A DNA stretch of 64,000 nt from Salmonella phage vB_SenS-3, in sequence record OR896822.1, one strand, 5' to 3'. The notes below the pieces were generated by a model. That model did not search any database, had not been told where the DNA came from, and was given only the letters and a program-made list of their open reading frames with translations. Below are positions 1 through 64,000 of this stretch, piece after piece. Position 1 is the first letter of the stretch; every line of letters starts with the position of its first letter. The position numbers and the translations under genes are program-made.

Positions 1-170
1 GTAGCATCCCACGTCCAGACTTTAACTTCATCAGTAAAAGGAACTGGAACCTTCAATTCACCTTTACCCCACATAACAGATAGGAACAGAGAATAAATGG
101 TAATCATACCGATTAGGTTGACAAACCATACTAGACCTTTCCAGATACCCTTAAAAATCTTCTTCACCAT
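1..170 (-). CDS. hypothetical membrane protein, partial (runs off window start)
   Basis: ATG at 170 on minus strand with AGGAGG RBS upstream; hydrophobic N-terminus; open to window edge. Confidence 0.35.
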   Translation of the reverse strand, partial: MVKKIFKGIWKGLVWFVNLIGMITIYSLFLSVMWGKGELKVPVPFTDEVKVWTWDA

Positions 171-333
171 ATTCTCCCTCCTTAATAAGGAACTCTTTCC
201 ATTCTGCTGTATCCTCATAGATAACGCAGAAATCATCACTCTTCCATGAGAAGTCATCAGTAGCAAATTCGAAACGGTAGCACCAACTACCGTCTGGCCA
301 TACTAAAAGATCACACATGCTTTTCTGGGACAT
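151..333 (-). CDS. hypothetical small acidic protein
   Basis: C-terminal part of track ORF 151..474; internal ATG at 333 has GGAGGG RBS; upstream part overlaps Sir2 gene. Confidence 0.3.
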   Translation of the reverse strand: MSQKSMCDLLVWPDGSWCYRFEFATDDFSWKSDDFCVIYEDTAEWKEFLIKEGEYGEEDF

Positions 334-1162
334 AAATATTTCCCTCCATAAAAGCTTCAACTTGATCAATAAAGTGTTTATTACCAAAAACTTCGGCAGC
401 TCCAGCACGCCATACAGTAACACCACGTTTCTCATATTCAAGCTGTTCATCATAGCGAACTTGAGGGTTAACAACCATCATCTTAGTTCCACGACATACA
501 GCAGGGAATAGTTCCCAGTTGAAGTCAATCACTTGGTTGCTACAACCTACTACAATAACCATATCATTGCTAGTAAGTGTATCAAACAGGTTAATCTGAC
601 CCATATACCACGGAGCCGTCTCACCAAAGAATGTTACGTTTGGTTTTACCCATTCGTAATCTTCAGGAACAATTGCAGTGTATCCAACATCTTCGATGAT
701 TTGATTGCGACCCCGACGATAGATCACCTCTTTCAAGTACCCGTGAGCGTGAATGATTTCATCACGAGGGATACCAGCACGTTCCAGAAGGTCATCAACG
801 TTAGTAGTGAAGTTCTTCACGCTATCCGCACCATAACGCTGGAACCATTCTGCAATTCGCAGATGGGCAATGTTAGGCTCAACAGTCTGTAATTCCTGAC
901 GACGCATGTTGTAGAACTCATGAGTCTTGAGATACAGATCGTTACCCTCTTCATCAATGCCAGGGAAACGAGCACTGAAGTAGTTAGGATCATCTTCACC
1001 ACAGAAGCGACGGAAGCCAGCTTCAAAGTTAGGCAAGCTACATACTTCCTCTAGATCGTACTCATCCCACAAAGATTTTCCACTAGCAGTATCAGTACGG
1101 AAAGCACGAACACCACTATCAACACTTAAACCAGCACCACTAACAATGATTAGTCTACGCAT
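311..1162 (-). CDS. Sir2-family (sirtuin-like) NAD-dependent protein
   Basis: 283 aa; GAGLSVDSG Rossmann motif, TTNVDDL and HAHG motifs typical of Sir2 fold; zinc-ribbon cysteines not obvious. Confidence 0.7.
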   Translation of the reverse strand: MRRLIIVSGAGLSVDSGVRAFRTDTASGKSLWDEYDLEEVCSLPNFEAGFRRFCGEDDPNYFSARFPGIDEEGNDLYLKTHEFYNMRRQELQTVEPNIAHLRIAEWFQRYGADSVKNFTTNVDDLLERAGIPRDEIIHAHGYLKEVIYRRGRNQIIEDVGYTAIVPEDYEWVKPNVTFFGETAPWYMGQINLFDTLTSNDMVIVVGCSNQVIDFNWELFPAVCRGTKMMVVNPQVRYDEQLEYEKRGVTVWRAGAAEVFGNKHFIDQVEAFMEGNIYVPEKHV

Positions 1163-1356
1163 TATACGATTCCTTGCTTGAATCCTTCGATGATATTTTG
1201 GAGCAGAATTGCTTCTTCTGGGCGAACCTTCTCTTGCTTAATAAGCATATCCAAACCAGCAATACAGGTAGCTACTCCAGCATTATACCCAGCATTCCAC
1301 TGCTCCATAAGCATATTTTCTAAATTACTTTTTAGATTCTGATTCAAGAAGTCCAT
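1162..1356 (-). CDS. hypothetical protein
   Basis: Internal ATG of track ORF 1162..1440 with GGAGGA RBS; overlaps next ORF. Confidence 0.35.
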   Translation of the reverse strand: MDFLNQNLKSNLENMLMEQWNAGYNAGVATCIAGLDMLIKQEKVRPEEAILLQNIIEGFKQGIV

Positions 1357-1528
1357 AAAGTTTTTCCTCCAATTCCATAATACGATTTTCGTAAGAAGCA
1401 CGCAGCTTCTCGATGGACAAAGCACGAACTGTAACTTCATCTGAATTGATCGCTAGCTGAGCTAGATCTTCTGTTTCCATACGTCCGTTGTAAATTAAGC
1501 GATATTTAAGATGTTTTACGTTTTTCAT
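1325..1528 (-). CDS. hypothetical protein
   Basis: 67-aa ORF, AAGGAA RBS upstream of ATG at 1528. Confidence 0.4.
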   Translation of the reverse strand: MKNVKHLKYRLIYNGRMETEDLAQLAINSDEVTVRALSIEKLRASYENRIMELEEKLYGLLESESKK

Positions 1529-1537
1529 TCTTGTTCC

Positions 1538-1819
1538 TTAGTTCTGTACTGTAAATTCATTCTTATCACAGTGAGCATAATAATACCCATACATACGATA
1601 AATTTTCACAGCCTTAGTAGACCCCTTCGATTCTTCATAATCAATCCAGAGCCACTTGTCTTTACCTACATAATGTACCCGAAACTTCTTAACTTTCTTA
1701 TCATTCCATGTTGCAACAACACGACGATAATCAAATCCGCCCAACCAATCTAGAGCCTTACGTTCTTCACTAGGCTCTCCAAGATGGGAAACATCTACTT
1801 TCGGAAGCAATTCGCTCAT
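1538..1819 (-). CDS. hypothetical protein
   Basis: 93-aa ORF directly downstream of nrdD on minus strand. Confidence 0.45.
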   Translation of the reverse strand: MSELLPKVDVSHLGEPSEERKALDWLGGFDYRRVVATWNDKKVKKFRVHYVGKDKWLWIDYEESKGSTKAVKIYRMYGYYYAHCDKNEFTVQN

Positions 1820-1917
1820 AGCTTTCTCCTCTCAAATTTATAAATCAATTATACATAAGTTTTAGCTCGAAAGCAAATAAAATAAAAGCCAGGTCGACTA
1901 GCAACCTGGCTGATTCA

Positions 1918-3792
1918 TTATTTAGCGCGAATGTCTTGATGTTTCACTCGACCCATAACCTCATGTTGTTTACCTGGGTTAAACGGACGAGCACCTGGAT
2001 TTCCAAGATATCCACAAACTCGACGAGTTACCTCAAGAGTCTCAGGATCATGATTGCCACAAATTGGGCATTTGAAACCATCCTCAGAAGCTATAGTTTC
2101 ACCCAAGAACCCACATTCCCCACAAGAGTCTACTGGAGTATTAATACCGAAGTAATGAACTTTACTTGCAGCATAGTTAATAACCCATTCCAGTGCATCA
2201 GGGAATCGTTTCATATCAGGCAATTCCACATAGGAAATGCACCCACCAGAAGCAATTGGGGTAAAGTTAGACTCATAATCGAACTTCACGTTCGGAGCAA
2301 CCTTACGCTCCACATCAAGGTGATGAGAGTTAGTGTAATATCCTTTAACCAGAATATCTTCATGCTCTGGGAAATACTCACGATCTAGACGACAGAAGCG
2401 ATCACATAGAGATTCAGATGGTGTAGCATACAGACTATACCCTAATTGAGTCTCTTCCTTCTTCTGATCAGCACGATCACGCATGTATTGTAGCACACGT
2501 TGAACGAACTTGATACAGGATTCAGACATTGTATCTACATCTTTACCAAACATGAACTGTAACATTTCGTGGCAGCCAATATATCCTAGAGATACAGAAG
2601 CACGCTTGTAGAAATGATCAAATACATATTCATCTGGCCCCAGACGTAATCCAAAGGCTCCTGACATATAGAGGATGGGCGCAGCTTTAGCTTGAATGTA
2701 CTTTAAGCGATCAACCCTCCACTCCAATGCTTTTAACGCGGTATCCACACGCAGCTCAAGCAGATCGAAGAATAGATCAATATTACCTTCCGCTTCGATA
2801 GCAATTCGAGGTAGGTTTACAGAAACAACGCCTAAGTTGTTACGACCAGAAGTTTCACCATCTTCCGCAGCAGCCAGGAATGAACGACAGCCCATAGAGA
2901 CTTTGTAGTCTCCCGTAACTTCTACAACCTTATCATAACTGATGTAGTCAGGATACATACGTTCAGCAGTACATTTCATAGCTAACTTCTTGATATCATA
3001 GTTAACATCACCAGGTTTCATGTTTACGCCATCACGCAAAACAAATACCAGTTTAGGGAAGATAGCTGTACGTTTATTGATACCCAAACCATCCATACGC
3101 ACTTCTAGGATTGCTTTCTGTACAAGACGTGCTTCCCAAGAAGTTCCTAGACCAAACCCAAAGGTAATAAACGGACTTTGACCATTAGAGTTGAACATCG
3201 TATTGATTTCATACTCCAGGCCCTGACAGGCATCGTAAACTTCTTTCTCAGTCATTTCCGTAGCCATTACAGATGCTTTAGCTTCATCCTTAGTCCAACG
3301 CTTTGCAAACGCATGATTCTTATCATAAGACTTACGAACATAAGGAGCCAATACTTCATCTAATCGGTCTACAGAAGTACCCCCATATTGATGTGAACTA
3401 ACCTGAGTGATAATCTGAGCTGTGATAGCAGCCGCAGTAGTAATAGAGTTTGGTGTACTGATTTCAGCATTACCAACCTTCATACCATTCTTCAACATAT
3501 CTTCCAAAGCAACCAGGCAACAGTTAGTCATACCTAACGCAGCGTAATCAGCATCATGGAAGTGAATATCACCAATCATGTGAGCATTTCGAATCTGGAT
3601 TGGCATTTCTTCCAGAATCAGATGTTTACTCAATTCCCCTGCAAGCATGTCCCTTTGTGTAGGGAAACGTTCGCTTGGTTTGTTCGCATTATTAAAGAGT
3701 AGCTCTTCATCTGCTGATCCTTCGATAATTTCTTTGCAGTTTCGAATTAAGGACTGCACTCCTTTATACTTTAGTTCTTCATTGCGATTCAT
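1918..3792 (-). CDS. nrdD: anaerobic ribonucleoside-triphosphate reductase (class III)
   Basis: 624 aa; C-terminal glycyl-radical motif RVCGYLG and CPICG zinc site. Confidence 0.9.
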   Translation of the reverse strand: MNRNEELKYKGVQSLIRNCKEIIEGSADEELLFNNANKPSERFPTQRDMLAGELSKHLILEEMPIQIRNAHMIGDIHFHDADYAALGMTNCCLVALEDMLKNGMKVGNAEISTPNSITTAAAITAQIITQVSSHQYGGTSVDRLDEVLAPYVRKSYDKNHAFAKRWTKDEAKASVMATEMTEKEVYDACQGLEYEINTMFNSNGQSPFITFGFGLGTSWEARLVQKAILEVRMDGLGINKRTAIFPKLVFVLRDGVNMKPGDVNYDIKKLAMKCTAERMYPDYISYDKVVEVTGDYKVSMGCRSFLAAAEDGETSGRNNLGVVSVNLPRIAIEAEGNIDLFFDLLELRVDTALKALEWRVDRLKYIQAKAAPILYMSGAFGLRLGPDEYVFDHFYKRASVSLGYIGCHEMLQFMFGKDVDTMSESCIKFVQRVLQYMRDRADQKKEETQLGYSLYATPSESLCDRFCRLDREYFPEHEDILVKGYYTNSHHLDVERKVAPNVKFDYESNFTPIASGGCISYVELPDMKRFPDALEWVINYAASKVHYFGINTPVDSCGECGFLGETIASEDGFKCPICGNHDPETLEVTRRVCGYLGNPGARPFNPGKQHEVMGRVKHQDIRAK

Positions 3793-3901
3793 TACACCCT
3801 CCTTCTCTAATTAAGACTACTATTATAACTCATTCGAAGGCGGATGTCAACAATATTTTACCATAAAGTTCTGTAACATGATCTGAGTCAAAAAATTTTA
3901 T

Positions 3902-3930
3902 TTGCCAACCTCTATTAAAAATAGTATAAT
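3902..3930 (+). promoter_or_regulatory. sigma70-type promoter (TTGCCA N17 TATAAT)
   Basis: In divergent nrdD/phoH intergenic region. Confidence 0.5.
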
Positions 3931-4042
3931 CACACGCCCGTGTACGCGATATAAAATGATTATCTAGTACCATACATCTCCCAATAAAAGCAAGTAAATT
4001 TTTTATTTAAAAGCAATATCATGGGTTTATTTAAAATTATAC

Positions 4043-4071
4043 TTGCTTTTTGCTGTAAACCTTGTTATAAT
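4043..4071 (+). promoter_or_regulatory. sigma70-type promoter (TTGCTT N17 TATAAT)
   Basis: Second tandem promoter upstream of phoH. Confidence 0.5.
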
Positions 4072-4147
4072 ATATTTGTAAGTTGATAAACAAGATCTCT
4101 TTGTTGATCCTCTGTTAGAAGCGAAGTACACTATAGGAGTGTTATTT

Positions 4148-4900
4148 ATGGGAAAAGCACGTCAAAAAAGAGAGAACCGCAATGGTTCAAGAAAGCGTGG
4201 CAACAAGTATGATAGTAACGTAATTCAAGCAGATTTCTCTGGTGATTACGCCAATCCAGTTGCTAAATCCCTAGTTGGTAAAAACCGTGAGCAAAAATCA
4301 TATATCAATATGATCAAGAACAACACAGTGACTGTTGGTATTGGTGAACCAGGTACTGGTAAAACCTTTATTCCGTCCGTTCTTGCAGCTCAGGAACTCG
4401 TAGACATTCACTCAGATATTGAGCAAGTGATCCTCGTGCGTCCGAACGAACCTCTAGGTAAATCTCTTGGTATGCTCCCAGGTGATCTGGCAGAAAAGCT
4501 AGAGCCTTGGTTGGAACCAATAGCCGATGGCATGAAATGGGCAATCGGTGATCACGCCTACAAAGGATATGTCGAACGTCAGAAAATTAAATTCCTGGCT
4601 ATCGAACATGCCCGTGGCCGAACTTTCAACAACTCCTATGTAATTGTCGATGAAGCTCAGAATATCTCCGTTGAAGCAATGATCTGTCTCCTGACTCGTG
4701 TAGGACAAGATTGTCGTTTAATTATCTGTGGGGATATAGCGCAGAAAGACATCAAGGGTGATTCAGGTCTAGCACTTCTTATGGAAGTCTATGAGAAGTA
4801 TGAAAACTCTCCTTTCTCTATGATCGAACTGATCGACAACGTTCGCTCACCAGAGTCTAAAGCATTCTACGATATCTTTAAGGATATGGGGAAGGTGTAA
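4148..4900 (+). CDS. phoH: PhoH-like ATPase
   Basis: Walker A GEPGTGKT and IVDEAQN Walker B; AGGAG RBS 8 nt upstream of ATG 4148. Confidence 0.85.
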   Translation: MGKARQKRENRNGSRKRGNKYDSNVIQADFSGDYANPVAKSLVGKNREQKSYINMIKNNTVTVGIGEPGTGKTFIPSVLAAQELVDIHSDIEQVILVRPNEPLGKSLGMLPGDLAEKLEPWLEPIADGMKWAIGDHAYKGYVERQKIKFLAIEHARGRTFNNSYVIVDEAQNISVEAMICLLTRVGQDCRLIICGDIAQKDIKGDSGLALLMEVYEKYENSPFSMIELIDNVRSPESKAFYDIFKDMGKV

Positions 4901-4901
4901 T

Positions 4902-5144
4902 ATGGGAAACGTCGTACATCTGCACCGCAAAACTAAGATTCACCGTACTTCACTGAGTGCTGCTAATATGATTACACGTAAGGAAGGGGAAGAAAGTCCT
5001 AAGACTACCCTAGCGTGGAAAATTGTAGCCTCTAATCCAAATCGGCCTTTTAATTATAACGAATTGAGTACTTCTATAGACATTCTTATGGCTAAGGAAA
5101 TACGACAGAAACTAACTGATATGACCGATAAACTTAAATGGTAA
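4902..5144 (+). CDS. hypothetical protein
   Basis: 80-aa ORF abutting phoH stop. Confidence 0.4.
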   Translation: MGNVVHLHRKTKIHRTSLSAANMITRKEGEESPKTTLAWKIVASNPNRPFNYNELSTSIDILMAKEIRQKLTDMTDKLKW

Positions 5145-5267
5145 GACAGACGAGCCTGGGTATGAAAATATCCGGGCTCTTTTTATCTGTAAAATTGTAC
5201 TTGCAAAATGACCCAAAACAAAGTAGAATATTTCCTAAATCCTGATAACTACAAAAAGGAAAGCCAA

Positions 5268-7598
5268 ATGAGCCATCGCATCGAAAAAGTAATTAAACGT
5301 GACGGTACTGTTCAGGACTTTGCTCCTGAAAAACTCAATGATTGGGCTGCATGGGCATGTAAAGATACTGACGTAAGTTGGTCTGCCGTAGTTATGGCTG
5401 CCCTGAAAAATCTACCCAAAGGTGTTGTAGACTCCGATACACTCCAAGATGTGTTAATTAAAGCCGCTGAAGGTCTTATCAAAGACAACCCAGCATATGA
5501 TACTGTAGCAAAGGAATTACGTCTTGCGCAGATGCGTAAACGCCTATATGATTCCTTTGAACCTCCTTCTCTGCGTTTCTTCCACGATCATATGATTCGT
5601 GTTGGCGCCTGGGAAGACATGAGTGCATGGATTAGCGATGATCAGTTTGATGCTCTGAATCAAGTTATTGATCATGATCGCGATCGTTTATTCACCAGTG
5701 GTGGACTGAAACAGTTCTTCGACAAGTATTCCCGTCGTAATATTGCAACTGGTGAAATTTATGAAACCCCGCAGTTTGCCTACATGGGTATGGCAATGGC
5801 GATGTTATCTCAACCTAACTGGACAATTCTCGATGCAATCGACCTCTACAACGCAATGTCACTCCATAAAATCAACGTGCCGACTCCACCTCTCGTGGGT
5901 CTTAGGAGCAGCGACCGCGGTTTTGCTTCTTGTTGTCTTGTTGATAGTACTGATACCCTCGATTCAATCGACACAGCCGAGCACATCGTCTTCAAAATGG
6001 TCGCAGCCAGAGCGGGAATCGGGTATCATCTTGAAAGCCGATCAATTGCTGATCCGGTGCGAAATGGGGCATTCCCGCATTCCGGAAAACTGCCATATTA
6101 TCGACACATTGACCGATCAGTAAAAGCTAACACTCAGCAAACCCGTGGTGGTTCTGCTACTGTGTCTTACCCATACTTCGATCCTGAAATCATTCAGTTG
6201 ATGCAGGTTAAGCAGCAACGTGCTACAGACGAGAATAAAATCGATAAGATGGATTACTCTCTGAGCTTTAACAACCTTCTGTTAAAACGTTACCTGAAAA
6301 ATGAAGATATTACGCTAATGTCCTACTTCTACGCACCAGAAGTTCATGAAGCGTTTTATGGCGAAGATGAGGCTAAGTTTGAAGAAATCTACGTGGCAGC
6401 GGAGAAACGTGTGGCATCTCTTACAAAGATCGACCACGAAGGAAAAACAATTCCAGCAGCTCCTAGAATCTCTGCAAAAGAAATCCTAGATACTTGGTTA
6501 CGTATCCGTATGGAAACAGGGCGTATGTATGCTCATCACATTGGTGAATCTAACCGTCATGGTAACTTCCTTGACCCGATTCGTATGACCAACCTTTGTG
6601 TTGAAATTACTCAGCCAACCCGTCCATTCCATCACATTACGGAGCTGTATAAGACCCAAGATCAGTTAGACGATATGCGTCCAGAAGATATTGGTGAAGT
6701 ATCTCTGTGTAACTTAGGTGGTGTTGTACTAGGTCGTATGGAATCTCTGGCTGAATGGGAGAAAACTTGCTACATTCTTCTGAAATTCGTTGATACAATC
6801 ATCGAGATTCAGGATTACCCATTCCCAACTATGGAGTACACGGCTAAGAAACGTCGTAACGTTGGTATTGGTCTGATGAACGCAGCAGGTGCAATGGCAG
6901 CAGAAGGTTTGGCTTACGAAGGTGTTGAAGCCCGTAACTGGATTCACCGTGAAGCTGAAAAGCTGTCCTACTTCCTACATAAAGCCTCTGTACGTCTGGC
7001 TAAAGAACAAGGTGCATGTGACTGGTTTAATCGTACTAAGCCTTCGCAAGGAACTCTGGTAATCGACACGTACAAGAAAACTGTTGATGAACTGGTAACT
7101 GTAGGTCTAGAAATGGATTGGGAATCTCTGCGTGCAGATATTCTGAAATATGGTATGCGCAACTCTGTTCTGACTGCTCAGATGCCAGGTGAAAGTTCCT
7201 CTGTACTGCTAGGTGTTACTAACTCTATCGAACCGCCCCGTAAGATCGTATCTATCAAGGGTAGTGCAGTGAATAAAGTAATTGCAATTGCTCCAGGTGC
7301 AACTGATTGGGATACATTAATGAGCTATAAACTGGCTTATGATGTAGATCGTATCGAGTGGATCAAATGGGTAGCAACCATGCAGAAATTATTCAGCCAG
7401 TCTATCAGTACGAATATGTACTATGACTACACCAAGTTCGAGAATGAAATCATTCCCGGCCCAGTAGTAGTTCGTGACTTTATGACTGCTGTTAAGTACG
7501 GTTGGAAAACTTGGTACTACGCTAACTTCAACACTGAAAATGGTGGTGGAGCTGGTGAAGAAGCAGCAGGTTGTGCATCAGGTGGTTGTAACCTATAA
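5268..7598 (+). CDS. nrdA: ribonucleoside-diphosphate reductase large subunit (class Ia)
   Basis: ATP-cone-like N-terminus (IEKVIKRDG), catalytic-core NxC/E motifs; C-terminal CxxC tail; start set at ATG 5268 with AGGAAA RBS. Confidence 0.9.
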   Translation: MSHRIEKVIKRDGTVQDFAPEKLNDWAAWACKDTDVSWSAVVMAALKNLPKGVVDSDTLQDVLIKAAEGLIKDNPAYDTVAKELRLAQMRKRLYDSFEPPSLRFFHDHMIRVGAWEDMSAWISDDQFDALNQVIDHDRDRLFTSGGLKQFFDKYSRRNIATGEIYETPQFAYMGMAMAMLSQPNWTILDAIDLYNAMSLHKINVPTPPLVGLRSSDRGFASCCLVDSTDTLDSIDTAEHIVFKMVAARAGIGYHLESRSIADPVRNGAFPHSGKLPYYRHIDRSVKANTQQTRGGSATVSYPYFDPEIIQLMQVKQQRATDENKIDKMDYSLSFNNLLLKRYLKNEDITLMSYFYAPEVHEAFYGEDEAKFEEIYVAAEKRVASLTKIDHEGKTIPAAPRISAKEILDTWLRIRMETGRMYAHHIGESNRHGNFLDPIRMTNLCVEITQPTRPFHHITELYKTQDQLDDMRPEDIGEVSLCNLGGVVLGRMESLAEWEKTCYILLKFVDTIIEIQDYPFPTMEYTAKKRRNVGIGLMNAAGAMAAEGLAYEGVEARNWIHREAEKLSYFLHKASVRLAKEQGACDWFNRTKPSQGTLVIDTYKKTVDELVTVGLEMDWESLRADILKYGMRNSVLTAQMPGESSSVLLGVTNSIEPPRKIVSIKGSAVNKVIAIAPGATDWDTLMSYKLAYDVDRIEWIKWVATMQKLFSQSISTNMYYDYTKFENEIIPGPVVVRDFMTAVKYGWKTWYYANFNTENGGGAGEEAAGCASGGCNL

Positions 7599-7705
7599 TA
7601 AAAACAAGGAGATCTTCGGGTCTCCTTTTTTCTTTGAAATTTTACTTGCTAATCTCTACCAGATTTGCTATAATATTCCTGAAATAGTGAGAAAGAGGAA
7701 AATCA

Positions 7706-8851
7706 ATGACTACTTTACTAAACCTGAATTGGGATCATACTAACGCTGACCTTTTCCTGGGCGATTCTCTTGGTATCGCAGATTACGTTCGTGTAGCACA
7801 TCCTGAACTTGAGCGTCTAGCACTTCTGCAACGTTCTCAATTTTGGACTGAAACTGAAATCAGTCTGGAAGCTGATAAGAAACAATGGCCAAACCTCCCG
7901 CGTGATATCCAGGAAATTACTCTCCTGAACTTAGCATGGCAAACTCAAACAGATTCTTTCATTAGTCGTGCTCCTGAGGCAGCTATTATGCCACTTGTAA
8001 GCCGTCCTGAATTGGAAGGTATGCTCAAGCAGTGGAGCTACTTCGAAGATCTACATAGCCGTGCGTATAGTAACATTATTCGTAACGTTCTGACTGACCC
8101 AGCAGAATTTATTGATTCTGTAACTAAAAACCAAGAAGCATTTGCACGTATCGCAGATTCTGTTGAACTGTTTGATGAATTGTATCTGTTAGGTCAGTAT
8201 TTCCTTGCAGTACGTGATCATCGTGGTGATAATACTTATCCAGAAACTGAGTTCCCTGAAGTTAAACGTGAAACTCAGGCTAAACTGTTAGACGCTTACT
8301 TTGCAATCTACGGTCTGGAAGCAATGCAGTTCTACGCATCCTTTGCATGTACCTTTGCTCTAGCAGAGAACGATATTCTGCAAGGTATTGCTAAGAACCT
8401 GCAATTAATCGCTAAAGATGAAGCTCTACATACTCAAATGTCTAAAGCTATCATCCAGATTATGTTCCAGCAGTTTGATAAAGATCTGGTAGATGAAGCA
8501 TTAGCTAAAGCACCAGCACAACTCCTAAAAACTCTGAAAACTGAGATTGAATGGGGCCACTTTATCTTTAAAGGCCGCAGTCTGATTGGTTTGAACGCAG
8601 AATTGCTTGAAGAATACCTTTACTTTGTAGGACGTAACGCATTTATGCACATTGGTGTAGAATGGCCAAGCCACTTACCTGTAATTACTAAGAACCCTAT
8701 TCCGTGGATTATGAACTGGTTGGATACTACATCTTTACAACCTGCTCCACAAGAGATTCAGATTGGTGCAGCGTACCGTGTAGGTCAAGTAACTGAAACC
8801 TCTGCTGATACTCTGAAAGATCTTGGCAACGAATTTGAGGATATGTTCTAA
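7706..8851 (+). CDS. nrdB: ribonucleoside-diphosphate reductase small subunit
   Basis: 381 aa directly after nrdA; ferritin-like diiron E/H motifs; acidic C-terminus. Confidence 0.9.
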   Translation: MTTLLNLNWDHTNADLFLGDSLGIADYVRVAHPELERLALLQRSQFWTETEISLEADKKQWPNLPRDIQEITLLNLAWQTQTDSFISRAPEAAIMPLVSRPELEGMLKQWSYFEDLHSRAYSNIIRNVLTDPAEFIDSVTKNQEAFARIADSVELFDELYLLGQYFLAVRDHRGDNTYPETEFPEVKRETQAKLLDAYFAIYGLEAMQFYASFACTFALAENDILQGIAKNLQLIAKDEALHTQMSKAIIQIMFQQFDKDLVDEALAKAPAQLLKTLKTEIEWGHFIFKGRSLIGLNAELLEEYLYFVGRNAFMHIGVEWPSHLPVITKNPIPWIMNWLDTTSLQPAPQEIQIGAAYRVGQVTETSADTLKDLGNEFEDMF

Positions 8852-9381
8852 TGATAGCAGCAATCTATGCAACTGGGCCGAATGGGGAGTTCGGCCTCAA
8901 TGGTAAGCTCCCCTGGGGTTCTTTCAAAGAAGAACTAGATATCTTCTATGCTACATTGGATTCTCTGGCACCTGACAATATTATTGTAGGAGCAGGAACT
9001 TGGTTAGCATTCCCTGAGACTCTGCAAAAAAGAATACTAGGAGATTCTGACCTATTTATTTATGCAAATAGACCACTACCGAACTCTATAAGATCAGCTA
9101 CACGCATAAGCAACATTGGATACCGTCTGCCTGATTTTCTCAAGGAAGAGGTAACTGTAGTATTAGGGGGAGCAACTCTGCTTCTTGAAATGTATGTCAA
9201 AAATCATCTAGATATGGCGTATATCTCTACTGTTACTTCAGCCACACCATTATCTGCTGATGTACATCTGCATCATCATATTACTTTAACTAATTCAATG
9301 GCAACTAGAATGGACTATGTGGCAGGACAGAATGCAGATAAAACGCTTTCATTCTTACAAGAATTGGTGATATTTAAATGA
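8851..9381 (+). CDS. dihydrofolate reductase-like protein
   Basis: 176 aa; N-terminal IAAIYATG...LPW resembles DHFR; sits between nrdB and thyA. Confidence 0.65.
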
Positions 9382-10232
9382 AGCAATATATTGAAACTGG
9401 AAAACGTATTCTTGAAGAGGGTGTATGGGTAACGAATCCTAGAACAGGGGTTCGTTGCCTAACCATTATTGATGCAGACTTTACCTTTAACGTAGGAGCA
9501 GGAGAACTGCCGCTAGTAACTACTCGTAAAGCATTTGCTAAACAAGCAATAATGGAAATGATCGGATATCTACGTGGGTACGACTCAGCAGCACAATTCC
9601 GCGCTATTGGTGTTAATACATGGAATGCTAATGCAAATGAAAATATTGCCTGGCTAGGTAATCCATTCCGTAAAGGCGAGGATGATATGGGACGAGTCTA
9701 TGGTGTTCAAGGACGTCATTGGACTAATTCTGATGGTATGGTATTTGATCAGTTAGCCAAAGTCTACCATAATTTGAAAAGAGGGATTGACGATCGTGGA
9801 GAAATTTTAACTTTTTGGAACCCTGGGGAATTTCGTAAAGGATGCCTACGTCCGTGTATGCATACCCATCAATTCTCTATTTTAGGTGATACACTATACC
9901 TAAACTCTTTCCAGAGGTCTAATGATTTCTTGCTGGGCCAAGTATTTAATATGGTGCAATGCTATGCACTTCTAGCTATTATGGCACAGATTACAGGTCT
10001 TAAGCCAGGTATTGCTCGTCAAAAGATTATTAATCTTCATATCTATGAAGATCAGTATAATGTTCTGATGGAGCACAAGCAATTCGATCGTGAACCTTTT
10101 GCACCTCCTACTTTAGAAATCAATCCAAATATTAGAACTTTGGATGATGTATTAACGTGGGTAAGTAAGGATGATTTTACTGTTCGTGGCTATGAACACC
10201 ATCCTGCTATTGCATATCCATTTACGGTGTAA
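9378..10232 (+). CDS. thyA: thymidylate synthase
   Basis: 284 aa; active-site [10 protein letters not shown] matches the ThyA PCH..QF signature. Confidence 0.85.
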
Positions 10233-10235
10233 CAT

Positions 10236-10589
10236 ATGTTAATTATACTATTATTTGTCATATTCTTTCTAAAACATTTTATGGCCGATTATCCACTCCA
10301 AACACCATATATGCTAAGAAAGACGCATAAAATAGGGTGGAAACTTCCATTATTAACCCATTCGCTAGTACATGCTGGATTAACATTTGCAATTCTAATC
10401 CTATTCACATCACCAGGAATGTCTATAGCTTTAGCTATTATGGAATTAATTCTACACTTTATTATAGATTATTGGAAAGCACAACGCTGTAAATACGCTA
10501 TAAGCGATGCTAAGTTTTGGATAGCTTTAGGATTTGATCAGTTACTGCATTATCTGACATACGCCCTAATAATCTTGATTATAATCTAA
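10236..10589 (+). CDS. hypothetical membrane protein
   Basis: 117 aa, several hydrophobic segments. Confidence 0.45.
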   Translation: MLIILLFVIFFLKHFMADYPLQTPYMLRKTHKIGWKLPLLTHSLVHAGLTFAILILFTSPGMSIALAIMELILHFIIDYWKAQRCKYAISDAKFWIALGFDQLLHYLTYALIILIII

Positions 10590-10687
10590 TTCAAATAGCC
10601 CTTCGGGGCTATTATATTTAAATTTCATTTGCTTACTGAGTGAAATTCAAATATAATATACTTCTAATTTGACAGAAGGATTTAATA

Positions 10688-11266
10688 ATGACAGCCATAG
10701 TAGCATTTAAATATAAAGATAAAGTATACTTAGCTGGTGATCGTATGGGTTCTAATGGCTATACGAAACTGCTGGTTAAAAATCCGAAAGTATTCAAAAT
10801 CTCTGATGATTTGTACTTCGGATACACTAGTTCCTTCTACATGGGACAATTACTAGAGCATAGCTTTACTGTACCACCACGTTTAGCAGATATTTCCGAT
10901 GATAAATATTTATATACGGAAATAGTACCTAAATTACGTGATATGTTTAACCAGAAAGATTTTGGCGAAAAGAAAAATGAAAAATATGCTGAACCTAATC
11001 TGGGACAATTTATTATGCTCTACAAAGGAAGAATCTTTATTTTCCAATCTAATGCTTCTATTCTAGAAGTTGAATATGCCGGTGTAGGCTGTGGAGGAGA
11101 AGATGTACTTTCCAGTATTCGTACAGGTTTAGCTATTGCGGATTGTCGAGCCACAGATTTAGATGTAGATGATATATTTGAAATCATTGATCTGGCTTTT
11201 ACGCATTGTGCAGATTATATGTGTGGTGTATCTTCCCAACATGATGTTTTAGTAATTGGAGAATAA
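10688..11266 (+). CDS. Ntn-hydrolase / HslV-like peptidase (putative)
   Basis: N-terminus MTAIVAFKYKDKVYLAGDRMGSNG resembles HslV/proteasome beta subunit with Thr at position 2. Confidence 0.4.
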   Translation: MTAIVAFKYKDKVYLAGDRMGSNGYTKLLVKNPKVFKISDDLYFGYTSSFYMGQLLEHSFTVPPRLADISDDKYLYTEIVPKLRDMFNQKDFGEKKNEKYAEPNLGQFIMLYKGRIFIFQSNASILEVEYAGVGCGGEDVLSSIRTGLAIADCRATDLDVDDIFEIIDLAFTHCADYMCGVSSQHDVLVIGE

Positions 11267-11268
11267 AT

Positions 11269-11538
11269 ATGTCTATTCTTTTATCTGCTTTAGAAGCAAA
11301 ACAAAATACTATTGCTAGCATTAAAAAGGAAGTAATTGACCTAGAATCACTTATTGCCGTAGAGATTGACAAAGCTATTAAAGATAAAGAATTTAACTGT
11401 CACATCCAGGGATTAACTGAATACTCAGAAAACGCTAGAAATAGCGTCATGCAAAAACTTAGCAAACTAGGTTATGTTGTAGAAGCTAAGTATGAACAGC
11501 GTGAAGGTTTTTGGCTTGAAATTGATTGGAGCAAATAA
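11269..11538 (+). CDS. hypothetical protein
   Basis: 89-aa ORF. Confidence 0.4.
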   Translation: MSILLSALEAKQNTIASIKKEVIDLESLIAVEIDKAIKDKEFNCHIQGLTEYSENARNSVMQKLSKLGYVVEAKYEQREGFWLEIDWSK

Positions 11539-12014
11539 TGTCGGTTTTCCACATATATACAGATGGTGCATGTAAGGGCAATCCTGGTTTAGGTGCGTGG
11601 GGATTCGTTGTCTATAATGATAATGATGATCGTATTGGCTCTAAATCTGGCTTCAGCCATAAAACTACTAATAACGAAATGGAACTTACTGCAATTGTTG
11701 AAGTTCTTCGTTGGTCTACTAAGAAAGATAATCGTCCAGTAATTATCTACACTGATTCTGCTTACTGCAAAAATGGTATGGAAAGCTGGATGTGGTCTTG
11801 GCAGAAGAAAGGATGGAAGAAAGGAGATGGTGAAACTCCTCTTAATCTAGAACTCTGGCAAGAAGCGTTTAAACTAACTCAACAGTATATTAATTTCCAT
11901 GATACTAACCCAACCTTTGTTAAGGTTAAAGGTCACTCAGGTATTCGTGGTAATGAAGAAGTTGATGCTCTATGCAATACTGTAATTACTGAGCAAGAAC
12001 TTGCTGAGATGTAA
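11538..12014 (+). CDS. rnhA: ribonuclease H
   Basis: IYTDGAC..G, NNEMEL, YTDS and GHSG..NEEVD motifs of RNase H1; ATG 11538. Confidence 0.8.
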   Translation: MSVFHIYTDGACKGNPGLGAWGFVVYNDNDDRIGSKSGFSHKTTNNEMELTAIVEVLRWSTKKDNRPVIIYTDSAYCKNGMESWMWSWQKKGWKKGDGETPLNLELWQEAFKLTQQYINFHDTNPTFVKVKGHSGIRGNEEVDALCNTVITEQELAEM

Positions 12015-12034
12015 TAAATAAATTAAAAATTCAC

Positions 12035-12063
12035 TTGCTTAAAGCCCTCGAATTTATTATAAT
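12035..12063 (+). promoter_or_regulatory. early-type promoter (TTGCTT N17 TATAAT)
   Basis: A-rich UP-like tract AAAAATTCA upstream. Confidence 0.55.
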
Positions 12064-12090
12064 ATTCGTATTGAAAGTGAGGAGGGCTTT

Positions 12091-12369
12091 ATGCGAATTT
12101 ACAACTCAAATTCATTAGGATTTAAACCTTTGAGAAAACGCGCACAATCTCCGCGTCAGATCAGAAAGGCAAATATTGGTGAGCCAGAAACTAGGCTTCC
12201 ACCACCTCCGGAGCAACGTCTAGTTTACTTAGACGAAGAATTAGCCGAAAGGGAACGTAAAGCTCAAGAAGAAATTGAGCGTAAGAAACTGTGTACTGCT
12301 CCTGCATATAATAAGGGTGGTTATCAGTACGTTTCCAGTGAGGAACAAGCTAAGATGATCGGCAGATAA
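12091..12369 (+). CDS. hypothetical basic protein
   Basis: 92 aa; own promoter upstream. Confidence 0.45.
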   Translation: MRIYNSNSLGFKPLRKRAQSPRQIRKANIGEPETRLPPPPEQRLVYLDEELAERERKAQEEIERKKLCTAPAYNKGGYQYVSSEEQAKMIGR

Positions 12370-12385
12370 TTTTTAAAAAATTCAT

Positions 12386-12414
12386 TTGCTAAACGCTTCA
12401 AAATTTCGTATAAT
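12386..12414 (+). promoter_or_regulatory. early-type promoter (TTGCTA N17 TATAAT)
   Basis: Same architecture. Confidence 0.55.
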
Positions 12415-12452
12415 ATATCTCATAAATTGATCAACAAAAAGGAAAACAAATA

Positions 12453-12968
12453 ATGGCTAAGCAGAAAAACGCAAAAACTCAGGCAGCTCCGGCAGTTAAA
12501 ACTTTCGCTCAGACCGAAGCCAATCGTAAGGCTCGTCTGGAACGTCATCTGCGTAAGCATCCTACTGATGCTCAGGCTCAGACTGCCCTGAAGTCTGCGG
12601 CTCCGGTTCGCCAGAAGCCGAAGGCCAAGAACTCTACTCGCGCAACTGCTAAGCAGGTTGTGTTCATCAAGGGTGAAGGTCATAAGTCTGTACCGGTAAC
12701 TCTGAGCTTTAACGGTGGTGCTGAGATGTTCGCCCGCAACGGTATGGCTCTGAAAGACTACGAAAAAGCAGTCAATCAGAAGCGTAAGCCAATGGCTGAC
12801 GTAATGCGTGAATCGCGTGGACAGTTTGGCTCCGTTAAACCGAATATCTTCGGTGTAGAGTACAGCCGTGACAACGTTCGCGCTCTGTGCTACGGTATCG
12901 GTATTAAGTTTACTGGTGCTTCTGATCGTAAATCCGCTAAACCTACTCGTAAGCGTAAAGCGAAGTAA
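12453..12968 (+). CDS. hypothetical highly basic protein (possible nucleic-acid binding)
   Basis: 171 aa, Lys/Arg/Ala rich; codon usage shifted to CGT/CTG/GGT; own promoter and GNRA hairpin downstream. Confidence 0.55.
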   Translation: MAKQKNAKTQAAPAVKTFAQTEANRKARLERHLRKHPTDAQAQTALKSAAPVRQKPKAKNSTRATAKQVVFIKGEGHKSVPVTLSFNGGAEMFARNGMALKDYEKAVNQKRKPMADVMRESRGQFGSVKPNIFGVEYSRDNVRALCYGIGIKFTGASDRKSAKPTRKRKAK

Positions 12969-12976
12969 TGATTGAT

Positions 12977-12990
12977 GGGGCGAAAGCCCC
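12977..12990 (+). terminator. GNRA-tetraloop hairpin GGGGC GAAA GCCCC (terminator/RNA-stability element candidate)
   Basis: Immediately after stop of 12453..12968; no clear U-tract. Confidence 0.4.
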
Positions 12991-13029
12991 ATATACTAAC
13001 TCTTTCTCTGACTAATCAAGGATATTTTT

Positions 13030-13245
13030 ATGTTCTCTAAGAAACCACGTTCCGTTACTGAAATCGTTGCTTCCTTTACCACTATTACTGATGAACTTCA
13101 AGCTCGTATTGAAGCTGACCAGAAAACTGCTGCTGATATTCAGAAACAGCAGGAAGAACTCGCTCTGAAACTGGCTGAAACCAATAAGAGTGAAAAATCT
13201 GCTCAAACTATTAAGGAAAATATCCTTAAACTGCTGGGCAAGTAA
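13030..13245 (+). CDS. hypothetical coiled-coil protein
   Basis: 71 aa; followed by GGGGGCGAAAGCCCCC hairpin. Confidence 0.45.
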   Translation: MFSKKPRSVTEIVASFTTITDELQARIEADQKTAADIQKQQEELALKLAETNKSEKSAQTIKENILKLLGK

Positions 13246-13254
13246 TTTAAATCA

Positions 13255-13271
13255 GGGGGCGAAAGCCCCTC
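13255..13271 (+). terminator. GNRA-tetraloop hairpin GGGGGC GAAA GCCCCC followed by T-rich tract
   Basis: After stop of 13030..13245. Confidence 0.45.
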
Positions 13272-13286
13272 TTATTTGGAGAAACT

Positions 13287-13499
13287 ATGCGTAACTTCGT
13301 TGCAAAGAATGATTTTAACCGTGCTAGCACTCACAAGTCTGCTAGAGACTACACTCGTCTTTCTAAACATGAGCTTCTAGAAGAAATCATGGAAGAAAAC
13401 TGGGATGTTAGTGAAAATGGAACAGACCTGTTTGAAGAAGAGGAACTTCCTCTGAAAGACCCCAAACAGTGGGAGTCTATTAAAGAGACAGCTCTTTAA
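13287..13499 (+). CDS. hypothetical acidic protein
   Basis: 70-aa ORF. Confidence 0.45.
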   Translation: MRNFVAKNDFNRASTHKSARDYTRLSKHELLEEIMEENWDVSENGTDLFEEEELPLKDPKQWESIKETAL

Positions 13500-13529
13500 T
13501 AGTTTTCTACAACAATAAAGGACATAATT

Positions 13530-14231
13530 ATGAAATTCAAGCCCTTTGGTATGCTGGACATTGAATCTCTAGGTACTCCAGGAAATTGCGGTACTACTCA
13601 TATTGCAATGCCTTCTTTCGCTTTTGTAGCGATGCACGGAATTGATAAAGATCCTGATCTGGTATTCGTTACTCTAGACGTTCAAGATCAGCTTAATGCG
13701 GGTGCTAAGGTAACTGCCTCTACTATTGCATTCTGGATGGATCAAGCTAAAAACAGTCCATCTGCGCTCCATATTATGGAGGCTCTAAATGGTCGTAATC
13801 CTAAACTGATTGCCTTCCGTGATGGTAAGCATCACTGCACTAATGACGTAGGCTCTAATTATGCTGCCTTCTCTATGGCTCAGAACATTATGGAATTGTC
13901 TCTAGGAGATAATGCTCTGTATTATGGCAATGGCCCAGAGTTTGATATGACAATCTACTCTGCAAATACGTTCCATGCCGGAACCCATGAAGAAATAGTT
14001 CCGTGGAAATTCTGGAACTTAGGTAACGTTCGATCTTTCCGTAATCAGTGGATGCAAGCTGGTTATAGCTATAAAGATCTAGAAGCCGAAGGTGCTAGCT
14101 GGGCAAAAGCTAAAATGGAAAAGATGGACACCATTCGTTATGGAATCTATCCTGTGAAGCATGATCCAGCATTCGATGCTTTAGTTGAAAGTTATTGTGT
14201 AGCCGTCATGATCGAAAAAATCAAAATTTGA
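13530..14231 (+). CDS. DEDDh-type 3'-5' exonuclease-like protein (putative)
   Basis: LDIES (Exo I-like D-x-E) near N-terminus and HDPAFDAL (Exo III-like H-x4-D) near C-terminus. Confidence 0.45.
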   Translation: MKFKPFGMLDIESLGTPGNCGTTHIAMPSFAFVAMHGIDKDPDLVFVTLDVQDQLNAGAKVTASTIAFWMDQAKNSPSALHIMEALNGRNPKLIAFRDGKHHCTNDVGSNYAAFSMAQNIMELSLGDNALYYGNGPEFDMTIYSANTFHAGTHEEIVPWKFWNLGNVRSFRNQWMQAGYSYKDLEAEGASWAKAKMEKMDTIRYGIYPVKHDPAFDALVESYCVAVMIEKIKI

Positions 14232-14232
14232 T

Positions 14233-14261
14233 TTGCTTTCAGCTCCAAAATTCTGTATAAT
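14233..14261 (+). promoter_or_regulatory. early-type promoter (TTGCTT N17 TATAAT)
   Basis: Same architecture. Confidence 0.55.
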
Positions 14262-14301
14262 ATATTCATAAATTTGAGAGAACAACAAAAGGAAAATAAT
14301 T

Positions 14302-14484
14302 ATGCCAGTATCTAAAAACGTCCGTAAAAATGGTAAAGTAGCAAAACGTAACCTGGGTCTGCGTCGTATGGCTGAGCGTCAGTCCGGCATCCAGAAAATC
14401 TTTAATGTGCTGAATCGCGCCAACCCGAATATTGATAACAGTTCTGATACTGTTCTGCGCACTCTGCTGGCAATCGGTCTGTAA
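14302..14484 (+). CDS. hypothetical small basic protein
   Basis: 60 aa; own promoter. Confidence 0.45.
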   Translation: MPVSKNVRKNGKVAKRNLGLRRMAERQSGIQKIFNVLNRANPNIDNSSDTVLRTLLAIGL

Positions 14485-14537
14485 TAGACCATTTTTAAAA
14501 CAAATTCAAATCTCAAACTTCATATAAGGAAGAAATA

Positions 14538-15176
14538 ATGACTACTCGTATCTCTAAAACTCGTGCTCTGGCAACTATCAAGTCTCTAGAAGCTAAAATC
14601 CGTAAAGCTACTGAACAACAGCTTTTGATTGCTGTTGGTGAAGGTAAGGATAAGAACCAAGTTGTAGTTGGCGCTGCAATCGAAGTAGATGCTCTGTCTA
14701 CTCGTATTAAGACTGATTTCCAGTCTCTGTTGGATATGATGTCCCAGCGTGATCATCTGAAAGCAGCGCTGATCAAGAGCAATGCTGAAACTGTTGTAGA
14801 GATCGGTTCCCGATCTATGACTGTTGCGGAAGCAATCGAAGCTAAGCGTTCTATGGAACTCAAAGCTCAGTTGCTGGCTAACATGCGTAAGCAGTTCCAT
14901 GCTGCTACTGTTAAGTTTAACACTCAGAAGGCTCAGTTTGATAACAAGTATGAGCGTTTGCAGGATACCATGGCTACCCGCGACAAGAAGACTTCTGAGG
15001 ATGAAGTTAAGATGCAGCTTAACCTGCTGGAACTCAAGAACACTCCGTTCCTGATCGATCCGCTGGAGCTGGAAAAGCTGATCAAGCAACACGACGAAGA
15101 ATACCAGGATTTTGCAACCAACGTTGACTTTGTTATGTCTGAGTCCAACGCCTCTACTTTTATCGAAGTAGAGTAA
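14538..15176 (+). CDS. hypothetical coiled-coil protein
   Basis: 212 aa, helical heptad-rich. Confidence 0.5.
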   Translation: MTTRISKTRALATIKSLEAKIRKATEQQLLIAVGEGKDKNQVVVGAAIEVDALSTRIKTDFQSLLDMMSQRDHLKAALIKSNAETVVEIGSRSMTVAEAIEAKRSMELKAQLLANMRKQFHAATVKFNTQKAQFDNKYERLQDTMATRDKKTSEDEVKMQLNLLELKNTPFLIDPLELEKLIKQHDEEYQDFATNVDFVMSESNASTFIEVE

Positions 15177-15566
15177 TGATTTAAAAGACTAGTAAATCGG
15201 TAGACGAAAGCCCAAGCATCTTACCTCGCAGCAGCGGTTGAAATACGAGGTTAAATAAGACCGCTGACCATACTATAAAGTATAATCTATTGGAGATTAT
15301 CTTAATTTATTTTTCGGCAGATGTTGCATCTGTCAAAATAAAACAAGACGTCGTTGGTAGTACCAACACAACTTCAAAGATCAACGCTCAAGTATGAAAG
15401 CTGAAAAGTTAAAAGCACTCAAACTTCTAACCTTCTAAAGCTAAAAGATGCAAAGTATTCGTTGATGATTCAAACCCTAGATCAAAGGTACATGGCTCAT
15501 AAGATATGGCCTGTGGCGCCTCTAGGCTATTTATCGGTTTACTAGTTTCACAATTTAAAAATGTAT

Positions 15567-15595
15567 TTGCTAATTAGTTTAGTTTTCTGTATAAT
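15567..15595 (+). promoter_or_regulatory. early-type promoter (TTGCTA N17 TATAAT)
   Basis: Same architecture. Confidence 0.55.
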
Positions 15596-15625
15596 ATATT
15601 TTTAAATTGATGAGACGAGGCTATT

Positions 15626-15943
15626 ATGATTTTTCATATTCTTATTGATGATGTGCGTAACCTTCATGGAATGGACATTATAATTCGAACCCCCGAAGCC
15701 GCTGTTGAGTTTCTGAATAAAACCGATACCACAGGTCATTTCGTTTATATGGATAACGATCTGGCTGTAGATGATATGGAAGGTTATCAAATTCTTCGTT
15801 TACTCCTAGAATTTGGTCAGAGACCCAAGAAAGTGGTACTAGTAACCTCGAACCCAGTAGCTAAAGAGACCATGCGTAATGATCTCTTAGACGAAGGGTA
15901 TCAAGAAAGCCCTAATCGTATTGAGTACGATTGGCCGGAGTAA
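15626..15943 (+). CDS. hypothetical protein
   Basis: 105 aa; promoter upstream. Confidence 0.45.
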   Translation: MIFHILIDDVRNLHGMDIIIRTPEAAVEFLNKTDTTGHFVYMDNDLAVDDMEGYQILRLLLEFGQRPKKVVLVTSNPVAKETMRNDLLDEGYQESPNRIEYDWPE

Positions 15944-15948
15944 ATAAA

Positions 15949-16398
15949 ATGAAGGCAGCTTTGCTTTTAATAGCTGCCCTAACCTATAGCTTCAATAGTC
16001 ATGCTACCTACGACGCTAAACAGATTGATTGCATTGCAAAAAATGTCTATTTTGAGAGCCGAGGTGAGGGCACGAAGGGAATGGTTGCAGTTGCACAGGT
16101 CACCAAAAACCGTGTTAACTCTGGTACATTCCCGGATTCTTACTGTAAAGTAGTATATCAGTCTAACCAGTTCTCTTGGGTATCTAAGAGACCAAAAGTT
16201 GATAAAACCGATGCGGCTTGGCAAACTGCTAAGAATGTAGCTAGAGTGATATACTACGTTGATTTACCCCATGATCCAACATATGGAGCGTTATACTTCC
16301 ATAGTGGTAAAGAAAAGCCGTACTGGACGAAAACGTTCAAGAAAACAACTAAAATTCAAGGCCACACGTTCTATAAGCCTGTGACTAAGAAAATTTAA
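15949..16398 (+). CDS. secreted cell-wall hydrolase (SleB-like)
   Basis: Signal peptide MKAALLLIAALTYSFNSHA; NVYFESRGE...VAQV..NRV core resembles SleB-type hydrolase domain. Confidence 0.55.
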   Translation: MKAALLLIAALTYSFNSHATYDAKQIDCIAKNVYFESRGEGTKGMVAVAQVTKNRVNSGTFPDSYCKVVYQSNQFSWVSKRPKVDKTDAAWQTAKNVARVIYYVDLPHDPTYGALYFHSGKEKPYWTKTFKKTTKIQGHTFYKPVTKKI

Positions 16399-16406
16399 AA
16401 ATTCAA

Positions 16407-16435
16407 TTGCTTTAAGCCTTAAAATTCTGTATAAT
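16407..16435 (+). promoter_or_regulatory. early-type promoter (TTGCTT N17 TATAAT)
   Basis: Same architecture. Confidence 0.55.
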
Positions 16436-16467
16436 AACTGTATAAATTGATGAGAGGAAAGCGAACA

Positions 16468-16638
16468 ATGAAAACCTTAGTAATTATTGGTGTTAATACT
16501 CATGGTATTCGTACTACGAAAACAGTTAAAACTACTAACATTGCTGAAATTACTACAAATCCTAAGAAGTTTGATTTCGCCAAAGTCTCAGCAGTTATGA
16601 CAGAACAATCTTTTAACCAAGCACTGGGAATTAAATAA
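16468..16638 (+). CDS. hypothetical small protein
   Basis: ATG 16468 after GAGAGGAAAG RBS. Confidence 0.35.
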   Translation: MKTLVIIGVNTHGIRTTKTVKTTNIAEITTNPKKFDFAKVSAVMTEQSFNQALGIK

Positions 16639-17081
16639 TGGAAGAGAATATTCTAGATGTTTTGCGTAGGGCTTTGCAGGAATCCAAGTTTGATGGTTCT
16701 GATAAAGAAGTAGCTAAAAGCTACCAGACCATAATCGGAGATCTTCAGCGTGTTGATAAAGACTTCATTACTTCTGAACAGTTTATATCTTATCTAAAAG
16801 CTCAACTGAAAAGCATTAATCAGACGAAAGCTAAACTTCACAGTCAAGATCTTGATAATTATAGCTTGCAGTCTGCTCAGTATGAATATATACTGAACAA
16901 ATGGTTACAGCAGTATTTGCCTCCTCAGCTATCTGATTCTGAGATTCGCAAATACTTCGCAGAATTAGTTAAGCTGAATCCTGGGATTACAAAGGGTATG
17001 CTGATGAAAGCGATTAAGGAAGAGTTTCCTGGTCGTTACGACGGTGGCATTGCTGCTCAGGTTGCTGGCGAATTTAATTAA
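16638..17081 (+). CDS. GatB/YqeY-domain-like protein (putative)
   Basis: C-terminus NPGITKGMLMKAIKEEFPGRYDGGIAAQV resembles YqeY/GatB C-terminal domain. Confidence 0.45.
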   Translation: MEENILDVLRRALQESKFDGSDKEVAKSYQTIIGDLQRVDKDFITSEQFISYLKAQLKSINQTKAKLHSQDLDNYSLQSAQYEYILNKWLQQYLPPQLSDSEIRKYFAELVKLNPGITKGMLMKAIKEEFPGRYDGGIAAQVAGEFN

Positions 17082-17089
17082 AAATTAAT

Positions 17090-17118
17090 TTGCTAAACGC
17101 TTCAAAATTCTGTATAAT
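17090..17118 (+). promoter_or_regulatory. early-type promoter (TTGCTA N17 TATAAT)
   Basis: Upstream of HNH gene. Confidence 0.5.
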
Positions 17119-17124
17119 ATATTC

Positions 17125-17607
17125 ATGAAAAGGAAAGAATACCCTACTAAAGAAATACTTGAAAAATATTTTGTAGCTGATCCTGATAATGGGATACTAT
17201 ATAGGAAAACAAAGAAAGGTTTGAAAGAGTGTTGTGCCAATAATAAGAAATCACATCCAGATGTGGGATTTCAGGGCGACACCTATCAACTGCATGTCTT
17301 ATTATTTATTATGTACTATGGATATATGCCTGAAGAAGTAGATCATAAGGATACTAATCCTAGAAATAATAGGAAAAATAATCTAAGGGACGCCTCTAGA
17401 TCGCAAAATAATGCGAATAGAAACCAACAATGCAATAATACTTCTTGGTACAAAGGAGTAAGTTGGGAAGGCTCTTCCTTGAGATACCAAGTAAGACATG
17501 AAGGAAAAAATTACAGTAAAAGAGGGTTTAAAACTGCGGAAGAGGCTTTCGAGGCCTCTAAGATATTAAGAGAATCCTTACATAAAGAATTTACTAACTT
17601 TGGTTAG
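17125..17607 (+). CDS. HNH homing endonuclease with AP2-like domain
   Basis: VDHKDTNPRNNRKNNL HNH motif; YKGVSW...RYQVRHEGK AP2-like DNA-binding segment. Confidence 0.7.
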   Translation: MKRKEYPTKEILEKYFVADPDNGILYRKTKKGLKECCANNKKSHPDVGFQGDTYQLHVLLFIMYYGYMPEEVDHKDTNPRNNRKNNLRDASRSQNNANRNQQCNNTSWYKGVSWEGSSLRYQVRHEGKNYSKRGFKTAEEAFEASKILRESLHKEFTNFG

Positions 17608-18237
17608 TAATAGTGGGGTGCCGAAACCACTTATGTAACAACACTGCCGTCCTAGTATAATAGGTATTATTAGGGCTTCACCGCCTGAAGATGTGGGTTC
17701 GAGTCCCACGGTCGGAAAGAGTTGGATAACTGGTGCTTCTAATGGCGAAGCAATCGCAGGCAGTTGCGCACTGCCAAAACCACGCGGTAGTTGGTTCCAG
17801 GCTAACCAACCACTCTTGAAAAGTATATACTACGGTTTTGCTTGTTCAGGAAGCTTCGCATCGAAAATCGGAGGTGCGATTTTATCAGACCGCGTGGAGG
17901 ACGTCTCTCCGTTAAGTGACGAAAAGTGGGACGATTCAGGTAGAGCTGGATATGGAACACCTATACATATGCGGAGTGCGCACAAAGCATATTGCGGTGG
18001 TACTAAACGAAATTAGGAGTCATGACCTGCACAAGTTTAGTATGTCATAACCGATGTACATTCAGTACAAAAACCACTGAAGCTAAGATAGATAGTCACC
18101 TTGACTTAAACTGGAAGATATTGTCTGACGGAAGGGCTGCAGAGCTTAATCTGAGGGGGCTGACCCTACCTACCGTCGGGTATCTTTAAGAGTTCTTACG
18201 AGAACTCTTAAAGATACCTAAACATTAAGGAATACTG
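17608..18237 (+). ncRNA. candidate structured RNA (GC-rich, tRNA-like T-arm at 5' end, several hairpins)
   Basis: No RBS or promoter-proximal start; GTGGGTTCGAGTCCCAC T-arm at 17693-17709 without matching acceptor stem; local GC rise; many stems. Confidence 0.3.
18179..18218 (+). other. perfect 18-bp stem / 4-nt loop hairpin
   Basis: GGTATCTTTAAGAGTTCT / AGAACTCTTAAAGATACC inverted repeat just upstream of the ORF at 18238. Confidence 0.7.
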
Positions 18238-18747
18238 ATGAATCTAGGAACTACTTGTATATTTGATCACAGAGAAATGTGTTGCCCACATATTCTGTAT
18301 GTAGTTCACTTTGCAGAACGTCTTACTCTGGATGAAGCTCGTGAGAAAATGGGTGGAATTACTGGATATGATTTCCGTGAAGGTGAATACTTTAGCATTG
18401 CTCTTGATTACATTGACAATACCCGTCTCTATCATCTAGTGCAGCTAGGGGAAGAAACTGATGAAGTGAAAATGGCGAAAGATACTCTACGTCGTTATCG
18501 TCCTCAGATTCTAGAACGTACACTTCGTGGAGAACGTAGTGACCCATTGTTCTTGAAGTGCTATGACGCAGATGTTAATGAGTATCTAGGACAGCAACGG
18601 TTTTACACTGAAATCAAAGAGTTTGTTCGTGAAAAATACGACGCTCTACTAATTGATTCCAGAGCACGACGTGCAGCTAAAAATGCTGAGAAATCTGCTA
18701 AAGCAGCACTAGAAAGCCAAACCAAACTGAACGAAATCGTTAAGTGA
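18238..18747 (+). CDS. hypothetical protein
   Basis: 169-aa ORF, AAGG RBS. Confidence 0.5.
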   Translation: MNLGTTCIFDHREMCCPHILYVVHFAERLTLDEAREKMGGITGYDFREGEYFSIALDYIDNTRLYHLVQLGEETDEVKMAKDTLRRYRPQILERTLRGERSDPLFLKCYDADVNEYLGQQRFYTEIKEFVREKYDALLIDSRARRAAKNAEKSAKAALESQTKLNEIVK

Positions 18748-18755
18748 TCTAATTT

Positions 18756-18830
18756 CGGGGTGTAGTCTAAGGGATAGGCAGGAGTCTTCTAAATTCCTTT
18801 ATGCAGGTTCGAATCCTGTCACCTCGGCCA
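18756..18830 (+). tRNA. tRNA-Arg (anticodon TCT)
   Basis: Hand-folded cloverleaf: acceptor CGGGGTG/CACCTCG, T-loop TTCGAAT, anticodon loop CTTCTAA, CCA encoded. Confidence 0.65.
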
Positions 18831-18856
18831 ATCTTATTACCTGTTAGGAAAATAAA

Positions 18857-19057
18857 ATGAAAACACGATATATAGTAAAAGTAGTAGGTGAACATTCGCA
18901 AGTAAATACCACGGATGTTACAGCACTAGCATTTGAGGTAGTCTCCGGTATAGTCATATTTCATAATGGGGATATCAAAGCTCCTGAATTTGCTGTGGAT
19001 GCTGGCCTGTTTATTTCTGCAACTAAAGTAACTGTAGTAGCTAACTCTTCTAAATAA
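18857..19057 (+). CDS. hypothetical protein
   Basis: 66-aa ORF. Confidence 0.35.
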   Translation: MKTRYIVKVVGEHSQVNTTDVTALAFEVVSGIVIFHNGDIKAPEFAVDAGLFISATKVTVVANSSK

Positions 19058-19068
19058 TAAGGAAATAT

Positions 19069-20013
19069 ATGTTTACTAAAAACACTAAAGAACTGACTTC
19101 TGAGCAAAAAGTAATTCGTACTATTAAACGTTGGGGTGTTGGTGCTGCTATTAGTCTTGGTGCTCTTATTCTGGCTCTCAATTCCTATACAGTTGTTCAG
19201 GATGGTACTGTTAAGACCCAAACCTTCCTGGGTAAAGTTAGCCCTAATCCTGTATTGCCAGGCTTCCATATTGTTAACCCATTTGCTTCTTTTGATACTT
19301 TTAGTACGAAAGATATTTCCATGAAACTGGATAAACTTCAGGTTCCTAGCCAGGATAAGTTTAAGTCCACTGTTGACATTACCGTTATGTTGCAGTTTGA
19401 TGGTGCTAAAGCTCCTATGAACCGTGTTAACGCAGGTACTCAGGATCAAGCTCTGAACAAGTACGTTGAAGAGAAGATGCTGTCTACGATTCGTGAGTTT
19501 GGTAAGTCTGTACCAAAAGCACAAGATCTGTTCGACGCTAAGATTCAGGCTCAACTGCAAACCGCTATTCAGCAAGAAGTAGAAGAGTATGCGCGTCCTT
19601 ATGGTTACACCGTTAAGCAAGTATTCCTTCAGGATATTACTCTGCCACCGGTAATCATGGAACAGGTACAGAACACCAAAGTTCGTGAAGAACAAGTTAA
19701 CGCTGCAAAAGCTGAACTGGCTCGTGTTGAACAAGAAGCACAGCAGAAAGTTAAGCAAGCTGAGGCGGATCGTTCCGCTCGTGAAAACATGGCAGTAGCT
19801 AACGAACGTGACGCAGATGCTAAACTGTACGCAGCTAAGAAAGAAGCTGAAGCTAACGCCGCTCTGCAACGTACCATTACTCCTGAAATGATTCGTTGGA
19901 AGCAGCTGGAAGTTGAAATGCTTCGTGCTGAAAAATACCAAGGTGGTGTACCACAGACTGTTGTCGGTACTGGCTACGATGGTCAAATGATCATGGATAT
20001 GCGTAACAAGTAA
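19069..20013 (+). CDS. SPFH/band-7 (prohibitin/HflK-like) membrane protein
   Basis: N-terminal TM then VVQDGTVKTQTFLGK band-7 core and long coiled-coil Ala/Glu/Gln-rich C-terminus. Confidence 0.65.
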   Translation: MFTKNTKELTSEQKVIRTIKRWGVGAAISLGALILALNSYTVVQDGTVKTQTFLGKVSPNPVLPGFHIVNPFASFDTFSTKDISMKLDKLQVPSQDKFKSTVDITVMLQFDGAKAPMNRVNAGTQDQALNKYVEEKMLSTIREFGKSVPKAQDLFDAKIQAQLQTAIQQEVEEYARPYGYTVKQVFLQDITLPPVIMEQVQNTKVREEQVNAAKAELARVEQEAQQKVKQAEADRSARENMAVANERDADAKLYAAKKEAEANAALQRTITPEMIRWKQLEVEMLRAEKYQGGVPQTVVGTGYDGQMIMDMRNK

Positions 20014-20046
20014 TAGTTACACGTAATCTTCGAACCAAGCCCGCGT

Positions 20047-20082
20047 TTCCTTCGAGAGCGCGGGCTTTTCTGTATTTAAGGC
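20047..20082 (+). terminator. rho-independent terminator
   Basis: GCCCGCG...CGCGGGC stem followed by TTTTCTGTATTT. Confidence 0.6.
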
Positions 20083-20217
20083 AAAAGAAAAAGCCCATAA
20101 GTTATTCAACTAAGGTCTTTAGTATTTAATTCTTTAGAATCATATACTATTATTGCAGCAACAACGTGCTAACCTTAAGTGCCCTGCGATTTTCCTCTAA
20201 AAAGTTAAAAAATTCGA

Positions 20218-20246
20218 TTGCTTGAATGCTAAATTCTCTGTATAAT
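20218..20246 (+). promoter_or_regulatory. early-type promoter (TTGCTT N17 TATAAT)
   Basis: Upstream of nadR-pnuC. Confidence 0.55.
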
Positions 20247-20276
20247 ATATTTATAAATTTGAGAGAGGAATCAAAT

Positions 20277-21332
20277 ATGATTAAGACTGGTCTAGTAATT
20301 GGTAAGTTCGCACCATTAACGCGTGGTCATATTAACCTAATAAACACAGCAGCAACTATGTGTGAACGAGTTATTGTTGTAGTTAGTCATGATAATCGTT
20401 GGCTGGATAAGCAGAACACACGTGATAAGGAAGTATTACAGTTAAAGAATCGACTTCGTTGGTTAGAACAAACTTACGCGGATATTGAGCACATTTCGGT
20501 AGAGTACATTATTGAAGATGATATTCCTGAATATCCGAATGGTTGGCCGGAATATGCTAGAATCCTTAATGAAAATTACGGACATTTGCCTGAGATCACC
20601 GTTTTCTCTAGCGAACTAGACTATGATGCAGAATATAAGAAATATCTGCCGAAGTTTGGTCATTATATTGTAGATTCTGATCGGACTCGTGTTCCAATCT
20701 CAGCTACAATGATTCGTAATGATCTTATGAAGTATTGGGAGTTTCTTCCTAGCGTAGTTCGTAAAGATTACGTGCGTAAGGTTGTAATCATTGGGACTGA
20801 AAGCTCGGGAAAGACTACTTTAACAAAATACCTTGCGAAGCTATACAACACTTCGTGGGTAGAAGAATATGGTCGAACGTATTGTGAAGTTGATCTAGTT
20901 GGTAACGAAAATCTGCTTACCAGCGAAGATTATAGTAAAATTGCGTTCAGACACAAAGAGCTAGAGTTTGAAGCAGAACGTACTGCAAATAAGATCATGT
21001 TTGTGGATACAAATGCTTTTATTACTGAGTTCTACCACAGACTTTATGAACATAGTAAGAATCCTGTGGTTACAGCAATTGCAAAAGAAGAACATTATGA
21101 TTTAGTAATTGTTCTAGCGCCTACTGTCAAGTGGGTAGATGATGGTTTACGTATTAACTCCGATCGTTCAATTACTTCTGAACTATTCGAGCAGATGAAG
21201 AAAGAATTTCCAAATCAGTTCCCTGAAGGGCGTACTGTTTACATCGACTCTCCGGACTACAAAGTTCGTATGGACGAAGCAGTAAACGCAGTAGACTGGC
21301 TGATTCATCACTTTAACGTTGGAGAGTTTTAA
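20277..21332 (+). CDS. nadR: NadR-like bifunctional NMN adenylyltransferase / ribosylnicotinamide kinase
   Basis: GKFAPLTRGH nucleotidyltransferase motif plus IIGTESSGKTT P-loop; ATG 20277. Confidence 0.75.
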   Translation: MIKTGLVIGKFAPLTRGHINLINTAATMCERVIVVVSHDNRWLDKQNTRDKEVLQLKNRLRWLEQTYADIEHISVEYIIEDDIPEYPNGWPEYARILNENYGHLPEITVFSSELDYDAEYKKYLPKFGHYIVDSDRTRVPISATMIRNDLMKYWEFLPSVVRKDYVRKVVIIGTESSGKTTLTKYLAKLYNTSWVEEYGRTYCEVDLVGNENLLTSEDYSKIAFRHKELEFEAERTANKIMFVDTNAFITEFYHRLYEHSKNPVVTAIAKEEHYDLVIVLAPTVKWVDDGLRINSDRSITSELFEQMKKEFPNQFPEGRTVYIDSPDYKVRMDEAVNAVDWLIHHFNVGEF

Positions 21333-21333
21333 T

Positions 21334-21990
21334 ATGACTAACTATCTCGTAAATGACTTTAAAAACTGGAAACCTCTGGAATATCTGTGGCTGTTCATAG
21401 CGGTTGTCTTCATTAGTTTAGCAAACTATAATGGTACAGCTCTAGATTGGGCTACTGCAATAACCAATGTGGTTTGTGTTATTCTGGTTGCAAAAGGACG
21501 TATTTCCAACTATATTTGGGGCTTAGTGGGTGTTCTTACATATGGTATTACAGCTTTAAACGCAGATCTTTATGGTAACGCTGCACTAAACCTGCTATAC
21601 TACGTTCCTATGCAGTTTTATGGAATGTACTTATGGCATAAAAATAAGCCAAGTAATCTGCCAGATGTTCCAACTAAGGTTCTGACTAAAGCCCAAGCTC
21701 TGCTGACTCTAGGGATTCTAGCAGTAGCCACGTTAGGGTATGGTAGTTTCTTAGCTACTACGGCTGATCCATTTCCAATGTTGGATGCATTTACTGCTGT
21801 AGGTAGTGTGATCGCTATGTGGCTTATGGTTAAGCAATATGCCGAGCAGTGGCTGATCTGGATTGCTATTAACATTGGTACTGTGTACATTTGGCTTGTA
21901 ACTGCTCAATCTACAGGTGCATCTTATGCAATCCTAGCAATGTGGCTAGTATTCTTAGGTAACTCTATTATAGGAGCCTATAAAGGATAA
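21334..21990 (+). CDS. pnuC: PnuC-family nicotinamide riboside transporter
   Basis: Multi-TM protein with PnuC-like NxxxWxxG and LYYVPMQFYGMYLWHKN segments; immediately after nadR. Confidence 0.75.
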   Translation: MTNYLVNDFKNWKPLEYLWLFIAVVFISLANYNGTALDWATAITNVVCVILVAKGRISNYIWGLVGVLTYGITALNADLYGNAALNLLYYVPMQFYGMYLWHKNKPSNLPDVPTKVLTKAQALLTLGILAVATLGYGSFLATTADPFPMLDAFTAVGSVIAMWLMVKQYAEQWLIWIAINIGTVYIWLVTAQSTGASYAILAMWLVFLGNSIIGAYKG

Positions 21991-22018
21991 TTTGTACGCG
22001 TTAACAAATAAAGTAGTT

Positions 22019-22040
22019 ATAGCCCTCGCTTAGAGGGCTA
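22019..22040 (+). terminator. hairpin terminator candidate
   Basis: TAGCCCTC GCTTA GAGGGCTA stem-loop after pnuC. Confidence 0.5.
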
Positions 22041-22058
22041 TTATACAGAAATTTTCAC

Positions 22059-22087
22059 TTGCTTAATATAGAAAATTTCTGTATAAT
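22059..22087 (+). promoter_or_regulatory. early-type promoter (TTGCTT N17 TATAAT)
   Basis: Same architecture. Confidence 0.55.
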
Positions 22088-22117
22088 ATATTTATAAATT
22101 TGAGAGAGGAATCAAAT

Positions 22118-22414
22118 ATGAAACGCATTGTACTTGCATTGACTCTAGTATCTACTTCTGTATTTGCTGCTCCACAACAGGAACTTTGTCAAGTTCAAGT
22201 TTGTAATAAGCTAGAACGATTTACTCTAGACATTTGGTCCCACATTAAAGATAATATGGGTGAACAGTGTTTTGATATTGTTCTGCCAAAAGAACAAGCT
22301 GTTCCTGGGGCTGTTCTCAGCTCAGAATCACGTTGGTGGCAAGGTTCTTCTATCAACCCAACTAAGAAGTCAGTGACACGTATCAAACAAGTATATCAGT
22401 GCAACGTTCAGTAA
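22118..22414 (+). CDS. hypothetical secreted protein
   Basis: Signal peptide MKRIVLALTLVSTSVFAAP; Cys-containing. Confidence 0.45.
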   Translation: MKRIVLALTLVSTSVFAAPQQELCQVQVCNKLERFTLDIWSHIKDNMGEQCFDIVLPKEQAVPGAVLSSESRWWQGSSINPTKKSVTRIKQVYQCNVQ

Positions 22415-22422
22415 AATTTCAC

Positions 22423-22451
22423 TTGCTTAATGCCTAAATTTTCTGTATAAT
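22423..22451 (+). promoter_or_regulatory. early-type promoter (TTGCTT N17 TATAAT)
   Basis: Upstream of HNH gene and tRNAs. Confidence 0.55.
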
Positions 22452-22484
22452 ATATTCATAAATTTGGAAGATTAGGAACTATTT

Positions 22485-22994
22485 ATGTTAGACTATGAGT
22501 CTATACTTTATAGATTCCGTTTAGAAGATGGTGTACTGGTGTGGAATCCGCTCTCCGGAAACTCCAGAGAGGAGAAGATATTTAATACTAAGTTTGCCAA
22601 TAAACCTGCGGGATCTTTGCACAAAAGCTCTGGGTATATCAGAGTTAACGTTGATCACCAAGATTACTTAGCTCATATCATAGTATTTATACTATATTAT
22701 GGGTATAGGCCGGAAATGGTTGATCATAAAGACTGCAATAAGTTAAATATACATCCTTTAAATTTAAGAGCAGCGGATAGTACCACTAATACTCATAATG
22801 CTAGTAAATCTTCTAGGAATACTAGCGGATTTAAGGGAGTATCCTACCACAAAGCATCTGGTCAGTGGCAGGGTAGAATAATGTTTAAAGGTAAGTCATA
22901 CTCCGCAGGGCTGCACAGTACTCCTGAAGCAGCAAATGAAGCTCTAATTCAACTGAGAGAGAAACTTCATGGGGAATATGCCCGAAATAATTAA
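22485..22994 (+). CDS. HNH homing endonuclease with AP2-like domain
   Basis: VDHKDCNKLN HNH motif and FKGVSYHKASGQWQGRI AP2-like segment; paralog of the 17125 gene. Confidence 0.7.
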   Translation: MLDYESILYRFRLEDGVLVWNPLSGNSREEKIFNTKFANKPAGSLHKSSGYIRVNVDHQDYLAHIIVFILYYGYRPEMVDHKDCNKLNIHPLNLRAADSTTNTHNASKSSRNTSGFKGVSYHKASGQWQGRIMFKGKSYSAGLHSTPEAANEALIQLREKLHGEYARNN

Positions 22995-23083
22995 GGAAGA
23001 ATAGCATAACGGTATTGCAGCAGATTGCTAATCTGTCGGTTTGAAACATAGCCTTGTGGGTTCGATTCCCACTTCTTCCGCCA
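22995..23083 (+). tRNA. tRNA-Ser (anticodon GCT)
   Basis: Acceptor GGAAGAA/TTCTTCC, long variable arm, anticodon loop TTGCTAA, T-loop TTCGATT, CCA. Confidence 0.7.
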
Positions 23084-23088
23084 AATTT

Positions 23089-23166
23089 GGTTCTCAAGCT
23101 CATTTGGTATGAGCCGTCGCCTCATAAGCGAAAGGTAGGTAGGTTCGAATCCTCCGGGAGCCACCA
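23089..23166 (+). tRNA. tRNA-Met/Ile2 type (anticodon CAT)
   Basis: Acceptor with two G-U pairs, anticodon loop CTCATAA, T-loop TTCGAAT, CCA; one T-stem mismatch. Confidence 0.5.
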
Positions 23167-23315
23167 GATAACTAGGAGACTTTATGTCACGCTTTCACGA
23201 AATTAAGCAAGAACTAGAAGAATGTATGTGTACTGAATGTTGGGGTTCTGGCACTTAATGTTCCAGTGACTGGATTCCCTGATTGGCTGCAAGGTTACGA
23301 ACTCTAACAAAATTT

Positions 23316-23401
23316 GGATCTGTGGTGGAATTGGCAATACACACCATGCTTAAAACGTGGCGCTTAAATGATTGAGGGTTCGAGCCCCTCCAGATCCACC
23401 A
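23316..23401 (+). tRNA. tRNA-Leu (anticodon TAA)
   Basis: Acceptor GGATCTG/CAGATCC, anticodon loop CTTAAAA, long variable arm, T-loop TTCGAGC, CCA. Confidence 0.65.
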
Positions 23402-23417
23402 AATTAAGGAAGTAAAA

Positions 23418-23552
23418 ATGAAATCTATTAAGAAAGCTATTCGTGAACTTATCCGTTGTCGCTTCCATAGCATCAAGGCTTCAACTAATGGTACTACTTA
23501 CGATCGCTACGATCGCTATGATCCTAAGTTTGGCTTACATTCTAAATAACTG
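23418..23552 (+). CDS. hypothetical small basic protein
   Basis: 44-codon ORF with AAGGAAG RBS directly after tRNA-Leu; not in ORF track (below 60 aa). Confidence 0.25.
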
Positions 23553-23562
23553 GAGAAAACAA

Positions 23563-23769
23563 ATGGCTAATCCTGAAATTACGGCACAACGTTTTATGCT
23601 GAAAGGAATTATTGCTGAAGCAGGCGTGACACAAGAAGTGGAAGATTTCCATAAGCAGTTCCTAAATATTCTCACTCAAGCCAAAGAGCTAGGAGAGAAA
23701 GAACATGGCGCGGCTATTATGGCAATCACATTGGTTGGGCTTGATCTGGCAGAAGAATCAGGAGTTTAA
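23563..23769 (+). CDS. hypothetical protein
   Basis: ATG with GGAG RBS inside track ORF 23443..23769. Confidence 0.3.
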   Translation: MANPEITAQRFMLKGIIAEAGVTQEVEDFHKQFLNILTQAKELGEKEHGAAIMAITLVGLDLAEESGV

Positions 23770-23798
23770 CTTCTCCAAGCAGAAATTTTAAAAATGTA

Positions 23799-23829
23799 CT
23801 TGCTTTTTACTTAAGATTTCTGCTATAAT
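23799..23829 (+). promoter_or_regulatory. early-type promoter (TTGCTT, TATAAT, 19-bp spacer)
   Basis: Slightly long spacer. Confidence 0.4.
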
Positions 23830-23858
23830 AGTTATATAAGTTGATGAGAGGAATCAGA

Positions 23859-24134
23859 ATGTTAAAACGTTTTGCAGCAACTGGTATTGAAAGCTCAGTA
23901 TGTAAATCCTGGGGTGGTTGGGAAGGTGAGATCGAGTGGCTTTATTTCTACAATGTAGAACTTCTTCCAGAGATCAAAGCTCAATGTATTAAGGCTGGTA
24001 TGGCTCCTGATGCTACGGCTGATGTTGAAATCAGCATGAATAAGCTAGAGGGTCGAGTAGTCACTGTTACTGATGAAGGTGAAGAGGTATTCGAACTTCC
24101 ATTCACTTTGAAAGTCACTCCTTCATTTGATTAA
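23859..24134 (+). CDS. hypothetical protein
   Basis: 92 aa; promoter at 23799. Confidence 0.45.
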   Translation: MLKRFAATGIESSVCKSWGGWEGEIEWLYFYNVELLPEIKAQCIKAGMAPDATADVEISMNKLEGRVVTVTDEGEEVFELPFTLKVTPSFD

Positions 24135-24142
24135 CTGATACA

Positions 24143-24183
24143 GCACTTGAGCAAGTTCTTTAAAATTTGACTTGCTCAAGTGC
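24143..24183 (+). promoter_or_regulatory. 13-bp inverted repeat overlapping the -35 of a promoter (candidate operator)
   Basis: GCACTTGAGCAAG ... CTTGCTCAAGTGC flanking TTGACT -35; TATAAT at 24196. Confidence 0.45.
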
Positions 24184-24325
24184 CTTAAAACTTGATATAA
24201 TAGTTACCTAATTTGGAAACATATCTGAATGAGAAGTAATTAAGCGAGTTGCTTTGAGGGATAAAGTCAGGATAGCCGGAAATATTCCACCTTGAGTTTA
24301 ACCGACTTACTTTTCATTCAAATAT

Positions 24326-24406
24326 GGGGGATTGGCTCAGTGGCGACGGCGCCTGGCTGTAGACCGGGTATATCACGCGGAGGTTCGAGTCCTCCATCCC
24401 CCACCA
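24326..24406 (+). tRNA. tRNA-Tyr (anticodon GTA)
   Basis: Acceptor GGGGGAT/ATCCCCC, anticodon loop CTGTAGA, T-loop TTCGAGT, CCA. Confidence 0.6.
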
Positions 24407-24414
24407 AAATTAAT

Positions 24415-24489
24415 GCACCTATCGTCTAATGGTTAGGACATCAGGATTTCAATCTGAGAATTGAACTCCGATTCTCCGTGGGTGTGCCA
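24415..24489 (+). tRNA. tRNA-Glu-like element (anticodon TTC), aberrant T-arm, possible pseudogene
   Basis: D-arm TCGTCTAATGGTTAGGACA and anticodon loop ATTTCAA look Glu-like; T-arm region forms a 6-bp stem with 9-nt loop instead of canonical T-arm. Confidence 0.35.
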
Positions 24490-24498
24490 ATTAATAAT

Positions 24499-24569
24499 TG
24501 GGGTACGCATAGGTTGCTAGTGGGCCTCCAAAACCCATGAAAAGGTTTCGAATACCTTTACCCCTGCCA
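24499..24569 (+). tRNA. tRNA-Trp (anticodon CCA), weak D-arm
   Basis: Anticodon loop CTCCAAA, T-arm AAGGT TTCGAAT ACCTT, acceptor 6/7 pairs, CCA. Confidence 0.5.
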
Positions 24570-24575
24570 ATATTT

Positions 24576-24650
24576 GCACCTTTAGCTGAGATGGATTAGC
24601 GCTTGCCTGAAGAGCTTGAGAGGTTCGTTCAATTCGAACAGGGTGCACCA
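24576..24650 (+). tRNA. tRNA-Phe-like element (GAA loop) with disrupted anticodon stem
   Basis: Perfect acceptor and T-arm (GTTCG TTCAATT CGAAC), loop CTGAAGA, but flanking CTTGC/GCTTG cannot pair. Confidence 0.4.
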
Positions 24651-24667
24651 ATTTGAAGGAGATGCTG

Positions 24668-24940
24668 ATGCATCCTGAAAACTTCTTTATATACTGTACT
24701 AGTCCTTTGCTTAAACGCCGGATTAATAAAGTATATCACTACAGAGCTAGTCAACAGCCTTATGTTTATGATTCTAGTGGAGATCATATTCCACTTGAGC
24801 AACTAGGGACTGATTATATGGTTTTGAAGCACTTTAATGAGGCGAAGATCTCTAGCGTTCATAACCGACAAAACTCTAAAACGTGGTGGCATAAGAAGCG
24901 TAAGAAAGGCATCAAATTTCTTAAAAATGTAGTTGCTTAA
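24668..24940 (+). CDS. hypothetical basic protein
   Basis: AAGGAG RBS, ATG 24668; 3' end overlaps next promoter. Confidence 0.35.
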   Translation: MHPENFFIYCTSPLLKRRINKVYHYRASQQPYVYDSSGDHIPLEQLGTDYMVLKHFNEAKISSVHNRQNSKTWWHKKRKKGIKFLKNVVA

Positions 24941-24961
24941 ATCCTTAAAGTTCTGTATAAT
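24933..24961 (+). promoter_or_regulatory. early-type promoter (TTGCTT N17 TATAAT)
   Basis: Same architecture. Confidence 0.55.
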
Positions 24962-24989
24962 TATTACATAAATTGAACTGGAGAACTAG

Positions 24990-25178
24990 ATGAAAGCACC
25001 TAAACCGAAATTAGTTAAGTTCGACTGCTGTGATACTGAAATCTTATTTACTAAGTTTGGTGAATTTAAGATGTGTGAATGTGGAACATGTGGTTACGAT
25101 CATGGTGATGGATATTATTGCAGAACCCTAGGGCCTTCTGAACTAATCCACTTCTCATGGCCGGAAAGTAAAGAATAA
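24990..25178 (+). CDS. hypothetical Cys-rich small protein
   Basis: 62 aa with CC..C.C..C..C pattern (possible zinc ribbon). Confidence 0.4.
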   Translation: MKAPKPKLVKFDCCDTEILFTKFGEFKMCECGTCGYDHGDGYYCRTLGPSELIHFSWPESKE

Positions 25179-25180
25179 TA

Positions 25181-25256
25181 CGACCGTTGGCTGAATGGCT
25201 TAGGCGGAGGCCTGCAAAACCTCCTTATGTGAGTTCGAATCTCATGCGGTCGTCCA
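25181..25256 (+). tRNA. tRNA-Cys (anticodon GCA)
   Basis: Anticodon loop CTGCAAA, T-loop TTCGAAT, discriminator T, CCA; 5' base C. Confidence 0.5.
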
Positions 25257-25408
25257 ATTTGCTGAAAGAATTGTTAAATCAATTCAGGCACGCGTAGGAA
25301 CACTGCCTCAGTAATTGAAAGATGAGGCACGGTTTGGAGAGGTATGCCGCTACACGCTACGGTGCTAACTCCGTCTAGGTGAAAATCCTAGTCAGCAATA
25401 TAAATTTA

Positions 25409-25491
25409 GGGTCGTTAGCCAAGCGGTTTGGCGGTGGACTGTTAATCCATGTCGAAAGACAACGTAGGTTCGAATCCTACACGGCCCGCCA
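25409..25491 (+). tRNA. tRNA with anticodon GTT (Asn), atypically long variable region
   Basis: Acceptor GGGTCGT/ACGGCCC, anticodon loop CTGTTAA, T-loop TTCGAAT, CCA. Confidence 0.45.
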
Positions 25492-25594
25492 TATTCTATG
25501 TAGGATTAAGTAAACCGGTAGCCAACCAGCTATCATTACTGATATCGAATTCAGTCACAGATACCATTTTTCACTAACAACTGAGGAAATAGAT

Positions 25595-25780
25595 ATGACA
25601 ACTCGTGCAATTGCTCGACTAGAAGCTGATCGTGATAATCTGATTAATAATATTAAGGTTCGTGGTAATATTATTAAGGCTCTGAAAGCTGAACTTCTTG
25701 AAGAACTTCAAGGTCAAGTAGAGCGTCGTGAAGCTCTAAAAGAGGTTGAGGAAGCTATCGAAAAACTCAAGGCTGAATAA
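25595..25780 (+). CDS. hypothetical coiled-coil protein
   Basis: 61-aa ORF. Confidence 0.4.
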   Translation: MTTRAIARLEADRDNLINNIKVRGNIIKALKAELLEELQGQVERREALKEVEEAIEKLKAE

Positions 25781-25783
25781 ATT

Positions 25784-26365
25784 ATGCACGGAATATCCTT
25801 ACCCATTCCAGGGTTTGAGGAGTACTTAGTAAGTTTGGATGGGTTAGTATTTAGTATCAAATCAAACAAAATACTAACCCCAATAACCAGTAATTACGGA
25901 TACTTATCTATACGTCTCCATAAAAATGGTCAACAGAGAAATACCGGTGTACATAGGATTTTAGCATGTGCATTTAAGAAATTACCAAGTCTAGACTCTG
26001 AACTAGAAGTTGACCATATTAACACAGACATTACTTATTGGGGTCTTAATAACTTACAAGTGCTCACAAAAGAGCAGCATCTAGAAAAGACTTTAAAAGA
26101 TAAAGGATTTAGTAAACTAAACCATGATAATTGTTGTAAGGATTGTGGTAAAGCTATTTCTTTAAAAGCTGAAAAATGTCAGGAGTGCTCTTCACATAAA
26201 CCAAAAGATATCTCTATAACTAAAGAAATAATCGAGGTTACAGTAAGAGAGCTAGGCTGGTCAGGTGCAGGGAGAAAGTTAAATTATTCAGATAATGGGT
26301 TGCGTAAAAGATACACTTCTTTAGGAGGCAATCCTAAAGAACTTAAAAAGTTAAAGGTACTATAG
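25784..26365 (+). CDS. HNH endonuclease (NUMOD-like N-terminus, Cys-rich C-terminus)
   Basis: EVDHINTDITYWGLNNLQVLTKEQH HNH motif; CCKDCGKA..C.EC zinc-finger-like tail; 3' end overlaps tRNA-Asp 5' end. Confidence 0.6.
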   Translation: MHGISLPIPGFEEYLVSLDGLVFSIKSNKILTPITSNYGYLSIRLHKNGQQRNTGVHRILACAFKKLPSLDSELEVDHINTDITYWGLNNLQVLTKEQHLEKTLKDKGFSKLNHDNCCKDCGKAISLKAEKCQECSSHKPKDISITKEIIEVTVRELGWSGAGRKLNYSDNGLRKRYTSLGGNPKELKKLKVL

Positions 26366-26430
26366 TCTAACGGTTAGGATACTCCCCTGTCACGGGAGAG
26401 GTAGGGTTTCGATTACCCTTAGTACCGCCA
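26356..26430 (+). tRNA. tRNA-Asp (anticodon GTC)
   Basis: Acceptor GGTACTA/TAGTACC, anticodon loop CTGTCAC, T-loop TTCGATT, CCA. Confidence 0.7.
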
Positions 26431-26436
26431 AATTAT

Positions 26437-26513
26437 ACATCCATAGCTCAACTGGTCAGAGCTACCGCCTCTTAAGCGGAGGGTTGAAGGTTCAAGTCCT
26501 TCTGGGAGTACCA
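26437..26513 (+). tRNA. tRNA-Lys (anticodon CTT)
   Basis: Anticodon loop CTCTTAA, T-arm GAAGG TTCAAGT CCTTC, acceptor 6/7 pairs, CCA. Confidence 0.5.
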
Positions 26514-26715
26514 AACAAATAGAGTAAAGGCTACAGTAGGTGCACCCTTACGGACTGCTACACCGGACTCTATTCATTAACAAACATTCTAGCGTGGTGG
26601 AGAGGGGACACCAGCTGTGCGAGGGTAGAAGCTTGTTCGATTCAAGTGAAAGAATGGTTCTCGTAAATCCGCAGCAGTGATAGTAGGTTCAAGTCCTACC
26701 TAGATTGACTTATTA

Positions 26716-26790
26716 TGCGTTCGTAGTTAAAAGGTATAATTTTTGGTTGCCAACCAGAAGTTGAGGGTTCGATTCCCTCCGACCGCACCA
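26716..26790 (+). tRNA. tRNA-Gly (anticodon GCC)
   Basis: Anticodon loop TTGCCAA, T-arm GAGGG TTCGATT CCCTC, acceptor 6/7, CCA. Confidence 0.55.
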
Positions 26791-27041
26791 AATTTAGGTT
26801 TCTGCTTCCTAGAGAACGGACTCCTAGATAAACAAGGCGATGAGTTTCCGGCCGGTTCTAGTCGCTGAAAATCCTCCCGACCAGGTAGGTGTAGGTAAAC
26901 GAAAGTTTACTTATTGAGTAGGTTCCGATAGATCGGCGGATCTATTCTGGCATTTAAGAGAAGTCTCGCAAACTTCTTTGTCAGCAGAGCGTTTGAAGCG
27001 TGAGGTGGCCTACACAATAAGTAAATTTATTAAAAACTCAT

Positions 27042-27070
27042 TTGCTATTTCACTTAATTCTCTTTATAAT
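27042..27070 (+). promoter_or_regulatory. early-type promoter (TTGCTA N17 TATAAT) driving tRNA operon
   Basis: tRNA-Pro begins 33 nt downstream. Confidence 0.55.
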
Positions 27071-27102
27071 ATATCTTATAAAGTGAGTTAACAAAGAATA
27101 TT

Positions 27103-27180
27103 CTCCGTGTAGCTCAGTTTGGCCAGAGCGTTCCGTTTGGGGCGGTAGGGTCGGGGGTTCAAATCCTCCCACGGAGACCA
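27103..27180 (+). tRNA. tRNA-Pro (anticodon TGG)
   Basis: Acceptor CTCCGTG/CACGGAG, anticodon loop TTTGGGG, T-loop TTCAAAT, CCA. Confidence 0.6.
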
Positions 27181-27186
27181 AACAAT

Positions 27187-27264
27187 TGCGGGTTAGATCT
27201 CTGGTAGAGATCGCTAGTCTCATAAGCTAGAAAGAGGTAGGTTAGATTCCTACACCCGCTTCCA
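27187..27264 (+). tRNA. tRNA-Met (anticodon CAT)
   Basis: D-stem GATC/GATC, anticodon arm CTAGT CTCATAA GCTAG, T-loop TTAGATT, CCA. Confidence 0.55.
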
Positions 27265-27283
27265 ATTTAATAGAGGATACGAA

Positions 27284-27447
27284 ATGAAATTATTTCGATT
27301 GGTAGTAAGTGATAGACGGTCTAGCAAAGATCGTTCGAAGTATACCTTAGCCCATTATGGGAAAGATGAAAATGAAGTAATGGCTGAATTTGGTATTAAT
27401 CATCGCTACTTAGAAGTTTACTCTATTAAGGAAGTTTATCCGTATTA
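27284..27447 (+). CDS. hypothetical small protein
   Basis: 54-codon ORF between tRNAs with AGAGGA RBS. Confidence 0.3.
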
Positions 27448-27448
27448 A

Positions 27449-27526
27449 GGGTCGTTAGCTCAATTGGTTAGTAGCACTTGCCTTTTAAGCAATAGGTTGA
27501 AGGTTCGAGTCCTTCACGACCCACCA
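27449..27526 (+). tRNA. tRNA-Lys (anticodon TTT)
   Basis: Acceptor GGGTCGT/ACGACCC, anticodon loop CTTTTAA, T-arm GAAGG TTCGAGT CCTTC, CCA. Confidence 0.65.
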
Positions 27527-27535
27527 AATTACTTT

Positions 27536-27609
27536 GCTCGGTTAGTTTAATGGGAGAACCCCGTCTTTACACGGCGGTTGCGATAGTTCGATTCTATCAC
27601 CGAGTACCA
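27536..27609 (+). tRNA. tRNA-Val (anticodon TAC)
   Basis: Anticodon arm CCGTC TTTACAC GGCGG, T-arm GATAG TTCGATT CTATC, CCA. Confidence 0.6.
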
Positions 27610-27634
27610 ATTAACTCAAAATAAGGAATTGCAA

Positions 27635-27988
27635 ATGCAATTATCAAGCAAGATTCAAGGCTATTTTGGTCATGTAACAATGGAGTTCGCTATCTCTAAA
27701 GGTTGGGATTTCGAGCAAGATCTAGCTGAGTTCTACAAAGATATTGATCTGAACGTACCATACATGGGACTCTCCACTGGTCAAGAGATCACAGAAGGCG
27801 ATGTGTTCAAGGCAAGTCAAGGTGAGGTAACACCTAGTTTTGCCAAGTTCTGGTTAGGACTTACTTTGAAGGAAGATGCACCAGAGGATGGTGTGGTTAT
27901 GCAGAGTATGCACTCTGGAAGCTCTGATTACCTTTTCGTTAGCGACGTTAAGGAACTACAAGAAATCGCTAAAAATGTACTTGCTTGA
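27635..27988 (+). CDS. hypothetical protein
   Basis: ATG 27635 after AAGGA RBS. Confidence 0.45.
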   Translation: MQLSSKIQGYFGHVTMEFAISKGWDFEQDLAEFYKDIDLNVPYMGLSTGQEITEGDVFKASQGEVTPSFAKFWLGLTLKEDAPEDGVVMQSMHSGSSDYLFVSDVKELQEIAKNVLA

Positions 27989-28009
27989 TGCTTAATTTCT
28001 TGTTATAAT
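27981..28009 (+). promoter_or_regulatory. early-type promoter (TTGCTT N17 TATAAT) driving 250-nt leader plus tRNAs
   Basis: No ORF for 260 nt downstream, then tRNA-Ala pair. Confidence 0.55.
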
Positions 28010-28271
28010 ATTTATATAAATTGATGAGGAGAAATCCTCATCAAAGTTCACTAAGGTATTAGCTCGACCTAGGGCTGGCTGCCAAAAAGCACAATTGCAA
28101 TTAGACCCCTAATGGCGGGGGATACTTTGCAATAAGTTCTAGATTAGTCCACTAGATTCAGTGGCAACTGAATAGTGTATCGGGTTTGTGAAGAGCGGTT
28201 ATCCTCTACTGGCTAATGTCTGAGGGTAATACGCACACCGAGCTAATAGCCTTAGTAAACTTAAAGATTTT

Positions 28272-28350
28272 GGGGAATGGGTCTGCTTGGAGTGGACACC
28301 TCGCTTGCACCGAGGATATCAGAAGAGTTCGAATCTCTTATTCTCCACCA
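28272..28350 (+). tRNA. tRNA-Ala (anticodon TGC), copy 1
   Basis: G3:U70 pair in acceptor, anticodon arm CCTCG CTTGCAC CGAGG, T-loop TTCGAAT, CCA. Confidence 0.55.
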
Positions 28351-28355
28351 AATTC

Positions 28356-28431
28356 GGGGTCATAGGTTATTTGGTTAAACTTACTGCCTTGCAAGCAGTG
28401 GAACTCAGTTCAATTCTGAGTGACTCCACCA
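28356..28431 (+). tRNA. tRNA-Ala (anticodon TGC), copy 2
   Basis: G3:U70 pair, anticodon arm ACTGC CTTGCAA GCAGT, T-arm CTCAG TTCAATT CTGAG, CCA. Confidence 0.6.
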
Positions 28432-28450
28432 AACAAATTAAGGAAATAAT

Positions 28451-28669
28451 ATGGTATTCTTAGCAGCCTCTGTAGTTCTTGCAGCTTTAGCACTAGCTAT
28501 CTATTTTAGAACTATTAAAGATTTAGCTAAAGAAAAGAAAACTTTCTTTACTGATTATTCTTGGGGCGCTCCATATAACGTCCGCTTTATCAGCTTAGAA
28601 GCTATGCTGATAATGGTATTCAGTGGCATAGGTTCCATTGTTGCAGGGTTACTATTTATTTCTAACTAA
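28451..28669 (+). CDS. hypothetical membrane protein
   Basis: 72 aa, two hydrophobic helices. Confidence 0.4.
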   Translation: MVFLAASVVLAALALAIYFRTIKDLAKEKKTFFTDYSWGAPYNVRFISLEAMLIMVFSGIGSIVAGLLFISN

Positions 28670-28685
28670 ATAAAATGGGGATGTG

Positions 28686-28766
28686 GCGAAATTGGCAGAC
28701 GCGCTAGATTTAGGTTCTAGTCTTCGGGTGTGGGTTCGAGTCCCTCCATCCCTACCAAACATTGGA
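28686..28766 (+). tRNA. tRNA-Leu (anticodon TAG)
   Basis: D-arm GGCGAAATTGGCAGACGC, anticodon arm CTAGA TTTAGGT TCTAG, long variable arm, CCA. Confidence 0.7.
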
Positions 28767-28782
28767 TTAACTCATGATGAAA

Positions 28783-28950
28783 ACTCCTATAACTGATATC
28801 TGGTTAGCTGTTAATACATCAACTAAAGAGTATGTGTTTATAGAGTATGGTCAGAGGTATGACCAAAAGATGTATAATCTCATACTTCCAGTATCTGCTA
28901 ATGAAGTTTATGATTTAATCCTGAGATCTACGGAAGAGCAAATCGATTAG
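28783..28950 (+). CDS. hypothetical small protein
   Basis: 55-codon ORF between tRNAs; 3' end overlaps next tRNA candidate. Confidence 0.25.
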   Translation, partial: TPITDIWLAVNTSTKEYVFIEYGQRYDQKMYNLILPVSANEVYDLILRSTEEQID

Positions 28951-29024
28951 GTGACGAAAACCGCTTGGAAAGTGGCTGACTTGTTAAAGCAGGCTTGAGA
29001 ATTCGAATCTCTCTTCTTCCGCCA
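28932..29024 (+). tRNA. class II tRNA, tentatively tRNA-Ser (anticodon GGA)
   Basis: Acceptor GGAAGAG/TTCTTCC, T-loop TTCGAAT, CCA; anticodon arm assignment uncertain. Confidence 0.4.
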
Positions 29025-29045
29025 AACAACTAATAGGGAATATAA

Positions 29046-29288
29046 ATGAAAGTCAAGATTATGATGTTGGATTTAGCTAATGATAAGTTTTTCTTGCGTC
29101 ATACATTCCCTAGTAAGCAAGCTTTAGAGTTTCATATCAAGTACGCAATAGGCATGAAACTTCCTGAGCGAGAAATATTTGATAAAGCATGTGATACTGG
29201 AGTTATTTATGTATGGCAAACAACCTATCATGATAATCCAGAAGATCTTCGAAAAGAAGTAGAACAAATACTAGAAGATAGGACGTAG
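29046..29288 (+). CDS. hypothetical protein
   Basis: 80-aa ORF; 3' end overlaps tRNA-Ser(TGA) 5' end. Confidence 0.4.
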   Translation: MKVKIMMLDLANDKFFLRHTFPSKQALEFHIKYAIGMKLPEREIFDKACDTGVIYVWQTTYHDNPEDLRKEVEQILEDRT

Positions 29289-29362
29289 TGGTATGTAACC
29301 GGTCTTGAAAACCGGCCCGCTGTAGTGATACGGTGATGGTTCGACTCCATTATCTTCTGCCA
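29273..29362 (+). tRNA. tRNA-Ser (anticodon TGA)
   Basis: Acceptor AGAAGAT/ATCTTCT, perfect anticodon arm CCGGT CTTGAAA ACCGG, long variable arm, T-loop TTCGACT, CCA. Confidence 0.6.
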
Positions 29363-29687
29363 AATCTTGAAGTATGCCGGAATCGGTAGACGGGGCTTCC
29401 TAAAGGGCGTAAGGGGAACATCCACTCCTCATAAGATACCCGAAAACGAGGCTGAGATAACTGGTCTATCTCGTGAAGGTTCGAGTCCTTCTGCTTCTTG
29501 ATATTCATCAATGGCTCAAAGTGTAACGGTGCTATTTGATGCTCTTAGTAAGACTTTCCCGACATGCGTTCGGGAGTAAGCTGCTAAGGCTAGAGTAGAA
29601 GAGTTTCGGAGAGCCGCCACAATTGAAGTCTTTAGAATGGGTATCGCCCTTTAGCCCCTCCGAAAGGGATAACTAGAGATTTCAATT

Positions 29688-29764
29688 GTGGTTATATCAT
29701 AATTGGTTAATGATCCTGATTGTGAATCAGGCCTATGTGGATTCGAATTCCACTAACCACCCCA
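29688..29764 (+). tRNA. tRNA-His (anticodon GTG)
   Basis: Acceptor GTGGTTA/TAACCAC, anticodon arm CCTGA TTGTGAA TCAGG, T-arm GTGGA TTCGAAT TCCAC, CCA. Confidence 0.7.
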
Positions 29765-29770
29765 AATATT

Positions 29771-29845
29771 GCGTCCTTATTTCAATGGAAAGAATGTAAA
29801 GCTACGAACTTTACGATCGGGGTTCGATTCCCTGAGGATGCACCA
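29771..29845 (+). tRNA. tRNA-Arg (anticodon ACG)
   Basis: Anticodon arm GTAAAG CTACGAA CTTTAC, T-loop TTCGATT, CCA. Confidence 0.65.
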
Positions 29846-29869
29846 ATTAACTTATACAGGAACTAAAAT

Positions 29870-30070
29870 ATGGCTGATTTCTGCAAAGAATGCTCTATCG
29901 ATATGTGGGGCAAAGATACTGGTGATCTTTCTGGTCTGATTACAGAAGCCGAAGTTAAAGAAGGCTATGGTGCTGTTGTAATCTGTGAAGGTTGTGGTAT
30001 TATTCGTGTTGACCATAATGGTAAACGTCTAGAAGAACCAGATCCAATTGCCACGGTTCCTGTAGAATAA
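29870..30070 (+). CDS. hypothetical Cys-containing protein
   Basis: 66 aa; CKEC...CEGC pairs. Confidence 0.4.
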   Translation: MADFCKECSIDMWGKDTGDLSGLITEAEVKEGYGAVVICEGCGIIRVDHNGKRLEEPDPIATVPVE

Positions 30071-30077
30071 AAATTAT

Positions 30078-30153
30078 TGGGATGTAGATCAATTGGCAGA
30101 TCGTCGGCCTCTGACTCCGAAGGTTCCACGTTCGATCCGTGGCATCCCAGCCA
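30078..30153 (+). tRNA. tRNA-Gln (anticodon CTG)
   Basis: 5' U start, D-stem GATC/GATC, anticodon loop CTCTGAC, T-arm CCACG TTCGATC CGTGG, CCA. Confidence 0.65.
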
Positions 30154-30159
30154 AACAAT

Positions 30160-30235
30160 TGGAGAGTAGTGTAACGGTTAGCACAACGGCCTTTGACTCC
30201 GTTAATGGTAGGTTCGATTCCTCCTTCTCCAGCCA
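30160..30235 (+). tRNA. tRNA-Gln (anticodon TTG)
   Basis: Acceptor TGGAGAG/TTCTCCA, anticodon loop CTTTGAC, T-loop TTCGATT, CCA. Confidence 0.6.
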
Positions 30236-30241
30236 ATTTAT

Positions 30242-30316
30242 GCGTGATTAGTTCAGTGGCTAGAATAACTGGCTTCCAACCAGTAGACACGAGTTCGACT
30301 CTCGTATCCCGCACCA
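30242..30316 (+). tRNA. tRNA-Gly (anticodon TCC)
   Basis: Anticodon arm ACTGG CTTCCAA CCAGT, T-arm ACGAG TTCGACT CTCGT, acceptor 6/7, CCA. Confidence 0.65.
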
Positions 30317-30332
30317 AATATAAGGAAACGTT

Positions 30333-30554
30333 ATGGACGTTTTTGAGTTTCGTAATAAAAACCCCAATAGACGAGTTTTAATTATTGGTGAAACATATAG
30401 AGCTTATGAGCAAGAAGATGGTTCGGTTTTATTAAATGATGAAAAACAAGGCTATAGCTTTCATCCAGAAGAAACATATGAAGAATTTCGTACTAAGTTT
30501 CTTTTACCAGACTGGCTAGCAATAGCTGAGCAAAGAGAATCCAAAGATGGCTGA
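30333..30554 (+). CDS. hypothetical protein
   Basis: 73-aa ORF after tRNA-Gly. Confidence 0.4.
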   Translation: MDVFEFRNKNPNRRVLIIGETYRAYEQEDGSVLLNDEKQGYSFHPEETYEEFRTKFLLPDWLAIAEQRESKDG

Positions 30555-30711
30555 TAATCTAAAGCTAAAAGTAGATAAACGAATGAAGTGCGTTGAGGTT
30601 GAGTTGGGTGAAGAACGTTTAAAACTCTCCTTCGAATTCTTACAGCAGTTGGCTATGACAGTAATGTCTGATAAGTCTCCTGTATTTGAAAAAGAAATCC
30701 CGTTGAAATAA
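30547..30711 (+). CDS. hypothetical small protein
   Basis: 54-codon ORF overlapping previous stop; followed by CCCGTTGAAATAACGGG hairpin. Confidence 0.25.
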   Translation: MADNLKLKVDKRMKCVEVELGEERLKLSFEFLQQLAMTVMSDKSPVFEKEIPLK

Positions 30712-30720
30712 CGGGTTTAT
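30698..30720 (+). terminator. hairpin terminator candidate
   Basis: CCCGTT GAAATA ACGGG followed by TTTATT. Confidence 0.5.
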
Positions 30721-30721
30721 T

Positions 30722-30796
30722 GCTCCTAAAGCATTGCTGGCGATGCAGTTGCCTTGTAAGCATCTGAACCGGGTTCGATTCCTGGTGGGAGCACCA
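30722..30796 (+). tRNA. tRNA-Thr (anticodon TGT)
   Basis: Acceptor GCTCCTA/TGGGAGC, anticodon loop CTTGTAA, T-arm CCGGG TTCGATT CCTGG, CCA. Confidence 0.6.
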
Positions 30797-30811
30797 AATT
30801 TAAAAATTCAT

Positions 30812-30840
30812 TTGCCTTCTCTCTTATTTCTTGTTATAAT
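30812..30840 (+). promoter_or_regulatory. early-type promoter (TTGCCT N17 TATAAT)
   Basis: Same architecture. Confidence 0.5.
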
Positions 30841-30870
30841 ATTTATATAAATTAATGAGAGGGAAACCAA

Positions 30871-31164
30871 ATGAAACGTTATCTTTCTGTCGTATTCCAA
30901 ACGGGTGGTCAACGCTACACTTATGAATTTCCTGAGTCCTGGAAAATTAAAGAAGGTGATCAAGTTGTTGTATTAACACCTCGTGAAGGCTTCAAAGTAG
31001 TAACGGTTAAACAAGTATTTCCAAAAGATCACGAACCATCTAAGTCTATTCAGTACAAGATGATTCATGGTCTAGTTCGTAAAGTACCACGAACTGAGGT
31101 AGAAGTAGATAAGACTGGTGAAGCTAAATACCAGTATACTTCTTACTTAGACGAGTTGTTATAA
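30871..31164 (+). CDS. hypothetical protein
   Basis: 97 aa; promoter at 30812. Confidence 0.45.
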   Translation: MKRYLSVVFQTGGQRYTYEFPESWKIKEGDQVVVLTPREGFKVVTVKQVFPKDHEPSKSIQYKMIHGLVRKVPRTEVEVDKTGEAKYQYTSYLDELL

Positions 31165-31370
31165 TGAGAATTACTTTCACAGAAAAGATTATGGGCAATG
31201 GTGTTATGATCATTACCGCATGGGATGGTAATCAGTGGTGTAGTGTTTCAGGTATTAAGCCTGAAGAACAAACACTAGAAAATATCTCAAAGATTAAGCG
31301 AAGAATGGCAGAACGTGCACGACTTCCAGGTGCTCCTAGAAATGGTAAACGTTCTGCAATTAAATGTTAA
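31164..31370 (+). CDS. hypothetical protein
   Basis: 68 aa, ATGA overlap with previous gene. Confidence 0.4.
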   Translation: MRITFTEKIMGNGVMIITAWDGNQWCSVSGIKPEEQTLENISKIKRRMAERARLPGAPRNGKRSAIKC

Positions 31371-31371
31371 T

Positions 31372-31448
31372 GCTTCGGTAGCTTAGCGATCTAAAGCACT
31401 CGGCTGATAACCGAGAGATCGGGGGTTTAAATCCCTCCCGGAGTACCA
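31372..31448 (+). tRNA. tRNA-Ile (anticodon GAT)
   Basis: Anticodon arm CTCGG CTGATAA CCGAG, T-loop TTTAAAT, acceptor with G-U pairs, CCA. Confidence 0.6.
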
Positions 31449-31544
31449 AATTTAGGAAGTAAGACTATGCGTCCAGGAAAGTTTAAAAAAGCTAATTGGT
31501 CTAAAGAGTATAAAGAATACTTACTTAGTCTAGTAAAACATAAT

Positions 31545-31617
31545 AGTTAGTTGGCAGAGAGGTTATGCACCTCCTTCATACGGAGCGCCTACAGTGGTTC
31601 AAATCCACTACTAACTA
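31545..31617 (+). tRNA. tRNA with anticodon CAT (third CAT tRNA), CCA not encoded
   Basis: Acceptor AGTTAGT/ACTAACT, anticodon loop TTCATAC, T-arm AGTGG TTCAAAT CCACT. Confidence 0.45.
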
Positions 31618-31984
31618 CTAAACAGAGGATCAGATCATTGTACCAGATCCTGCTGAGAAGAGAGTCCACATTCTATAAATGGCCGGGCGTGACAGCAGGA
31701 AGTAGACTGCAACTCCATGCTATACAGGAGTATAAATGTAGAAGCTAGGGCTTTAGATAGCCATTGTCTTAGCGTGAGCAATCACGTAGTTGCAACAGAC
31801 CAGGGGATAGCAACGTTAAAATCAAAGCTCCTGTGCTTATTAAACTGAATGGGACTATCAATCCACAAGCCGGACTACGAGCGATTATCGGGTATTCACT
31901 TAATAAGCAAGCCTGCCTTCCAGTTTTTATCTTGCTTCTGGGTTAACAAAAAGCTGAGCCAAATTCTAGCATCAGGGAGATCTA

Positions 31985-32353
31985 ATGAAAGCATATCAAA
32001 GTCTTAAGTCTGGCGTAATTAACCTTGTTCATAACAATCAGATCATTCAACTATATTCTAAAGATGGTGAACTTAAACAGAAAGTTCTAGTCGAAGATCT
32101 AGAAGGTATCACACCTCACTTTGACCCTGAGGCCTTTCGCATTGTAGATGTGGAAGTGATTCCTCAAGTCGAGGGTGGTCAGCACCTAAATGTCAACGTG
32201 TTAAGCCGTGATCAGCTTTTGGATGCACAGAAACATCCTGAAAAATATCCTCAGTTGACCATCCGTGTCTCTGGATATGCTGTTCGATTTAACGCATTGA
32301 CGCGTGAACAACAGAACGACGTTATTAGTCGTACATTTACTCAGGCGATATAA
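31985..32353 (+). CDS. grcA: GrcA/YfiD-like autonomous glycyl-radical cofactor protein
   Basis: 122 aa; C-terminal [25 protein letters not shown] matches glycyl-radical domain fingerprint. Confidence 0.7.
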
Positions 32354-32434
32354 TGGGGTTTGGATATGATTTCTCCCAGCTACGCAAGGTAGTCGAGCAA
32401 ACTCCATTTATCTCCCAAGTTTTAGGAGAAATGT

Positions 32435-32734
32435 GTGGATCGAGCATTAAGACGCCATCACCGGCAACGTGTGAAAAACAATCGCAAAAAGTATTGGACA
32501 GTCTTCCCACATGAAGAAAGTCCTAAGCGGTTAGGCATTATCACTACCACTCCTTGCATCTGTTCTTGTTGGATGTGTGGGAATCCTCGCAAATACTATA
32601 AGAATAGTAAAGCAGGTATGAAAATCTCGGAGATTAAAAAGATGGATGCAATGATTATGGGCATCACCTTTACAGGCGGTATCTCTGATGAATTCGACGG
32701 TTTTGTAACTCAGGATATTGTCGAAATTATCTAA
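32435..32734 (+). CDS. hypothetical Cys-cluster protein
   Basis: GTG start with AGGAG RBS; basic N-terminus, CICSCWMC cluster; not a canonical CxxxCxxC radical-SAM motif. Confidence 0.4.
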   Translation: MDRALRRHHRQRVKNNRKKYWTVFPHEESPKRLGIITTTPCICSCWMCGNPRKYYKNSKAGMKISEIKKMDAMIMGITFTGGISDEFDGFVTQDIVEII

Positions 32735-32743
32735 TTAATAATA

Positions 32744-32778
32744 AACCCCAGCTATTGAATAGGTAGTCTGGGGTTTTC
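32744..32778 (+). terminator. rho-independent terminator
   Basis: AACCCCAG...CTGGGGTTTTC. Confidence 0.6.
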
Positions 32779-32801
32779 TTGTAGTATGTAGGATTTTCGA
32801 A

Positions 32802-32987
32802 ATGAAAATTTTTAAAGTGAACTATAGCGGCCTGTGGTTAGGTGGTACAGCTATTGTCGTTGCAGAAACTGCAGAAGAAGCAATCGAACTGGCTAGAAAC
32901 CATAGAAGTTCTATAGAATTCGAGGATGTGACAGTAGAAGAACTCCCGAGCAGTGGGGTAGTATACAACGACAACGGAGATTACTGA
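32802..32987 (+). CDS. hypothetical protein
   Basis: 61-aa ORF. Confidence 0.35.
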   Translation: MKIFKVNYSGLWLGGTAIVVAETAEEAIELARNHRSSIEFEDVTVEELPSSGVVYNDNGDY

Positions 32988-33045
32988 TGTTATATTTTGA
33001 AGTTCGCCCACATTAAGTTAATTTAAAAGACTTAATGGAGGTAAT

Positions 33046-33441
33046 ATGAGCCGTACATATCGTAAACAATCTGGTGATCGTCACTGGCGTGATGCACATC
33101 GTTCTACTTATAATTTTCATAGCACTAATATCCGTATTCCGTATATCTACACGGATAGGGATGGTAGGCAGTGGAAGTATTATCAAGTTCGATCCAATGA
33201 AGCATGGGCTAAAACTTGGGATGAAATTGAGAAGGAGATTCAGGAAAATATCATCCGTAACGAGAAGAAAGATGGGCACTGGTGGGATTCTGTTAGTAGG
33301 AATGTTAAGTGGCATTCTAACAAAATGGTTCGTCAGGGAAACCGTCGCGAACTTCATCGTGTGATGAAAGATCCAGAAAATTACGACTATAATCGCGATC
33401 ATGATCTGCGTAAGCGTGGGTTATGGTGGTGCTACGACTAA
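33046..33441 (+). CDS. hypothetical Trp/Arg-rich protein
   Basis: 131-aa ORF. Confidence 0.45.
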   Translation: MSRTYRKQSGDRHWRDAHRSTYNFHSTNIRIPYIYTDRDGRQWKYYQVRSNEAWAKTWDEIEKEIQENIIRNEKKDGHWWDSVSRNVKWHSNKMVRQGNRRELHRVMKDPENYDYNRDHDLRKRGLWWCYD

Positions 33442-33458
33442 TTTCATAAATAATTCAT

Positions 33459-33487
33459 TTGCTAAAACCCTCTCCTTTTGATATAAT
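33459..33487 (+). promoter_or_regulatory. early-type promoter (TTGCTA N17 TATAAT)
   Basis: Same architecture. Confidence 0.55.
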
Positions 33488-33517
33488 ATTTATATAAATT
33501 GATGAGAGGGCTTTGAA

Positions 33518-33790
33518 ATGAAAGAAGCAGAAATTAATGAAATGGCTAGAATATTCATCGTTTCCTATATGCAAGGCAGTTGCAATAGTTTATTCGAGTC
33601 TGCTATAGTATTTCAGGAAATGTTAGCCGAGAAAGGCGTACATATGGAAGATACTGAAATTGAAGATCTTCTAATGGAAACTTGTAGTAGTGCTGAAGTC
33701 TTCCAGTGTGGTAACTGTAATTGGTGGTGTCCAGAGCATGATCGTTCTGAAGAAGGTTCCTACTGTTCCGATTGTGAAGGAGAAGAATAA
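33518..33790 (+). CDS. hypothetical Cys-rich acidic protein
   Basis: 90 aa; CGNCNWWC...CSDC. Confidence 0.45.
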   Translation: MKEAEINEMARIFIVSYMQGSCNSLFESAIVFQEMLAEKGVHMEDTEIEDLLMETCSSAEVFQCGNCNWWCPEHDRSEEGSYCSDCEGEE

Positions 33791-34089
33791 TGAATAAGTT
33801 TATTATTGCTCTAGTAATTTCAGCAGTTAGTTTCGGTTCTCTGGCATCTACCAAAGTTTCTATGAAAAATGGTAATGTTAAAGTTCAGCAGAATGGCATT
33901 ACCACCGAATATGGTAAAGTACGTGATGTAAAAGAACGTAATGGCAAAGTAGAAATATATACTAATAAAAACTTCTCTACTCCGGCTGTTACTGTTAGTA
34001 AACGTGGTGAAATCACTACTCAACGTACTAATAGTTCTGATTCTTTTACTTGCCGTTATGACTGCGGCTTTGAAGGTGAAGATGAGTAA
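33790..34089 (+). CDS. hypothetical secreted protein
   Basis: Signal peptide MNKFIIALVISAVSFGSLAS. Confidence 0.45.
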   Translation: MNKFIIALVISAVSFGSLASTKVSMKNGNVKVQQNGITTEYGKVRDVKERNGKVEIYTNKNFSTPAVTVSKRGEITTQRTNSSDSFTCRYDCGFEGEDE

Positions 34090-34501
34090 TTTAGACCCTA
34101 GAATTAAACATGCAGTTGAAGAAATCCAAGATCAAATCGATGAGGATTTCACTGTTTGGTCAAGATTTGGTAATGGTGAAGGTTGTCAGCTTTATAGCAT
34201 GAAAATGGGTATCTCGATTGAACTTAGTATCAATCCCGAGGGTAACGTAGAAGCCCAACCCATGTTCAGTGTTCCAGGCTTCTCTGGATTTGTTATGGGC
34301 ATGAAACTATGTCTACCAAATAAACATCTTTACCGCGTTATCTGTCAGCTAGAAACAATTAAACATTTCTTACCAGAAGATAACATTAATGACTACTATC
34401 ATGAAGTTGTAGCAGCTTACATGATGAAAGAACGCAAACGTCGGAGAGCAGAACGTGAAAGAGCTAAATCTCAACAGTCTAGTACAGATTCCAGCAACTG
34501 A
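34082..34501 (+). CDS. hypothetical protein
   Basis: In-frame ATG 34082 (ATGA overlap with previous stop); basic C-terminus. Confidence 0.45.
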   Translation: MSNLDPRIKHAVEEIQDQIDEDFTVWSRFGNGEGCQLYSMKMGISIELSINPEGNVEAQPMFSVPGFSGFVMGMKLCLPNKHLYRVICQLETIKHFLPEDNINDYYHEVVAAYMMKERKRRRAERERAKSQQSSTDSSN

Positions 34502-34751
34502 TGCTGTACTAGACTTCCCCAAGCAGGAACATATTAAGTTCTGGACTAACTATGCAGAACAGTACGAAGAAACTTCTAGTGCAATAACATTCGCGGATAA
34601 ACGAATAGCTGAGTATACAGATCCTAGAGTTAAAAATGGTATGATTACCTTACCACTTTGGGATGTAATGGAAAAGTTTGGTAAAGATTTGTGCCCAGGT
34701 TGTATACCATTGTTTGTTACTATTCTAATTGACGAAAAGGATCTTAAATGA
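34455..34751 (+). CDS. hypothetical protein (start uncertain)
   Basis: Track ORF; only non-ATG start available, 47-nt overlap with upstream gene. Confidence 0.3.
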   Translation: MKELNLNSLVQIPATDAVLDFPKQEHIKFWTNYAEQYEETSSAITFADKRIAEYTDPRVKNGMITLPLWDVMEKFGKDLCPGCIPLFVTILIDEKDLK

Positions 34752-35032
34752 TTATCTCTCCATTTGCTTTGTGGTTTGTTATTGGTGCAGTTGTCGCGAT
34801 TTACAGTCTGATTGATGATCTGTATATCTCTAAAAATAAAGATGTTATTCTTTATGTTATAAACAAATATCGTCCGCCAGAATTAACAGAATTTGACGAT
34901 GAAAAGATGTTCAAATTCATTATGTCAGGTATGCTTATTATGGATACCTTGTTCGGGCCAGTAGCTACTTATTTCTTCTTCCGTAAAACTCGTAAGATGA
35001 AAAAGTTCCGTGCTGAAATGCAGAGCAAGTAA
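34748..35032 (+). CDS. hypothetical membrane protein
   Basis: 94 aa, two TM helices. Confidence 0.45.
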   Translation: MIISPFALWFVIGAVVAIYSLIDDLYISKNKDVILYVINKYRPPELTEFDDEKMFKFIMSGMLIMDTLFGPVATYFFFRKTRKMKKFRAEMQSK

Positions 35033-35148
35033 AGAACTCGCGTAGGACCGAGTTGCGTCACCTGCAACTGTTACGGATAAGGGAGTCGTGCCCCTTAGTG
35101 CGGTAAGTGGTGAGTTGGTCGCTGACCTCAACTTTAACTGGAGATATC

Positions 35149-35496
35149 ATGAGCTTTATTTTATTCATTGTAGCAGCATGGTTTATTATTGGTTTAGGCT
35201 ATGCTATTGCAGTTATTCGTCATCTGGATGAATATTCTGCTGAATGGTTTATTAAGTACCTACGTTTAGACGATCAAGAACACGAGTTCGACAGTGCTGA
35301 GGAAAGACAGGCTGTCCAGTCAATGACTCCCAAAGAATGCTTGCTTTACATGCGTGTAATTGGTTTCTTTGGACTGTTGGTAGCGGGGCCGCTAGGTCTT
35401 ACTATTGCTCCCTACAAAGAAGTTGTTGACGACATTAAACTATGGAGAACCGCTGGATCGCTACGTCGTGCTAGAGAATTAAGTAAACAAGAGTGA
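35149..35496 (+). CDS. hypothetical membrane protein
   Basis: ATG 35149 after GGAG RBS; N-terminal TM. Confidence 0.45.
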   Translation: MSFILFIVAAWFIIGLGYAIAVIRHLDEYSAEWFIKYLRLDDQEHEFDSAEERQAVQSMTPKECLLYMRVIGFFGLLVAGPLGLTIAPYKEVVDDIKLWRTAGSLRRARELSKQE

Positions 35497-35529
35497 TGAT
35501 AATCACCTCCTAGCAAGAATAATAATGAC

Positions 35530-35566
35530 AAAGCCCAGCCTGCAATTTTGCGACTGGGCTATTTTT
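35530..35566 (+). terminator. rho-independent terminator
   Basis: GCCCAGCC...CTGGGCTATTTTT. Confidence 0.6.
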
Positions 35567-35580
35567 GTAATAAAATTTCA

Positions 35581-35609
35581 GTTGCTCAGATGCCACAAGT
35601 ATTGTATAA
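35581..35609 (+). promoter_or_regulatory. early-type promoter (TTGCTC N17 TATAAT)
   Basis: Follows terminator at 35530. Confidence 0.5.
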
Positions 35610-35641
35610 TATGTTTATAGATTGAGGCAAAAGGATAATTT

Positions 35642-36340
35642 ATGAGAATCATTTCAAAGTTCAATGATGTATACGATTTGCAGAATAGTTTATTTGATCC
35701 AGATCGTGTCTGGGAGCGTAAAACTGAAGAGCTGCTAGTAAAAGTAACTGACGATGTAGAAAAGAATATCGTTCATAATCGTCAGGTGTTTCGTGAGGGT
35801 TCCTTATCCTTCCGTGGTGACTTCGAATACTCAGTAAATCCACTGTTTATTGCAGGTGAAGTTTACTGGTTACATGAACTGTCCTGCTGGCATCCAGCAT
35901 TCAGTTTCAAAACGTTCAACATCGATGCTGTGTTCGATAAAATGGAAGAAATGGGATTACATGCCCGTTCTTACTTACTAGATAAGAATCGTGGTGATGT
36001 TCGTGAAACCATGCGAGATATGTTGGTTGAAGCAAAACCTAAAGCAGAACGTATCTTATCTGAACTGCGCGTACCAATTGCATATGTGAAAGGTATTAAG
36101 AAGAACGATAACGATGATGTTCGTAACTTCGTAATTCAGACAAACATTCGTTTCCATCAGTCAGGTATTCCGTGGCAGGAAATTGAAAGTAACTTATACC
36201 GTTTACACCAAGTTCTCGAACAGTATATTTTCGGTGTACTAGGAACTGGTGAGCCTGATATGATTACCGTATCAGATAAAGACAGGTTAGCAGCACATGG
36301 ATTTGATACAAAAACTTCTTTCAGGAATATGGCAAGGTAA
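35642..36340 (+). CDS. hypothetical protein
   Basis: 232-aa ORF; promoter at 35581. Confidence 0.5.
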   Translation: MRIISKFNDVYDLQNSLFDPDRVWERKTEELLVKVTDDVEKNIVHNRQVFREGSLSFRGDFEYSVNPLFIAGEVYWLHELSCWHPAFSFKTFNIDAVFDKMEEMGLHARSYLLDKNRGDVRETMRDMLVEAKPKAERILSELRVPIAYVKGIKKNDNDDVRNFVIQTNIRFHQSGIPWQEIESNLYRLHQVLEQYIFGVLGTGEPDMITVSDKDRLAAHGFDTKTSFRNMAR

Positions 36341-36746
36341 GTGGTATATCCTGGGAGCTGGTCTTGCGATAGGTATCGGATTCGGTGCTTATCACTTAGT
36401 AAATAAGGTTGAAACTCTAGCTGGGGATCTTGCAGTTGCGGCTAAAAAGATCTCCACTCTAGAGACTTCCCTTAATAAGGTGAAAACTGAAAGTGAACTT
36501 CGGGAGACTCGAATGAACCAGTATTTCACAATGAATAATATTTCGCAAGCAGATCTAGACAAAAAGATTAAGCAGTTAGATAAAGCTCTTAATCGTCAAG
36601 ATGTTATCGCTGCAAAGCCTGGATTGGTAACATTAATTGCTAAAAAGCAGAATAAAGAGTTCGAGGAAAGATTAGCGTGTTTAACTGGAAACTTGGAGTA
36701 CTGCTCGCAGCCGCAATCACAATCACAGGCTGTGCAGAAGAAATAA
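36297..36746 (+). CDS. candidate i-spanin (N-terminal TM, periplasmic coiled coil)
   Basis: TM WYILGAGLAIGIGFGAYHLV followed by helical Lys/Glu-rich domain; 3' end overlapped by lipoprotein gene. Confidence 0.4.
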   Translation: MDLIQKLLSGIWQGKWYILGAGLAIGIGFGAYHLVNKVETLAGDLAVAAKKISTLETSLNKVKTESELRETRMNQYFTMNNISQADLDKKIKQLDKALNRQDVIAAKPGLVTLIAKKQNKEFEERLACLTGNLEYCSQPQSQSQAVQKK

Positions 36747-37030
36747 AACCAGAGCCATCCCATGAGTTAAAGCAAGCTCATATCGATTGGCCTAAAGGAC
36801 TTCAGCCTTGTAGTTTTGATTTCAAATTCGAAAAGAAATTAGCTACAAATGGTGAAGATGGCGTAGTAGTTGTTGTACCTTACAAAGATTGGAATGCAAA
36901 AGCAAAATGCGAGGAAGCAGTTTACTCTTACATTTCACGACTGACCGGTATGGTTTGCTTCTATCGTCAGGATTTACAAGAAAAACGTTGCTTAGTTTAT
37001 TATCCACCCATTACAAATAGGAAAGATTAA
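36677..37030 (+). CDS. candidate o-spanin (lipoprotein)
   Basis: GTG start, lipobox ITGC after signal peptide; overlaps 3' end of upstream TM/coiled-coil gene in another frame. Confidence 0.4.
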   Translation: MFNWKLGVLLAAAITITGCAEEIKPEPSHELKQAHIDWPKGLQPCSFDFKFEKKLATNGEDGVVVVVPYKDWNAKAKCEEAVYSYISRLTGMVCFYRQDLQEKRCLVYYPPITNRKD

Positions 37031-37782
37031 TGTCAGTATTAGTCGGTTTACATGGTGAGGCTGGTGCGGGAAAAGATACTGTTGCAAAATTAATGATTGA
37101 CTGGTGTAATGACACGTTCCCAACGTGTTTATCCCGTCGTTATAGTTTTGCTAAACCCGTTTACGAACTTGCATCCGTAATCCTCGGGGTAACTCCAGAG
37201 TTTCTGGGAGAGCGCAGGAGAAAAGAGATTGACCAATGGTTTACGATCACACAATCTCAATTGGAGCGAGCTAGAGACGTATGGTTTAAGTATGGTATCG
37301 ATAAGTTTGAGGACTTCTCGTACGTTTGGCCGATTTTTGAAGGAAAATACCTTGATCCTCAGCAGTTAATTGGGCAAGCTGATGATGCGCTGTATAGCGT
37401 GTTTATCTCCCCAAGAAAAATGCTACAGCTTGTAGGTACTGAGTTAGGAAGGCAGCTGGTGCATGAACGCATTTGGCTCATAATTCTGGAGCAATCCATC
37501 GATAAAGACGACCCAGACGTCGCAATCGTTACCGATGTGCGTTTCCCCAATGAGGGAGAGCTAATCATGGAAACCAATACTCTAGATATGGATTCCATGC
37601 TTATTAAGGTTGAATCTGGTATTACTAATAAGTATCGCATCGAGACAGATCATCCGTCTGAAAGCGGTATTCCTGAAAAATACATTTCTCATAAATTTGA
37701 GAATACCTTCAACGGACTTGATGCACTTCGTACCGATGTGTACCACTTCTGTGACTTAGAGCTAGAACCACTAGTTGGATAA
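37030..37782 (+). CDS. dnk: deoxynucleoside monophosphate kinase
   Basis: P-loop GLHGEAGAGKDT; 250 aa, T5 dNMP-kinase-like size and position. Confidence 0.7.
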   Translation: MSVLVGLHGEAGAGKDTVAKLMIDWCNDTFPTCLSRRYSFAKPVYELASVILGVTPEFLGERRRKEIDQWFTITQSQLERARDVWFKYGIDKFEDFSYVWPIFEGKYLDPQQLIGQADDALYSVFISPRKMLQLVGTELGRQLVHERIWLIILEQSIDKDDPDVAIVTDVRFPNEGELIMETNTLDMDSMLIKVESGITNKYRIETDHPSESGIPEKYISHKFENTFNGLDALRTDVYHFCDLELEPLVG

Positions 37783-37794
37783 TTAAGGATCACT

Positions 37795-38394
37795 ATGACT
37801 AATAAGAAAGAAGAAAAGACTAACTTGTTTCACACTGTTCGCCAATCTAACGAATATACCTTTTTCTTTGATGAAGAATTAGGCTCACCGGATGAGTATC
37901 GTGACCTATCCATGATACTTATGCAGGCTGGTGAAGAAGATGAAATTAATCTGATGATTAATGGGCCTGGTGGTTACGTTGATACTGCTGCACAACTATC
38001 TAACCTAATCGCTAACTGTCGTGGAACGGTTATTGGACACCTGCTCGGTCCTAGTGCTTCTGCTTACTGTACAATCTTCCTGTCTTGCCACGGTTGGGTT
38101 GTACATCCACATGCTACGCTTATGGGACATACGTTCTCTGGCGGATTCTGCGAGAAAGGTCAAGAAATCAAGAAAGCCTATGAATCCTACAACCAGTTTG
38201 TAGAAGATATGATGCTAGATATTTACTTTCCGTTCTTCTCTGTCGACGAAATCGAGGATATGGTAAAAGAGAATAAGAATATCTATCTCAACAGCAAAGA
38301 AATCAATAAGCGTATTGAAATTTTGGCGAATTATCGTAAAGAGCAGTGTAGTAAAGCTCAAGCCCCGCATCCAGAAGAACATGGAGAAGTGTAA
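37795..38394 (+). CDS. ClpP-like serine peptidase (putative)
   Basis: INGPGGYVDTAAQL resembles ClpP/S14 fold motif. Confidence 0.5.
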   Translation: MTNKKEEKTNLFHTVRQSNEYTFFFDEELGSPDEYRDLSMILMQAGEEDEINLMINGPGGYVDTAAQLSNLIANCRGTVIGHLLGPSASAYCTIFLSCHGWVVHPHATLMGHTFSGGFCEKGQEIKKAYESYNQFVEDMMLDIYFPFFSVDEIEDMVKENKNIYLNSKEINKRIEILANYRKEQCSKAQAPHPEEHGEV

Positions 38395-38403
38395 GTAGTT
38401 TTA

Positions 38404-38438
38404 AGCCAGAGTTTAACGACTCTGGCTTTTCTTTTGCC
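38404..38438 (+). terminator. rho-independent terminator
   Basis: AGCCAGAGT...ACTCTGGCTTTTCTTTT. Confidence 0.65.
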
Positions 38439-38550
38439 TAAAATTCTTCTTGACAACGACAAAAAATTGTGCTCCAGAAGTGATCTTAAAAAACACATTG
38501 TAATTTTACTCTAGAATTAGTATAATGGTAGTGGTTAGAGGAGGTTACAA

Positions 38551-39207
38551 GTGGAAAAGTTTATACAACTATTAACGATACTGCTACAAGAAGCGAAAGA
38601 TCCAGCTTCGCTACTAAAACGTCTGCTAACTATCTTAGTTGCTGTCATTATTTTCTTGTTTATAAGTAACACTAGCGAGGTGATGTCATTTTTAAAGACT
38701 TTCTCCACGTCTTCGGTTTTACAGGATGTTCAAACCCAAAGGATAGATAACTTTCCTAATGTAGCACGAGAAAAGAGTATGGTTCTTTTCTCCCAGACTG
38801 GTGCGGATGCCGTTTTTGTAGTAAAGTATAAACCAGATGCTATAAATGATTATTCAAACATTATTGCATGGGAAAGCAATGCGCAATTGGATAGGGCTGA
38901 CTTGGCAGATAAAGCAGTAAACAAGACGTCTGAACTTTATAGACGTCACCTGGAAGGCTTTAACTATGCTGCGGATTTAAGTGTAAAAGTAAATAAATAT
39001 ACGGGGTCAAATATACCAGCGTTTAAGAACATTACTTTTAATTACGTCTACACTTGTCCATATTTCAACCTAAATAATATCTATGCTGGATACATAGGTA
39101 TTGCATGGAAGGATAAACCCGTAGATACAGCTGATTCGGAACAATTTAATGAGTACTTAGCAAAGCTCTGTTCCCCACAACGGAGATCATTAGGTAGATC
39201 TATATGA
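38551..39207 (+). CDS. putative holin (membrane protein upstream of endolysin)
   Basis: GTG start with GGAGG RBS; N-terminal TM LLTILVAVIIFLFI; position immediately 5' of endolysin. Confidence 0.45.
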   Translation: MEKFIQLLTILLQEAKDPASLLKRLLTILVAVIIFLFISNTSEVMSFLKTFSTSSVLQDVQTQRIDNFPNVAREKSMVLFSQTGADAVFVVKYKPDAINDYSNIIAWESNAQLDRADLADKAVNKTSELYRRHLEGFNYAADLSVKVNKYTGSNIPAFKNITFNYVYTCPYFNLNNIYAGYIGIAWKDKPVDTADSEQFNEYLAKLCSPQRRSLGRSI

Positions 39208-39617
39208 GTTTTAAATTTGGTAAAAATAGCGAAAAACAATTAGCAACTGTTAAGCCCGAGCTACAGAAGGTAGCTCGTAGGGCTTTAGAATTATCTCCAT
39301 ATGATTTCACAATCGTACAGGGTATTCGTACAGTAGCACAAAGTGCCCAAAACATTGCTAATGGTACTTCATTTTTGAAAGACCCTAGCAAAAGTAAGCA
39401 TGTAACTGGAGACGCTATCGATTTTGCACCATATATTAATGGTAAGATTGATTGGAAAGATCTGGAAGCATTTTGGGCTGTTAAGAAGGCTTTTGAACAA
39501 GCTGGTAAGGAACTTGGTGTCAAACTTCGTTTTGGTGCCGACTGGAATAGTTCTGGTGATTATCATGATGAGATCGATCGTGGTACTTACGACGGTGGTC
39601 ACGTAGAATTAGTCTGA
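39204..39617 (+). CDS. lys: endolysin, L-alanyl-D-glutamate peptidase type
   Basis: 137 aa; H..D...H zinc-peptidase pattern (SKHVTGDAIDF ... DGGHVE). Confidence 0.75.
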   Translation: MSFKFGKNSEKQLATVKPELQKVARRALELSPYDFTIVQGIRTVAQSAQNIANGTSFLKDPSKSKHVTGDAIDFAPYINGKIDWKDLEAFWAVKKAFEQAGKELGVKLRFGADWNSSGDYHDEIDRGTYDGGHVELV

Positions 39618-39628
39618 TAATAAATCAA

Positions 39629-39650
39629 GGCGGGGTAATTCCCGCCTTTT
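39629..39650 (+). terminator. rho-independent terminator
   Basis: GGCGGG GTAATT CCCGCC TTTT. Confidence 0.65.
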
Positions 39651-39692
39651 AAAGCAAAGGGGGCTTTAAAAACTTAATGATAGGAGAAAGCC

Positions 39693-40109
39693 ATGTTTGC
39701 AGAACTATTCACCATGATATTACTAGGAATATGGAAAATAAGCCTAGTAGTTTTCATCTTAATGATAATTCTCACTGTTGTCGCACTAGTTACCCAAAAT
39801 GATACATTAAAGAAAGTCGTTCATGGGCTAGAGTATATAATTATGGGCACATTCGGCGTTTGCAAATGCAACTGCCAGAGGAATACGAAATATTGTTGGC
39901 TTTGGATGGAGTTAGAGAACTGCATCACAGTAGCCTTGGCTGTCTCATTCGGTATGATTCTTATGGCCCTTACTCTAGCATTGATACCACTAATGTTAGC
40001 TGGGGGAGTCACGGCTTATTTCACCCTTTTCTCCCCTATACTTATGTATTCAATATACCCAATAACTATGTACTTAGTTAGGAAGAGATTCCCACATCAA
40101 GCACACTAA
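39693..40109 (+). CDS. hypothetical polytopic membrane protein
   Basis: 138 aa, 3-4 hydrophobic helices. Confidence 0.45.
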   Translation: MFAELFTMILLGIWKISLVVFILMIILTVVALVTQNDTLKKVVHGLEYIIMGTFGVCKCNCQRNTKYCWLWMELENCITVALAVSFGMILMALTLALIPLMLAGGVTAYFTLFSPILMYSIYPITMYLVRKRFPHQAH

Positions 40110-40122
40110 TATAAAAAAGTAG

Positions 40123-40151
40123 TTGACTTTCCGCTGAAATTTTTATATAAT
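40123..40151 (+). promoter_or_regulatory. sigma70 promoter (TTGACT N17 TATAAT)
   Basis: Near-consensus -35. Confidence 0.6.
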
Positions 40152-40184
40152 ATTTGTATAAATTGAATCAGAGGAGTTTCACAA

Positions 40185-40595
40185 ATGTCAGATCGTTACT
40201 ATACTCAGATGGCTAACCATTACAATATGGCTCCGTATGAATTGAACATCGCATTACGTGACCTAGATTCACCAGAGCGTGCAAAACTTGAGAAAAAGGC
40301 GGGAATTCGTATGTCTAGCAAGGGCAAGAAACTTACTCGTATTGACTTAAATACCATGCTAATGGAAGAGCTTGGCGTGAATATTGAAGGTCAGAAGTTG
40401 CCTCTCAATGTTCTTGAAACGATGCTGGATAAAGTCAAGAAGAAAACCTATAAGAAAGTACAAGTACCGGAAGGCAGGCTAAAAGCCCCTTATCAAGCTG
40501 CTGTATCCGAGTGCTTAGGTGCTACCTTAGATCTTAGCACTGCAACTGTCAAGGTAATGAAAGGCTTTTTGGAGGCCATTAATAAACATGAGTAA
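40185..40595 (+). CDS. hypothetical protein
   Basis: 136-aa ORF; TTGACT/TATAAT promoter upstream. Confidence 0.45.
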   Translation: MSDRYYTQMANHYNMAPYELNIALRDLDSPERAKLEKKAGIRMSSKGKKLTRIDLNTMLMEELGVNIEGQKLPLNVLETMLDKVKKKTYKKVQVPEGRLKAPYQAAVSECLGATLDLSTATVKVMKGFLEAINKHE

Positions 40596-40878
40596 ATTAA
40601 TATATCTATTAAAAGGTTCCACTTGCAACCCATGTAAACTTTTCGAGCCTGTATTCGATAAAGTAGTACAGGGCTACAGTCTAGAAGTTCATAAAGAGAC
40701 TGATAATACAGAACTTATGCAGAAGTTCGGTGTTAGACAAGTTCCTGTAGTAGTTCTAGCAGATCGTCTACCGAATGGTCGTGTGGAAGCCAACCACATT
40801 CTGATTGATCGTCAGCTTCGTAAGGAAACTATGCACGATGCAATCAAAAACTTCCTGGAAGATAATCCAGAAGATTAA
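40588..40878 (+). CDS. thioredoxin/glutaredoxin-like protein
   Basis: CNPC redox motif near N-terminus, ~96 aa. Confidence 0.5.
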   Translation: MSKLIYLLKGSTCNPCKLFEPVFDKVVQGYSLEVHKETDNTELMQKFGVRQVPVVVLADRLPNGRVEANHILIDRQLRKETMHDAIKNFLEDNPED

Positions 40879-40886
40879 TAAATCCA

Positions 40887-40916
40887 ACCCAGATCTTAGC
40901 TGATCTGGGTTTTTCT
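40887..40916 (+). terminator. rho-independent terminator
   Basis: ACCCAGATC TTAGCT GATCTGGGT TTTTC. Confidence 0.65.
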
Positions 40917-40920
40917 TTAT

Positions 40921-40949
40921 TTGCTAAACGCTTAAAATTTTGATATAAT
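40921..40949 (+). promoter_or_regulatory. early-type promoter (TTGCTA N17 TATAAT)
   Basis: Upstream of phosphatase gene. Confidence 0.55.
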
Positions 40950-40980
40950 ATACCTATAAACTTGAGAAAGGAACCAGATA

Positions 40981-41844
40981 ATGAAAAAAGAATTTAACCT
41001 GCATGAAATGTTAGTAGTACCAGACGATGTTAACCTGTTCTTCGTAGGAGATATTCACGGCTGTAATGATATGCTGGAAGATGCTCTTAAACTAGCAGGA
41101 TATAAAGAGAAGCGTGACTATGTTGTCTGTGTTGGCGACTTAATTGACCGTGGCCCGCAGAACTTACAGGTTCTAGCCAAATTCTTATATAACCCACGCT
41201 TCCGCAGCGTTCGTGGCAACCATGATCAGTTTATGATTGCTGGTGACTACGCCAACTGGATGTATAATGGTGGAATGTGGGCAATGAATGATCTAGATAC
41301 CGATACAATTAAAGGTATCGCAGAAGATATGGCAGTTAAAATGCCAGTATTCATGACTGTACTCCATCGTGGCAAGAAATATGGTGTTGTTCATGGTGGA
41401 ATACCATTCCAATATAAAGATGCGGGATTCGATGTACATACACCTAATTGGGATGATATTATTGATCATATCGCTGCAAGTGAAAATGATCCTAATGATC
41501 ATCCTAGTTATTACATTGAGCCATATCTATGGGATCGTGATGTAATTCAGGAAATTGGTTTTCATCTGTCTAAGCAAGGTGCAGAGCACCCCTATTTCCA
41601 GCGTTATGCAGGATTTAAAGATGAATTGACGGTGGAAGTACCAGAAGTTGAAAGTGTGGATTTCGTATTCCACGGCCACACTGGTGTTCCTTACCCGATT
41701 CTATATAAGAACCGTGTTTATCTTGATACTGGCGGTGTTTTCAACGGGCAGTTGACGGTTGCGCAAGTTAATGATGAAGCCGGTAAAATCATGACATTTA
41801 CCACAGATAAAAATGATAGCTGTGGTGTACAGAGGATTCTATAA
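40981..41844 (+). CDS. Ser/Thr protein phosphatase (calcineurin-like metallophosphoesterase)
   Basis: GDIHGC, GDLIDRGP, RGNHD, GH motifs. Confidence 0.8.
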   Translation: MKKEFNLHEMLVVPDDVNLFFVGDIHGCNDMLEDALKLAGYKEKRDYVVCVGDLIDRGPQNLQVLAKFLYNPRFRSVRGNHDQFMIAGDYANWMYNGGMWAMNDLDTDTIKGIAEDMAVKMPVFMTVLHRGKKYGVVHGGIPFQYKDAGFDVHTPNWDDIIDHIAASENDPNDHPSYYIEPYLWDRDVIQEIGFHLSKQGAEHPYFQRYAGFKDELTVEVPEVESVDFVFHGHTGVPYPILYKNRVYLDTGGVFNGQLTVAQVNDEAGKIMTFTTDKNDSCGVQRIL

Positions 41845-42212
41845 TGGAACGTGAAGAACGTTATGTAGTAATAAAGTTGTCTGATATTGAGAAAGCCCTA
41901 GAATTAGGGCATATCACTCAAAGCAACTTTACCACTTTGGAACATATCTTATCCAAACTGTGGTATAGTCGAGCACAACGTGGAAAAGAGGATCTCAAAA
42001 CCGTTGTGGTAGAGCATGACTGGCCAGAGTATGAAGAAGTCTGGAAAATGCTAGAGAATCGTGTTGATTTTGAGCAAGCACGACAAGAAGAACTTGACAA
42101 AGGATATCAAGAAGCAAAAGAACATCATGAGATTCATGATGAAATATTCAAACTTCGTGGTATTAGTAGTTATTGTCAGGGTTGGAATAAATATGCGGAG
42201 GAAGTTCTGTAA
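41844..42212 (+). CDS. hypothetical acidic protein
   Basis: 122-aa ORF. Confidence 0.45.
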   Translation: MEREERYVVIKLSDIEKALELGHITQSNFTTLEHILSKLWYSRAQRGKEDLKTVVVEHDWPEYEEVWKMLENRVDFEQARQEELDKGYQEAKEHHEIHDEIFKLRGISSYCQGWNKYAEEVL

Positions 42213-42730
42213 TGAAAGTTTATTTTTGGAGCGACCTACACTTAGGGCATGTTAATATCCCTAAGTTTCGAACTATGTTCTCTAGTATGGAAGAGCACGA
42301 CGAATTTATCATGGATACTATTACGTCTATGAAGGATAAACGTACTGTATTTTTCATTTTAGGGGACGCATTTGTATCTAGAAAGGGTCTGGAGAAGTTT
42401 GAAAAACTATTTAGCAATGTTAGGACTACTTTAGTTCTGGGAAACCACGATTTGGAACGAGAAGGCTTATCTTTTACAGACTTAGTAGGTGTAGTAGATA
42501 ATGTGCAGTCTTTAGTTAAATATAAGAACTTCTGGCTTTCTCATGCCCCCGTGCACCCAGGAGAGTTAAGGGGTAAAAAGAATTTACATGGGCATACTCA
42601 CTTTGAATTAATGGGAGATCCACGTTACATTAACGTTTGTGTTGAGTATGCAAAGTCGCCTGTACGATTAGAAGATATTATGAGTGGTAAGTATACTTCT
42701 CATGATAAAACTAGCTGGATGTTGGAATGA
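42212..42730 (+). CDS. metallophosphoesterase
   Basis: SDLHLGH, GDAF, GNHD, HGHTH motifs. Confidence 0.65.
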   Translation: MKVYFWSDLHLGHVNIPKFRTMFSSMEEHDEFIMDTITSMKDKRTVFFILGDAFVSRKGLEKFEKLFSNVRTTLVLGNHDLEREGLSFTDLVGVVDNVQSLVKYKNFWLSHAPVHPGELRGKKNLHGHTHFELMGDPRYINVCVEYAKSPVRLEDIMSGKYTSHDKTSWMLE

Positions 42731-43194
42731 TATGGATACAAATTACAGAATATCCTAACTATGCTGTATCAGAAGATGGTGAAGTTAAGAATATATCACG
42801 AGGTAGACTTTTAACTCCCCATATAGATAGAGATGGATATGTTATTTATACACTATATAACAAGGGTAAACCTAAAAAGTTAAAAGCCCATAGATTAGTC
42901 GCGCAATACCATCTAGATTTACCAGATAACTGGGAAAACCTACCTGTTAATCACAAGGATGGGGATAAGCAGAATAACCATAAATCTAATGTAGAATGGT
43001 CTACTATACTGGAAAATAATAGACATACTAGAATTAATGGGTTAACTACAGATGCGCTTACAGTAGAACAAGTATGGGAAATTAGAAGTCTGCTTATACA
43101 AGGCAGATCTAATACCGAAATTGCCAAAATCTATAAAGTAGATCAGTCTACTATCAGTAATATAAAGACAGGAAGAACGTGGAATTATGTTTGA
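42727..43194 (+). CDS. HNH homing endonuclease
   Basis: NUMOD-like N-terminus, NHKDGDKQNNHKSN HNH motif, C-terminal HTH-like segment. Confidence 0.65.
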   Translation: MIWIQITEYPNYAVSEDGEVKNISRGRLLTPHIDRDGYVIYTLYNKGKPKKLKAHRLVAQYHLDLPDNWENLPVNHKDGDKQNNHKSNVEWSTILENNRHTRINGLTTDALTVEQVWEIRSLLIQGRSNTEIAKIYKVDQSTISNIKTGRTWNYV

Positions 43195-43296
43195 TTTTGA
43201 TGGCATGGCTCGTGAGATATTTATAGCAATAGGGATAGTAGTTCTTATCTCTTTCTTTACGGGCCTAGGCTTAGGCCTTTTATTTTAAAACTTCAT

Positions 43297-43325
43297 TTGC
43301 TAAAATGCTTAGTTTTCTGTATAAT
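43297..43325 (+). promoter_or_regulatory. early-type promoter (TTGCTA N17 TATAAT)
   Basis: Same architecture. Confidence 0.55.
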
Positions 43326-43356
43326 TACTTTATAAATTGATGAGAAGGAATCAAAA

Positions 43357-43788
43357 ATGCAAAAGATTGATAAAGCACTTTTAATCGCAACAGCAGATAA
43401 GTTTGAGCAAGTTAAAACTACTTTTAAGGCAGTCTTTCAGTCCTATGTTCAAGACAAATCGAACCCGATTTCTGAGCGTTTGATGATGTGGGAATGTTTT
43501 ACTTGCAATGCTCTGCTAATTTCCGATTATAGGGGAGAAGTATCTGAGGAATTGCAGGAGATCTTTATTAATGAAGATACTACACGCTATCAGTTAGTGA
43601 ACTTCCAGGATCTAGCCGAGCAAGTTATTCCAGATGATCTTTGGGACAAGTATTACGGTGATCCTGAAGAAGATGGTATGGAACCTGAGAAGTGCATCGA
43701 ACTGATCTGTAAGGATTATCCTGAAATTGCTGAGAAATTTGAGTTAGTATTTGCTTCGGAGTTCTCAGGTTTCGTTAACGATTGGTAA
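43357..43788 (+). CDS. hypothetical acidic protein
   Basis: 143-aa ORF; promoter at 43297. Confidence 0.45.
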   Translation: MQKIDKALLIATADKFEQVKTTFKAVFQSYVQDKSNPISERLMMWECFTCNALLISDYRGEVSEELQEIFINEDTTRYQLVNFQDLAEQVIPDDLWDKYYGDPEEDGMEPEKCIELICKDYPEIAEKFELVFASEFSGFVNDW

Positions 43789-43801
43789 ATAAATAATTTA
43801 C

Positions 43802-43830
43802 TTGCTAAATGTCCAGAAATCTTATATAAT
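43802..43830 (+). promoter_or_regulatory. early-type promoter (TTGCTA N17 TATAAT)
   Basis: Same architecture. Confidence 0.55.
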
Positions 43831-43862
43831 ATATTTATAAATTAATGAGAGAGGAAGTTCAA

Positions 43863-44123
43863 ATGGAAAACATGACTAAAACTGAAATGGCAAACGTATT
43901 GGCTATCCTGCTGGACATGCAAGGGTTTGAAGGTCAGCTCATGAAGATGTCTATTCCGGCAATGAAAAAGATGTATGATTCTCTGAACAAGAATGCTATG
44001 GCATTCAACCTAGCAAAACAGGAAGCACGTTTTGCGAAAGAGCATCAGGCAACTGCCGAACGTCGTGCAGCATCTTTTGAGCGTGAAGTTAAGCAACTGA
44101 AAGGTAAGAAAAATGGAAGCTAA
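43863..44123 (+). CDS. hypothetical protein
   Basis: ATG 43863 after GAGAGGAAG RBS. Confidence 0.45.
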   Translation: MENMTKTEMANVLAILLDMQGFEGQLMKMSIPAMKKMYDSLNKNAMAFNLAKQEARFAKEHQATAERRAASFEREVKQLKGKKNGS

Positions 44124-44271
44124 ACTAGCTATATTAGTAGTATTAGCTTTCCAAGCAATGGTATTAGGATTTATTCATGGTAAAGTGTCCCATTTAGAGA
44201 ATTCAGTGAAGGAATTAAAAGTAGAAATGTGCAAAAATATCCCAGATAATGAAAAATGCAGGAGCACTTAA
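44113..44271 (+). CDS. hypothetical small membrane protein
   Basis: 52-codon ORF, hydrophobic N-terminus. Confidence 0.25.
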   Translation: MEAKLAILVVLAFQAMVLGFIHGKVSHLENSVKELKVEMCKNIPDNEKCRST

Positions 44272-44552
44272 TGATTATAGAAATTTTAATTGGATTGCTG
44301 GTTCTTACTACTTTAGCAGCAATTGGAGGAATCATTGGCATTCTTAATGCTAGTAAAAATATGGAAGCAATGAAGGCTACCAACAATGCGCTTTGGGAAA
44401 AATATATAGCTGCGGAAAAAGATATCGAGGACACACAAAGACGTTCAGATCTTCTTAAAGAAAAGCTAAAGAATGTTGAAACTCTTGTTGGTAACACTAA
44501 ACTTCCTATTAAAGTCCTGCGCGCTCAGGTAATCACGGAGATTAAGAAATGA
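44271..44552 (+). CDS. hypothetical membrane protein
   Basis: ATG 44271 after AGGAG; TM then coiled coil. Confidence 0.4.
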   Translation: MIIEILIGLLVLTTLAAIGGIIGILNASKNMEAMKATNNALWEKYIAAEKDIEDTQRRSDLLKEKLKNVETLVGNTKLPIKVLRAQVITEIKK

Positions 44553-44794
44553 TGTTAATTATCTTAGCTTTTTATCTGGTTATTGTTGGTGTTCTGGTTA
44601 CTAAGTATCACACCTGGACTCCGAAGAACGTTGGTAAAGTAGCACTGTTTGTTCTGCCAGTTCCTATCATCATCGTTGCAATGCTGTTCACGATGTTGGC
44701 CGGTAAAGTGACAAAAACTGACGTTAAACGCATTGTAGACGAACTACAGCAATCTTCTGACATGATCGAGGATATTCTGAAAGATGAAGCTTAA
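44549..44794 (+). CDS. hypothetical membrane protein
   Basis: 81 aa, two TM helices. Confidence 0.4.
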   Translation: MMLIILAFYLVIVGVLVTKYHTWTPKNVGKVALFVLPVPIIIVAMLFTMLAGKVTKTDVKRIVDELQQSSDMIEDILKDEA

Positions 44795-45116
44795 TTTTAG
44801 TGAATTAACCCTGCTGGACGAGTTTCTAGGTTTTGTTACTGAACGTGGGTTTATTAACGTAGACCACCAGACACTAGAAGTCCTTCAATCTATCCAGAAT
44901 AAAACTAAAACAGATCTGGAAGACTTATGGCGACCGCTTTCTGAGTTAACTCCTCTTAATATGAAAGTGATTATTAAAAATATTGAAACTGGTGAAGAAC
45001 GTGAGATGGTTCGTAAAGAACTGGCTAATAGTTATTCTCCAGAGTCCCTAGTGATGCATCATGACGATGAACCAGAAACACTTTGGACAGCCCATTATAT
45101 TTGGCGTCTGCCTTGA
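44784..45116 (+). CDS. hypothetical protein
   Basis: 110-aa ORF. Confidence 0.45.
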   Translation: MKLNFSELTLLDEFLGFVTERGFINVDHQTLEVLQSIQNKTKTDLEDLWRPLSELTPLNMKVIIKNIETGEEREMVRKELANSYSPESLVMHHDDEPETLWTAHYIWRLP

Positions 45117-45215
45117 TTGATTTAACAACTGTTACGGCAATCTTAATCTTCGGTTTAGTGGTTGCAGTTTTCATAATCGTTGAGCAGGCCAAAGTAATAC
45201 GGAGACTTAAAAACA

Positions 45216-45416
45216 ATGCTAAGACTTCTTAGTTCCAAGCTCTCCCAATCCATTTGGGAGTATTTTATAATTCTACCAGCTTTTATGTTAAGTTGTGCAA
45301 TCATTAACATTATGTATCAAGAAGCTGGTTGGACAGTCCAAGATTTCCACATTTCACAAGTTCTTCCCTTCATGTATGAAGGCGTTATCGCAGCAATAAA
45401 TGGAGTTCGTAAATGA
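45216..45416 (+). CDS. hypothetical protein
   Basis: 66-aa ORF. Confidence 0.35.
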   Translation: MLRLLSSKLSQSIWEYFIILPAFMLSCAIINIMYQEAGWTVQDFHISQVLPFMYEGVIAAINGVRK

Positions 45417-45880
45417 CAGCACTGCAAAGATTACAAAATTACTGGTTTGATGGCCAATTTAATGATTTATTCATCCAGTTGTTTGTCGAAACGAATGGAC
45501 GCTTTAACTACCGCTTCTTTAATACCTTCCATGAAACGAAGTTCTCACATACAGAGATTAATGCGGCGATTCAAGATCTCACCGGTTCTAAGGTAGTTCC
45601 TTATCGTGATGTAGATTTTGCACCTGACTGTTTTGGTTTTGAACTGTTCAAGAAAGCATATAAGTTCGGTAAGTTTGAAAATGCACGACATTGGGTTCAT
45701 GACTTCTGGTATAATACCGATATCGTTCCTAGCCGTGTACTGATCCTCAACTGGATTGCTAAACAACATCCGCCGAAAGCACAATCGGCATTCCTTCCAA
45801 CTGATACAGGAAACCTTTACCATGACACAAAAGAAAAATCCAGTGCTAGAGCAGATGAAGCAGTTGGAGAAGCAGATTGA
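45413..45880 (+). CDS. hypothetical protein
   Basis: 155-aa ORF. Confidence 0.45.
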   Translation: MTALQRLQNYWFDGQFNDLFIQLFVETNGRFNYRFFNTFHETKFSHTEINAAIQDLTGSKVVPYRDVDFAPDCFGFELFKKAYKFGKFENARHWVHDFWYNTDIVPSRVLILNWIAKQHPPKAQSAFLPTDTGNLYHDTKEKSSARADEAVGEAD

Positions 45881-46205
45881 GGAAGGAAGCGTTGATGGGC
45901 AGTCAATTGTCAATCATGCTTTCGATCTTACAGTAGGATGTGCTAATCCGCTGGTGGCAGGTGAAACAACAGATATTCTTGGGCTTTTAATGGCTGTTGG
46001 CCAGTTAATTGAGATTACCAAAGAAGAGTTAGACAAGGATGAAGAAGTAACTGTTCATGATGTTCTTGGTGCTCTAGATCTGATTGTTAATGCTTATGCC
46101 TATAAACGCCGCCACTCAATTGATGAATATCTAGTTTCTCGAGAGATTACCGAATCTCTTCTGGAAACCGCTGATATGGCCTTAAACGGCAAGCAACTTC
46201 ACTAA
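45822..46205 (+). CDS. hypothetical acidic protein
   Basis: In-frame ATG 45822 within track ORF 45756..46205; overlaps upstream gene. Confidence 0.35.
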   Translation: MTQKKNPVLEQMKQLEKQIEEGSVDGQSIVNHAFDLTVGCANPLVAGETTDILGLLMAVGQLIEITKEELDKDEEVTVHDVLGALDLIVNAYAYKRRHSIDEYLVSREITESLLETADMALNGKQLH

Positions 46206-46210
46206 TCCTA

Positions 46211-46240
46211 GAGGCCAGGACTTAATTGTTCTGGCCTTTC
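46211..46240 (+). terminator. rho-independent terminator
   Basis: AGGCCAG...CTGGCCTTTC. Confidence 0.55.
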
Positions 46241-46249
46241 GTGTATGCT

Positions 46250-46768
46250 ATGAGAGATAAAATAAACGAATTACTTTATGAGGAAGCATTACAATTCCCC
46301 ATAAATAGCTTCACTAAATCAGATGGATCTATTAATAGAACTAAGCTCAAACAACTTCATCCAGACTTCCAGCAAGACGCACTTAATCTTATCTTTATCA
46401 GGAGAGCTGTAGAAGCACATGGTAAGTTCTTTGGATATGAAAGAGTTAAGTATAGAACTATGCAGCAGCAGGTTGAGATCTATTGCCCAGATCACGATGG
46501 TTACTTCTTGCAAACTGCACGGTCTCACTTAGAAGGACATGGTTGCCGATTATGCGCTCATAAAGTTGTGACACGCTTAACAGAGTATGGAGTGTACACC
46601 GTACCAGCACCTTTCCACAAATTTGTAGTTGACGGTGAGCATATAATTTGGTATAATAAAGATCAAAAGTTAAAACAGGAGTTAAAGAAAGATGGAGTAC
46701 GTAGTCTGGTCAAACCCATTAGCTCTACTCTCCCACAAACTGTTCAAGACGACGTGGGGAAGGCATGA
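46250..46768 (+). CDS. hypothetical protein with Cys/His cluster
   Basis: ATG 46250; CPDHDG...HGCRLCAH. Confidence 0.45.
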   Translation: MRDKINELLYEEALQFPINSFTKSDGSINRTKLKQLHPDFQQDALNLIFIRRAVEAHGKFFGYERVKYRTMQQQVEIYCPDHDGYFLQTARSHLEGHGCRLCAHKVVTRLTEYGVYTVPAPFHKFVVDGEHIIWYNKDQKLKQELKKDGVRSLVKPISSTLPQTVQDDVGKA

Positions 46769-46976
46769 AGTCTTTATAGATACAAATCCTTATCCAAATA
46801 GCCCTCCATTAGTTCCTACATTATTTAAGGTAAAAATTGATGGTAAAGAATATTTACTAGATTCTTTTGGGCATGAGTTTGTAATAGAAGCTGTAGAAAA
46901 TAATAGTATCTCTATGCGTGAAGTAATTAATAGAGTAGCCACCTTTGATAAGAGTTGGATGTTAATCTGGGGTTAA
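46692..46976 (+). CDS. hypothetical protein (start uncertain)
   Basis: Track ORF with 77-nt overlap on upstream gene. Confidence 0.3.
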   Translation: MEYVVWSNPLALLSHKLFKTTWGRHEVFIDTNPYPNSPPLVPTLFKVKIDGKEYLLDSFGHEFVIEAVENNSISMREVINRVATFDKSWMLIWG

Positions 46977-47202
46977 TATGGAAATTATAGTAAGTGTCTT
47001 AGTAGTTATGTTATTCATCGTAATACTCGTATCTTTCGCTATTATGCGTAGAACTAGCAGCAGATCTAACAAAGTTACGTGGCGAAGTAGCTGGTTTTAA
47101 ACTACAACGTGAAGCTCTCAAGTTATTCGTGGCTCAAGGTAGCCTAGAACATAAAGCGGAAGACTTTATCGTATATCTTAAACATTACATGGGAATCAAA
47201 TA

Positions 47203-47388
47203 ATGGAAACATTACTTCTTGTATTACTAGGCGGCTCACTCTTAACCATCCTAGGCTTGATAATTGTGTGCAGTCGCCTCAATACTAAGAATCTAGAGTT
47301 AATCTGTGAGAATGAAATTCTCAATAATGAACTCTTTCAATATAACATCGCAGCTCATAAACTGTTAGACAAACTGGAGAATATATAA
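47203..47388 (+). CDS. hypothetical membrane protein
   Basis: 61 aa, N-terminal TM. Confidence 0.35.
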   Translation: METLLLVLLGGSLLTILGLIIVCSRLNTKNLELICENEILNNELFQYNIAAHKLLDKLENI

Positions 47389-47993
47389 TGTTTACACAAC
47401 AACCTATTCAAGTAGTACCGGATCATGAACTGAACACATGGGATTATAGCTTTAAAGATTTAACTGCTACTGTACAATTCAAATCTATGAAGCTAACATT
47501 TGCACACAATGACCTTAGAGCATGTAAAGATCTTGAGGGTAAGCTCGAAGATGCTCGCAAGATTTTTGGTAAGGCCCGCATCCCGGCGGATAATCTGATT
47601 AATGCACTGATCGATGCAGGATACAAACTCGTGAAGACTGAGGTGAACCGCCCGAGTACTACAACTATTCCTCGTAATGACCCTTGGCATATTACTGCAC
47701 TGACTAATTCTGATAAAAGATTAATGTCTGATATGCACAATGTTCCTTGTGGTGGCGTGGTAAGCAATACGCAATCATATAAGTTTGGGGAGGATTGCAG
47801 TCCTTCTGTACAATTGAAACATACTCAAGAAGCTCTTGAATCTGATATGCGAAGCGTAGCACCAGCGGATACTGGAGTTTCTAGGAACTCATACACCATT
47901 CATCTGAGTACACCATCTAGTAGAAATGAGAGCTTTGCTGATGCAGTTATGGAAGCTCTTGTTGATCTGACTAATAGTAAGGGTTTTAATTAA
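47388..47993 (+). CDS. hypothetical protein
   Basis: 201-aa ORF. Confidence 0.5.
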   Translation: MFTQQPIQVVPDHELNTWDYSFKDLTATVQFKSMKLTFAHNDLRACKDLEGKLEDARKIFGKARIPADNLINALIDAGYKLVKTEVNRPSTTTIPRNDPWHITALTNSDKRLMSDMHNVPCGGVVSNTQSYKFGEDCSPSVQLKHTQEALESDMRSVAPADTGVSRNSYTIHLSTPSSRNESFADAVMEALVDLTNSKGFN

Positions 47994-48343
47994 TGGAACT
48001 AGTTACTGAATTTACTATAGGCCACTGCAAGGTGGCTTTTCTCAATGAAAAGTCTTTTAATAACGAAGAAACTATTGGGATCTTTGAAATTAAGGAGGAT
48101 GAATATGAACGTGTGGAAAGGCTAGCGTATTTATTCTTTGCTGATGGTCATTTAATGAATGATCTCAAAGAGCTAGTATTTAGGCTGCCAAAAGATATAC
48201 CTTTCACAGCTAGAAACATGTCTCATATTGTTGCTCAACTAAATCTAATATGGATTAAATTAGATCCCGCTATAGATAGAGTCATAACATTAAAAGAAAG
48301 ACCAGTTAAAAAATTTACAGGTGATCAAGCCTGTGATATCTAG
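47993..48343 (+). CDS. hypothetical protein
   Basis: 116-aa ORF. Confidence 0.45.
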   Translation: MELVTEFTIGHCKVAFLNEKSFNNEETIGIFEIKEDEYERVERLAYLFFADGHLMNDLKELVFRLPKDIPFTARNMSHIVAQLNLIWIKLDPAIDRVITLKERPVKKFTGDQACDI

Positions 48344-48354
48344 TAATAAAGCAT

Positions 48355-48377
48355 GAGCCTCTACGGAGGCTCTAAAA
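48355..48377 (+). terminator. hairpin terminator candidate
   Basis: GAGCCTC TACG GAGGCTC then TAAAATAAAAA. Confidence 0.5.
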
Positions 48378-48419
48378 TAAAAAGAAGGTCACAATGACCT
48401 TAAAAACGAGATATAACTA

Positions 48420-49301
48420 ATGTATAACTTTAAAGATAAACTAAGACAAAATGCTGGTAAAGGAAAAGCTAAAGAGAACAATAATATTCCTAGTGCTAAA
48501 ATATTACCTTTTCCTGAACTAACACAGGAAGAAAAAGATAAACTAGCATTTATGTTCGATGCACTTATAGGATTAAGTGGACGCCTATATTCCACTCTTA
48601 GTATTAATGAGAAACGTCTAGTAGAGATGTTCTGCAAACGTTATCAAGTTACTTCAAAAGGTAACTCTTATAAAGAAGGTGAAAAAGCATTCACAGTCTT
48701 AAAAATCAGTGCGTATGCACATCGTTTCTTAGTTTATGGATTACAGATGGAATACTTCACCCTCCCACCATTTAAATCATTCCATATCTTTGAGGATGAA
48801 CGAATGAATATTGATGATCTTTATGGAGATACGTACAAATATTCAGGAAGCCCATTCCATGATGCATTAAGAAGCTACCCTACTAGTTACCTACCAGTTA
48901 GAGCATCACAAGGCAAAGCTAGCATCTTTGCTGTATACTCAGGATCTAAAGCATCTGATCTAGAAACTTATATATTTAAAGAGCGTAAATCTGCAATTCC
49001 AGATGAAGCATTATATAATAATCCACTTCTTCCAGAAGAACCGGAGAAAATTGATGTAACTCCCCCAACCCCATCCGAATCTCAATATTTAGTCTATGAA
49101 AAACAAGTTAAGTTGTCTCTAGACATTGGGTTGGTTACACCGCTTGCTGCAGCATTCATAAATAAGTATCTAGAAATTCCTGACGAGTTCCATGCACGTT
49201 ATAACACGAATATTCAGATCACAGATGAACTAGTTGCATTAGCAAAAGATACACCTACTGACACTGAGGCGTATCAAAAAGCATACCAAGAGTTACTGTA
49301 A
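48420..49301 (+). CDS. hypothetical protein
   Basis: 293-aa ORF, last + strand early-type gene before repeat region. Confidence 0.5.
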   Translation: MYNFKDKLRQNAGKGKAKENNNIPSAKILPFPELTQEEKDKLAFMFDALIGLSGRLYSTLSINEKRLVEMFCKRYQVTSKGNSYKEGEKAFTVLKISAYAHRFLVYGLQMEYFTLPPFKSFHIFEDERMNIDDLYGDTYKYSGSPFHDALRSYPTSYLPVRASQGKASIFAVYSGSKASDLETYIFKERKSAIPDEALYNNPLLPEEPEKIDVTPPTPSESQYLVYEKQVKLSLDIGLVTPLAAAFINKYLEIPDEFHARYNTNIQITDELVALAKDTPTDTEAYQKAYQELL

Positions 49302-49310
49302 GATCCTGCA

Positions 49311-49340
49311 AGTCTCGGTGCACAATACCTGTACCGAGAC
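49311..49340 (+). terminator. hairpin after last early gene
   Basis: GTCTCGGT...ACCGAGAC 8-bp stem. Confidence 0.45.
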
Positions 49341-49829
49341 TCAAATACAAACTCTCGTTGACAGATAACTAAATGTATGTTATCATAACTCTATGAGTTA
49401 ATAAAATTAACCATTTAGAGTTGCCACACAGAAGGTGTGGTGGTTCAGGAATCTTAAATTACTGACTTGTAGCGTAGGTTACGGAGCGACAGGACAAGTC
49501 AACAGGTAATTTAATAAAGATTACTAGAAACATCACGAGACCTTCTGGCGGGGGCAAAGCTCTATATGAGAACCCTGGGGGATCTTATACTTATATAAAA
49601 ACTAATACTGTTGAATAGATAAATTAACGTTCAAGATGATACACTCGGTTGCCGCTCATCTGCTAGGATGGCACAACACTTTCTTCTAGACTCCTAAGTT
49701 TCTAGGAGAACTCTCGTCAACTCAGGCGGTTTTCATTGTTCCTAGAAACTCTAGCAATAGGCGGTTAATACAGGGCGGTTATAGGGAGGGCGGTTATTTC
49801 TAGGAGTCATTTTTTGAAAACACATTTCT

Positions 49830-50445
49830 GGAGATTGCTATCGGATTTGCACATTATGTTTCTAGAAATTTATGGTCGGATTTGCACAATTGCCTAAGTT
49901 TTTAGGAACATATAATCTCCCGAAAATAGCAGCATTATTTCGGGCCGAAGGCCCATGATTGCCTGAGTTTTTAGAGCCACAGGAATTTTCACTTGTCAAG
50001 CTATTTTGCCCCATTTTGCTAATAAAATTTCGCTTTATCTCCCCCAATCTCAATTCTAGCCAAAACATCCCGCATTATCCCCAAAAACGCAGCAAACCGG
50101 TGCTAAAGCACCATCACCGCTGCTCCTTCCGTAGTTACTCCCAAAATCTCATCGGATTCGCACTTCTCCCCAAACCCACACAATCACACACCCTCCAATC
50201 GAAGTCACAAAAATCTTGTCGGATTCGCACACCTTAACACTTGTCGGTTTTGCACATATTCTAGTAAATCCAGCTGGATTGCATCGCAGTTGCGGATTGC
50301 TAGAGTTTTTAGGAAAATTCATTGTCGGATTCGCACACTATAAAAATATTTGCCATCGGATTTGCACACTACCAAAAATTGTCGGATTCGCACATGCACG
50401 CTGGCACGTAATCCGTGGGGGCAAATGTCGGATTTGCACAAAAGC
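49830..50445. repeat. iteron array: about 9-10 copies of TCGGATT(C/T)GCACA plus TTTCTAGGAG-like and GGCGGTTA repeats
   Basis: Copies near 49843, 49876, 50146, 50220, 50245, 50326, 50353, 50379, 50428; motif resembles a degenerate DnaA box (ATTTGCACA). Confidence 0.8.
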
Positions 50446-50464
50446 GCAGGGCAAATAGAAAATG

Positions 50465-50640
50465 CCCTGCCTGCCGAAATGCGAATGATAATGAGATTGA
50501 TTCGCATTTGAGAAGTTGAATGCGAATGATAATGATTCGCGTTTAGAAAGGGGAATGAGAATGGTTATCCTTTACAGAGTTGAATGCGAATGAGTTGCGT
50601 AATGAGAATGATTCGCATTTAGAAAGGGAAGTGAGAAACA
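50465..50640. repeat. cluster of GAATGCGAATGA / ATTCGCATT inverted and direct repeats
   Basis: At least four TGAATGCGAATGA-like units alternating with ATTCGCATTT/ATTCGCGTTT. Confidence 0.75.
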
Positions 50641-50652
50641 CTATTATTTAAG

Positions 50653-50661
50653 TTATCCACA
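50653..50661 (+). promoter_or_regulatory. consensus DnaA box TTATCCACA
   Basis: Exact 9-mer; TTATCAACA variants follow at 50715-50740. Confidence 0.5.
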
Positions 50662-50742
50662 GGTTTATTAACAGCACGATCTGACTTGACAAAATCCTAG
50701 TGATTTTGAGGCGTTATCAACAGACTTATCAACAGGTTATTC

Positions 50743-50762
50743 TACTGTATATTTATACAGTA
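50743..50762. repeat. 20-bp perfect palindrome TACTGTATATTTATACAGTA (core also at 54516)
   Basis: Self-complementary; CTGTATATTTATACAG core recurs at 54516-54531. Confidence 0.8.
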
Positions 50763-50792
50763 TTACTGCGTAGTGAATAACTCTAATATAGC

Positions 50793-50822
50793 TCTAAAAC
50801 GCTCTGTAACTCATTCTAAGCG
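50793..50822 (+). repeat. 30-bp direct repeat copy A (TCTAAAACGCTCTGTAACTCATTCTAAGCG)
   Basis: 29/30 identical to 54942-54971, same orientation. Confidence 0.8.
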
Positions 50823-50907
50823 ATTTAATTTTGGAGGAGGTATTTTAATAGGGGGAATTTGAGGAAGGCCAGAAAAAGCGGGGCCAGATAGTTGCACCCC
50901 GTTATTA

Positions 50908-51102
50908 TTAGTCTGGTAGTCGATGTGTGATCTTTTCGCTTTCGCCGTAGGAGTCTACCAAATGTTGATAGTAACCATCGTTATCATAAATCACTTTATC
51001 ATAATCGCCACGCTCCACCGCTTGCCGATTTTCCAGCGTATCAGGCACAAAGAAAGTATCAACGGTAACAGTAGTTTTAGTTACAACAATTTTATCACTC
51101 AT
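50908..51102 (-). CDS. hypothetical protein
   Basis: 64-aa ORF, minus-strand block. Confidence 0.3.
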   Translation of the reverse strand: MSDKIVVTKTTVTVDTFFVPDTLENRQAVERGDYDKVIYDNDGYYQHLVDSYGESEKITHRLPD

Positions 51103-51232
51103 AACGCCATCGCTCCTAGAATGAGAATGATTATCAATATCATTGTAAAGCCATTACCAAATCGTAAACGCTGGGAATGTTTCCCAGCGGTATTATTAGA
51201 TTTATGGCTTTGTGTTTTTCGCCACCAGCTAT

Positions 51233-51445
51233 TCACGGTTTTAAATTCTCTATAGTTAATTTTGCGCGAATAGTGATTCCATATAATTCGCCTCCCTTGT
51301 TTCTTACATCAGGTAGCCAGTCCCACAATTCAGGGTATCCGCTTAAAATTCCTAGCGATGCAAGATTAGCAATAAAACCGGCTATAGTAACCGCTTCCAG
51401 TGAAATAGTTACACGATTATTAATAACTAAAGTAAACTTTTTCAT
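51233..51445 (-). CDS. hypothetical protein
   Basis: 70-aa ORF, minus-strand block. Confidence 0.35.
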   Translation of the reverse strand: MKKFTLVINNRVTISLEAVTIAGFIANLASLGILSGYPELWDWLPDVRNKGGELYGITIRAKLTIENLKP

Positions 51446-51786
51446 TGCGCCACCTTTCGAAACGCTGTTTCGATACTTTCAGCGGTTGATTGAATATACG
51501 CGCCTTTCATAATCAGGCGCTCTGTACACACTTTGCGGAAAATGTCAATAAATTCATTTTCATTTTCCGCTATTAACGCTTCCCCCATAACCTGAACGTC
51601 ACAAGACCCAAAAGTTAAAAATTGAAATGCTAGTTCACGGGCGACAACGGCAGAAATTTTATAATGTGCTTTGCCCTCATAGATATTAACCACGCCTTTA
51701 TAAACTGGTGAAAGCTGATTTAAATAGTTTGCTAATAATGCCGGACGGCAATTAGTAATAAAGCGATTGCCCTCATAAATTACCAT
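51442..51786 (-). CDS. hypothetical protein
   Basis: 114-aa ORF, ATGA-type overlap with downstream ORF. Confidence 0.4.
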   Translation of the reverse strand: MVIYEGNRFITNCRPALLANYLNQLSPVYKGVVNIYEGKAHYKISAVVARELAFQFLTFGSCDVQVMGEALIAENENEFIDIFRKVCTERLIMKGAYIQSTAESIETAFRKVAQ

Positions 51787-51909
51787 CTGCCAACCTCCCT
51801 AGCAAATAGCCAAAACAAATCGAATAAACGCCTAACAGTGCAGGATCACTTTTAAAGTAGGTAGCAATAAAGCCACCAGCAGCACCGAGCAAAATAGAAA
51901 ATAAAGTTT

Positions 51910-52122
51910 TCATAATACCCCACGAAACGCAGCGTAAAAGGTGGCAAAGTGTTTAACCGTTTCGGCTACCAAATTGCCGCGCTTGTCAAATTTCTTTTCT
52001 GTAACACGGAAAGCGTTTTTGTTGCGTGCTACATATTCGATTTTACAATCTGGACGCTCGAACGTGTTAACATCCACCAGCTTAAAACCTTTGGAACGGG
52101 CAAGGGAAACATTCTTTAACAT
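51910..52122 (-). CDS. hypothetical protein
   Basis: 70-aa ORF. Confidence 0.35.
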   Translation of the reverse strand: MLKNVSLARSKGFKLVDVNTFERPDCKIEYVARNKNAFRVTEKKFDKRGNLVAETVKHFATFYAAFRGVL

Positions 52123-52124
52123 TT

Positions 52125-52274
52125 TTATTCCCCTTTACCAGTCATACAGCCTAACAAGTAAGAAAACCCCGCGATACCTGCTCCGATAATAACCACGTGA
52201 ACGCCGAAAGCTATTACAAACAGCGATAAAATAGCGCCCAAGATACTAGCCAGAATAGATCGAAAAATAACCAT
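52125..52274 (-). CDS. hypothetical small membrane protein
   Basis: 49-codon ORF with AGGAGG RBS; hydrophobic; below ORF-track cutoff. Confidence 0.3.
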   Translation of the reverse strand: MVIFRSILASILGAILSLFVIAFGVHVVIIGAGIAGFSYLLGCMTGKGE

Positions 52275-52381
52275 TTTAACGCCTCCTAGAAATTAGGGAA
52301 AATTTTCAGTCCACCGTTTCGGTGTAAAGGCATTATAACAAAAAAGGCCGCCGATTAGGGCGACCTTTACAAAACTTTACA

Positions 52382-52876
52382 TTAGACTATTTCTAGTGCT
52401 TCCACGCCGAAACAGCGTTTTAATTCTTTCTGTAAAACGGCATATTCATCCCAACGGGAATTATCAGGAATATAAACAAGCTGTTTTAGTCGATTTGCAT
52501 ATAATAACGCCTTGTTACCAATTATTTCCGCGCCACCGTGTTTAATAATTAGTTTCATAACGGTATTAATAGGATCGCCGCCATTTACATAAGTACCGGA
52601 CTTACTCAATTGATAATGATAAAGACTCGCATATACATTATCATTTTCAATCCATTCCCCTGTTTCTTCATCTTCTTCCCCATCGCTACCGAAACGAGAA
52701 GCATTATCATATGCGTGTTCGTTTGCGAAAGCGTCCAGATCACAGCCAGCGGGAACAAAATGTTCCTCCGTCCAGCCTTCCCCACAATAGCCAGTGTGAC
52801 AATCAACTAAAACGATCATATCGTGTTTAGCTTCATTCACACTTTCTAGAGAAAAGCCATATTTTTCTTCTGACAT
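52382..52876 (-). CDS. hypothetical acidic protein
   Basis: 164 aa with Asp/Glu-rich stretch SDGEEDEETGEWIEND. Confidence 0.45.
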   Translation of the reverse strand: MSEEKYGFSLESVNEAKHDMIVLVDCHTGYCGEGWTEEHFVPAGCDLDAFANEHAYDNASRFGSDGEEDEETGEWIENDNVYASLYHYQLSKSGTYVNGGDPINTVMKLIIKHGGAEIIGNKALLYANRLKQLVYIPDNSRWDEYAVLQKELKRCFGVEALEIV

Positions 52877-52889
52877 AACTAGACTCCTA

Positions 52890-53198
52890 TTAATTAGCAG
52901 GGAAATAAAGAGAATTTGCTACACTGTAAAATCCTTTATTTAAGAAAATTACGTCATCACGGACTATTTCATCCATTCCATAATCCAGCAAAGTTTCGTC
53001 TACAAAAATACATAGCCAGCCATAACCACGATCAAAGAAAGCATGATAATTATTAGCGCTTTCTACATGTTCCCATAAAAAGGGACGGCCTTGTTTTTCC
53101 CATATAGGAATATTGCTTTGATCGTCCGAATAATTAACATGGGGGCTATTCGGCATTTTTTCGGCTAATTGCGTCAACATGATTTGATTCAGTTGCAT
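52890..53198 (-). CDS. hypothetical protein
   Basis: 102-aa ORF. Confidence 0.45.
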   Translation of the reverse strand: MQLNQIMLTQLAEKMPNSPHVNYSDDQSNIPIWEKQGRPFLWEHVESANNYHAFFDRGYGWLCIFVDETLLDYGMDEIVRDDVIFLNKGFYSVANSLYFPAN

Positions 53199-53264
53199 AA
53201 TAAGTAGTCTCCTAACAATTAACAGGGAAATAGTAAAGCGGGAAATAATCCCCGCTAGTAATTA

Positions 53265-54266
53265 TTACTCTGTTTCGGCGCTTTGGGTAAAGGTAGAAAT
53301 GTCAATGCCTTTTACCATTTCATCGATCATTTCAGCAATATTGAAACTCTGTACCATTTCCAGCATTGCCGCTTCCATTGCCGCGCCTGCTACCGCTTTC
53401 GCTTTCGCATTAGTCGGGGCGTACTGGTCAACCGCTACGCTTAACAGGTTAGCGATCACTACGCGACCGATCGGCGTATCGATATAACCTTTAATCATAA
53501 ACGGCGCTTTTTTCGCCGCTACTTTTGTGATTTGAGTCAGTGCAATTTTACCCGCTTCCAATTTAGCAGCGTTAACAACGGCGGATTTATTAGCGGCAAC
53601 GATAGAAGATACTTTAGACATAATATTTCCTTTATTTTCAGTAGTTTGCGCATTTGCGCTTGAAGTTTGAGATTGTACAGCCTGTTTTGTTACATTGTCA
53701 AGCGATTTTAATGTAAATCCAGCGTTTGCAACGTTTGATTCATTCCCATACTCTAAATAATCGTTAGGAATCAACATGTTACCGCTAGCGCGTTCAAAAC
53801 ACAATACGCCAGTTGTTTCGATTGCGTCACTATCCGCACCTTTATAACTGGATGATAATTCACGCCAGATACTATTTAATAACGATCCGACACTATCCAG
53901 TCTGATATTATTTACTTTTGTTGCTGTTACCTGCTCTTTTTCTTGCACGTTATATAATCGCGCAATGTAACCACTATGAGACTCACTATAACCAACAATG
54001 ATAAAATCAATATCAGTTCCCCGACTATTACGGAAAATGTGATAATCACGGTTGAAAATTACTAGCGCCCTTGTCTGGTCTAGTAATAGCGTGAAATCAT
54101 CGACTGAATAATGAGTATCATTATTATCTAAAATTTCATCGTGAATCTTTTCAACCATTGCCGCCGTATGTTGTACGCTTGCCACACTACTACCATCTAG
54201 CAGGTTGCGCAAACTACCCTTAATAATAGTGGCGTTTGCTGGTACTGCAATTCTTACAGTAGACAT
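53265..54266 (-). CDS. hypothetical protein
   Basis: 333-aa ORF, first gene of minus-strand block, Ala/Lys-rich C-terminal half. Confidence 0.5.
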   Translation of the reverse strand: MSTVRIAVPANATIIKGSLRNLLDGSSVASVQHTAAMVEKIHDEILDNNDTHYSVDDFTLLLDQTRALVIFNRDYHIFRNSRGTDIDFIIVGYSESHSGYIARLYNVQEKEQVTATKVNNIRLDSVGSLLNSIWRELSSSYKGADSDAIETTGVLCFERASGNMLIPNDYLEYGNESNVANAGFTLKSLDNVTKQAVQSQTSSANAQTTENKGNIMSKVSSIVAANKSAVVNAAKLEAGKIALTQITKVAAKKAPFMIKGYIDTPIGRVVIANLLSVAVDQYAPTNAKAKAVAGAAMEAAMLEMVQSFNIAEMIDEMVKGIDISTFTQSAETE

Positions 54267-54515
54267 TTCTTTGTCTCCCTCGTTAATCGGTGAGTGAATG
54301 ATATAGATAATTGTTCGCTAGGGGCAAGAAAAAAGAAAAGGTTTTTTATTCCTTGCCTACTGCCCGTTTTTATGATAATCGCGCGTTTTCTATTTCTAGC
54401 TCTCTGTAAGCGTACACAAGGCTTTATTATAATAAGGGTAGCAGTGAGAAAACGCCGTGTAGCGCGTTCTAGGCCGCTTAAATTTGATTGCGGTTGTTAC
54501 TGCTACCATTCTACC

Positions 54516-54531
54516 CTGTATATTTATACAG
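54516..54531. repeat. palindrome core CTGTATATTTATACAG (second copy)
   Basis: Identical core to 50745-50760. Confidence 0.8.
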
Positions 54532-54553
54532 TAGGATAACCTGTATATAAGTC

Positions 54554-54611
54554 TGTGGATAAGTCACCAAAACGTCGCCTATTGCGTCAAGTTATTTTGT
54601 GCTGTGGATAA
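54554..54611 (-). promoter_or_regulatory. two DnaA boxes in minus orientation (TGTGGATAA at 54554 and 54603)
   Basis: Reverse complements of TTATCCACA; a third AGTGGATAA at 54888. Confidence 0.5.
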
Positions 54612-54941
54612 CTTTGTGCATAACCTAAATGATAGTGGTTCTCACTTAGCCCGATAGTTTCTCATAGTTATTATTTCTCATTAATTTATGTGTATATTAT
54701 ATATTATGAAATAGTTAGTTGGCTAATAGATTTTTAGGGTATTAATAGTCTGCTAACTGTTTCGGCTGTTACAATCCACCAGCGTGATTATCGTCCTAGC
54801 GATTATTAGTCTGCTAATGCTCTGATGCACGTCCAGACTTATTTGTCAATGAAAAATAACAGCAGAAAATACTTTTTTGAAAAATCAAGTGGATAACTCA
54901 TTAAATTTCATTTTTGCTTTTTGTATAAGTTATTAACAGGG

Positions 54942-54971
54942 TCTAAAACGCTCTGTAACGCATTCTAAGCG
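54942..54971 (+). repeat. 30-bp direct repeat copy B (TCTAAAACGCTCTGTAACGCATTCTAAGCG)
   Basis: 29/30 identical to 50793-50822. Confidence 0.8.
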
Positions 54972-55316
54972 CCTCAAAGGAAAAGATAGGCAATCATAAG
55001 GGGTACACCGAGAAAACCTCACCACGAGGATTTTAGATTTTGTCAAGTACCCTAGAGCAGATATAAATGAAAAAATTACTTGCTAAAATGGTTGTTTTGG
55101 TGTTATTCGCGCGCCCGTTTCATTAAATTTAATGCGCCGCTGGACGTTTGCGAGTAGTGGTTTTCTTTACGTTTCTTTACAAAAATACGCTTGCGCCCTT
55201 CTCGGTATTCTCCTATTATTTATCACGTAGGGCGGCAATGACGAACTACACGGCGGGGATAACAGCGATTGACAGTCTGTTTGACCTTTCAAAACCCTGC
55301 CATGCTCTTTAAAAAT

Positions 55317-55342
55317 TAGGGAACATCTTAAAGCCTATCGGC
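55317..55342. repeat. 26-bp inverted repeat, left arm
   Basis: TAGGGAACATCTTAAAGCCTATCGGC; partner at 55593-55618 (25/26 complementary). Confidence 0.75.
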
Positions 55343-55374
55343 GGTAAACTTAGATATTATAAGGAATCGACGAT

Positions 55375-55584
55375 ATGAAACAAACGCTTTTGATCACTGG
55401 CAAGCCTATCAAGTCGCTTGATAGCAGAACAAAAAATTTGTTGACAGTAGCGCAACGATCTGTAAAATACAGATTCAAGCAATACAAGAAAGGCAAGCAA
55501 CAAGGGCTGGAAATGGTGTGGCGTAATATAATGATTGATTTATATAACTCCCATCAAATCGAAAAAAGTTTAAAAAACGATTGA
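55375..55584 (+). CDS. hypothetical small basic protein enclosed by 26-bp inverted repeats
   Basis: 69-aa ORF, GGAATCGACGAT then ATG; flanked by IR arms. Confidence 0.3.
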   Translation: MKQTLLITGKPIKSLDSRTKNLLTVAQRSVKYRFKQYKKGKQQGLEMVWRNIMIDLYNSHQIEKSLKND

Positions 55585-55592
55585 CACGCTAG

Positions 55593-55618
55593 CCGATAGG
55601 TTTTAAGATGTTCCCTAG
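55593..55618. repeat. 26-bp inverted repeat, right arm
   Basis: GCCGATAGGTTTTAAGATGTTCCCTA. Confidence 0.75.
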
Positions 55619-55815
55619 TTTTTAAATAGTGATAACTTGATAAAATTTGACGGTCGGCACTTACCATAATGTGCCTCGCCCCCTAACTGGGATATAGCGG
55701 CCCGCGCGGAGTTCTTTAAATTTATTATATTGGCGAGCGGATTATAATCTAATAGCGTTTCAAAGTATCGAGGCGCTATTGTGGAATAATCCCACAATAA
55801 ACCGGAGTATTAAAA

Positions 55816-56067
55816 ATGCAAAACGTTATCACCGCACCGAAAGTAGGTCAATCCGTTTTTATTCCTTTCGTTACTAAAACGGATGAATTAACTGGAAAAG
55901 CTGAACGTATTAAAGGTGCGGCGCTTGATCCCTTTGATAAAATTGAAGCGGTATACGCGGAAACGGAACGCAGTAACAACGGCAAGCCAATTTATAACGT
56001 TCGCGTTAAATCTGGCGACGTTGTAAAAATCATTCAGAAAGATGATAAATGGCAAGCTATTAGCTAA
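55816..56067 (+). CDS. hypothetical protein
   Basis: 83-aa ORF with GGAG RBS. Confidence 0.4.
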   Translation: MQNVITAPKVGQSVFIPFVTKTDELTGKAERIKGAALDPFDKIEAVYAETERSNNGKPIYNVRVKSGDVVKIIQKDDKWQAIS

Positions 56068-56166
56068 TTAGTGTTACTTTTATATTCCCCTGAAATATGG
56101 GGAATATATGGATTAACATTAGTTAATCATAATCCCTTAATTAATAATTGAATGGAGTATTAAATT

Positions 56167-56583
56167 ATGTCTAACGTTAAAACCGAAAAAACCGCAAAAT
56201 TCGCTTGGAACGAAGAAAACACTGAAAAAGCTGTTTCTATGTATTCTGAAATGGTCGCTAAAAGCGGAATTGAATTTGCTAACAGTGACGGCCTGAAAGA
56301 AATTGCCGCCGCCGTTGGTGCTGCTAGTCCGGTGTCTGTACGTTCTAAACTGACAAGCGCAAAAGCCTATCAGAAAAGCGATAAACCTCGCAAAGTTGGC
56401 GGCGGTAGCTCAATTCGTAAAGCTCACTATGTGCGTGTTATTGCAAAACATGCCATCGACGCTGGCGTTATTAAAGACGCTGATGACTTGGCAAGCCTTG
56501 AAAGTGCTAAACTGGAAACACTGGACGCCGTAGCGCAATTATTAGGCGTAGCGGAGGAAGTAAAACAGGCCGCAGGTGAATAA
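56167..56583 (+). CDS. hypothetical protein
   Basis: 138-aa ORF, Ala-rich; hairpin AGCGGGG AATATT CCCCGCT follows. Confidence 0.45.
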   Translation: MSNVKTEKTAKFAWNEENTEKAVSMYSEMVAKSGIEFANSDGLKEIAAAVGAASPVSVRSKLTSAKAYQKSDKPRKVGGGSSIRKAHYVRVIAKHAIDAGVIKDADDLASLESAKLETLDAVAQLLGVAEEVKQAAGE

Positions 56584-56633
56584 ATTTTAATTAGCGGGGA
56601 ATATTCCCCGCTAACCCTTAAAGGAGAATAATC

Positions 56634-56861
56634 TTGATCTTTTATCCTAGCGAAGCGTTTATTTTAGGTTTATTTATTATTGCCGCTATATTTATATTTA
56701 ATTACGGCAAATATATAATTTCTATTATCGGCATTAATTCAGCTTATGCCGCTGATATGTTTAAACGTCAAGCTAATAAACAAAAATATCTGGCGATTAT
56801 ATTTTTAACGCTGGCTATTAGTTGCGGTTTTAGTTCTAGTCTTATGCCAATTCTAGAATAA
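56634..56861 (+). CDS. hypothetical membrane protein
   Basis: TTG start after AGGAG RBS; two TM helices. Confidence 0.3.
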   Translation: MIFYPSEAFILGLFIIAAIFIFNYGKYIISIIGINSAYAADMFKRQANKQKYLAIIFLTLAISCGFSSSLMPILE

Positions 56862-56969
56862 TATTGCAAATTATAACGCCTTTTAAATTGTCCTCACTTC
56901 AGGCAAGGCGTTATATTTGGCAATATTGCCAGTATTAATATTTATCCCTTTATAGGAGTTGATTTAGTT

Positions 56970-58634
56970 ATGAATATTTCCGCAGAAAAACAAGCTCAAA
57001 TTTTGAAAATGGCCGCTGATTTCAATTTCTACGGTAAGCGTTTACGCGCTACTAAGCTGGAAGTTTGCGACGATATTTCAAAAGCTGTTTATGATACGCC
57101 GAAACATTCAACCGCAATTTGTGACTGGCTGGAAGCAAACAAGCCAGCGAAACCGAAAGCGGCAAAAGCTGAAAAGGCGATTAAAAATGATGATCGCCCC
57201 GAGGCGGCGGGAATTGTTTCTAGCACCGTTGAGCAATGGGAAGTTAAATCCGGTCGCCGTTTTATTCTAACGTCGATTCAGAATAATACTTTCCCGCATA
57301 AAAACTTTTTAGCAAGTCTGGAAAAATTCGCTGAATATTGCGGCGCTGAATTACTTGTTAGCAAATTCATTTACAACAAAAACGGATTTCAGAACGGGGA
57401 AGGGGCAAACGGTATTAAATACGATCCCGCATTTGATAAATATGTTTGTGATAAAAACGTATTTTTAAATAACCGCCGCTTTGCCTTCATGGCTGAAATT
57501 AACGTTTTACCAACGGCAGATTATCCGCTTTCAGGATTCGCAGAAACCGCCACGGCTTTAAATATCGAAGGTCTGGCAATTGGTCACGCAAAAATTACCG
57601 CTGAAAGTGTTCCCGCGCTTAAAGGTGAAGTAGTGCGCCGTATGTATTCAACCGGAACGGCTACGCTTAAAAACTACATTCAGCAGAAAGCAGGACAAAA
57701 GGCCGAGGCTTTACATAACTACGGCGCTTTGCTGGTAGAATTTGACGACGGCGGAGAATTTTTCGTGCGCCAGCTTGAAACAATGGACGAAAGCGGAATG
57801 TTCTATGATCTGAATATTTGCGCCACTCCTAGCGGTTGCAAAGAAATTACCGGACACATTTTAGGCTTACAATATGGCGATATTCACGCCGAAAAATTAG
57901 ATGATGAATGCGCCGTCGCTTCATGGGCTAGTGAAAATTCATTGCTTGATATTCTTAAACCGAAATATCAGTTTATTCATGATGTGCATGATTTTACATC
58001 GCGTAACCATCACAACCGCGCTAGTGGTGTATTCCTTGCTAAACAGTACGCCGCAGGACGTGATAAAGTTATTGATGATCTCATTGATACCGGTCGCGTG
58101 TTGGAATCTATGGAACGTGAATTTAGTCAAACAATCATTGTGGAATCCAACCATGATTTAGCTCTTTCACGCTGGCTTGATGATCGTAACGCAAACATTA
58201 AGGACGATCCCGCAAACGCCGAGCTATATCACAGCCTAAACGCTGCGATTTACGCCGCAATTGCAAAACAAGATGATACCTTTAACGTATTGGATTACGC
58301 GCTTAGAAACGTTGCAGGTTGCGAATTTAACGCTATTTTCCTGACTACTGACCAGTCATTTAAAATCGCTGGCATTGAATGTGGCGTACATGGTCACAAC
58401 GGCATTAATGGCAGTCGGGGCAATCCTAAACAGTTTAAAAAGTTGGGACGCCTTAACACTGGTCACACTCACACGGCTAGCATATACGGCGGCGTTTATA
58501 CCGCTGGCGTGGCGGGGTCGCTTGATATGGGCTATAACGTGGGCGCGTCAAGCTGGACGCAAACGCATTTAATTACCTATGCAAACGGGCAACGTACTTT
58601 GATTGATTTCAAAAACGGTAAATTCTTTGCATAA
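56970..58634 (+). CDS. A1: pre-early A1-like protein (metallophosphoesterase domain)
   Basis: 554 aa; GDIHAE, HDVHD, GHNG, GHTH metallophosphatase motifs in C-terminal half; size matches T5 A1 as recalled. Confidence 0.65.
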   Translation: MNISAEKQAQILKMAADFNFYGKRLRATKLEVCDDISKAVYDTPKHSTAICDWLEANKPAKPKAAKAEKAIKNDDRPEAAGIVSSTVEQWEVKSGRRFILTSIQNNTFPHKNFLASLEKFAEYCGAELLVSKFIYNKNGFQNGEGANGIKYDPAFDKYVCDKNVFLNNRRFAFMAEINVLPTADYPLSGFAETATALNIEGLAIGHAKITAESVPALKGEVVRRMYSTGTATLKNYIQQKAGQKAEALHNYGALLVEFDDGGEFFVRQLETMDESGMFYDLNICATPSGCKEITGHILGLQYGDIHAEKLDDECAVASWASENSLLDILKPKYQFIHDVHDFTSRNHHNRASGVFLAKQYAAGRDKVIDDLIDTGRVLESMEREFSQTIIVESNHDLALSRWLDDRNANIKDDPANAELYHSLNAAIYAAIAKQDDTFNVLDYALRNVAGCEFNAIFLTTDQSFKIAGIECGVHGHNGINGSRGNPKQFKKLGRLNTGHTHTASIYGGVYTAGVAGSLDMGYNVGASSWTQTHLITYANGQRTLIDFKNGKFFA

Positions 58635-58686
58635 TTAAATTTAATCGGCGGTTGAAATATACCGCCATTAATAAAAGGTTTATTAA

Positions 58687-58965
58687 ATGGCTAGTAAAAT
58701 TAATATATCTATCCCTGATAGCAATTGTTTAGAAGATATTGCATGGTCTGAAATGTCTTTTGATAGTTGCGTTTATTTAGTTACCCGTGGAATGTACGCG
58801 GGAATGTACGCCGTATGGGATAGTAATATTGGCGAAAATATGATCTTTTTCGGAAAAGATTCTATTCAGGTAATGACAGGCGATTACCTTAATCAAGAAA
58901 GGAAAGACGGCGACGAAACATATTTTCGTAAAACTGATTTATCTTTAAATGTATTTTTTCAATAA
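58687..58965 (+). CDS. hypothetical protein
   Basis: 92-aa ORF. Confidence 0.4.
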   Translation: MASKINISIPDSNCLEDIAWSEMSFDSCVYLVTRGMYAGMYAVWDSNIGENMIFFGKDSIQVMTGDYLNQERKDGDETYFRKTDLSLNVFFQ

Positions 58966-58997
58966 ATCCCGTAATTAAATAATCTGGAGTCATAAAC

Positions 58998-59390
58998 ATG
59001 AAAAACCAAAACATTCCTTTTGATCGTGCTACTTCTTCCATCGTTCTAGTTTATTCTAATGGCGAACGTTATCACGTCGAAGCGGGGCAAGTTAATTTCG
59101 ATTTGCTGAATTATAACGACGCTTTGCAGGTTACTACCTTTGCTTATGATACCGGCAAAGTGGCAAGCCATACGAAAGCAAAAGGCGTTTACGCTGATAC
59201 TTTGACAGTGCAAACAATCATTATTGATGCGCTTAAATCCGGTCTAGCGTTTGCGGTTGTTAAGCCGTGTCCGGTCTGCAATCCCGAAGCTAGCGCAATG
59301 GTTTATACTTGCGCGGGTATCCGTTCTAGCGTACATGGTGAAGATCTTTCCTTTATCGGTGACGCGCTAGCGTATGGCCTCACTAACTAA
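58998..59390 (+). CDS. hypothetical protein (possible A2-like pre-early protein)
   Basis: 130 aa adjacent to A1-like gene; assignment by position and size only. Confidence 0.35.
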   Translation: MKNQNIPFDRATSSIVLVYSNGERYHVEAGQVNFDLLNYNDALQVTTFAYDTGKVASHTKAKGVYADTLTVQTIIIDALKSGLAFAVVKPCPVCNPEASAMVYTCAGIRSSVHGEDLSFIGDALAYGLTN

Positions 59391-59477
59391 TAGTTAATTG
59401 AACATTGCCAGCTAATCTAATATAATTAGCTGGCAAGATTGAATTAACCTAAATCCCTTAAATGGAGAATGTAACAA

Positions 59478-60212
59478 ATGAATCAAGTCAACATGAATAT
59501 TACCCGCACTTTCTCGCATATTTCCCGCGTTATGATTTGGGATTTAGACGGGACAATCATTAATTCATTCCATCGTGTAGCGCCTTGCTTTGATGATAAC
59601 GGGAATTTAGATTTAAATAAGTATTCCCGCGAAGCCTGCAAACATGAATTAATTATGCAGGATTCCTTATTACCATTGGTTGAATATATGCGCCAATGTA
59701 TGAATGATCCCAATACCTTAAACCTTATTTGTACCGCTCGCTTAATGGGTAAATCTGATTATTATTTCTTGCGTAAACAAAGTCTAAGAGGACGCGGAAA
59801 TAGTAATATTCGCGTATTTTCCCGCGATACTTTGCATAAATACTTTGAAGCGGATAAGGTTAGCGAAATATACCACAGCAAAGATGCTGTATATAAATCT
59901 TATTACTTTGAACTGTTTAAACAGCTATATCCTAACGCTGATTTTACGATGATTGATGATCATAAAGGTGTATTATCGGCGGCGGCAAGTGCTGGATTTA
60001 AAACGCTGGACGCTCAAGCCGTTAATGATATCCTATCAATCGGCGTAACATTGATCGGTGAAACCTTTATTGATGAATCACTTGATGATGATAACGATTA
60101 TCAATTCCTAGCCGAACGTTTAAAAATGTGTTGGGAAGGTATGACCGAGGAAGAACGAGCGGAATATAGTACCACACCGCAACAATTCATTGATAAATTA
60201 AAAGTCGCGTAA
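59478..60212 (+). CDS. dmp: 5'-deoxyribonucleotidase (HAD-like), dmp-like
   Basis: 244 aa; N-terminal WDLDGT HAD motif I; size matches T5 dmp as recalled. Confidence 0.65.
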   Translation: MNQVNMNITRTFSHISRVMIWDLDGTIINSFHRVAPCFDDNGNLDLNKYSREACKHELIMQDSLLPLVEYMRQCMNDPNTLNLICTARLMGKSDYYFLRKQSLRGRGNSNIRVFSRDTLHKYFEADKVSEIYHSKDAVYKSYYFELFKQLYPNADFTMIDDHKGVLSAAASAGFKTLDAQAVNDILSIGVTLIGETFIDESLDDDNDYQFLAERLKMCWEGMTEEERAEYSTTPQQFIDKLKVA

Positions 60213-60375
60213 TAATTAAAAATAAAATAGTCACACTGTGTTATCATCACATAGTGTGACTATTAGCTTGCTAAGTACCGGGGCGGTAATGAGACTCATT
60301 CTCATCTAGGGAACCTCTGGGCACACCTTCATGTGTAATCTTATGAAATTTCGAGAATTGGTAATTAGCGCTAAC

Positions 60376-60621
60376 TTAGGAAGAACACCGGTCTACTGGC
60401 TTGTCTCCTGATTCTGACATACGAAATCTCCTCCGCGACGCCCGAGATCCATCAGACCATTCTCGCTCAAACTCCGCACGTTTCTCCGCAAACCTCCGCT
60501 CTCTTTCCGAAAGCTCCCGCGATACTCCCGCAATATATTCACGATGCTTATTAATCGCCCCGAGTGTTCCGAAGATTCCCGCAAGTACCCCGATAATGAA
60601 GATAGCTACAAAGCTAAACAT
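60376..60621 (-). CDS. hypothetical membrane protein
   Basis: 81 aa, N-terminal TM, Arg/Glu-rich tail. Confidence 0.35.
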   Translation of the reverse strand: MFSFVAIFIIGVLAGIFGTLGAINKHREYIAGVSRELSERERRFAEKRAEFEREWSDGSRASRRRFRMSESGDKPVDRCSS

Positions 60622-60808
60622 CTAATTCCCTCTCAAGTTGGTGAATACGTGCCCGATCATTACGTTGGGAGTCCAGTAACTTATCCATATTAATGTTTAG
60701 TTGGGTGACTTTATCCTCTAGCCGCTGTATACGATTACGATGTGACGTCATATATCCAACAATCCAGACAAGCCATACTACAAGTGTAATAAGTCCTAGC
60801 CAATCCAT
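60614..60808 (-). CDS. hypothetical membrane protein
   Basis: 64 aa, N-terminal TM then coiled coil. Confidence 0.35.
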   Translation of the reverse strand: MDWLGLITLVVWLVWIVGYMTSHRNRIQRLEDKVTQLNINMDKLLDSQRNDRARIHQLERELDV

Positions 60809-61376
60809 TATTTATCTCCCCGCAGCTTACGTTCGATATGAGCTAAGTGGTTATCTAAAATGCACTGCCCGATAATTACCACAACTAGTAAAGCAATAAT
60901 TACTACTTCCATTATAACCACCCCGCCATAGCTGCTAACCAAAAGAGTACAAAGATAAAGAATAACACAGTCCCGAATCCGAAACTATTTATCCAACTTT
61001 CGTACACTTCCCCGCGTCTGTTCTTTCTTCTGTTGTCGCCTGACATCTCTTTGCTTCTCCTGTAAGTCCGGTATTTGGAATACCCTAGCAAATTGCACGA
61101 ACCATTATGACTGTCCCGATAAGATCCATTACTTCGTCGAAGCCGGATTCTTCTAGTAAGAAGGATGTTCCCATCACGTCTTCTATTGTATCTTCTATGA
61201 CGTCTTGAATGATTTCATCAATTGCATCATGTATTGCTTTTTAGTCCTGGGATCTATTTCAAAGTTAACAGGTTCCTGAAAGGACTTTTCTTCATCTTGC
61301 ATTGTGTTTGCTACCTGTACCTCATCCCAGAAATAAAAATTTTTGTTTACTTCGAGATCTTTTTACTTTATACTAA

Positions 61377-61643
61377 TTACAAGTGACCAGATTGTTCTAG
61401 TTTAAATTTGCAATCGCCATATTTGAGATCAAACTGTGACAGATCCCACCACCCAAACTTAGTGCGTAACTGAGTTTTAGGGAATCGATAGCCCACAGTA
61501 CGTGCTTCTCGAATATCTAAAGCATAGTGTTCTTCACCAACATGACCATAAGACTTCACGTATGCCTTACAGAACGGCTTAGGAGCTGGTACACAACCAG
61601 TCAACACTACTGCTGCAACTACGATAGCTAGTAACTTTTTCAT
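61377..61643 (-). CDS. lipoprotein, candidate lytic-conversion / receptor-blocking protein (Llp-like)
   Basis: Signal peptide with lipobox LTGC; divergent from and adjacent to the receptor-binding-like gene. Confidence 0.45.
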   Translation of the reverse strand: MKKLLAIVVAAVVLTGCVPAPKPFCKAYVKSYGHVGEEHYALDIREARTVGYRFPKTQLRTKFGWWDLSQFDLKYGDCKFKLEQSGHL

Positions 61644-61726
61644 AATCGTTCCTCTGTTTAATTTATAAATATATTATAGCAAAATAGAGGGATCTAAGCA
61701 AATACATTTTTAAAGAAGGAGATTGT

Positions 61727-63508
61727 ATGAGTTTTTTCGCAGGAAAATTTAGTGATGGTAAAACTGTATTATCTCTAAACGCTGCTAATGGTGGTGATGT
61801 AAATCAGCACTACTCTCCAAATACTAATAGTATCTTCCACTCAGATATGCCATTTGTCCTAGTTGATGGGACTTACGAGGCTGCTCTAGGTGATGCAGGT
61901 AATGGGTATTTTGTTACTCAGATGCCTTGGGATATTATAAACATTAAATCCAATGATCCTGGTAGAGTTATATTAACTGCTATTGAGATAAATGGTACTC
62001 ATAGGGGTTTCCTTAATGGTACACAATCTCAGGTTGGCCAGTTCTTATCATTCTTTGAAGACCAACCACGTGCTGGTGCTGAATTATCTGTAACATCTGC
62101 TTTTGCGATCGGTGATAGTTTAGCTCATGGTACCTATATCTATAATGGTGGTCTTGGCCATGAGGAATCTATTGCTCGGCAAGGTTCTGGAGGCAGTTTA
62201 CTACAGTCCTCTGGTTTCCAGATCTTTAGACCTGGTGGTGTTTCTGCTGGTGAAGCCATTGCCAGAGCCTGGAGTCTTATGGGTTTTCCAACTGGTGTCT
62301 CTACTGTTCCTTTAGATGGTGGTAACGCAGATTATTGGGAACCTAACTGGCAGGCGCCTGTTGGTTCTGCGGGTAGAGGCCATGATTGGTTTTATGTTTG
62401 TAGTTCTAATATTCGTGGCTTCGCAGGTAAAAAAGGCGTACTACCAGATAACGTAAACGTTCTTTACCAATCTCCTGCATATCCAGAAAAAATATATGTT
62501 TGTAGAGGTTCTACTTCTAATATGGCTGCTCAGTCCGCTAGAAAGGTATATGTACAGGACTGGTATAATGTTACGCCAACTAAGGTTATTTGGTATGTGC
62601 TAAATCTGCGCTATTCTAATGGTAGTATGGGAGTTTCTGGTAATCCATTTACCGGTTCAGATATCCTAATATCTCCATCTAACTTTACTATTAAAGGGGT
62701 TAGTTTACCAAATACAGGATATAAATTCATTAACCAGAATGCCTTTGGAAACTTAGGCTATCGCCCTGATATGGAGTATGTTGGTAATAATGCTGCGTAT
62801 ACCGGAGTTTTTGGTGATAATACTGCACGATGTGAATTTATCGGCTCTAGTAATGGTGGGTTGTGGTCGCCCGTTAACTACGGGGGTGCAGCTTCTCAAA
62901 TTAGCTTATATAAATTTGGTGTAGGTAAACAATGGTATGTAGATACTAATACCAACTCCATTGGTAATGAACATGGACCTGTGTGGAGTCCTAGTACTGT
63001 ACCACTCAGGTTATTCCCAGGCAACGTTGCAAGTACTTATGTAGGGGACGATATAACTCCATCCTACCCTGGTGCTGGTGACTTCTACACACCTTTGGCC
63101 ACAGTTTGGTTGGGATTACCGAATGCTCACTCTACTGTTATATTAACTACTGAAGTTATTATGGGTAATCTTAATACTGCTGGAATGCCTGTGCGTACTT
63201 ACGGCGGTAGCGCTTGGCAGGTACAAGGTAGACGTCAACAAAGTTATACAGCTGGTGATGGTGTATTCCATCAGATTCTTACTCTGCCACCTGGATATCT
63301 AGTACCTTATCACAGTACAACTTCCTATAGTTATACACAAACTTGGGCTAGTAGGCCTGATGAGTTTGCTTTCCGTAGGAACGGATATATTTATACTATT
63401 AAAAACCTTGGTAATGGCAACGTTGAGTTGGGTGTTATCATTCACGCTGCAGAAGCGGCAGCTGTTTTCTTGCCAAGACTACGTGTAACAGTTCAACGCC
63501 TAACCTAA
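61727..63508 (+). CDS. tail receptor-binding protein candidate (pb5/Oad-like)
   Basis: 593 aa, Gly/Asn/Thr/Ser-rich, no enzymatic motifs; adjacent divergent lipoprotein as in T5 llp-oad arrangement. Confidence 0.45.
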
Positions 63509-63528
63509 AGGAGGATATATGGCAAATG

Positions 63529-64000
63529 ATGTATTAGTTCCCGATCTCATGTCTCCCGAAGGCATGGATGTTATTGAAGCCTATTTACAGTGTGGTAGTG
63601 ATATTCCTGCCGCTGCTCGTAGTCTTGGGATGTCCGAGATTGCATTCCGTGATATAATGAATCGTGGGGAAGTTAAAAACTATCTCAACGATATCTTTAT
63701 GGAAAGTGGCTTCCGTAATCGTGACCGCTTATTCGGAGTTCTTGATGAAGTTATCAAGCGCAAGTTGGAAGAACTCGAAGAAACTGGCATGGGTTCTGAC
63801 CAGGATATCATGGATATTCTCTGGAAGGCGCACAAGATGAAAATGGAAGAAATGAAAATGATGGTAGAACTGGAGAAAGTGAAGGCAGCAGCCCGTACTC
63901 CGGCTAACCAGACTAACATTCAGAATAATATTATTGCTGGAAGTGGTGACGAAAACTATATGAATCTTATTACCGCTCTAGCAGGAGGAGGTAAGAGATA
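63529..64000 (+). CDS. hypothetical protein, partial (runs off window end)
   Basis: ATG 63529 after AGGAGG RBS; no stop before window end; helix-turn-helix-like N-terminus. Confidence 0.4.

What the first reader, a model, noticed from the sequence alone, without database searches (positions are those of the whole stretch)
24143..24201. Promoter whose -35 is embedded in a 13-bp inverted repeat
GCACTTGAGCAAG and CTTGCTCAAGTGC flank a TTGACT -35 element 17-18 bp upstream of TATAAT. Unlike the other ~20 promoters, this one carries a palindromic site suitable for a dimeric repressor or activator, or it forms a terminator-promoter overlap. It precedes the tRNA-Tyr operon.
Basis: seen in the sequence. 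Interest (0 to 1): 0.45.

Follow-up and report, generated by a model that had tools for sequence, protein, structure and literature searches.

The report
Conserved hairpin overlapping T5-type tRNA promoter
This is the already-annotated early promoter P14a of a T5-like phage, with its -35 box sitting in one arm of an evolutionarily maintained 14-bp hairpin; it looks like a combined promoter/stem-loop cassette of a kind known from T4-like phages, not a repressor binding site.

Summary
The inverted repeat is real and far beyond chance. It is a perfect 14-bp repeat (24143-24156 / 24170-24183) with a 13-nt loop. The -35 at the proper spacing is TTGCTC (24172-24177, 18 bp), inside the right arm.

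The window is a T5-like Salmonella phage. The site is the ortholog of T5 promoter P14a, between the T5.072 homolog and tRNA-Tyr.

Across 27 distinct relatives the helix is kept:
- Two pairs changed on both sides.
- A 1-nt insertion in the right arm (atrejo-type, bulged) is matched by a 1-nt insertion in the left arm in this window.
- Interior one-sided changes are all G·U on the + strand.

The site is not unique. Seven of 30 T5-type promoters in the window have an upstream arm complementary to their own core.

Against an operator: the half-site does not recur, its spacing is unsuitable, and indels inside it are tolerated. Against a canonical terminator: there is no U-tract and the loop is 13 nt.

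The best reading is a PeSL-like composite promoter/stem-loop cassette. The RNA hairpin would cap or attenuate upstream transcripts, and the cassette is a mosaic junction. This function is inferred, not shown. Interest is modest.

The parts
24143..24156 (+). Left (5') arm of the hairpin, GCACTTGAGCAAGT; starts 8 nt after the stop codon of the upstream ORF
   Evidence: Relatives carry a 13-nt version; this window has one extra T that matches the extra A in the right arm.
24157..24169 (+). Loop, TCTTTAAAATTTG; equals the AT-rich -43 region that all T5-type promoters carry
   Evidence: AT-rich AAAAATT upstream of -43 is described in PMC3326045.
24170..24183 (+). Right (3') arm, ACTTGCTCAAGTGC; contains the -35 hexamer and the first 6 nt of the spacer
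24172..24177 (+). -35 hexamer TTGCTC (T5 consensus TTGCTw), 18 bp from the -10
   Evidence: The orthologous hexamer is annotated as part of a promoter in AKFV33.
24167..24172 (+).
   Evidence: It is TTGTCT in phage oselot.
24193..24202 (+). TG (24193-24194, extended -10 position) plus TATAATA (-10, 24196-24202)
   Evidence: Invariant in 19 aligned relatives except position -13.
23859..24134 (+). Upstream ORF, 91 aa, homolog of T5.072 (PHROG 4551, function unknown); its read-through transcript would carry the hairpin at its 3' end
23778..23829 (+). Neighbouring promoter (T5 P15c ortholog; TTGCTT 23800-23805, TATAAT 23824-23829) inside its own hairpin (arms 23778-23791 / 23811-23824); also starts 8 nt after the preceding stop codon
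   Evidence: Phage phiR2-01 has a 17-bp perfect version of different sequence.
24208..24325 (+). Predicted leader of the P14a transcript (start site inferred at about 24208); folds into a long stem (24220-24239 / 24307-24326) that abuts the tRNA
24326..24650 (+). tRNA cluster served by the promoter: Tyr 24326-24406, a Glu-like tRNA 24415-24486, a degenerate Trp-like stretch, and Phe 24576-24650

Best explanation
The site is the ortholog of phage T5 early promoter P14a. It is a host sigma-70 promoter (TTGCTC, 18 bp, TGnTATAAT) that drives the tRNA-Tyr/Glu/Trp/Phe cluster. It is fused to a stem-loop whose loop is the promoter's AT-rich upstream region and whose 3' arm is the -35 box plus the start of the spacer.

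Because the stem-loop lies entirely upstream of the start site, it exists as RNA only in transcripts that read through from the upstream promoter (P15c ortholog) across the T5.072-like ORF. There it forms a hairpin of about -24 kcal/mol, 8 nt after the stop codon.

I propose that this hairpin marks the 3' end of the upstream message. It would slow or partly stop read-through polymerase, and/or block 3' exonucleases once the transcript is cut. This would insulate the mRNA module from the tRNA module, which is then driven by its own promoter.

The whole roughly 80-bp cassette is conserved among otherwise mosaic relatives and serves as a crossover point. This is the same logic as the promoter-early stem-loop (PeSL) cassettes of T4-like phages.

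Shown: the promoter motifs and their orthology, selection-like maintenance of the pairing, recurrence of self-complementary promoters, and mosaic junctions at the cassette. Inferred: that the RNA rather than the DNA form matters, and that it attenuates or stabilises transcripts.
For: Identity of the locus.
- The window is 99.9% identical to Salmonella phages vaffelhjerte/polluks.
- The T5 record annotates 'promoter P14a' at the orthologous place, between T5.072 and tRNA-Tyr.
- AKFV33 annotates TTGCTC-N17-TATAATA there.

The helix is kept.
- 97% of cells are paired in 19 distinct sequences, against 19-44% when the partner is slid by 1-3 columns.
- Two pairs changed on both sides (C-G to U-A, A-U to G-C). 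Four pairs have G·U variants. Breaks occur only at the penultimate outer pair and at the loop-closing pair in oselot.
- The states 13/13 (T5), 13/14 bulged (atrejo, mar003J3, oselot) and 14/14 (this window) form a series that ends in a compensating insertion.
- All natural variants keep the + strand RNA hairpin at -16 to -24 kcal/mol. The minus-strand RNA falls to -10 to -12 in three lineages.

Placement.
- This hairpin and the P15c hairpin both start 8 nt after a stop codon.
- A Vibrio phage cassette with a different stem sequence starts 7 nt after a stop codon and also has TTGCTC in its 3' arm.

It belongs to a class.
- 7/30 window promoters and 3/13 T5 promoters have >=9-nt arms complementary to their own core, against a null of 1-4% (binomial 9e-5 and 6e-4).

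Mosaic junction.
- Homology to many relatives ends at 24224 and at 24999, just downstream of promoter cassettes.
- Th1 and L009 carry a hybrid hairpin. Their upstream flank is about 99% like one lineage and their downstream flank 91% like another.

Precedent.
- PeSLs are sigma-70 promoters with overlapping stem-loops that terminate transcription and recombine within the loop (PMC2839356; PMC4122927).
Against: - No U-tract follows the stem (CUUAAAACUUG) and the loop is 13 nt. The generic terminator scan does not call it, and neither the T5 nor the AKFV33 record annotates a terminator there. Efficient intrinsic termination is therefore unlikely.
- No transcript 3'-end data are available.
- The independent evolutionary events are few: one indel pair, two double substitutions probably from one lineage, and three one-sided changes. 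The two-wobble hybrids are recombinants, not stepwise intermediates.
- One variant (C·A at the penultimate pair) would be G·U on the minus strand. The strand assignment therefore rests on 4 pair types against 1.
- More distant phages have the same ORF followed by a promoter without any hairpin (Eos, Achelous) or by no promoter at all (Klebsiella phages, My1). The hairpin is therefore dispensable for promoter function.
- Perfecting of quasi-palindromes by replication template switching could produce matched changes without selection (own knowledge).
Confidence: 0.5

Rival explanations
1. DNA-level structure or mutational by-product. The inverted repeat acts as a cruciform or single-strand hairpin in DNA. 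It could tune -35 accessibility with supercoiling, or attract recombination or structure-specific nucleases. Alternatively it has no function and is kept perfect by intramolecular template switching during replication.
For: - The DNA hairpin is predicted at -15.6 kcal/mol, z = -5.9.
- Recombinant hairpins with a crossover between the arms exist, and mosaic breakpoints sit at promoter cassettes.
- The matched 1-nt insertions are the type of change that template switching produces in one step (own knowledge).
- Self-complementary promoters form a class.
Against: - A 13-nt spacer makes cruciform extrusion kinetically unfavourable (own knowledge).
- Variants with G·T on one strand would be A·C on the other, which weakens a two-sided cruciform. 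The + strand hairpin stays stable in all variants.
- The helix is retained across lineages that differ at 5 of the 8 flanking non-coding positions, which argues for constraint.
Confidence: 0.2
2. RNase III (or other double-strand-specific) processing site. It would separate the upstream mRNA from the tRNA precursor and leave a protective 3' hairpin, as at the intergenic sites of T7 early RNA.
For: - The position is intercistronic, right after a stop codon and before a tRNA cluster that must be processed.
- The fold of a 96-nt stretch adds a weak outer helix across an 8x8 internal loop.
- T7 places several RNase III sites next to promoters (own knowledge, Dunn & Studier 1983).
Against: - The conserved helix is only 13-14 bp, shorter than the roughly 20 bp usual for E. 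coli RNase III (own knowledge).
- The outer helix shows no consistent covariation: GAT/TTGA, GAC/TTGG, GAG/TTGA and GAC/TTGA all occur.
Confidence: 0.1
3. Efficient canonical Rho-independent terminator of the upstream gene that merely happens to overlap the next promoter.
For: - The stem is stable, with 7 G-C pairs, and begins 8 nt after the stop codon.
- Other promoters of this phage sit directly behind canonical terminators: 1876(-), 7646, 35582, 40921 and 43297, and T5 P10a.
Against: - Only 2 U in the 8 nt after the stem.
- The loop is 13 nt.
- It is not called by the scan that does find the canonical terminators of the same region.
- It is not annotated as a terminator in T5 or AKFV33, although AKFV33 was screened with TransTerm.
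Confidence: 0.1
4. Operator for a dimeric phage or host regulator that switches the tRNA operon promoter on or off by binding over the -35.
For: A perfect palindrome overlaps the -35, and the sequence is conserved in relatives.
Against: - There is no second copy of the half-site pair anywhere in the window. The weaker single matches lie at the -35 of other promoters or are chance.
- The half-site centres are 27 bp apart.
- Relatives carry 1-nt insertions inside the half-sites and paired changes that preserve complementarity, not sequence.
- A Vibrio phage has the same architecture with an unrelated stem sequence.
- The flanking ORFs have no DNA-binding domain.
- No sequence-specific repressor is known in T5 (own knowledge).
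Confidence: 0.07

Closest known systems
Phage T5 early promoter P14a (NC_005859 35524-35598, minus strand) and its annotated ortholog in phage AKFV33
   Same: - Orthologous position between T5.072 and tRNA-Tyr.
- Same -35 TTGCTC, TGnTATAATA, AT-rich upstream region and initial transcribed sequence.
- Same hairpin.
   Different: - T5 has 13-bp arms and a 17-bp spacer. This window has 14-bp arms and an 18-bp spacer, through one extra base in each arm.
- The public records annotate only 'promoter'. The inverted repeat is not annotated.
PeSL (promoter-early stem-loop) cassettes of T4-like phages RB49/phi1, PST, nt-1 (PMC2839356, PMC4122927)
   Same: - A strong sigma-70 early promoter with an AT-rich upstream region, physically overlapped by a stem-loop.
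- Intergenic, next to small ORFs of unknown function in a variable region.
- Repeated through the genome, with the stem in various positions relative to -35/-10.
- Recombination junctions at the cassette, including crossovers in the loop.
   Different: - Different phage family (Demerecviridae, siphovirus).
- The stems are not the G(n)-loop-C(n) type.
- Here the 3' arm is the -35 itself and the loop is the upstream AT-rich element.
- Terminator activity and mini-circle formation were shown for PeSLs and are untested here.
- No sequence homology is implied.
Canonical terminator-then-promoter junctions of T5 (e.g. the terminator overlapping P10a)
   Same: A hairpin after the stop codon of the upstream gene, immediately followed by or merged with the next early promoter.
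   Different: In those junctions a short-loop G+C-rich hairpin is followed by a T-run that doubles as the promoter's AT-rich region. Here the AT-rich region is the loop, the -35 is in the stem, and no T-run follows.
T7 intergenic RNase III sites adjacent to promoters (own knowledge)
   Same: An intercistronic hairpin that would be left at the 3' end of the upstream message, placed next to a promoter.
   Different: T7 sites are about 20-bp two-part helices with an internal loop. This helix is 13-14 bp and its outer extension is not conserved.

Membership tests
T5-type sigma-70 early promoter (P14a ortholog) | -35 TTGCTw, 17-18 bp spacer, -10 TATAATA | tested here: met
   TTGCTC 24172-24177, 18 bp, TATAATA 24196-24202. 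The consensus is from PMC3326045.
T5-type sigma-70 early promoter (P14a ortholog) | AT-rich region around -43 | tested here: met
   TCTTTAAAATTTG at 24157-24169 aligns with the aaTTtAAAAAtTcAt block of the other 29 promoters.
T5-type sigma-70 early promoter (P14a ortholog) | Orthologous position to an annotated T5 promoter | tested here: met
   It lies between the T5.072 homolog and tRNA-Tyr, and the sequence aligns base for base with T5 P14a.
T5-type sigma-70 early promoter (P14a ortholog) | ATATT discriminator said to be shared by all identified T5 early promoters (PMC7472727) | tested here: not met
   The discriminator here is AGTTA, as at the neighbouring P15c ortholog. Most other promoters of the window have ATATT. 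This is a subclass difference, not a reason to doubt the promoter.
T5-type sigma-70 early promoter (P14a ortholog) | Transcription actually starts about 7 nt after the -10 | not testable with these tools
   No transcript data are available.
Intrinsic (Rho-independent) terminator | Stable G+C-containing stem | tested here: met
   14 bp with 7 G-C pairs; the hairpin alone is -23.7 kcal/mol.
Intrinsic (Rho-independent) terminator | Short loop (3-8 nt) | tested here: not met
   The loop is 13 nt.
Intrinsic (Rho-independent) terminator | U-tract directly after the stem | tested here: not met
   The tail is CUUAAAAC, with 2 U in 8 nt. The site is absent from the terminator scan.
Operator palindrome of a dimeric regulator | Half-sites one or two helical turns apart | tested here: not met
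   The arm centres are 27 bp apart.
Operator palindrome of a dimeric regulator | Half-site sequence (not just complementarity) conserved | tested here: not met
   Relatives show paired substitutions and 1-nt insertions inside the arms.
Operator palindrome of a dimeric regulator | Further sites or a cognate regulator gene nearby | tested here: not met
   No second palindrome was found. The flanking ORFs have no DNA-binding domain hit.
PeSL-like composite promoter/stem-loop cassette | Sigma-70 early promoter with an AT-rich upstream region overlapped by a stem-loop | tested here: met
   The definition is from PMC2839356.
PeSL-like composite promoter/stem-loop cassette | Repeated motif class in the genome, next to small ORFs of unknown function | tested here: met
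   7/30 promoters are self-complementary against a 3.7% null. The flanking ORFs are PHROGs of unknown function.
PeSL-like composite promoter/stem-loop cassette | Cassette coincides with recombination or mosaic junctions | tested here: met
   Breakpoints lie at 24224 and 24999. Hybrid hairpins occur in Th1 and L009, with flanks from different lineages.
PeSL-like composite promoter/stem-loop cassette | Stem-loop terminates or attenuates transcription | not testable with these tools
   This needs reporter or in vitro transcription assays.
PeSL-like composite promoter/stem-loop cassette | Occurs in T4-like myoviruses (the group for which the term was coined) | tested here: not met
   The window is Demerecviridae. 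The comparison is therefore one of architecture, not of lineage.
E. coli RNase III site | About two turns of double-stranded RNA, often with an internal loop | tested here: not met
   The conserved helix is 13-14 bp and the outer extension is not conserved.

The most novel reading that the evidence does not exclude
T5-like phages (Demerecviridae) possess their own family-wide class of 'self-complementary promoters'. These are early promoters whose core (-35, spacer or -10) is base-paired with a purpose-built upstream arm. They would be functionally equivalent to the PeSLs of T4-like phages but independently evolved. They would act both as transcriptional insulators between small gene/tRNA modules and as preferred crossover points that shuffle those modules. 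The pairing would be actively maintained, as the compensating insertion seen here suggests.
Probability: 0.25. Interest if true: 0.5.

Novelty: new member of a known kind. Interest (0 to 1): 0.3.

Why it matters
T5 promoters are among the strongest known and are widely used in expression vectors, and the T5 tRNA region is a classic mosaic region.

If the stem-loops that overlap about a quarter of these promoters insulate transcription units and guide module exchange, two things would follow. It would extend the 'mobile regulatory cassette' idea from T4-like phages to a second, unrelated phage family. It would also explain why homology between T5-like genomes so often breaks just downstream of promoters.

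For annotation, the lesson is practical. The -35 of these promoters is TTGCTw, not the TTGACA-like hexamer that catches the eye. A palindrome over it need not mean a repressor.

Tried and rejected
- Extended 32-nt imperfect palindrome (24125-24156 / 24170-24201) as a longer helix or RNase III site. Rejected: the outer pairs do not covary.
- TTGACT as the -35. Rejected on spacing (23 bp) and because oselot lacks it.
- Ghost divergent promoter on the minus strand using the left arm as a -35. Rejected: no acceptable -10 follows (ATCAAA/TCAAAT here, TCGAAC in T5; read).
- Known RNA family. Rfam at E <= 1 finds only tRNAs in 17-33 kb.
- G·U 'intermediates' in Th1 and L009 as proof of stepwise RNA-level compensation. 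Downgraded: these phages are recombinants with flanks from two lineages.
- Hairpin as a universal companion of the T5.072 gene. Rejected: Klebsiella, Eos, Vibrio and Pectobacterium relatives lack it.
- Vibrio phage BLAST hits to the promoter as evidence of transfer. Explained instead by the shared promoter consensus.
- One pattern scan of viral contigs returned only unrelated loci. The metagenome scan and a second viral scan added few new hairpin variants.
- Literature searches found no T5 transcript-end map and no description of this repeat.

Full report
**The observation.** The repeat is in fact one base longer: GCACTTGAGCAAGT at 24143-24156 and ACTTGCTCAAGTGC at 24170-24183, separated by 13 nt. 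This is far beyond chance. The window holds 3 perfect inverted repeats of >=14 bp with loops <=40, against none in 25 dinucleotide-preserving shuffles, and 9 of >=12 bp against a mean of 0.08. As RNA, the 96-nt stretch folds at -24.6 kcal/mol, z = -5.2.

TATAAT is at 24196-24201 and tRNA-Tyr at 24326-24406. One part of the description is wrong. TTGACT (24167-24172) is 23 bp, not 17-18 bp, from TATAAT. The hexamer at the right distance is TTGCTC (24172-24177, 18 bp), and TG sits at the extended -10 position (24193-24194).

**What the locus is.** The window is a T5-like phage, 99.9% identical over this stretch to Salmonella phages vaffelhjerte and polluks. In the T5 reference record the orthologous spot, between gene T5.072 and tRNA-Tyr, is annotated 'promoter P14a'. 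In phage AKFV33 the annotated promoter is exactly TTGCTC-N17-TATAATA. This matches the published T5 consensus TTGCTw, 17-18 bp, TATAATA, with an AT-rich block near -43 (PMC3326045).

A regular-expression search finds 30 promoters of this type in the window. Aligned with them, the hairpin loop (TCTTTAAAATTTG) is the ordinary AT-rich upstream block, and the right arm is the ordinary -35 plus the start of the spacer. The unusual part is therefore the left arm, an upstream copy of the reverse complement of the promoter's own -35 region. The generic TTGACA-based scan does not list this promoter, because TTGCTC matches only 3 of 6 positions.

**Is the pairing maintained?** I collected the site from about 50 relatives, giving 27 distinct sequences.

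- In an alignment of 19 distinct sequences, 97% of cells form a standard pair, against 19-44% when the 3' partner is slid by 1-3 columns.
- Two pairs change on both sides (C-G to U-A, A-U to G-C).
- Four pairs show G·U variants.
- The only breaks are at the penultimate outer pair and, in one phage, at the loop-closing pair.

The clearest case is an insertion series. T5 and many others have 13-nt arms on both sides. Atrejo, mar003J3 and oselot have a 13-nt left arm and a 14-nt right arm, leaving a bulged A. This window and its closest relatives have an extra T in the left arm exactly opposite that A, which restores a perfect 14-bp helix.

All natural variants keep the + strand RNA hairpin between -16 and -24 kcal/mol. 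The complementary-strand RNA drops to -10 to -12 in three lineages.

Caveats:
- The independent events are few.
- The phages with two wobble pairs (Th1, L009) are recombinants, not stepwise intermediates. Their upstream 250 nt is about 99% like one lineage and their downstream 200 nt 91% like another.
- One variant (C·A) would favour the other strand.
- Template switching at quasi-palindromes can perfect inverted repeats without selection (own knowledge).

**It is not unique.** In fact the longest stretch of upstream sequence complementary to a promoter's own core is >=9 nt in 7 of 30 promoters. The expectation is 3.7% when cores are paired with the upstream regions of other promoters (binomial 9e-5). 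The same holds for 3 of 13 promoters in a 20-kb piece of T5.

Examples:
- An 18-bp perfect repeat at 22039-22088, with the -35 in the loop and the -10 in the right arm.
- 10610-10658.
- 4043, where the -35 is again in the right arm.
- The immediately upstream promoter (P15c ortholog, arms 23778-23791 / 23811-23824). Like the P14a hairpin, it starts 8 nt after the preceding stop codon. In phage phiR2-01 it is a 17-bp perfect helix of partly different sequence.

A Vibrio phage of another subfamily has the same layout as P14a with an unrelated stem: stop codon, 7 nt, GCAGAGAGCA, AT-rich loop, TGCTCTCTGC containing TTGCTC, 17 bp, TATAAT. It lies behind a non-homologous ORF.

**What it is not.**

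*Operator.* The half-site pair occurs nowhere else in 64 kb. The arm centres are 27 bp apart. Relatives tolerate insertions inside the arms and keep complementarity rather than sequence. The neighbouring ORFs have no recognisable DNA-binding domain.

*Canonical intrinsic terminator.* The loop is 13 nt and the tail is CUUAAAACUUG. The scan that does find the phage's real terminators does not call it. Neither T5 nor AKFV33 annotates a terminator here, although both annotate others.

*RNase III site.* The conserved helix is too short, and the outer extension suggested by the fold does not covary.

*Requirement for promoter function.* More distant phages have the same ORF followed by a plain promoter (Eos, Achelous) or by none.

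**Mosaic junction.** Hundreds of relatives share homology with the window only up to 24224, which is 23 nt past the -10. Beyond that, at least two unrelated leader types follow. Pairwise BLAST of 21-27 kb against seven relatives puts recurrent breakpoints at 24224 and at 24999, the latter just downstream of the next promoter. Promoter cassettes also cross-match one another at 78-88% over 60-85 nt. The hybrid hairpins of Th1 and L009 place a crossover between the two arms.

**Most likely mechanism.** The hairpin lies wholly upstream of the inferred start site (about 24208). As RNA it can therefore exist only in transcripts that read through from the upstream promoter. There it sits 8 nt after the stop codon of the T5.072-like ORF.

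I propose that it defines the 3' end of that message. It would do so by attenuating read-through, or by shielding the end from exonucleases after the tRNA precursor is cut away. P14a then restarts transcription for the tRNA cluster. The conserved cassette would double as a homology patch for module exchange.

This is the logic shown experimentally for the PeSL cassettes of T4-like phages. Those are strong sigma-70 promoters overlapped by stem-loops 'in various positions'. One stem-loop reduced downstream reporter expression as much as rrnB T1, and crossovers were mapped inside the loop (PMC2839356; PMC4122927).

Shown here: the motifs, orthology, helix maintenance, class enrichment and junctions. 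Inferred: RNA rather than DNA as the active form, and any effect on transcription or stability. Confidence is about 0.5. The main rival (about 0.2) is a DNA-level role or a mutational by-product.

**Novelty and score.** The promoter is already annotated in public records. I found no record or paper that describes the overlapping helix, its compensating insertion, or the enrichment of self-complementary promoters in T5-like phages. However, composite promoter/stem-loop cassettes are a known kind. I file it as a new member of a known kind, with interest 0.3.

Noticed in passing
window 24208-24326: The roughly 118-nt leader between the P14a start and tRNA-Tyr folds into a long structure (-32 kcal/mol). 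Its 20-nt closing stem (24220-24239 / 24307-24326) ends exactly at the tRNA 5' end. Phage oselot keeps only the closing stem, with the interior deleted. AKFV33-type phages have an unrelated AT-rich hairpin at the same place. It may be a processing element or one of T5's unannotated stable RNAs.
   Followed up: partly
window 24415-24486 and 24497-24570: Two tRNA-like stretches between tRNA-Tyr and tRNA-Phe are missed by ARAGORN. The first scores 35 bits as tRNA in Rfam, and relatives annotate tRNA-Glu there. The second has a Trp (CCA) anticodon loop but is found by neither tool, so it may be a decaying tRNA-Trp.
   Followed up: partly
window 22015-22088: A G+C-rich hairpin (ATAGCCCTC/GAGGGCTAT) is followed directly by an 18-bp perfect inverted repeat. 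The repeat puts the -35 of promoter 22059 in its loop and the -10 in its right arm. The promoter upstream of the orthologous gene in T5 (P15a) has neither. The cassette at 10590-10658 has the same two-hairpin layout.
   Followed up: partly
window 24224 and 24999: Recurrent homology breakpoints against T5, AKFV33 and five other relatives lie 23-38 nt downstream of the -10 of two consecutive promoters. The promoter cassettes therefore bound the exchangeable modules.
   Followed up: partly
window 23824-23835 and 24196-24207: The P15c and P14a orthologs have the discriminator AGTTA after TATAAT. Most promoters of the window have ATATT, the motif reported as common to all identified T5 early promoters (PMC7472727). 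This may be a promoter subclass.
   Followed up: no
window 18179-18218: An 18-bp perfect inverted repeat with a 4-nt loop (GGTATCTTTAAGAGTTCT TACG AGAACTCTTAAAGATACC) lies between two tRNA genes. It is the strongest short-loop hairpin in the window.
   Followed up: no
window 17645-17718: ARAGORN calls a tRNA with anticodon TCA ('SeC'), and Rfam scores it 33 bits as an ordinary tRNA. It may be an opal-suppressor-like or degenerate phage tRNA.
   Followed up: no
L003 2388-2443 (Vibrio phage Hades); same in L050-L052: A Thalassavirus promoter has the same stop-codon / hairpin / -35-in-3'-arm layout as P14a but an unrelated stem (GCAGAGAGCA / TGCTCTCTGC). A second plain promoter follows 60 nt downstream.
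   Followed up: partly
window 12040-12091 and 15551-15609: Two further perfect inverted repeats are tied to promoters. One runs from the spacer of promoter 12035 to past its start site. The other encloses the whole promoter 15567 in its 35-nt loop.
   Followed up: no

What the first reader, a model, noticed from the sequence alone, without database searches (positions are those of the whole stretch)
24415..24650. Two tRNA-like genes with intact acceptor/T regions but defective arms
The element at 24576-24650 has a perfect acceptor stem and T-arm and a Phe-type loop CTGAAGA, but the flanking 5-mers (CTTGC / GCTTG) are identical rather than complementary, so no anticodon stem forms. The element at 24415-24489 has Glu-like D and anticodon arms but a 6-bp/9-nt-loop hairpin in place of the T-arm. 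They sit among well-formed tRNAs and may be pseudogenes, non-canonical tRNAs, or tRNA-like decoys or processing signals.
Basis: seen in the sequence. Interest (0 to 1): 0.6.

Follow-up and report, generated by a model that had tools for sequence, protein, structure and literature searches.

The report
Known tRNA-Phe and inversion-broken tRNA-Glu
The interval holds three tRNA genes of the well-known phage T5 tRNA operon: an exact copy of the T5 phenylalanine tRNA (its two odd U-U pairs are a conserved family trait), an overlooked short tryptophan tRNA, and a glutamate tRNA whose T-arm was wrecked in one step by the flipping of nine bases between two short inverted repeats.

Summary
The window is a T5-like Salmonella phage, 100% identical to phage S147 here. 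Positions 24326-24650 are the T5/BF23 operon tRNA-Tyr, Glu, Trp, Phe.

**Phe (24576-24650).** It is base-for-base the annotated T5/BF23 tRNA-Phe(GAA). ARAGORN calls it and Rfam scores it 45.8 bits. Its anticodon stem is C-G, U·U, U·U, G-C, C-G, so a stem does form. In 39 distinct phage tRNA-Phe relatives the three Watson-Crick pairs covary, and the tandem U·U persists on seven different acceptor stems.

**Glu (24415-24489).** It differs from the canonical allele in phages bobsandoy and 2-3 at only five positions. All five are explained by an exact reverse-complement inversion of 9 nt (CGGAGTTCA to TGAACTCCG) between perfect 6-bp inverted repeats GAGAAT/ATTCTC. Rfam falls from 55.6 to 35.2 bits, ARAGORN no longer finds the gene, and the cloverleaf is 8 kcal/mol worse than a misfold. 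It is most likely a recently inactivated tRNA gene, shared by about 11 Salmonella phage isolates.

**Trp (24499-24569).**

The genes are ordinary and known. The inversion and the conserved U·U pairs are modest new details.

The parts
24143..24218 (+). Promoter region homologous to the annotated T5/BF23 early promoter P14a; extended -10 TGATATAAT lies at 24193-24201. It drives the Tyr-Glu-Trp-Phe operon.
   Evidence: About 95% identical to T5 and BF23, where the records annotate 'promoter P14a'. The simple sigma-70 consensus scan found no hit, so the assignment rests on homology only.
24326..24406 (+). tRNA-Tyr(GTA), first gene of the operon (context)
   Evidence: ARAGORN; Rfam 49.9 bits.
24415..24489 (+). 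tRNA-Glu(UUC), 'allele B' of T5-like phages, carrying the T-arm inversion (probable pseudogene). The anticodon is at 24448-24450.
   Evidence: Rfam 35.2 bits, against 55.6 bits for the uninverted allele in bobsandoy. ARAGORN does not find it even at -ps60. It differs from bobsandoy and 2-3 only at 24462, 24464, 24466, 24468 and 24470.
24456..24461 (+). Left arm GAGAAT of the 6-bp inverted repeat (3' end of the anticodon stem plus the variable region)
   Evidence: Sequence; inversion test.
24462..24470 (+). Inverted 9-nt spacer TGAACTCCG, the reverse complement of ancestral CGGAGTTCA. This segment was the 5' strand of the T stem plus T54-Psi55-C56.
   Evidence: Reverse-complementing positions 48-56 of the canonical allele removes all five T-arm differences. 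Only these two orientations occur in all loci examined, with no intermediates.
24471..24476 (+). Right arm ATTCTC of the inverted repeat (T-loop positions 58-60 plus the start of the 3' T stem)
24499..24569 (+). T5-type 71-nt tRNA-Trp(CCA). It has a U1·U72 mismatch, a reduced D arm, a C31·A39 mismatch and a canonical T arm; the anticodon is at 24528-24530.
   Evidence: Homologous to the annotated T5 gene T5t20 tRNAW(CCA) and BF23 tRNAW. ARAGORN finds it only with -ps80 or -mt. No Rfam hit at E<=10.
24576..24650 (+). tRNA-Phe(GAA), identical to T5 T5t19 and BF23 tRNAF; the anticodon is at 24609-24611.
   Evidence: ARAGORN; Rfam 45.8 bits; 100% identity to T5 and BF23 in the alignments.
24602..24618 (+). 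Phe anticodon arm CTTGC-CTGAAGA-GCTTG, with tandem U28·U42 (24603/24617) and U29·U41 (24604/24616)
   Evidence: Rfam alignment marks two non-canonical pairs.

Best explanation
The interval is the distal part of the T5-family early tRNA operon Tyr-Glu-Trp-Phe, transcribed from a P14a-type promoter.

(1) Phe, 24576-24650. This is the ordinary T5 tRNA-Phe(GAA). It folds as a normal cloverleaf whose anticodon stem has three Watson-Crick pairs enclosing a tandem U·U. That feature is inherited and maintained in a wide phage and prophage tRNA-Phe lineage. The gene is most likely a working tRNA.

(2) Glu, 24415-24489. This is a copy of the canonical 'allele B' tRNA-Glu(UUC) of T5-like phages. In it, one replication template-switch (or intrastrand recombination) between the 6-bp inverted repeats GAGAAT/ATTCTC flipped the intervening 9 nt. 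The flipped segment was the 5' strand of the T stem plus T54-Psi55-C56. The event destroyed pairs 51-63 and 53-61 and Psi55, and lengthened the competing hairpin to 8 bp. The transcript is predicted to misfold and no longer act in decoding. It is a young pseudogene carried by a group of Salmonella Epseptimavirus isolates.

(3) Trp, 24499-24569. This is the known structurally reduced T5-type tRNA-Trp(CCA).

Shown: the identities, the inversion, the covariation, and the drops in score and predicted energy. Inferred: the mutational mechanism, loss of function of Glu, and function of Phe.
For: **Source and context.** The window is 100% identical to Salmonella phage S147 and about ten other isolates over 601 nt. 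The same gene order is annotated by experts in BF23 and T5.

**Phe.**
- It is identical to T5 and BF23 tRNA-Phe.
- In 39 distinct relatives, 94% of cloverleaf cells are paired, and the covariation score is 0.613 against 0.137 for shuffles (0 of 500 shuffles reach it).
- Pairs 27-43, 30-40 and 31-39 each show 7 double-sided changes with at most 1 break. Pairs 28-42 and 29-41 are U·U in 19 of 39 sequences each.
- Tandem U·U occurs with 7 different acceptor stems and 7 different T stems. This includes lineages where a flanking pair flipped while U·U stayed: ATTGC/GCTTT and CTTCC/GGTTG.

**Glu.**
- The five T-arm differences from the canonical allele equal an exact reverse complement of 9 nt between perfect 6-bp inverted repeats.
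- bobsandoy and 2-3 differ from the window in Tyr, Glu, Trp and the two spacers flanking Glu by those five positions, plus one substitution in the Tyr-Glu spacer of 2-3 (24409).
- Only the two orientations exist among all loci, with no intermediates.
- Rfam scores 55.6 bits uninverted against 35.2 bits inverted. ARAGORN finds the uninverted allele but not the inverted one.
- The cloverleaf is the minimum-free-energy fold of the canonical allele (-19.7 kcal/mol). In the inverted allele the cloverleaf is -12.6, against a -20.8 misfold that consumes two anticodon-stem pairs.

**Mechanism and precedents.**
- Inverted-repeat spacer inversion by template switching is an established source of multinucleotide mutation (PMC8604942, PMC5453318, PMC8794818).
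- Independent damage to the same slot: a 19-nt duplication in the chee24/pork27 group, and a C50·A64 T-stem mismatch in T5's own tRNA-Glu. The GenBank note says the T5 version cannot be converted to a suppressor, while BF23's intact version can.
Against: - There are no RNA-level data for this phage, so expression, processing and charging of all three RNAs are inferred.
- The inverted Glu still passes the Rfam gathering score (35.2 > 29), and one GenBank record (PMBT36) annotates it as tRNA-Glu.
- All 17 records with the inverted allele are 100% identical over the 75-nt gene, and in the four inverted-allele loci fetched the surrounding Tyr-Trp block is identical too. Neither decay nor purifying selection after the inversion can therefore be measured.
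- The inverted allele is linked to three different downstream Phe alleles and several upstream haplotypes. That pattern requires either recombination or recurrence, and it shows the allele is not strongly counter-selected.
- For Phe, nearest-neighbour thermodynamics prefers a slipped 4-bp anticodon helix by about 5 kcal/mol.
- The T5 record notes that its anticodon-replaced version is not an amber suppressor. This is ambiguous, because PheRS reads the anticodon (my own knowledge).
Confidence: 0.78

Rival explanations
1. The inverted Glu element is still a working, non-canonical tRNA-Glu. The T arm tolerates U49·G65, G50-C64, A51·C63, A52-U62 and C53·C61 with a UCCGAUU loop, and the RNA is processed and charged.
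For: - Rfam tRNA scores 35.2 bits, above the gathering score of 29.
- The acceptor stem, D arm, anticodon arm, discriminator and CCA are untouched.
- U54, C56 and A58 are retained.
- The allele persists in about 11 isolates on several haplotype backgrounds.
- PMBT36 annotates it as tRNA-Glu.
Against: - G53-C61 and Psi55, which are near-universal (my own knowledge of tRNA structure), are lost.
- The score drops 20 bits relative to the parent allele.
- ARAGORN finds nothing even at a 60% threshold.
- The predicted cloverleaf is 8 kcal/mol above a misfold that removes the anticodon loop.
- In T5, a single T-stem mismatch in tRNA-Glu coincides with loss of suppressor activity.
Confidence: 0.1
2. 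The inverted Glu element has been co-opted. It might act as a tRNA-like decoy for a host tRNA-targeting enzyme, as a processing punctuation mark in the polycistronic transcript, or as a reversible flip-flop switch of tRNA-Glu supply.
For: - It sits in an operon whose first gene, tRNA-Tyr, is reported for the T5-like phage SP15 to be overexpressed from a strong promoter and to counter retron and PrrC-type defences (PMC11555353).
- The acceptor stem and CCA are intact.
- Inverted-repeat spacer inversions are in principle reversible.
- The allele is found on several haplotypes.
- T5 records list other 'tRNA-like stable RNAs' of unknown function in the same region.
Against: - It differs from a normal tRNA gene by one mutational event.
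- It occurs on only one Glu/Trp SNP background, consistent with a single recent origin.
- No sequence signature of adaptation follows the event.
- Two other lineages damaged the same gene in unrelated ways, which fits relaxed constraint rather than a new role.
Confidence: 0.06
3. The Phe element is a defective or pseudo tRNA with no usable anticodon stem, or it adopts the slipped helix G26-C40, C27-G39, U28-A38, U29-G37, so that the GAA triplet is not presented as an anticodon.
For: - The ViennaRNA minimum-free-energy fold is the slipped form: -22.8 against -17.7 kcal/mol, with pair probability about 0.69.
- The T5 record notes no amber suppression after anticodon replacement.
- Two variants, L011 (U42C) and L027 (G43A), weaken the canonical register without touching the slipped one.
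Against: - Covariation supports the canonical register: 27-43, 30-40 and 31-39 each show 7 double-sided changes.
- The slipped register has no double-sided changes and 7-15 breaks per pair. Columns 26, 37 and 38 were fixed by the search pattern, which limits this comparison.
- L074 (ATTGC/GCTTT) and L084 (CTTCC/GGTTG) keep the canonical pairs and break the slipped ones.
- Acceptor and T stems covary strongly across the family, which implies selection on a tRNA fold.
- The sequence is invariant across nearly all T5-like loci examined.
Confidence: 0.08
4. The five Glu T-arm differences arose by independent point substitutions (ordinary pseudogene decay) or by gene conversion from another tRNA, and not by an inversion.
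For: None specific; this is the default assumption when differences are clustered.
Against: - All five derived bases equal the complement of the mirror-position ancestral base, which has chance probability of about (1/3)^5 = 0.004 given five changes.
- The four unchanged positions are exactly the self-complementary mirror pairs.
- The segment is bounded by perfect 6-bp inverted repeats.
- There are no other differences in the rest of Glu, in Tyr or in Trp, and only one in the spacers flanking Glu (24409, phage 2-3).
- No intermediates occur among the loci examined or in the identity bands of 91 records.
Confidence: 0.01

Closest known systems
Bacteriophage T5 tRNA-Phe(GAA), gene T5t19 (NC_005859), and BF23 tRNAF (NC_042564)
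   Same: Identical over all 75 nt including CCA. It holds the same position as the last gene of the Tyr-Glu-Trp-Phe block, upstream of the same small ORF.
   Different: Nothing in the gene itself differs. The window comes from a Salmonella Epseptimavirus rather than from T5.
Canonical 'allele B' tRNA-Glu(UUC) of T5-like phages (for example Salmonella phages bobsandoy NC_092683 and 2-3 MN197465, and MET_P1_100_107)
   Same: Same 75-nt gene, position and flanks; 70 of 75 positions are identical to bobsandoy and 2-3.
   Different: The 9-nt segment 48-56 is reverse-complemented in the window. This removes the T stem and T loop and drops the Rfam score from 55.6 to 35.2 bits.
T5 tRNA-Trp(CCA), gene T5t20, and BF23 tRNAW
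   Same: The same 71-nt reduced-D-arm gene lies between Glu and Phe, with the same anticodon loop CUCCAAA as T5.
   Different: The window has TAG where T5 and BF23 have AAA just 5' of the anticodon stem, turning an A-U into a G·U at the stem end. T5 has C70U. BF23 has ACA in place of CCA.
Inverted-repeat spacer inversion by short-range template switching, also called 'minute hairpin inversions' (PMC8604942; PMC5453318; PMC8794818)
   Same: Short perfect inverted repeats flank a spacer that appears as its exact reverse complement in a close relative. In alignments this shows up as a cluster of apparent substitutions.
   Different: Here the event lies inside a tRNA gene. The repeat arms are formed by chance from the anticodon-stem/variable region and the T-loop/T-stem. 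The mechanism itself (replication slippage or recombination) was not observed.
T5 tRNA-Lys, whose anticodon-stem differences confer resistance to the PARIS nuclease AriB (PMC11464382)
   Same: A T5-family tRNA whose anticodon stem-loop deviates from the host's. For Phe the host stem is GGGGA/UCCCC with an A37 loop, and the phage stem is CUUGC/GCUUG with a G37 loop.
   Different: No nuclease is known here to target tRNA-Phe in these hosts, and no resistance test exists. The resemblance is a lead only.

Membership tests
tRNA (Rfam RF00005): Phe element 24576-24650 | Score at or above the gathering threshold, and detection by a tRNA finder with an anticodon assignment | tested here: met
   45.8 bits against GA 29; ARAGORN calls tRNA-Phe(gaa) at default settings.
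tRNA (Rfam RF00005): Phe element 24576-24650 | Four-arm cloverleaf with a 5-bp anticodon stem and a 7-nt loop containing U33 | tested here: met
   Acceptor 7 pairs (one G·U), D stem 4 pairs, T stem 5 pairs, loop CUGAAGA. The anticodon stem has 3 Watson-Crick pairs plus a tandem U·U. The register is supported by covariation in 39 relatives. The two U·U are non-standard pairs.
tRNA (Rfam RF00005): Phe element 24576-24650 | Expressed, processed and aminoacylated | not testable with these tools
   No RNA data are available. The T5 record only reports a negative amber-suppressor conversion test.
Orthologue of T5 tRNA-Phe (T5t19) | Sequence identity and conserved gene neighbourhood | tested here: met
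   75 of 75 nt identical, with the same Tyr-Glu-Trp-Phe order and the same downstream ORF.
tRNA (Rfam RF00005): Glu element 24415-24489 | Score at or above the gathering threshold | tested here: met
   35.2 bits against GA 29. This is the second lowest of 29 tRNA hits in the cluster.
tRNA (Rfam RF00005): Glu element 24415-24489 | Intact T arm: 5-bp stem with G53-C61, and a T54-Psi55-C56 loop | tested here: not met
   A51·C63 and C53·C61 mismatches, and C at position 55. ARAGORN finds nothing at default, -ps80 or -ps60. The cloverleaf is 8 kcal/mol above the minimum-free-energy fold.
Inverted-repeat spacer (hairpin-loop) inversion | The segment is the exact reverse complement of the homologous segment in close relatives | tested here: met
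   CGGAGTTCA becomes TGAACTCCG, which accounts for all five T-arm differences. These are the only differences from bobsandoy and 2-3 within the gene.
Inverted-repeat spacer (hairpin-loop) inversion | Flanked by inverted repeats able to mediate the switch | tested here: met
   Perfect 6-bp GAGAAT/ATTCTC is present in both alleles.
Inverted-repeat spacer (hairpin-loop) inversion | No stepwise intermediates | tested here: met
   Only the two orientations occur in all loci matched by a degenerate pattern that allows any mixture. The identity bands of 91 phage records are consistent with this.
tRNA pseudogene | Derived from a functional gene, with loss of elements required for function | tested here: met
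   The parent allele is canonical: 55.6 bits, and its minimum-free-energy fold is the cloverleaf. The derived allele loses the T stem and T loop.
tRNA pseudogene | Relaxed selection or decay after inactivation, and lack of a mature product | tested here: inconclusive
   All inverted copies are identical, so there is no divergence to measure. No RNA data are available. There is indirect support from two other independent lesions of the Glu gene in T5 and in the chee24 group.
tRNA-like decoy or processing element | Sequence conservation or function independent of decoding | not testable with these tools
   This needs genetics and RNA analysis. Nothing in the sequence requires it.
T5-type tRNA-Trp (T5t20): element 24499-24569 | Homology and position; CCA anticodon in a 7-nt loop; canonical T arm and acceptor stem | tested here: met
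   Aligned to the T5 and BF23 annotated genes. ARAGORN -ps80 and -mt call tRNA-Trp(cca) of 71 nt. The D arm is reduced, and U1·U72 and C31·A39 are mismatched. There is no Rfam hit.

The most novel reading that the evidence does not exclude
The tandem U28·U42/U29·U41 in the anticodon stem is not a tolerated blemish. On this reading it is a selected hallmark of a widespread phage and prophage tRNA-Phe lineage, found in T5-like phages, a contig the size of Klebsiella phage BIS47, other uncultivated phage contigs and probable Pantoea/Mixta prophages. It would be maintained because it makes the phage tRNA-Phe invisible to a host tRNA-targeting nuclease or modification enzyme that reads the anticodon stem. 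The analogy is the anticodon-stem change that protects T5 tRNA-Lys from PARIS AriB.

A weaker add-on is that the 9-nt Glu inversion is a recurrent, reversible flip, which would explain its presence on several haplotypes.
Probability: 0.2. Interest if true: 0.6.

Novelty: new member of a known kind. Interest (0 to 1): 0.3.

Why it matters
**Annotation.** The result explains why pipelines disagree on the tRNA complement of these phages. S147, falkor and S113 lack an annotated tRNA-Glu, PMBT36 has one, and none of the window's close relatives examined has the T5-type tRNA-Trp annotated. It also warns that clustered 'substitutions' in phage comparisons can be single inversion events.

**Biology.** The tRNA-Glu slot of T5-like phages has been damaged at least three independent ways: a point mismatch in T5, a 19-nt duplication in the chee24 group, and a 9-nt inversion in the S147 group. 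This argues that the phage tRNA-Glu is dispensable, which bears on the debate over codon supplementation versus anti-defence roles for phage tRNAs.

**Lead.** The conserved tandem U·U in phage tRNA-Phe can be tested directly in the current work on tRNA-targeting immunity.

Tried and rejected
- **Slipped Phe helix.** The slipped 4-bp anticodon helix favoured by ViennaRNA was rejected as the functional fold because covariation supports the canonical register.
- **Promoter scan.** The consensus sigma-70/terminator scan of 24050-25050 found nothing. The promoter was placed by homology to the annotated T5/BF23 P14a instead.
- **IMG/VR.** It holds only 4 loci with the Glu allele-B anticodon arm, and none is inverted.
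- **Metagenome scan.** The single scan, with a pattern matching either orientation or any mixture, returned only 2 contigs, both canonical. The age and recurrence of the inversion could therefore not be resolved.
- **Literature.** The eLife paper on phage tRNA anticodon-loop mutations does not mention Phe, Glu, Trp or anticodon stems. The PARIS and retron papers do not treat T5 tRNA-Phe or tRNA-Glu. The classical Scherberg & Weiss paper on T5-coded tRNAs is not held. A search for U-U anticodon-stem mismatches in phage tRNAs found nothing relevant.
- **Minus-strand Rfam hits.** The 'Plastid-ycf2' hits on the minus strand of the tRNAs lie far below their gathering score and are reverse-complement tRNA artefacts.
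- **Coding overlap.** Small ORFs overlapping the tRNAs, and a 'hypothetical protein' annotated there in vB_SenS-3, were not pursued as coding. They lie on tRNA genes in a record that lists only hypothetical proteins across the Tyr-Phe interval.
- **Fold z-scores.** Minimum-free-energy z-scores of the three RNAs are unremarkable, at -0.5 to -1.4.
Full report
**What the window is.** A 601-nt query around the finding is 100% identical to Salmonella phage S147 and about ten other Epseptimavirus isolates, and it matches 438 T5-like phage records in all. ARAGORN finds 28 tRNA genes between 17.6 and 31.6 kb, and Rfam finds 29 tRNA hits there. The finding lies in the block that the expert-annotated records of BF23 (NC_042564) and T5 (NC_005859) describe as promoter P14a, tRNA-Tyr, tRNA-Glu, tRNA-Trp, tRNA-Phe and a small ORF. 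The region upstream of the window's Tyr gene is about 95% identical to T5/BF23 P14a and its leader. A simple consensus promoter scan gave no hit.

**Check of the observation.** Both elements are real. Rfam's tRNA model scores 45.8 bits for 24576-24647 and 35.2 bits for 24415-24486, against a gathering score of 29.

- The D and anticodon arms are Glu-type, with anticodon UUC.
- The T stem in the normal register has two mismatches (A51·C63, C53·C61).
- Position 55 is C.
- There is a perfect 6-bp hairpin GAGAAT/ATTCTC with a 9-nt loop.

For the Phe element the loop, acceptor stem and T arm are as described. The flanking 5-mers are another matter. ARAGORN calls the gene tRNA-Phe(gaa) at default settings.

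**The Phe gene.**
- It is identical, base for base, to the T5 and BF23 tRNA-Phe genes.
- I collected relatives from IMG/VR with a pattern that fixes the D-arm end, the loop and the variable region but leaves both anticodon-stem strands free. This gave 39 distinct 72-nt sequences.
- On the standard cloverleaf, 94% of cells are paired and the covariation score is 0.613 against 0.137 for shuffles (0 of 500 reach it).
- All seven acceptor pairs and three of five T-stem pairs show compensatory changes.
- In the anticodon stem, pairs 27-43, 30-40 and 31-39 each have 7 double-sided changes and at most 1 break.
- Pairs 28-42 and 29-41 are standard and covarying in about half the sequences, and U·U in 19 of 39 each.
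- Sixteen distinct sequences carry the tandem U·U, with seven different acceptor stems and seven different T stems. Two of these lineages replaced a flanking pair by a double substitution while U·U stayed: ATTGC/GCTTT and CTTCC/GGTTG.
- ViennaRNA prefers a slipped 4-bp helix for the single sequence (-22.8 against -17.7 kcal/mol). That register shows no compensatory change and many breaks, with the caveat that three of its columns were fixed by my pattern.
- The exact anticodon arm occurs in only 3 of 185,579 species genomes (two Pantoea and one Mixta). In two of the three it lies next to a tRNA-Asn, so these are probably prophages.
- The host E. coli tRNA-Phe has a fully paired stem GGGGA/UCCCC and an A37 loop.

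I conclude that the Phe element is a genuine, conserved phage tRNA whose two U·U pairs are a family trait.

**The Glu gene.**
- T5-like phages carry several alleles at this slot: a T5/BF23 type, a 'B' type to which the window belongs, and a covaried B' type.
- The B allele in MET_P1_100_107, bobsandoy and 2-3 has a perfect T arm, CGGAG-TTCAATT-CTCCG.
- Within the gene, the window differs from bobsandoy and 2-3 only at 24462, 24464, 24466, 24468 and 24470. Tyr, Trp and the Glu-Trp spacer are identical, and the Tyr-Glu spacer differs only by a single substitution in 2-3 (24409).
- Reverse-complementing gene positions 48-56 of the canonical allele (CGGAGTTCA to TGAACTCCG) reproduces the window exactly. 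The segment is bounded by the perfect inverted repeats GAGAAT and ATTCTC.
- The four unchanged positions are the mirror-complementary ones. Given five changes, the chance that all match the mirror complement is about 0.004.
- A degenerate pattern that would match any mixture of the two states found only the two pure orientations.

The 'hairpin in place of the T arm' is therefore the inverted repeat that mediated a spacer inversion. This is a known outcome of short-range template switching (PMC8604942, PMC5453318, PMC8794818).

Consequences of the inversion:
- Rfam falls from 55.6 bits (bobsandoy) to 35.2 bits.
- ARAGORN detects the canonical allele but not the inverted one, even at a 60% threshold.
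- The canonical RNA's minimum-free-energy fold is the cloverleaf (-19.7 kcal/mol). In the inverted RNA the cloverleaf is -12.6, against -20.8 for a fold with an 8-bp GAGAAUUG/CGAUUCUC hairpin that takes two pairs from the anticodon stem.

**Distribution of the inversion.** Of 91 phage records with allele B, 17 (about 11 isolates, all Salmonella phages from several laboratories) carry the inverted form, and all are 100% identical over the gene. Another 63 carry the canonical form, which pipelines annotate as tRNA-Glu. All inverted copies share one Glu/Trp SNP background but are linked to three different Phe alleles and different upstream haplotypes. This fits one origin followed by recombination, and it shows the allele is not strongly selected against. 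Recurrence cannot be excluded.

**Other damage to the Glu slot.** The chee24/pork27 group has a 19-nt tandem duplication inside allele B. T5's own tRNA-Glu differs from BF23's by a C50·A64 T-stem mismatch. The GenBank notes say the BF23 version can be converted to an effective amber suppressor and the T5 version cannot. Together these point to relaxed constraint on the phage tRNA-Glu.

**The Trp gene.** Positions 24499-24569 align with the annotated 71-nt T5 tRNA-Trp(CCA) and BF23 tRNAW. It has the following features:
- A U1·U72 mismatch above six acceptor pairs.
- A much reduced D arm.
- An anticodon stem with C31·A39.
- Loop CUCCAAA.
- A canonical T arm and GCCA end.

Default ARAGORN and Rfam miss it. 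ARAGORN finds it at -ps80 or in mitochondrial mode. The recent BF23 genome paper, which used ARAGORN, accordingly reports no tRNA-Trp (PMC10644984). The few variants keep pairing (an A-U to G·U change at the stem end; G3-C70 to G·U in T5), and BF23 has ACA instead of CCA. Whether this RNA functions is unknown.

**How it most likely works.** The four genes are co-transcribed from the P14a-type promoter. For the T5-like phage SP15, the tRNA-Tyr promoter is reported to be strong (PMC11555353).
- Tyr and Phe are matured and used. This is inferred from covariation and conservation.
- Trp is uncertain.
- The inverted Glu transcript probably misfolds and is lost or inert. This is inferred from loss of near-universal T-arm elements, the energy calculation and the T5 precedent.

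**Comparison and novelty.** The Phe and Trp genes are already annotated in T5 and BF23. The Glu gene is a known allele carrying a lesion I did not find described, produced by a known mutational mechanism. The persistent tandem U·U in a broad phage tRNA-Phe lineage was not found in the literature I could search. In light of the PARIS result that an anticodon-stem change protects T5 tRNA-Lys from AriB (PMC11464382), it is a reasonable lead, but it remains untested.

**Verdict.** The finding is largely explained and ordinary, with two modest new details. I score interest at 0.3. The most novel reading not excluded is that the U·U pairs are a selected anti-defence feature; I give it a probability of about 0.2.

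Noticed in passing
window 24499-24569: A third tRNA gene lies between the two reported elements. It is the 71-nt T5-type tRNA-Trp(CCA), with a reduced D arm and U1·U72 and C31·A39 mismatches. Default ARAGORN and Rfam miss it, but it is annotated in T5 and BF23.
   Followed up: partly
window 24205-24325: A roughly 120-nt leader between the P14a-type promoter and tRNA-Tyr is highly conserved with T5 and BF23. It is enclosed by a long inverted repeat, GAATGAGAAGTAA (24227-24239) / TTACTTTTCATTC (24308-24320), which could be a processing stem.
   Followed up: no
window 24326-24406: The window's tRNA-Tyr is an 81-nt allele with a much shorter variable region than the 88-nt T5/BF23 tRNA-Tyr. tRNA-Tyr of T5-like phages is the gene shown to counter retron Eco7 (PMC11555353).
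   Followed up: no
window 17645-17718: ARAGORN calls a 'tRNA-SeC(tca)' here. It has the lowest Rfam tRNA score in the cluster (33 bits), so it may be an opal-reading or degenerate tRNA.
   Followed up: no
L003/L008 (pork27, chee24 group), Glu gene at L003:306-399: There is a 19-nt tandem duplication (TTCAATCTGAGAATCGGAG) inside the same tRNA-Glu allele, between the TTCAAT motifs of the anticodon loop and the T loop. This gives a 94-nt gene and is an independent structural lesion of the Glu slot.
   Followed up: partly
L004 (T5) 9258-9334 compared with L001 (BF23) 328-404: T5 tRNA-Glu differs from BF23's by a C50·A64 T-stem mismatch and one D-loop base. The GenBank notes say only the BF23 version can be converted to an amber suppressor.
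   Followed up: partly
L001 (BF23) 414-484: The BF23 gene annotated as tRNA-Trp has ACA where T5 and the window have the CCA anticodon.
   Followed up: no
L043 (S113) and L039, Phe gene; window equivalent 24623-24640: Some Epseptimavirus Phe alleles have T stem GTTGG/CCAAC instead of GTTCG/CGAAC, which is a compensatory double change. The S113 record does not annotate this tRNA-Phe.
   Followed up: partly
L087, L088, L089 (Pantoea sp., Pantoea stewartii, Mixta mediterraneensis chromosomes): Copies of the tandem-U·U tRNA-Phe (acceptor stem GCAAACT) sit in bacterial chromosomes; in L088 and L089 they lie next to a tRNA-Asn, and they are probably in prophages. Default ARAGORN does not call them.
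   Followed up: no
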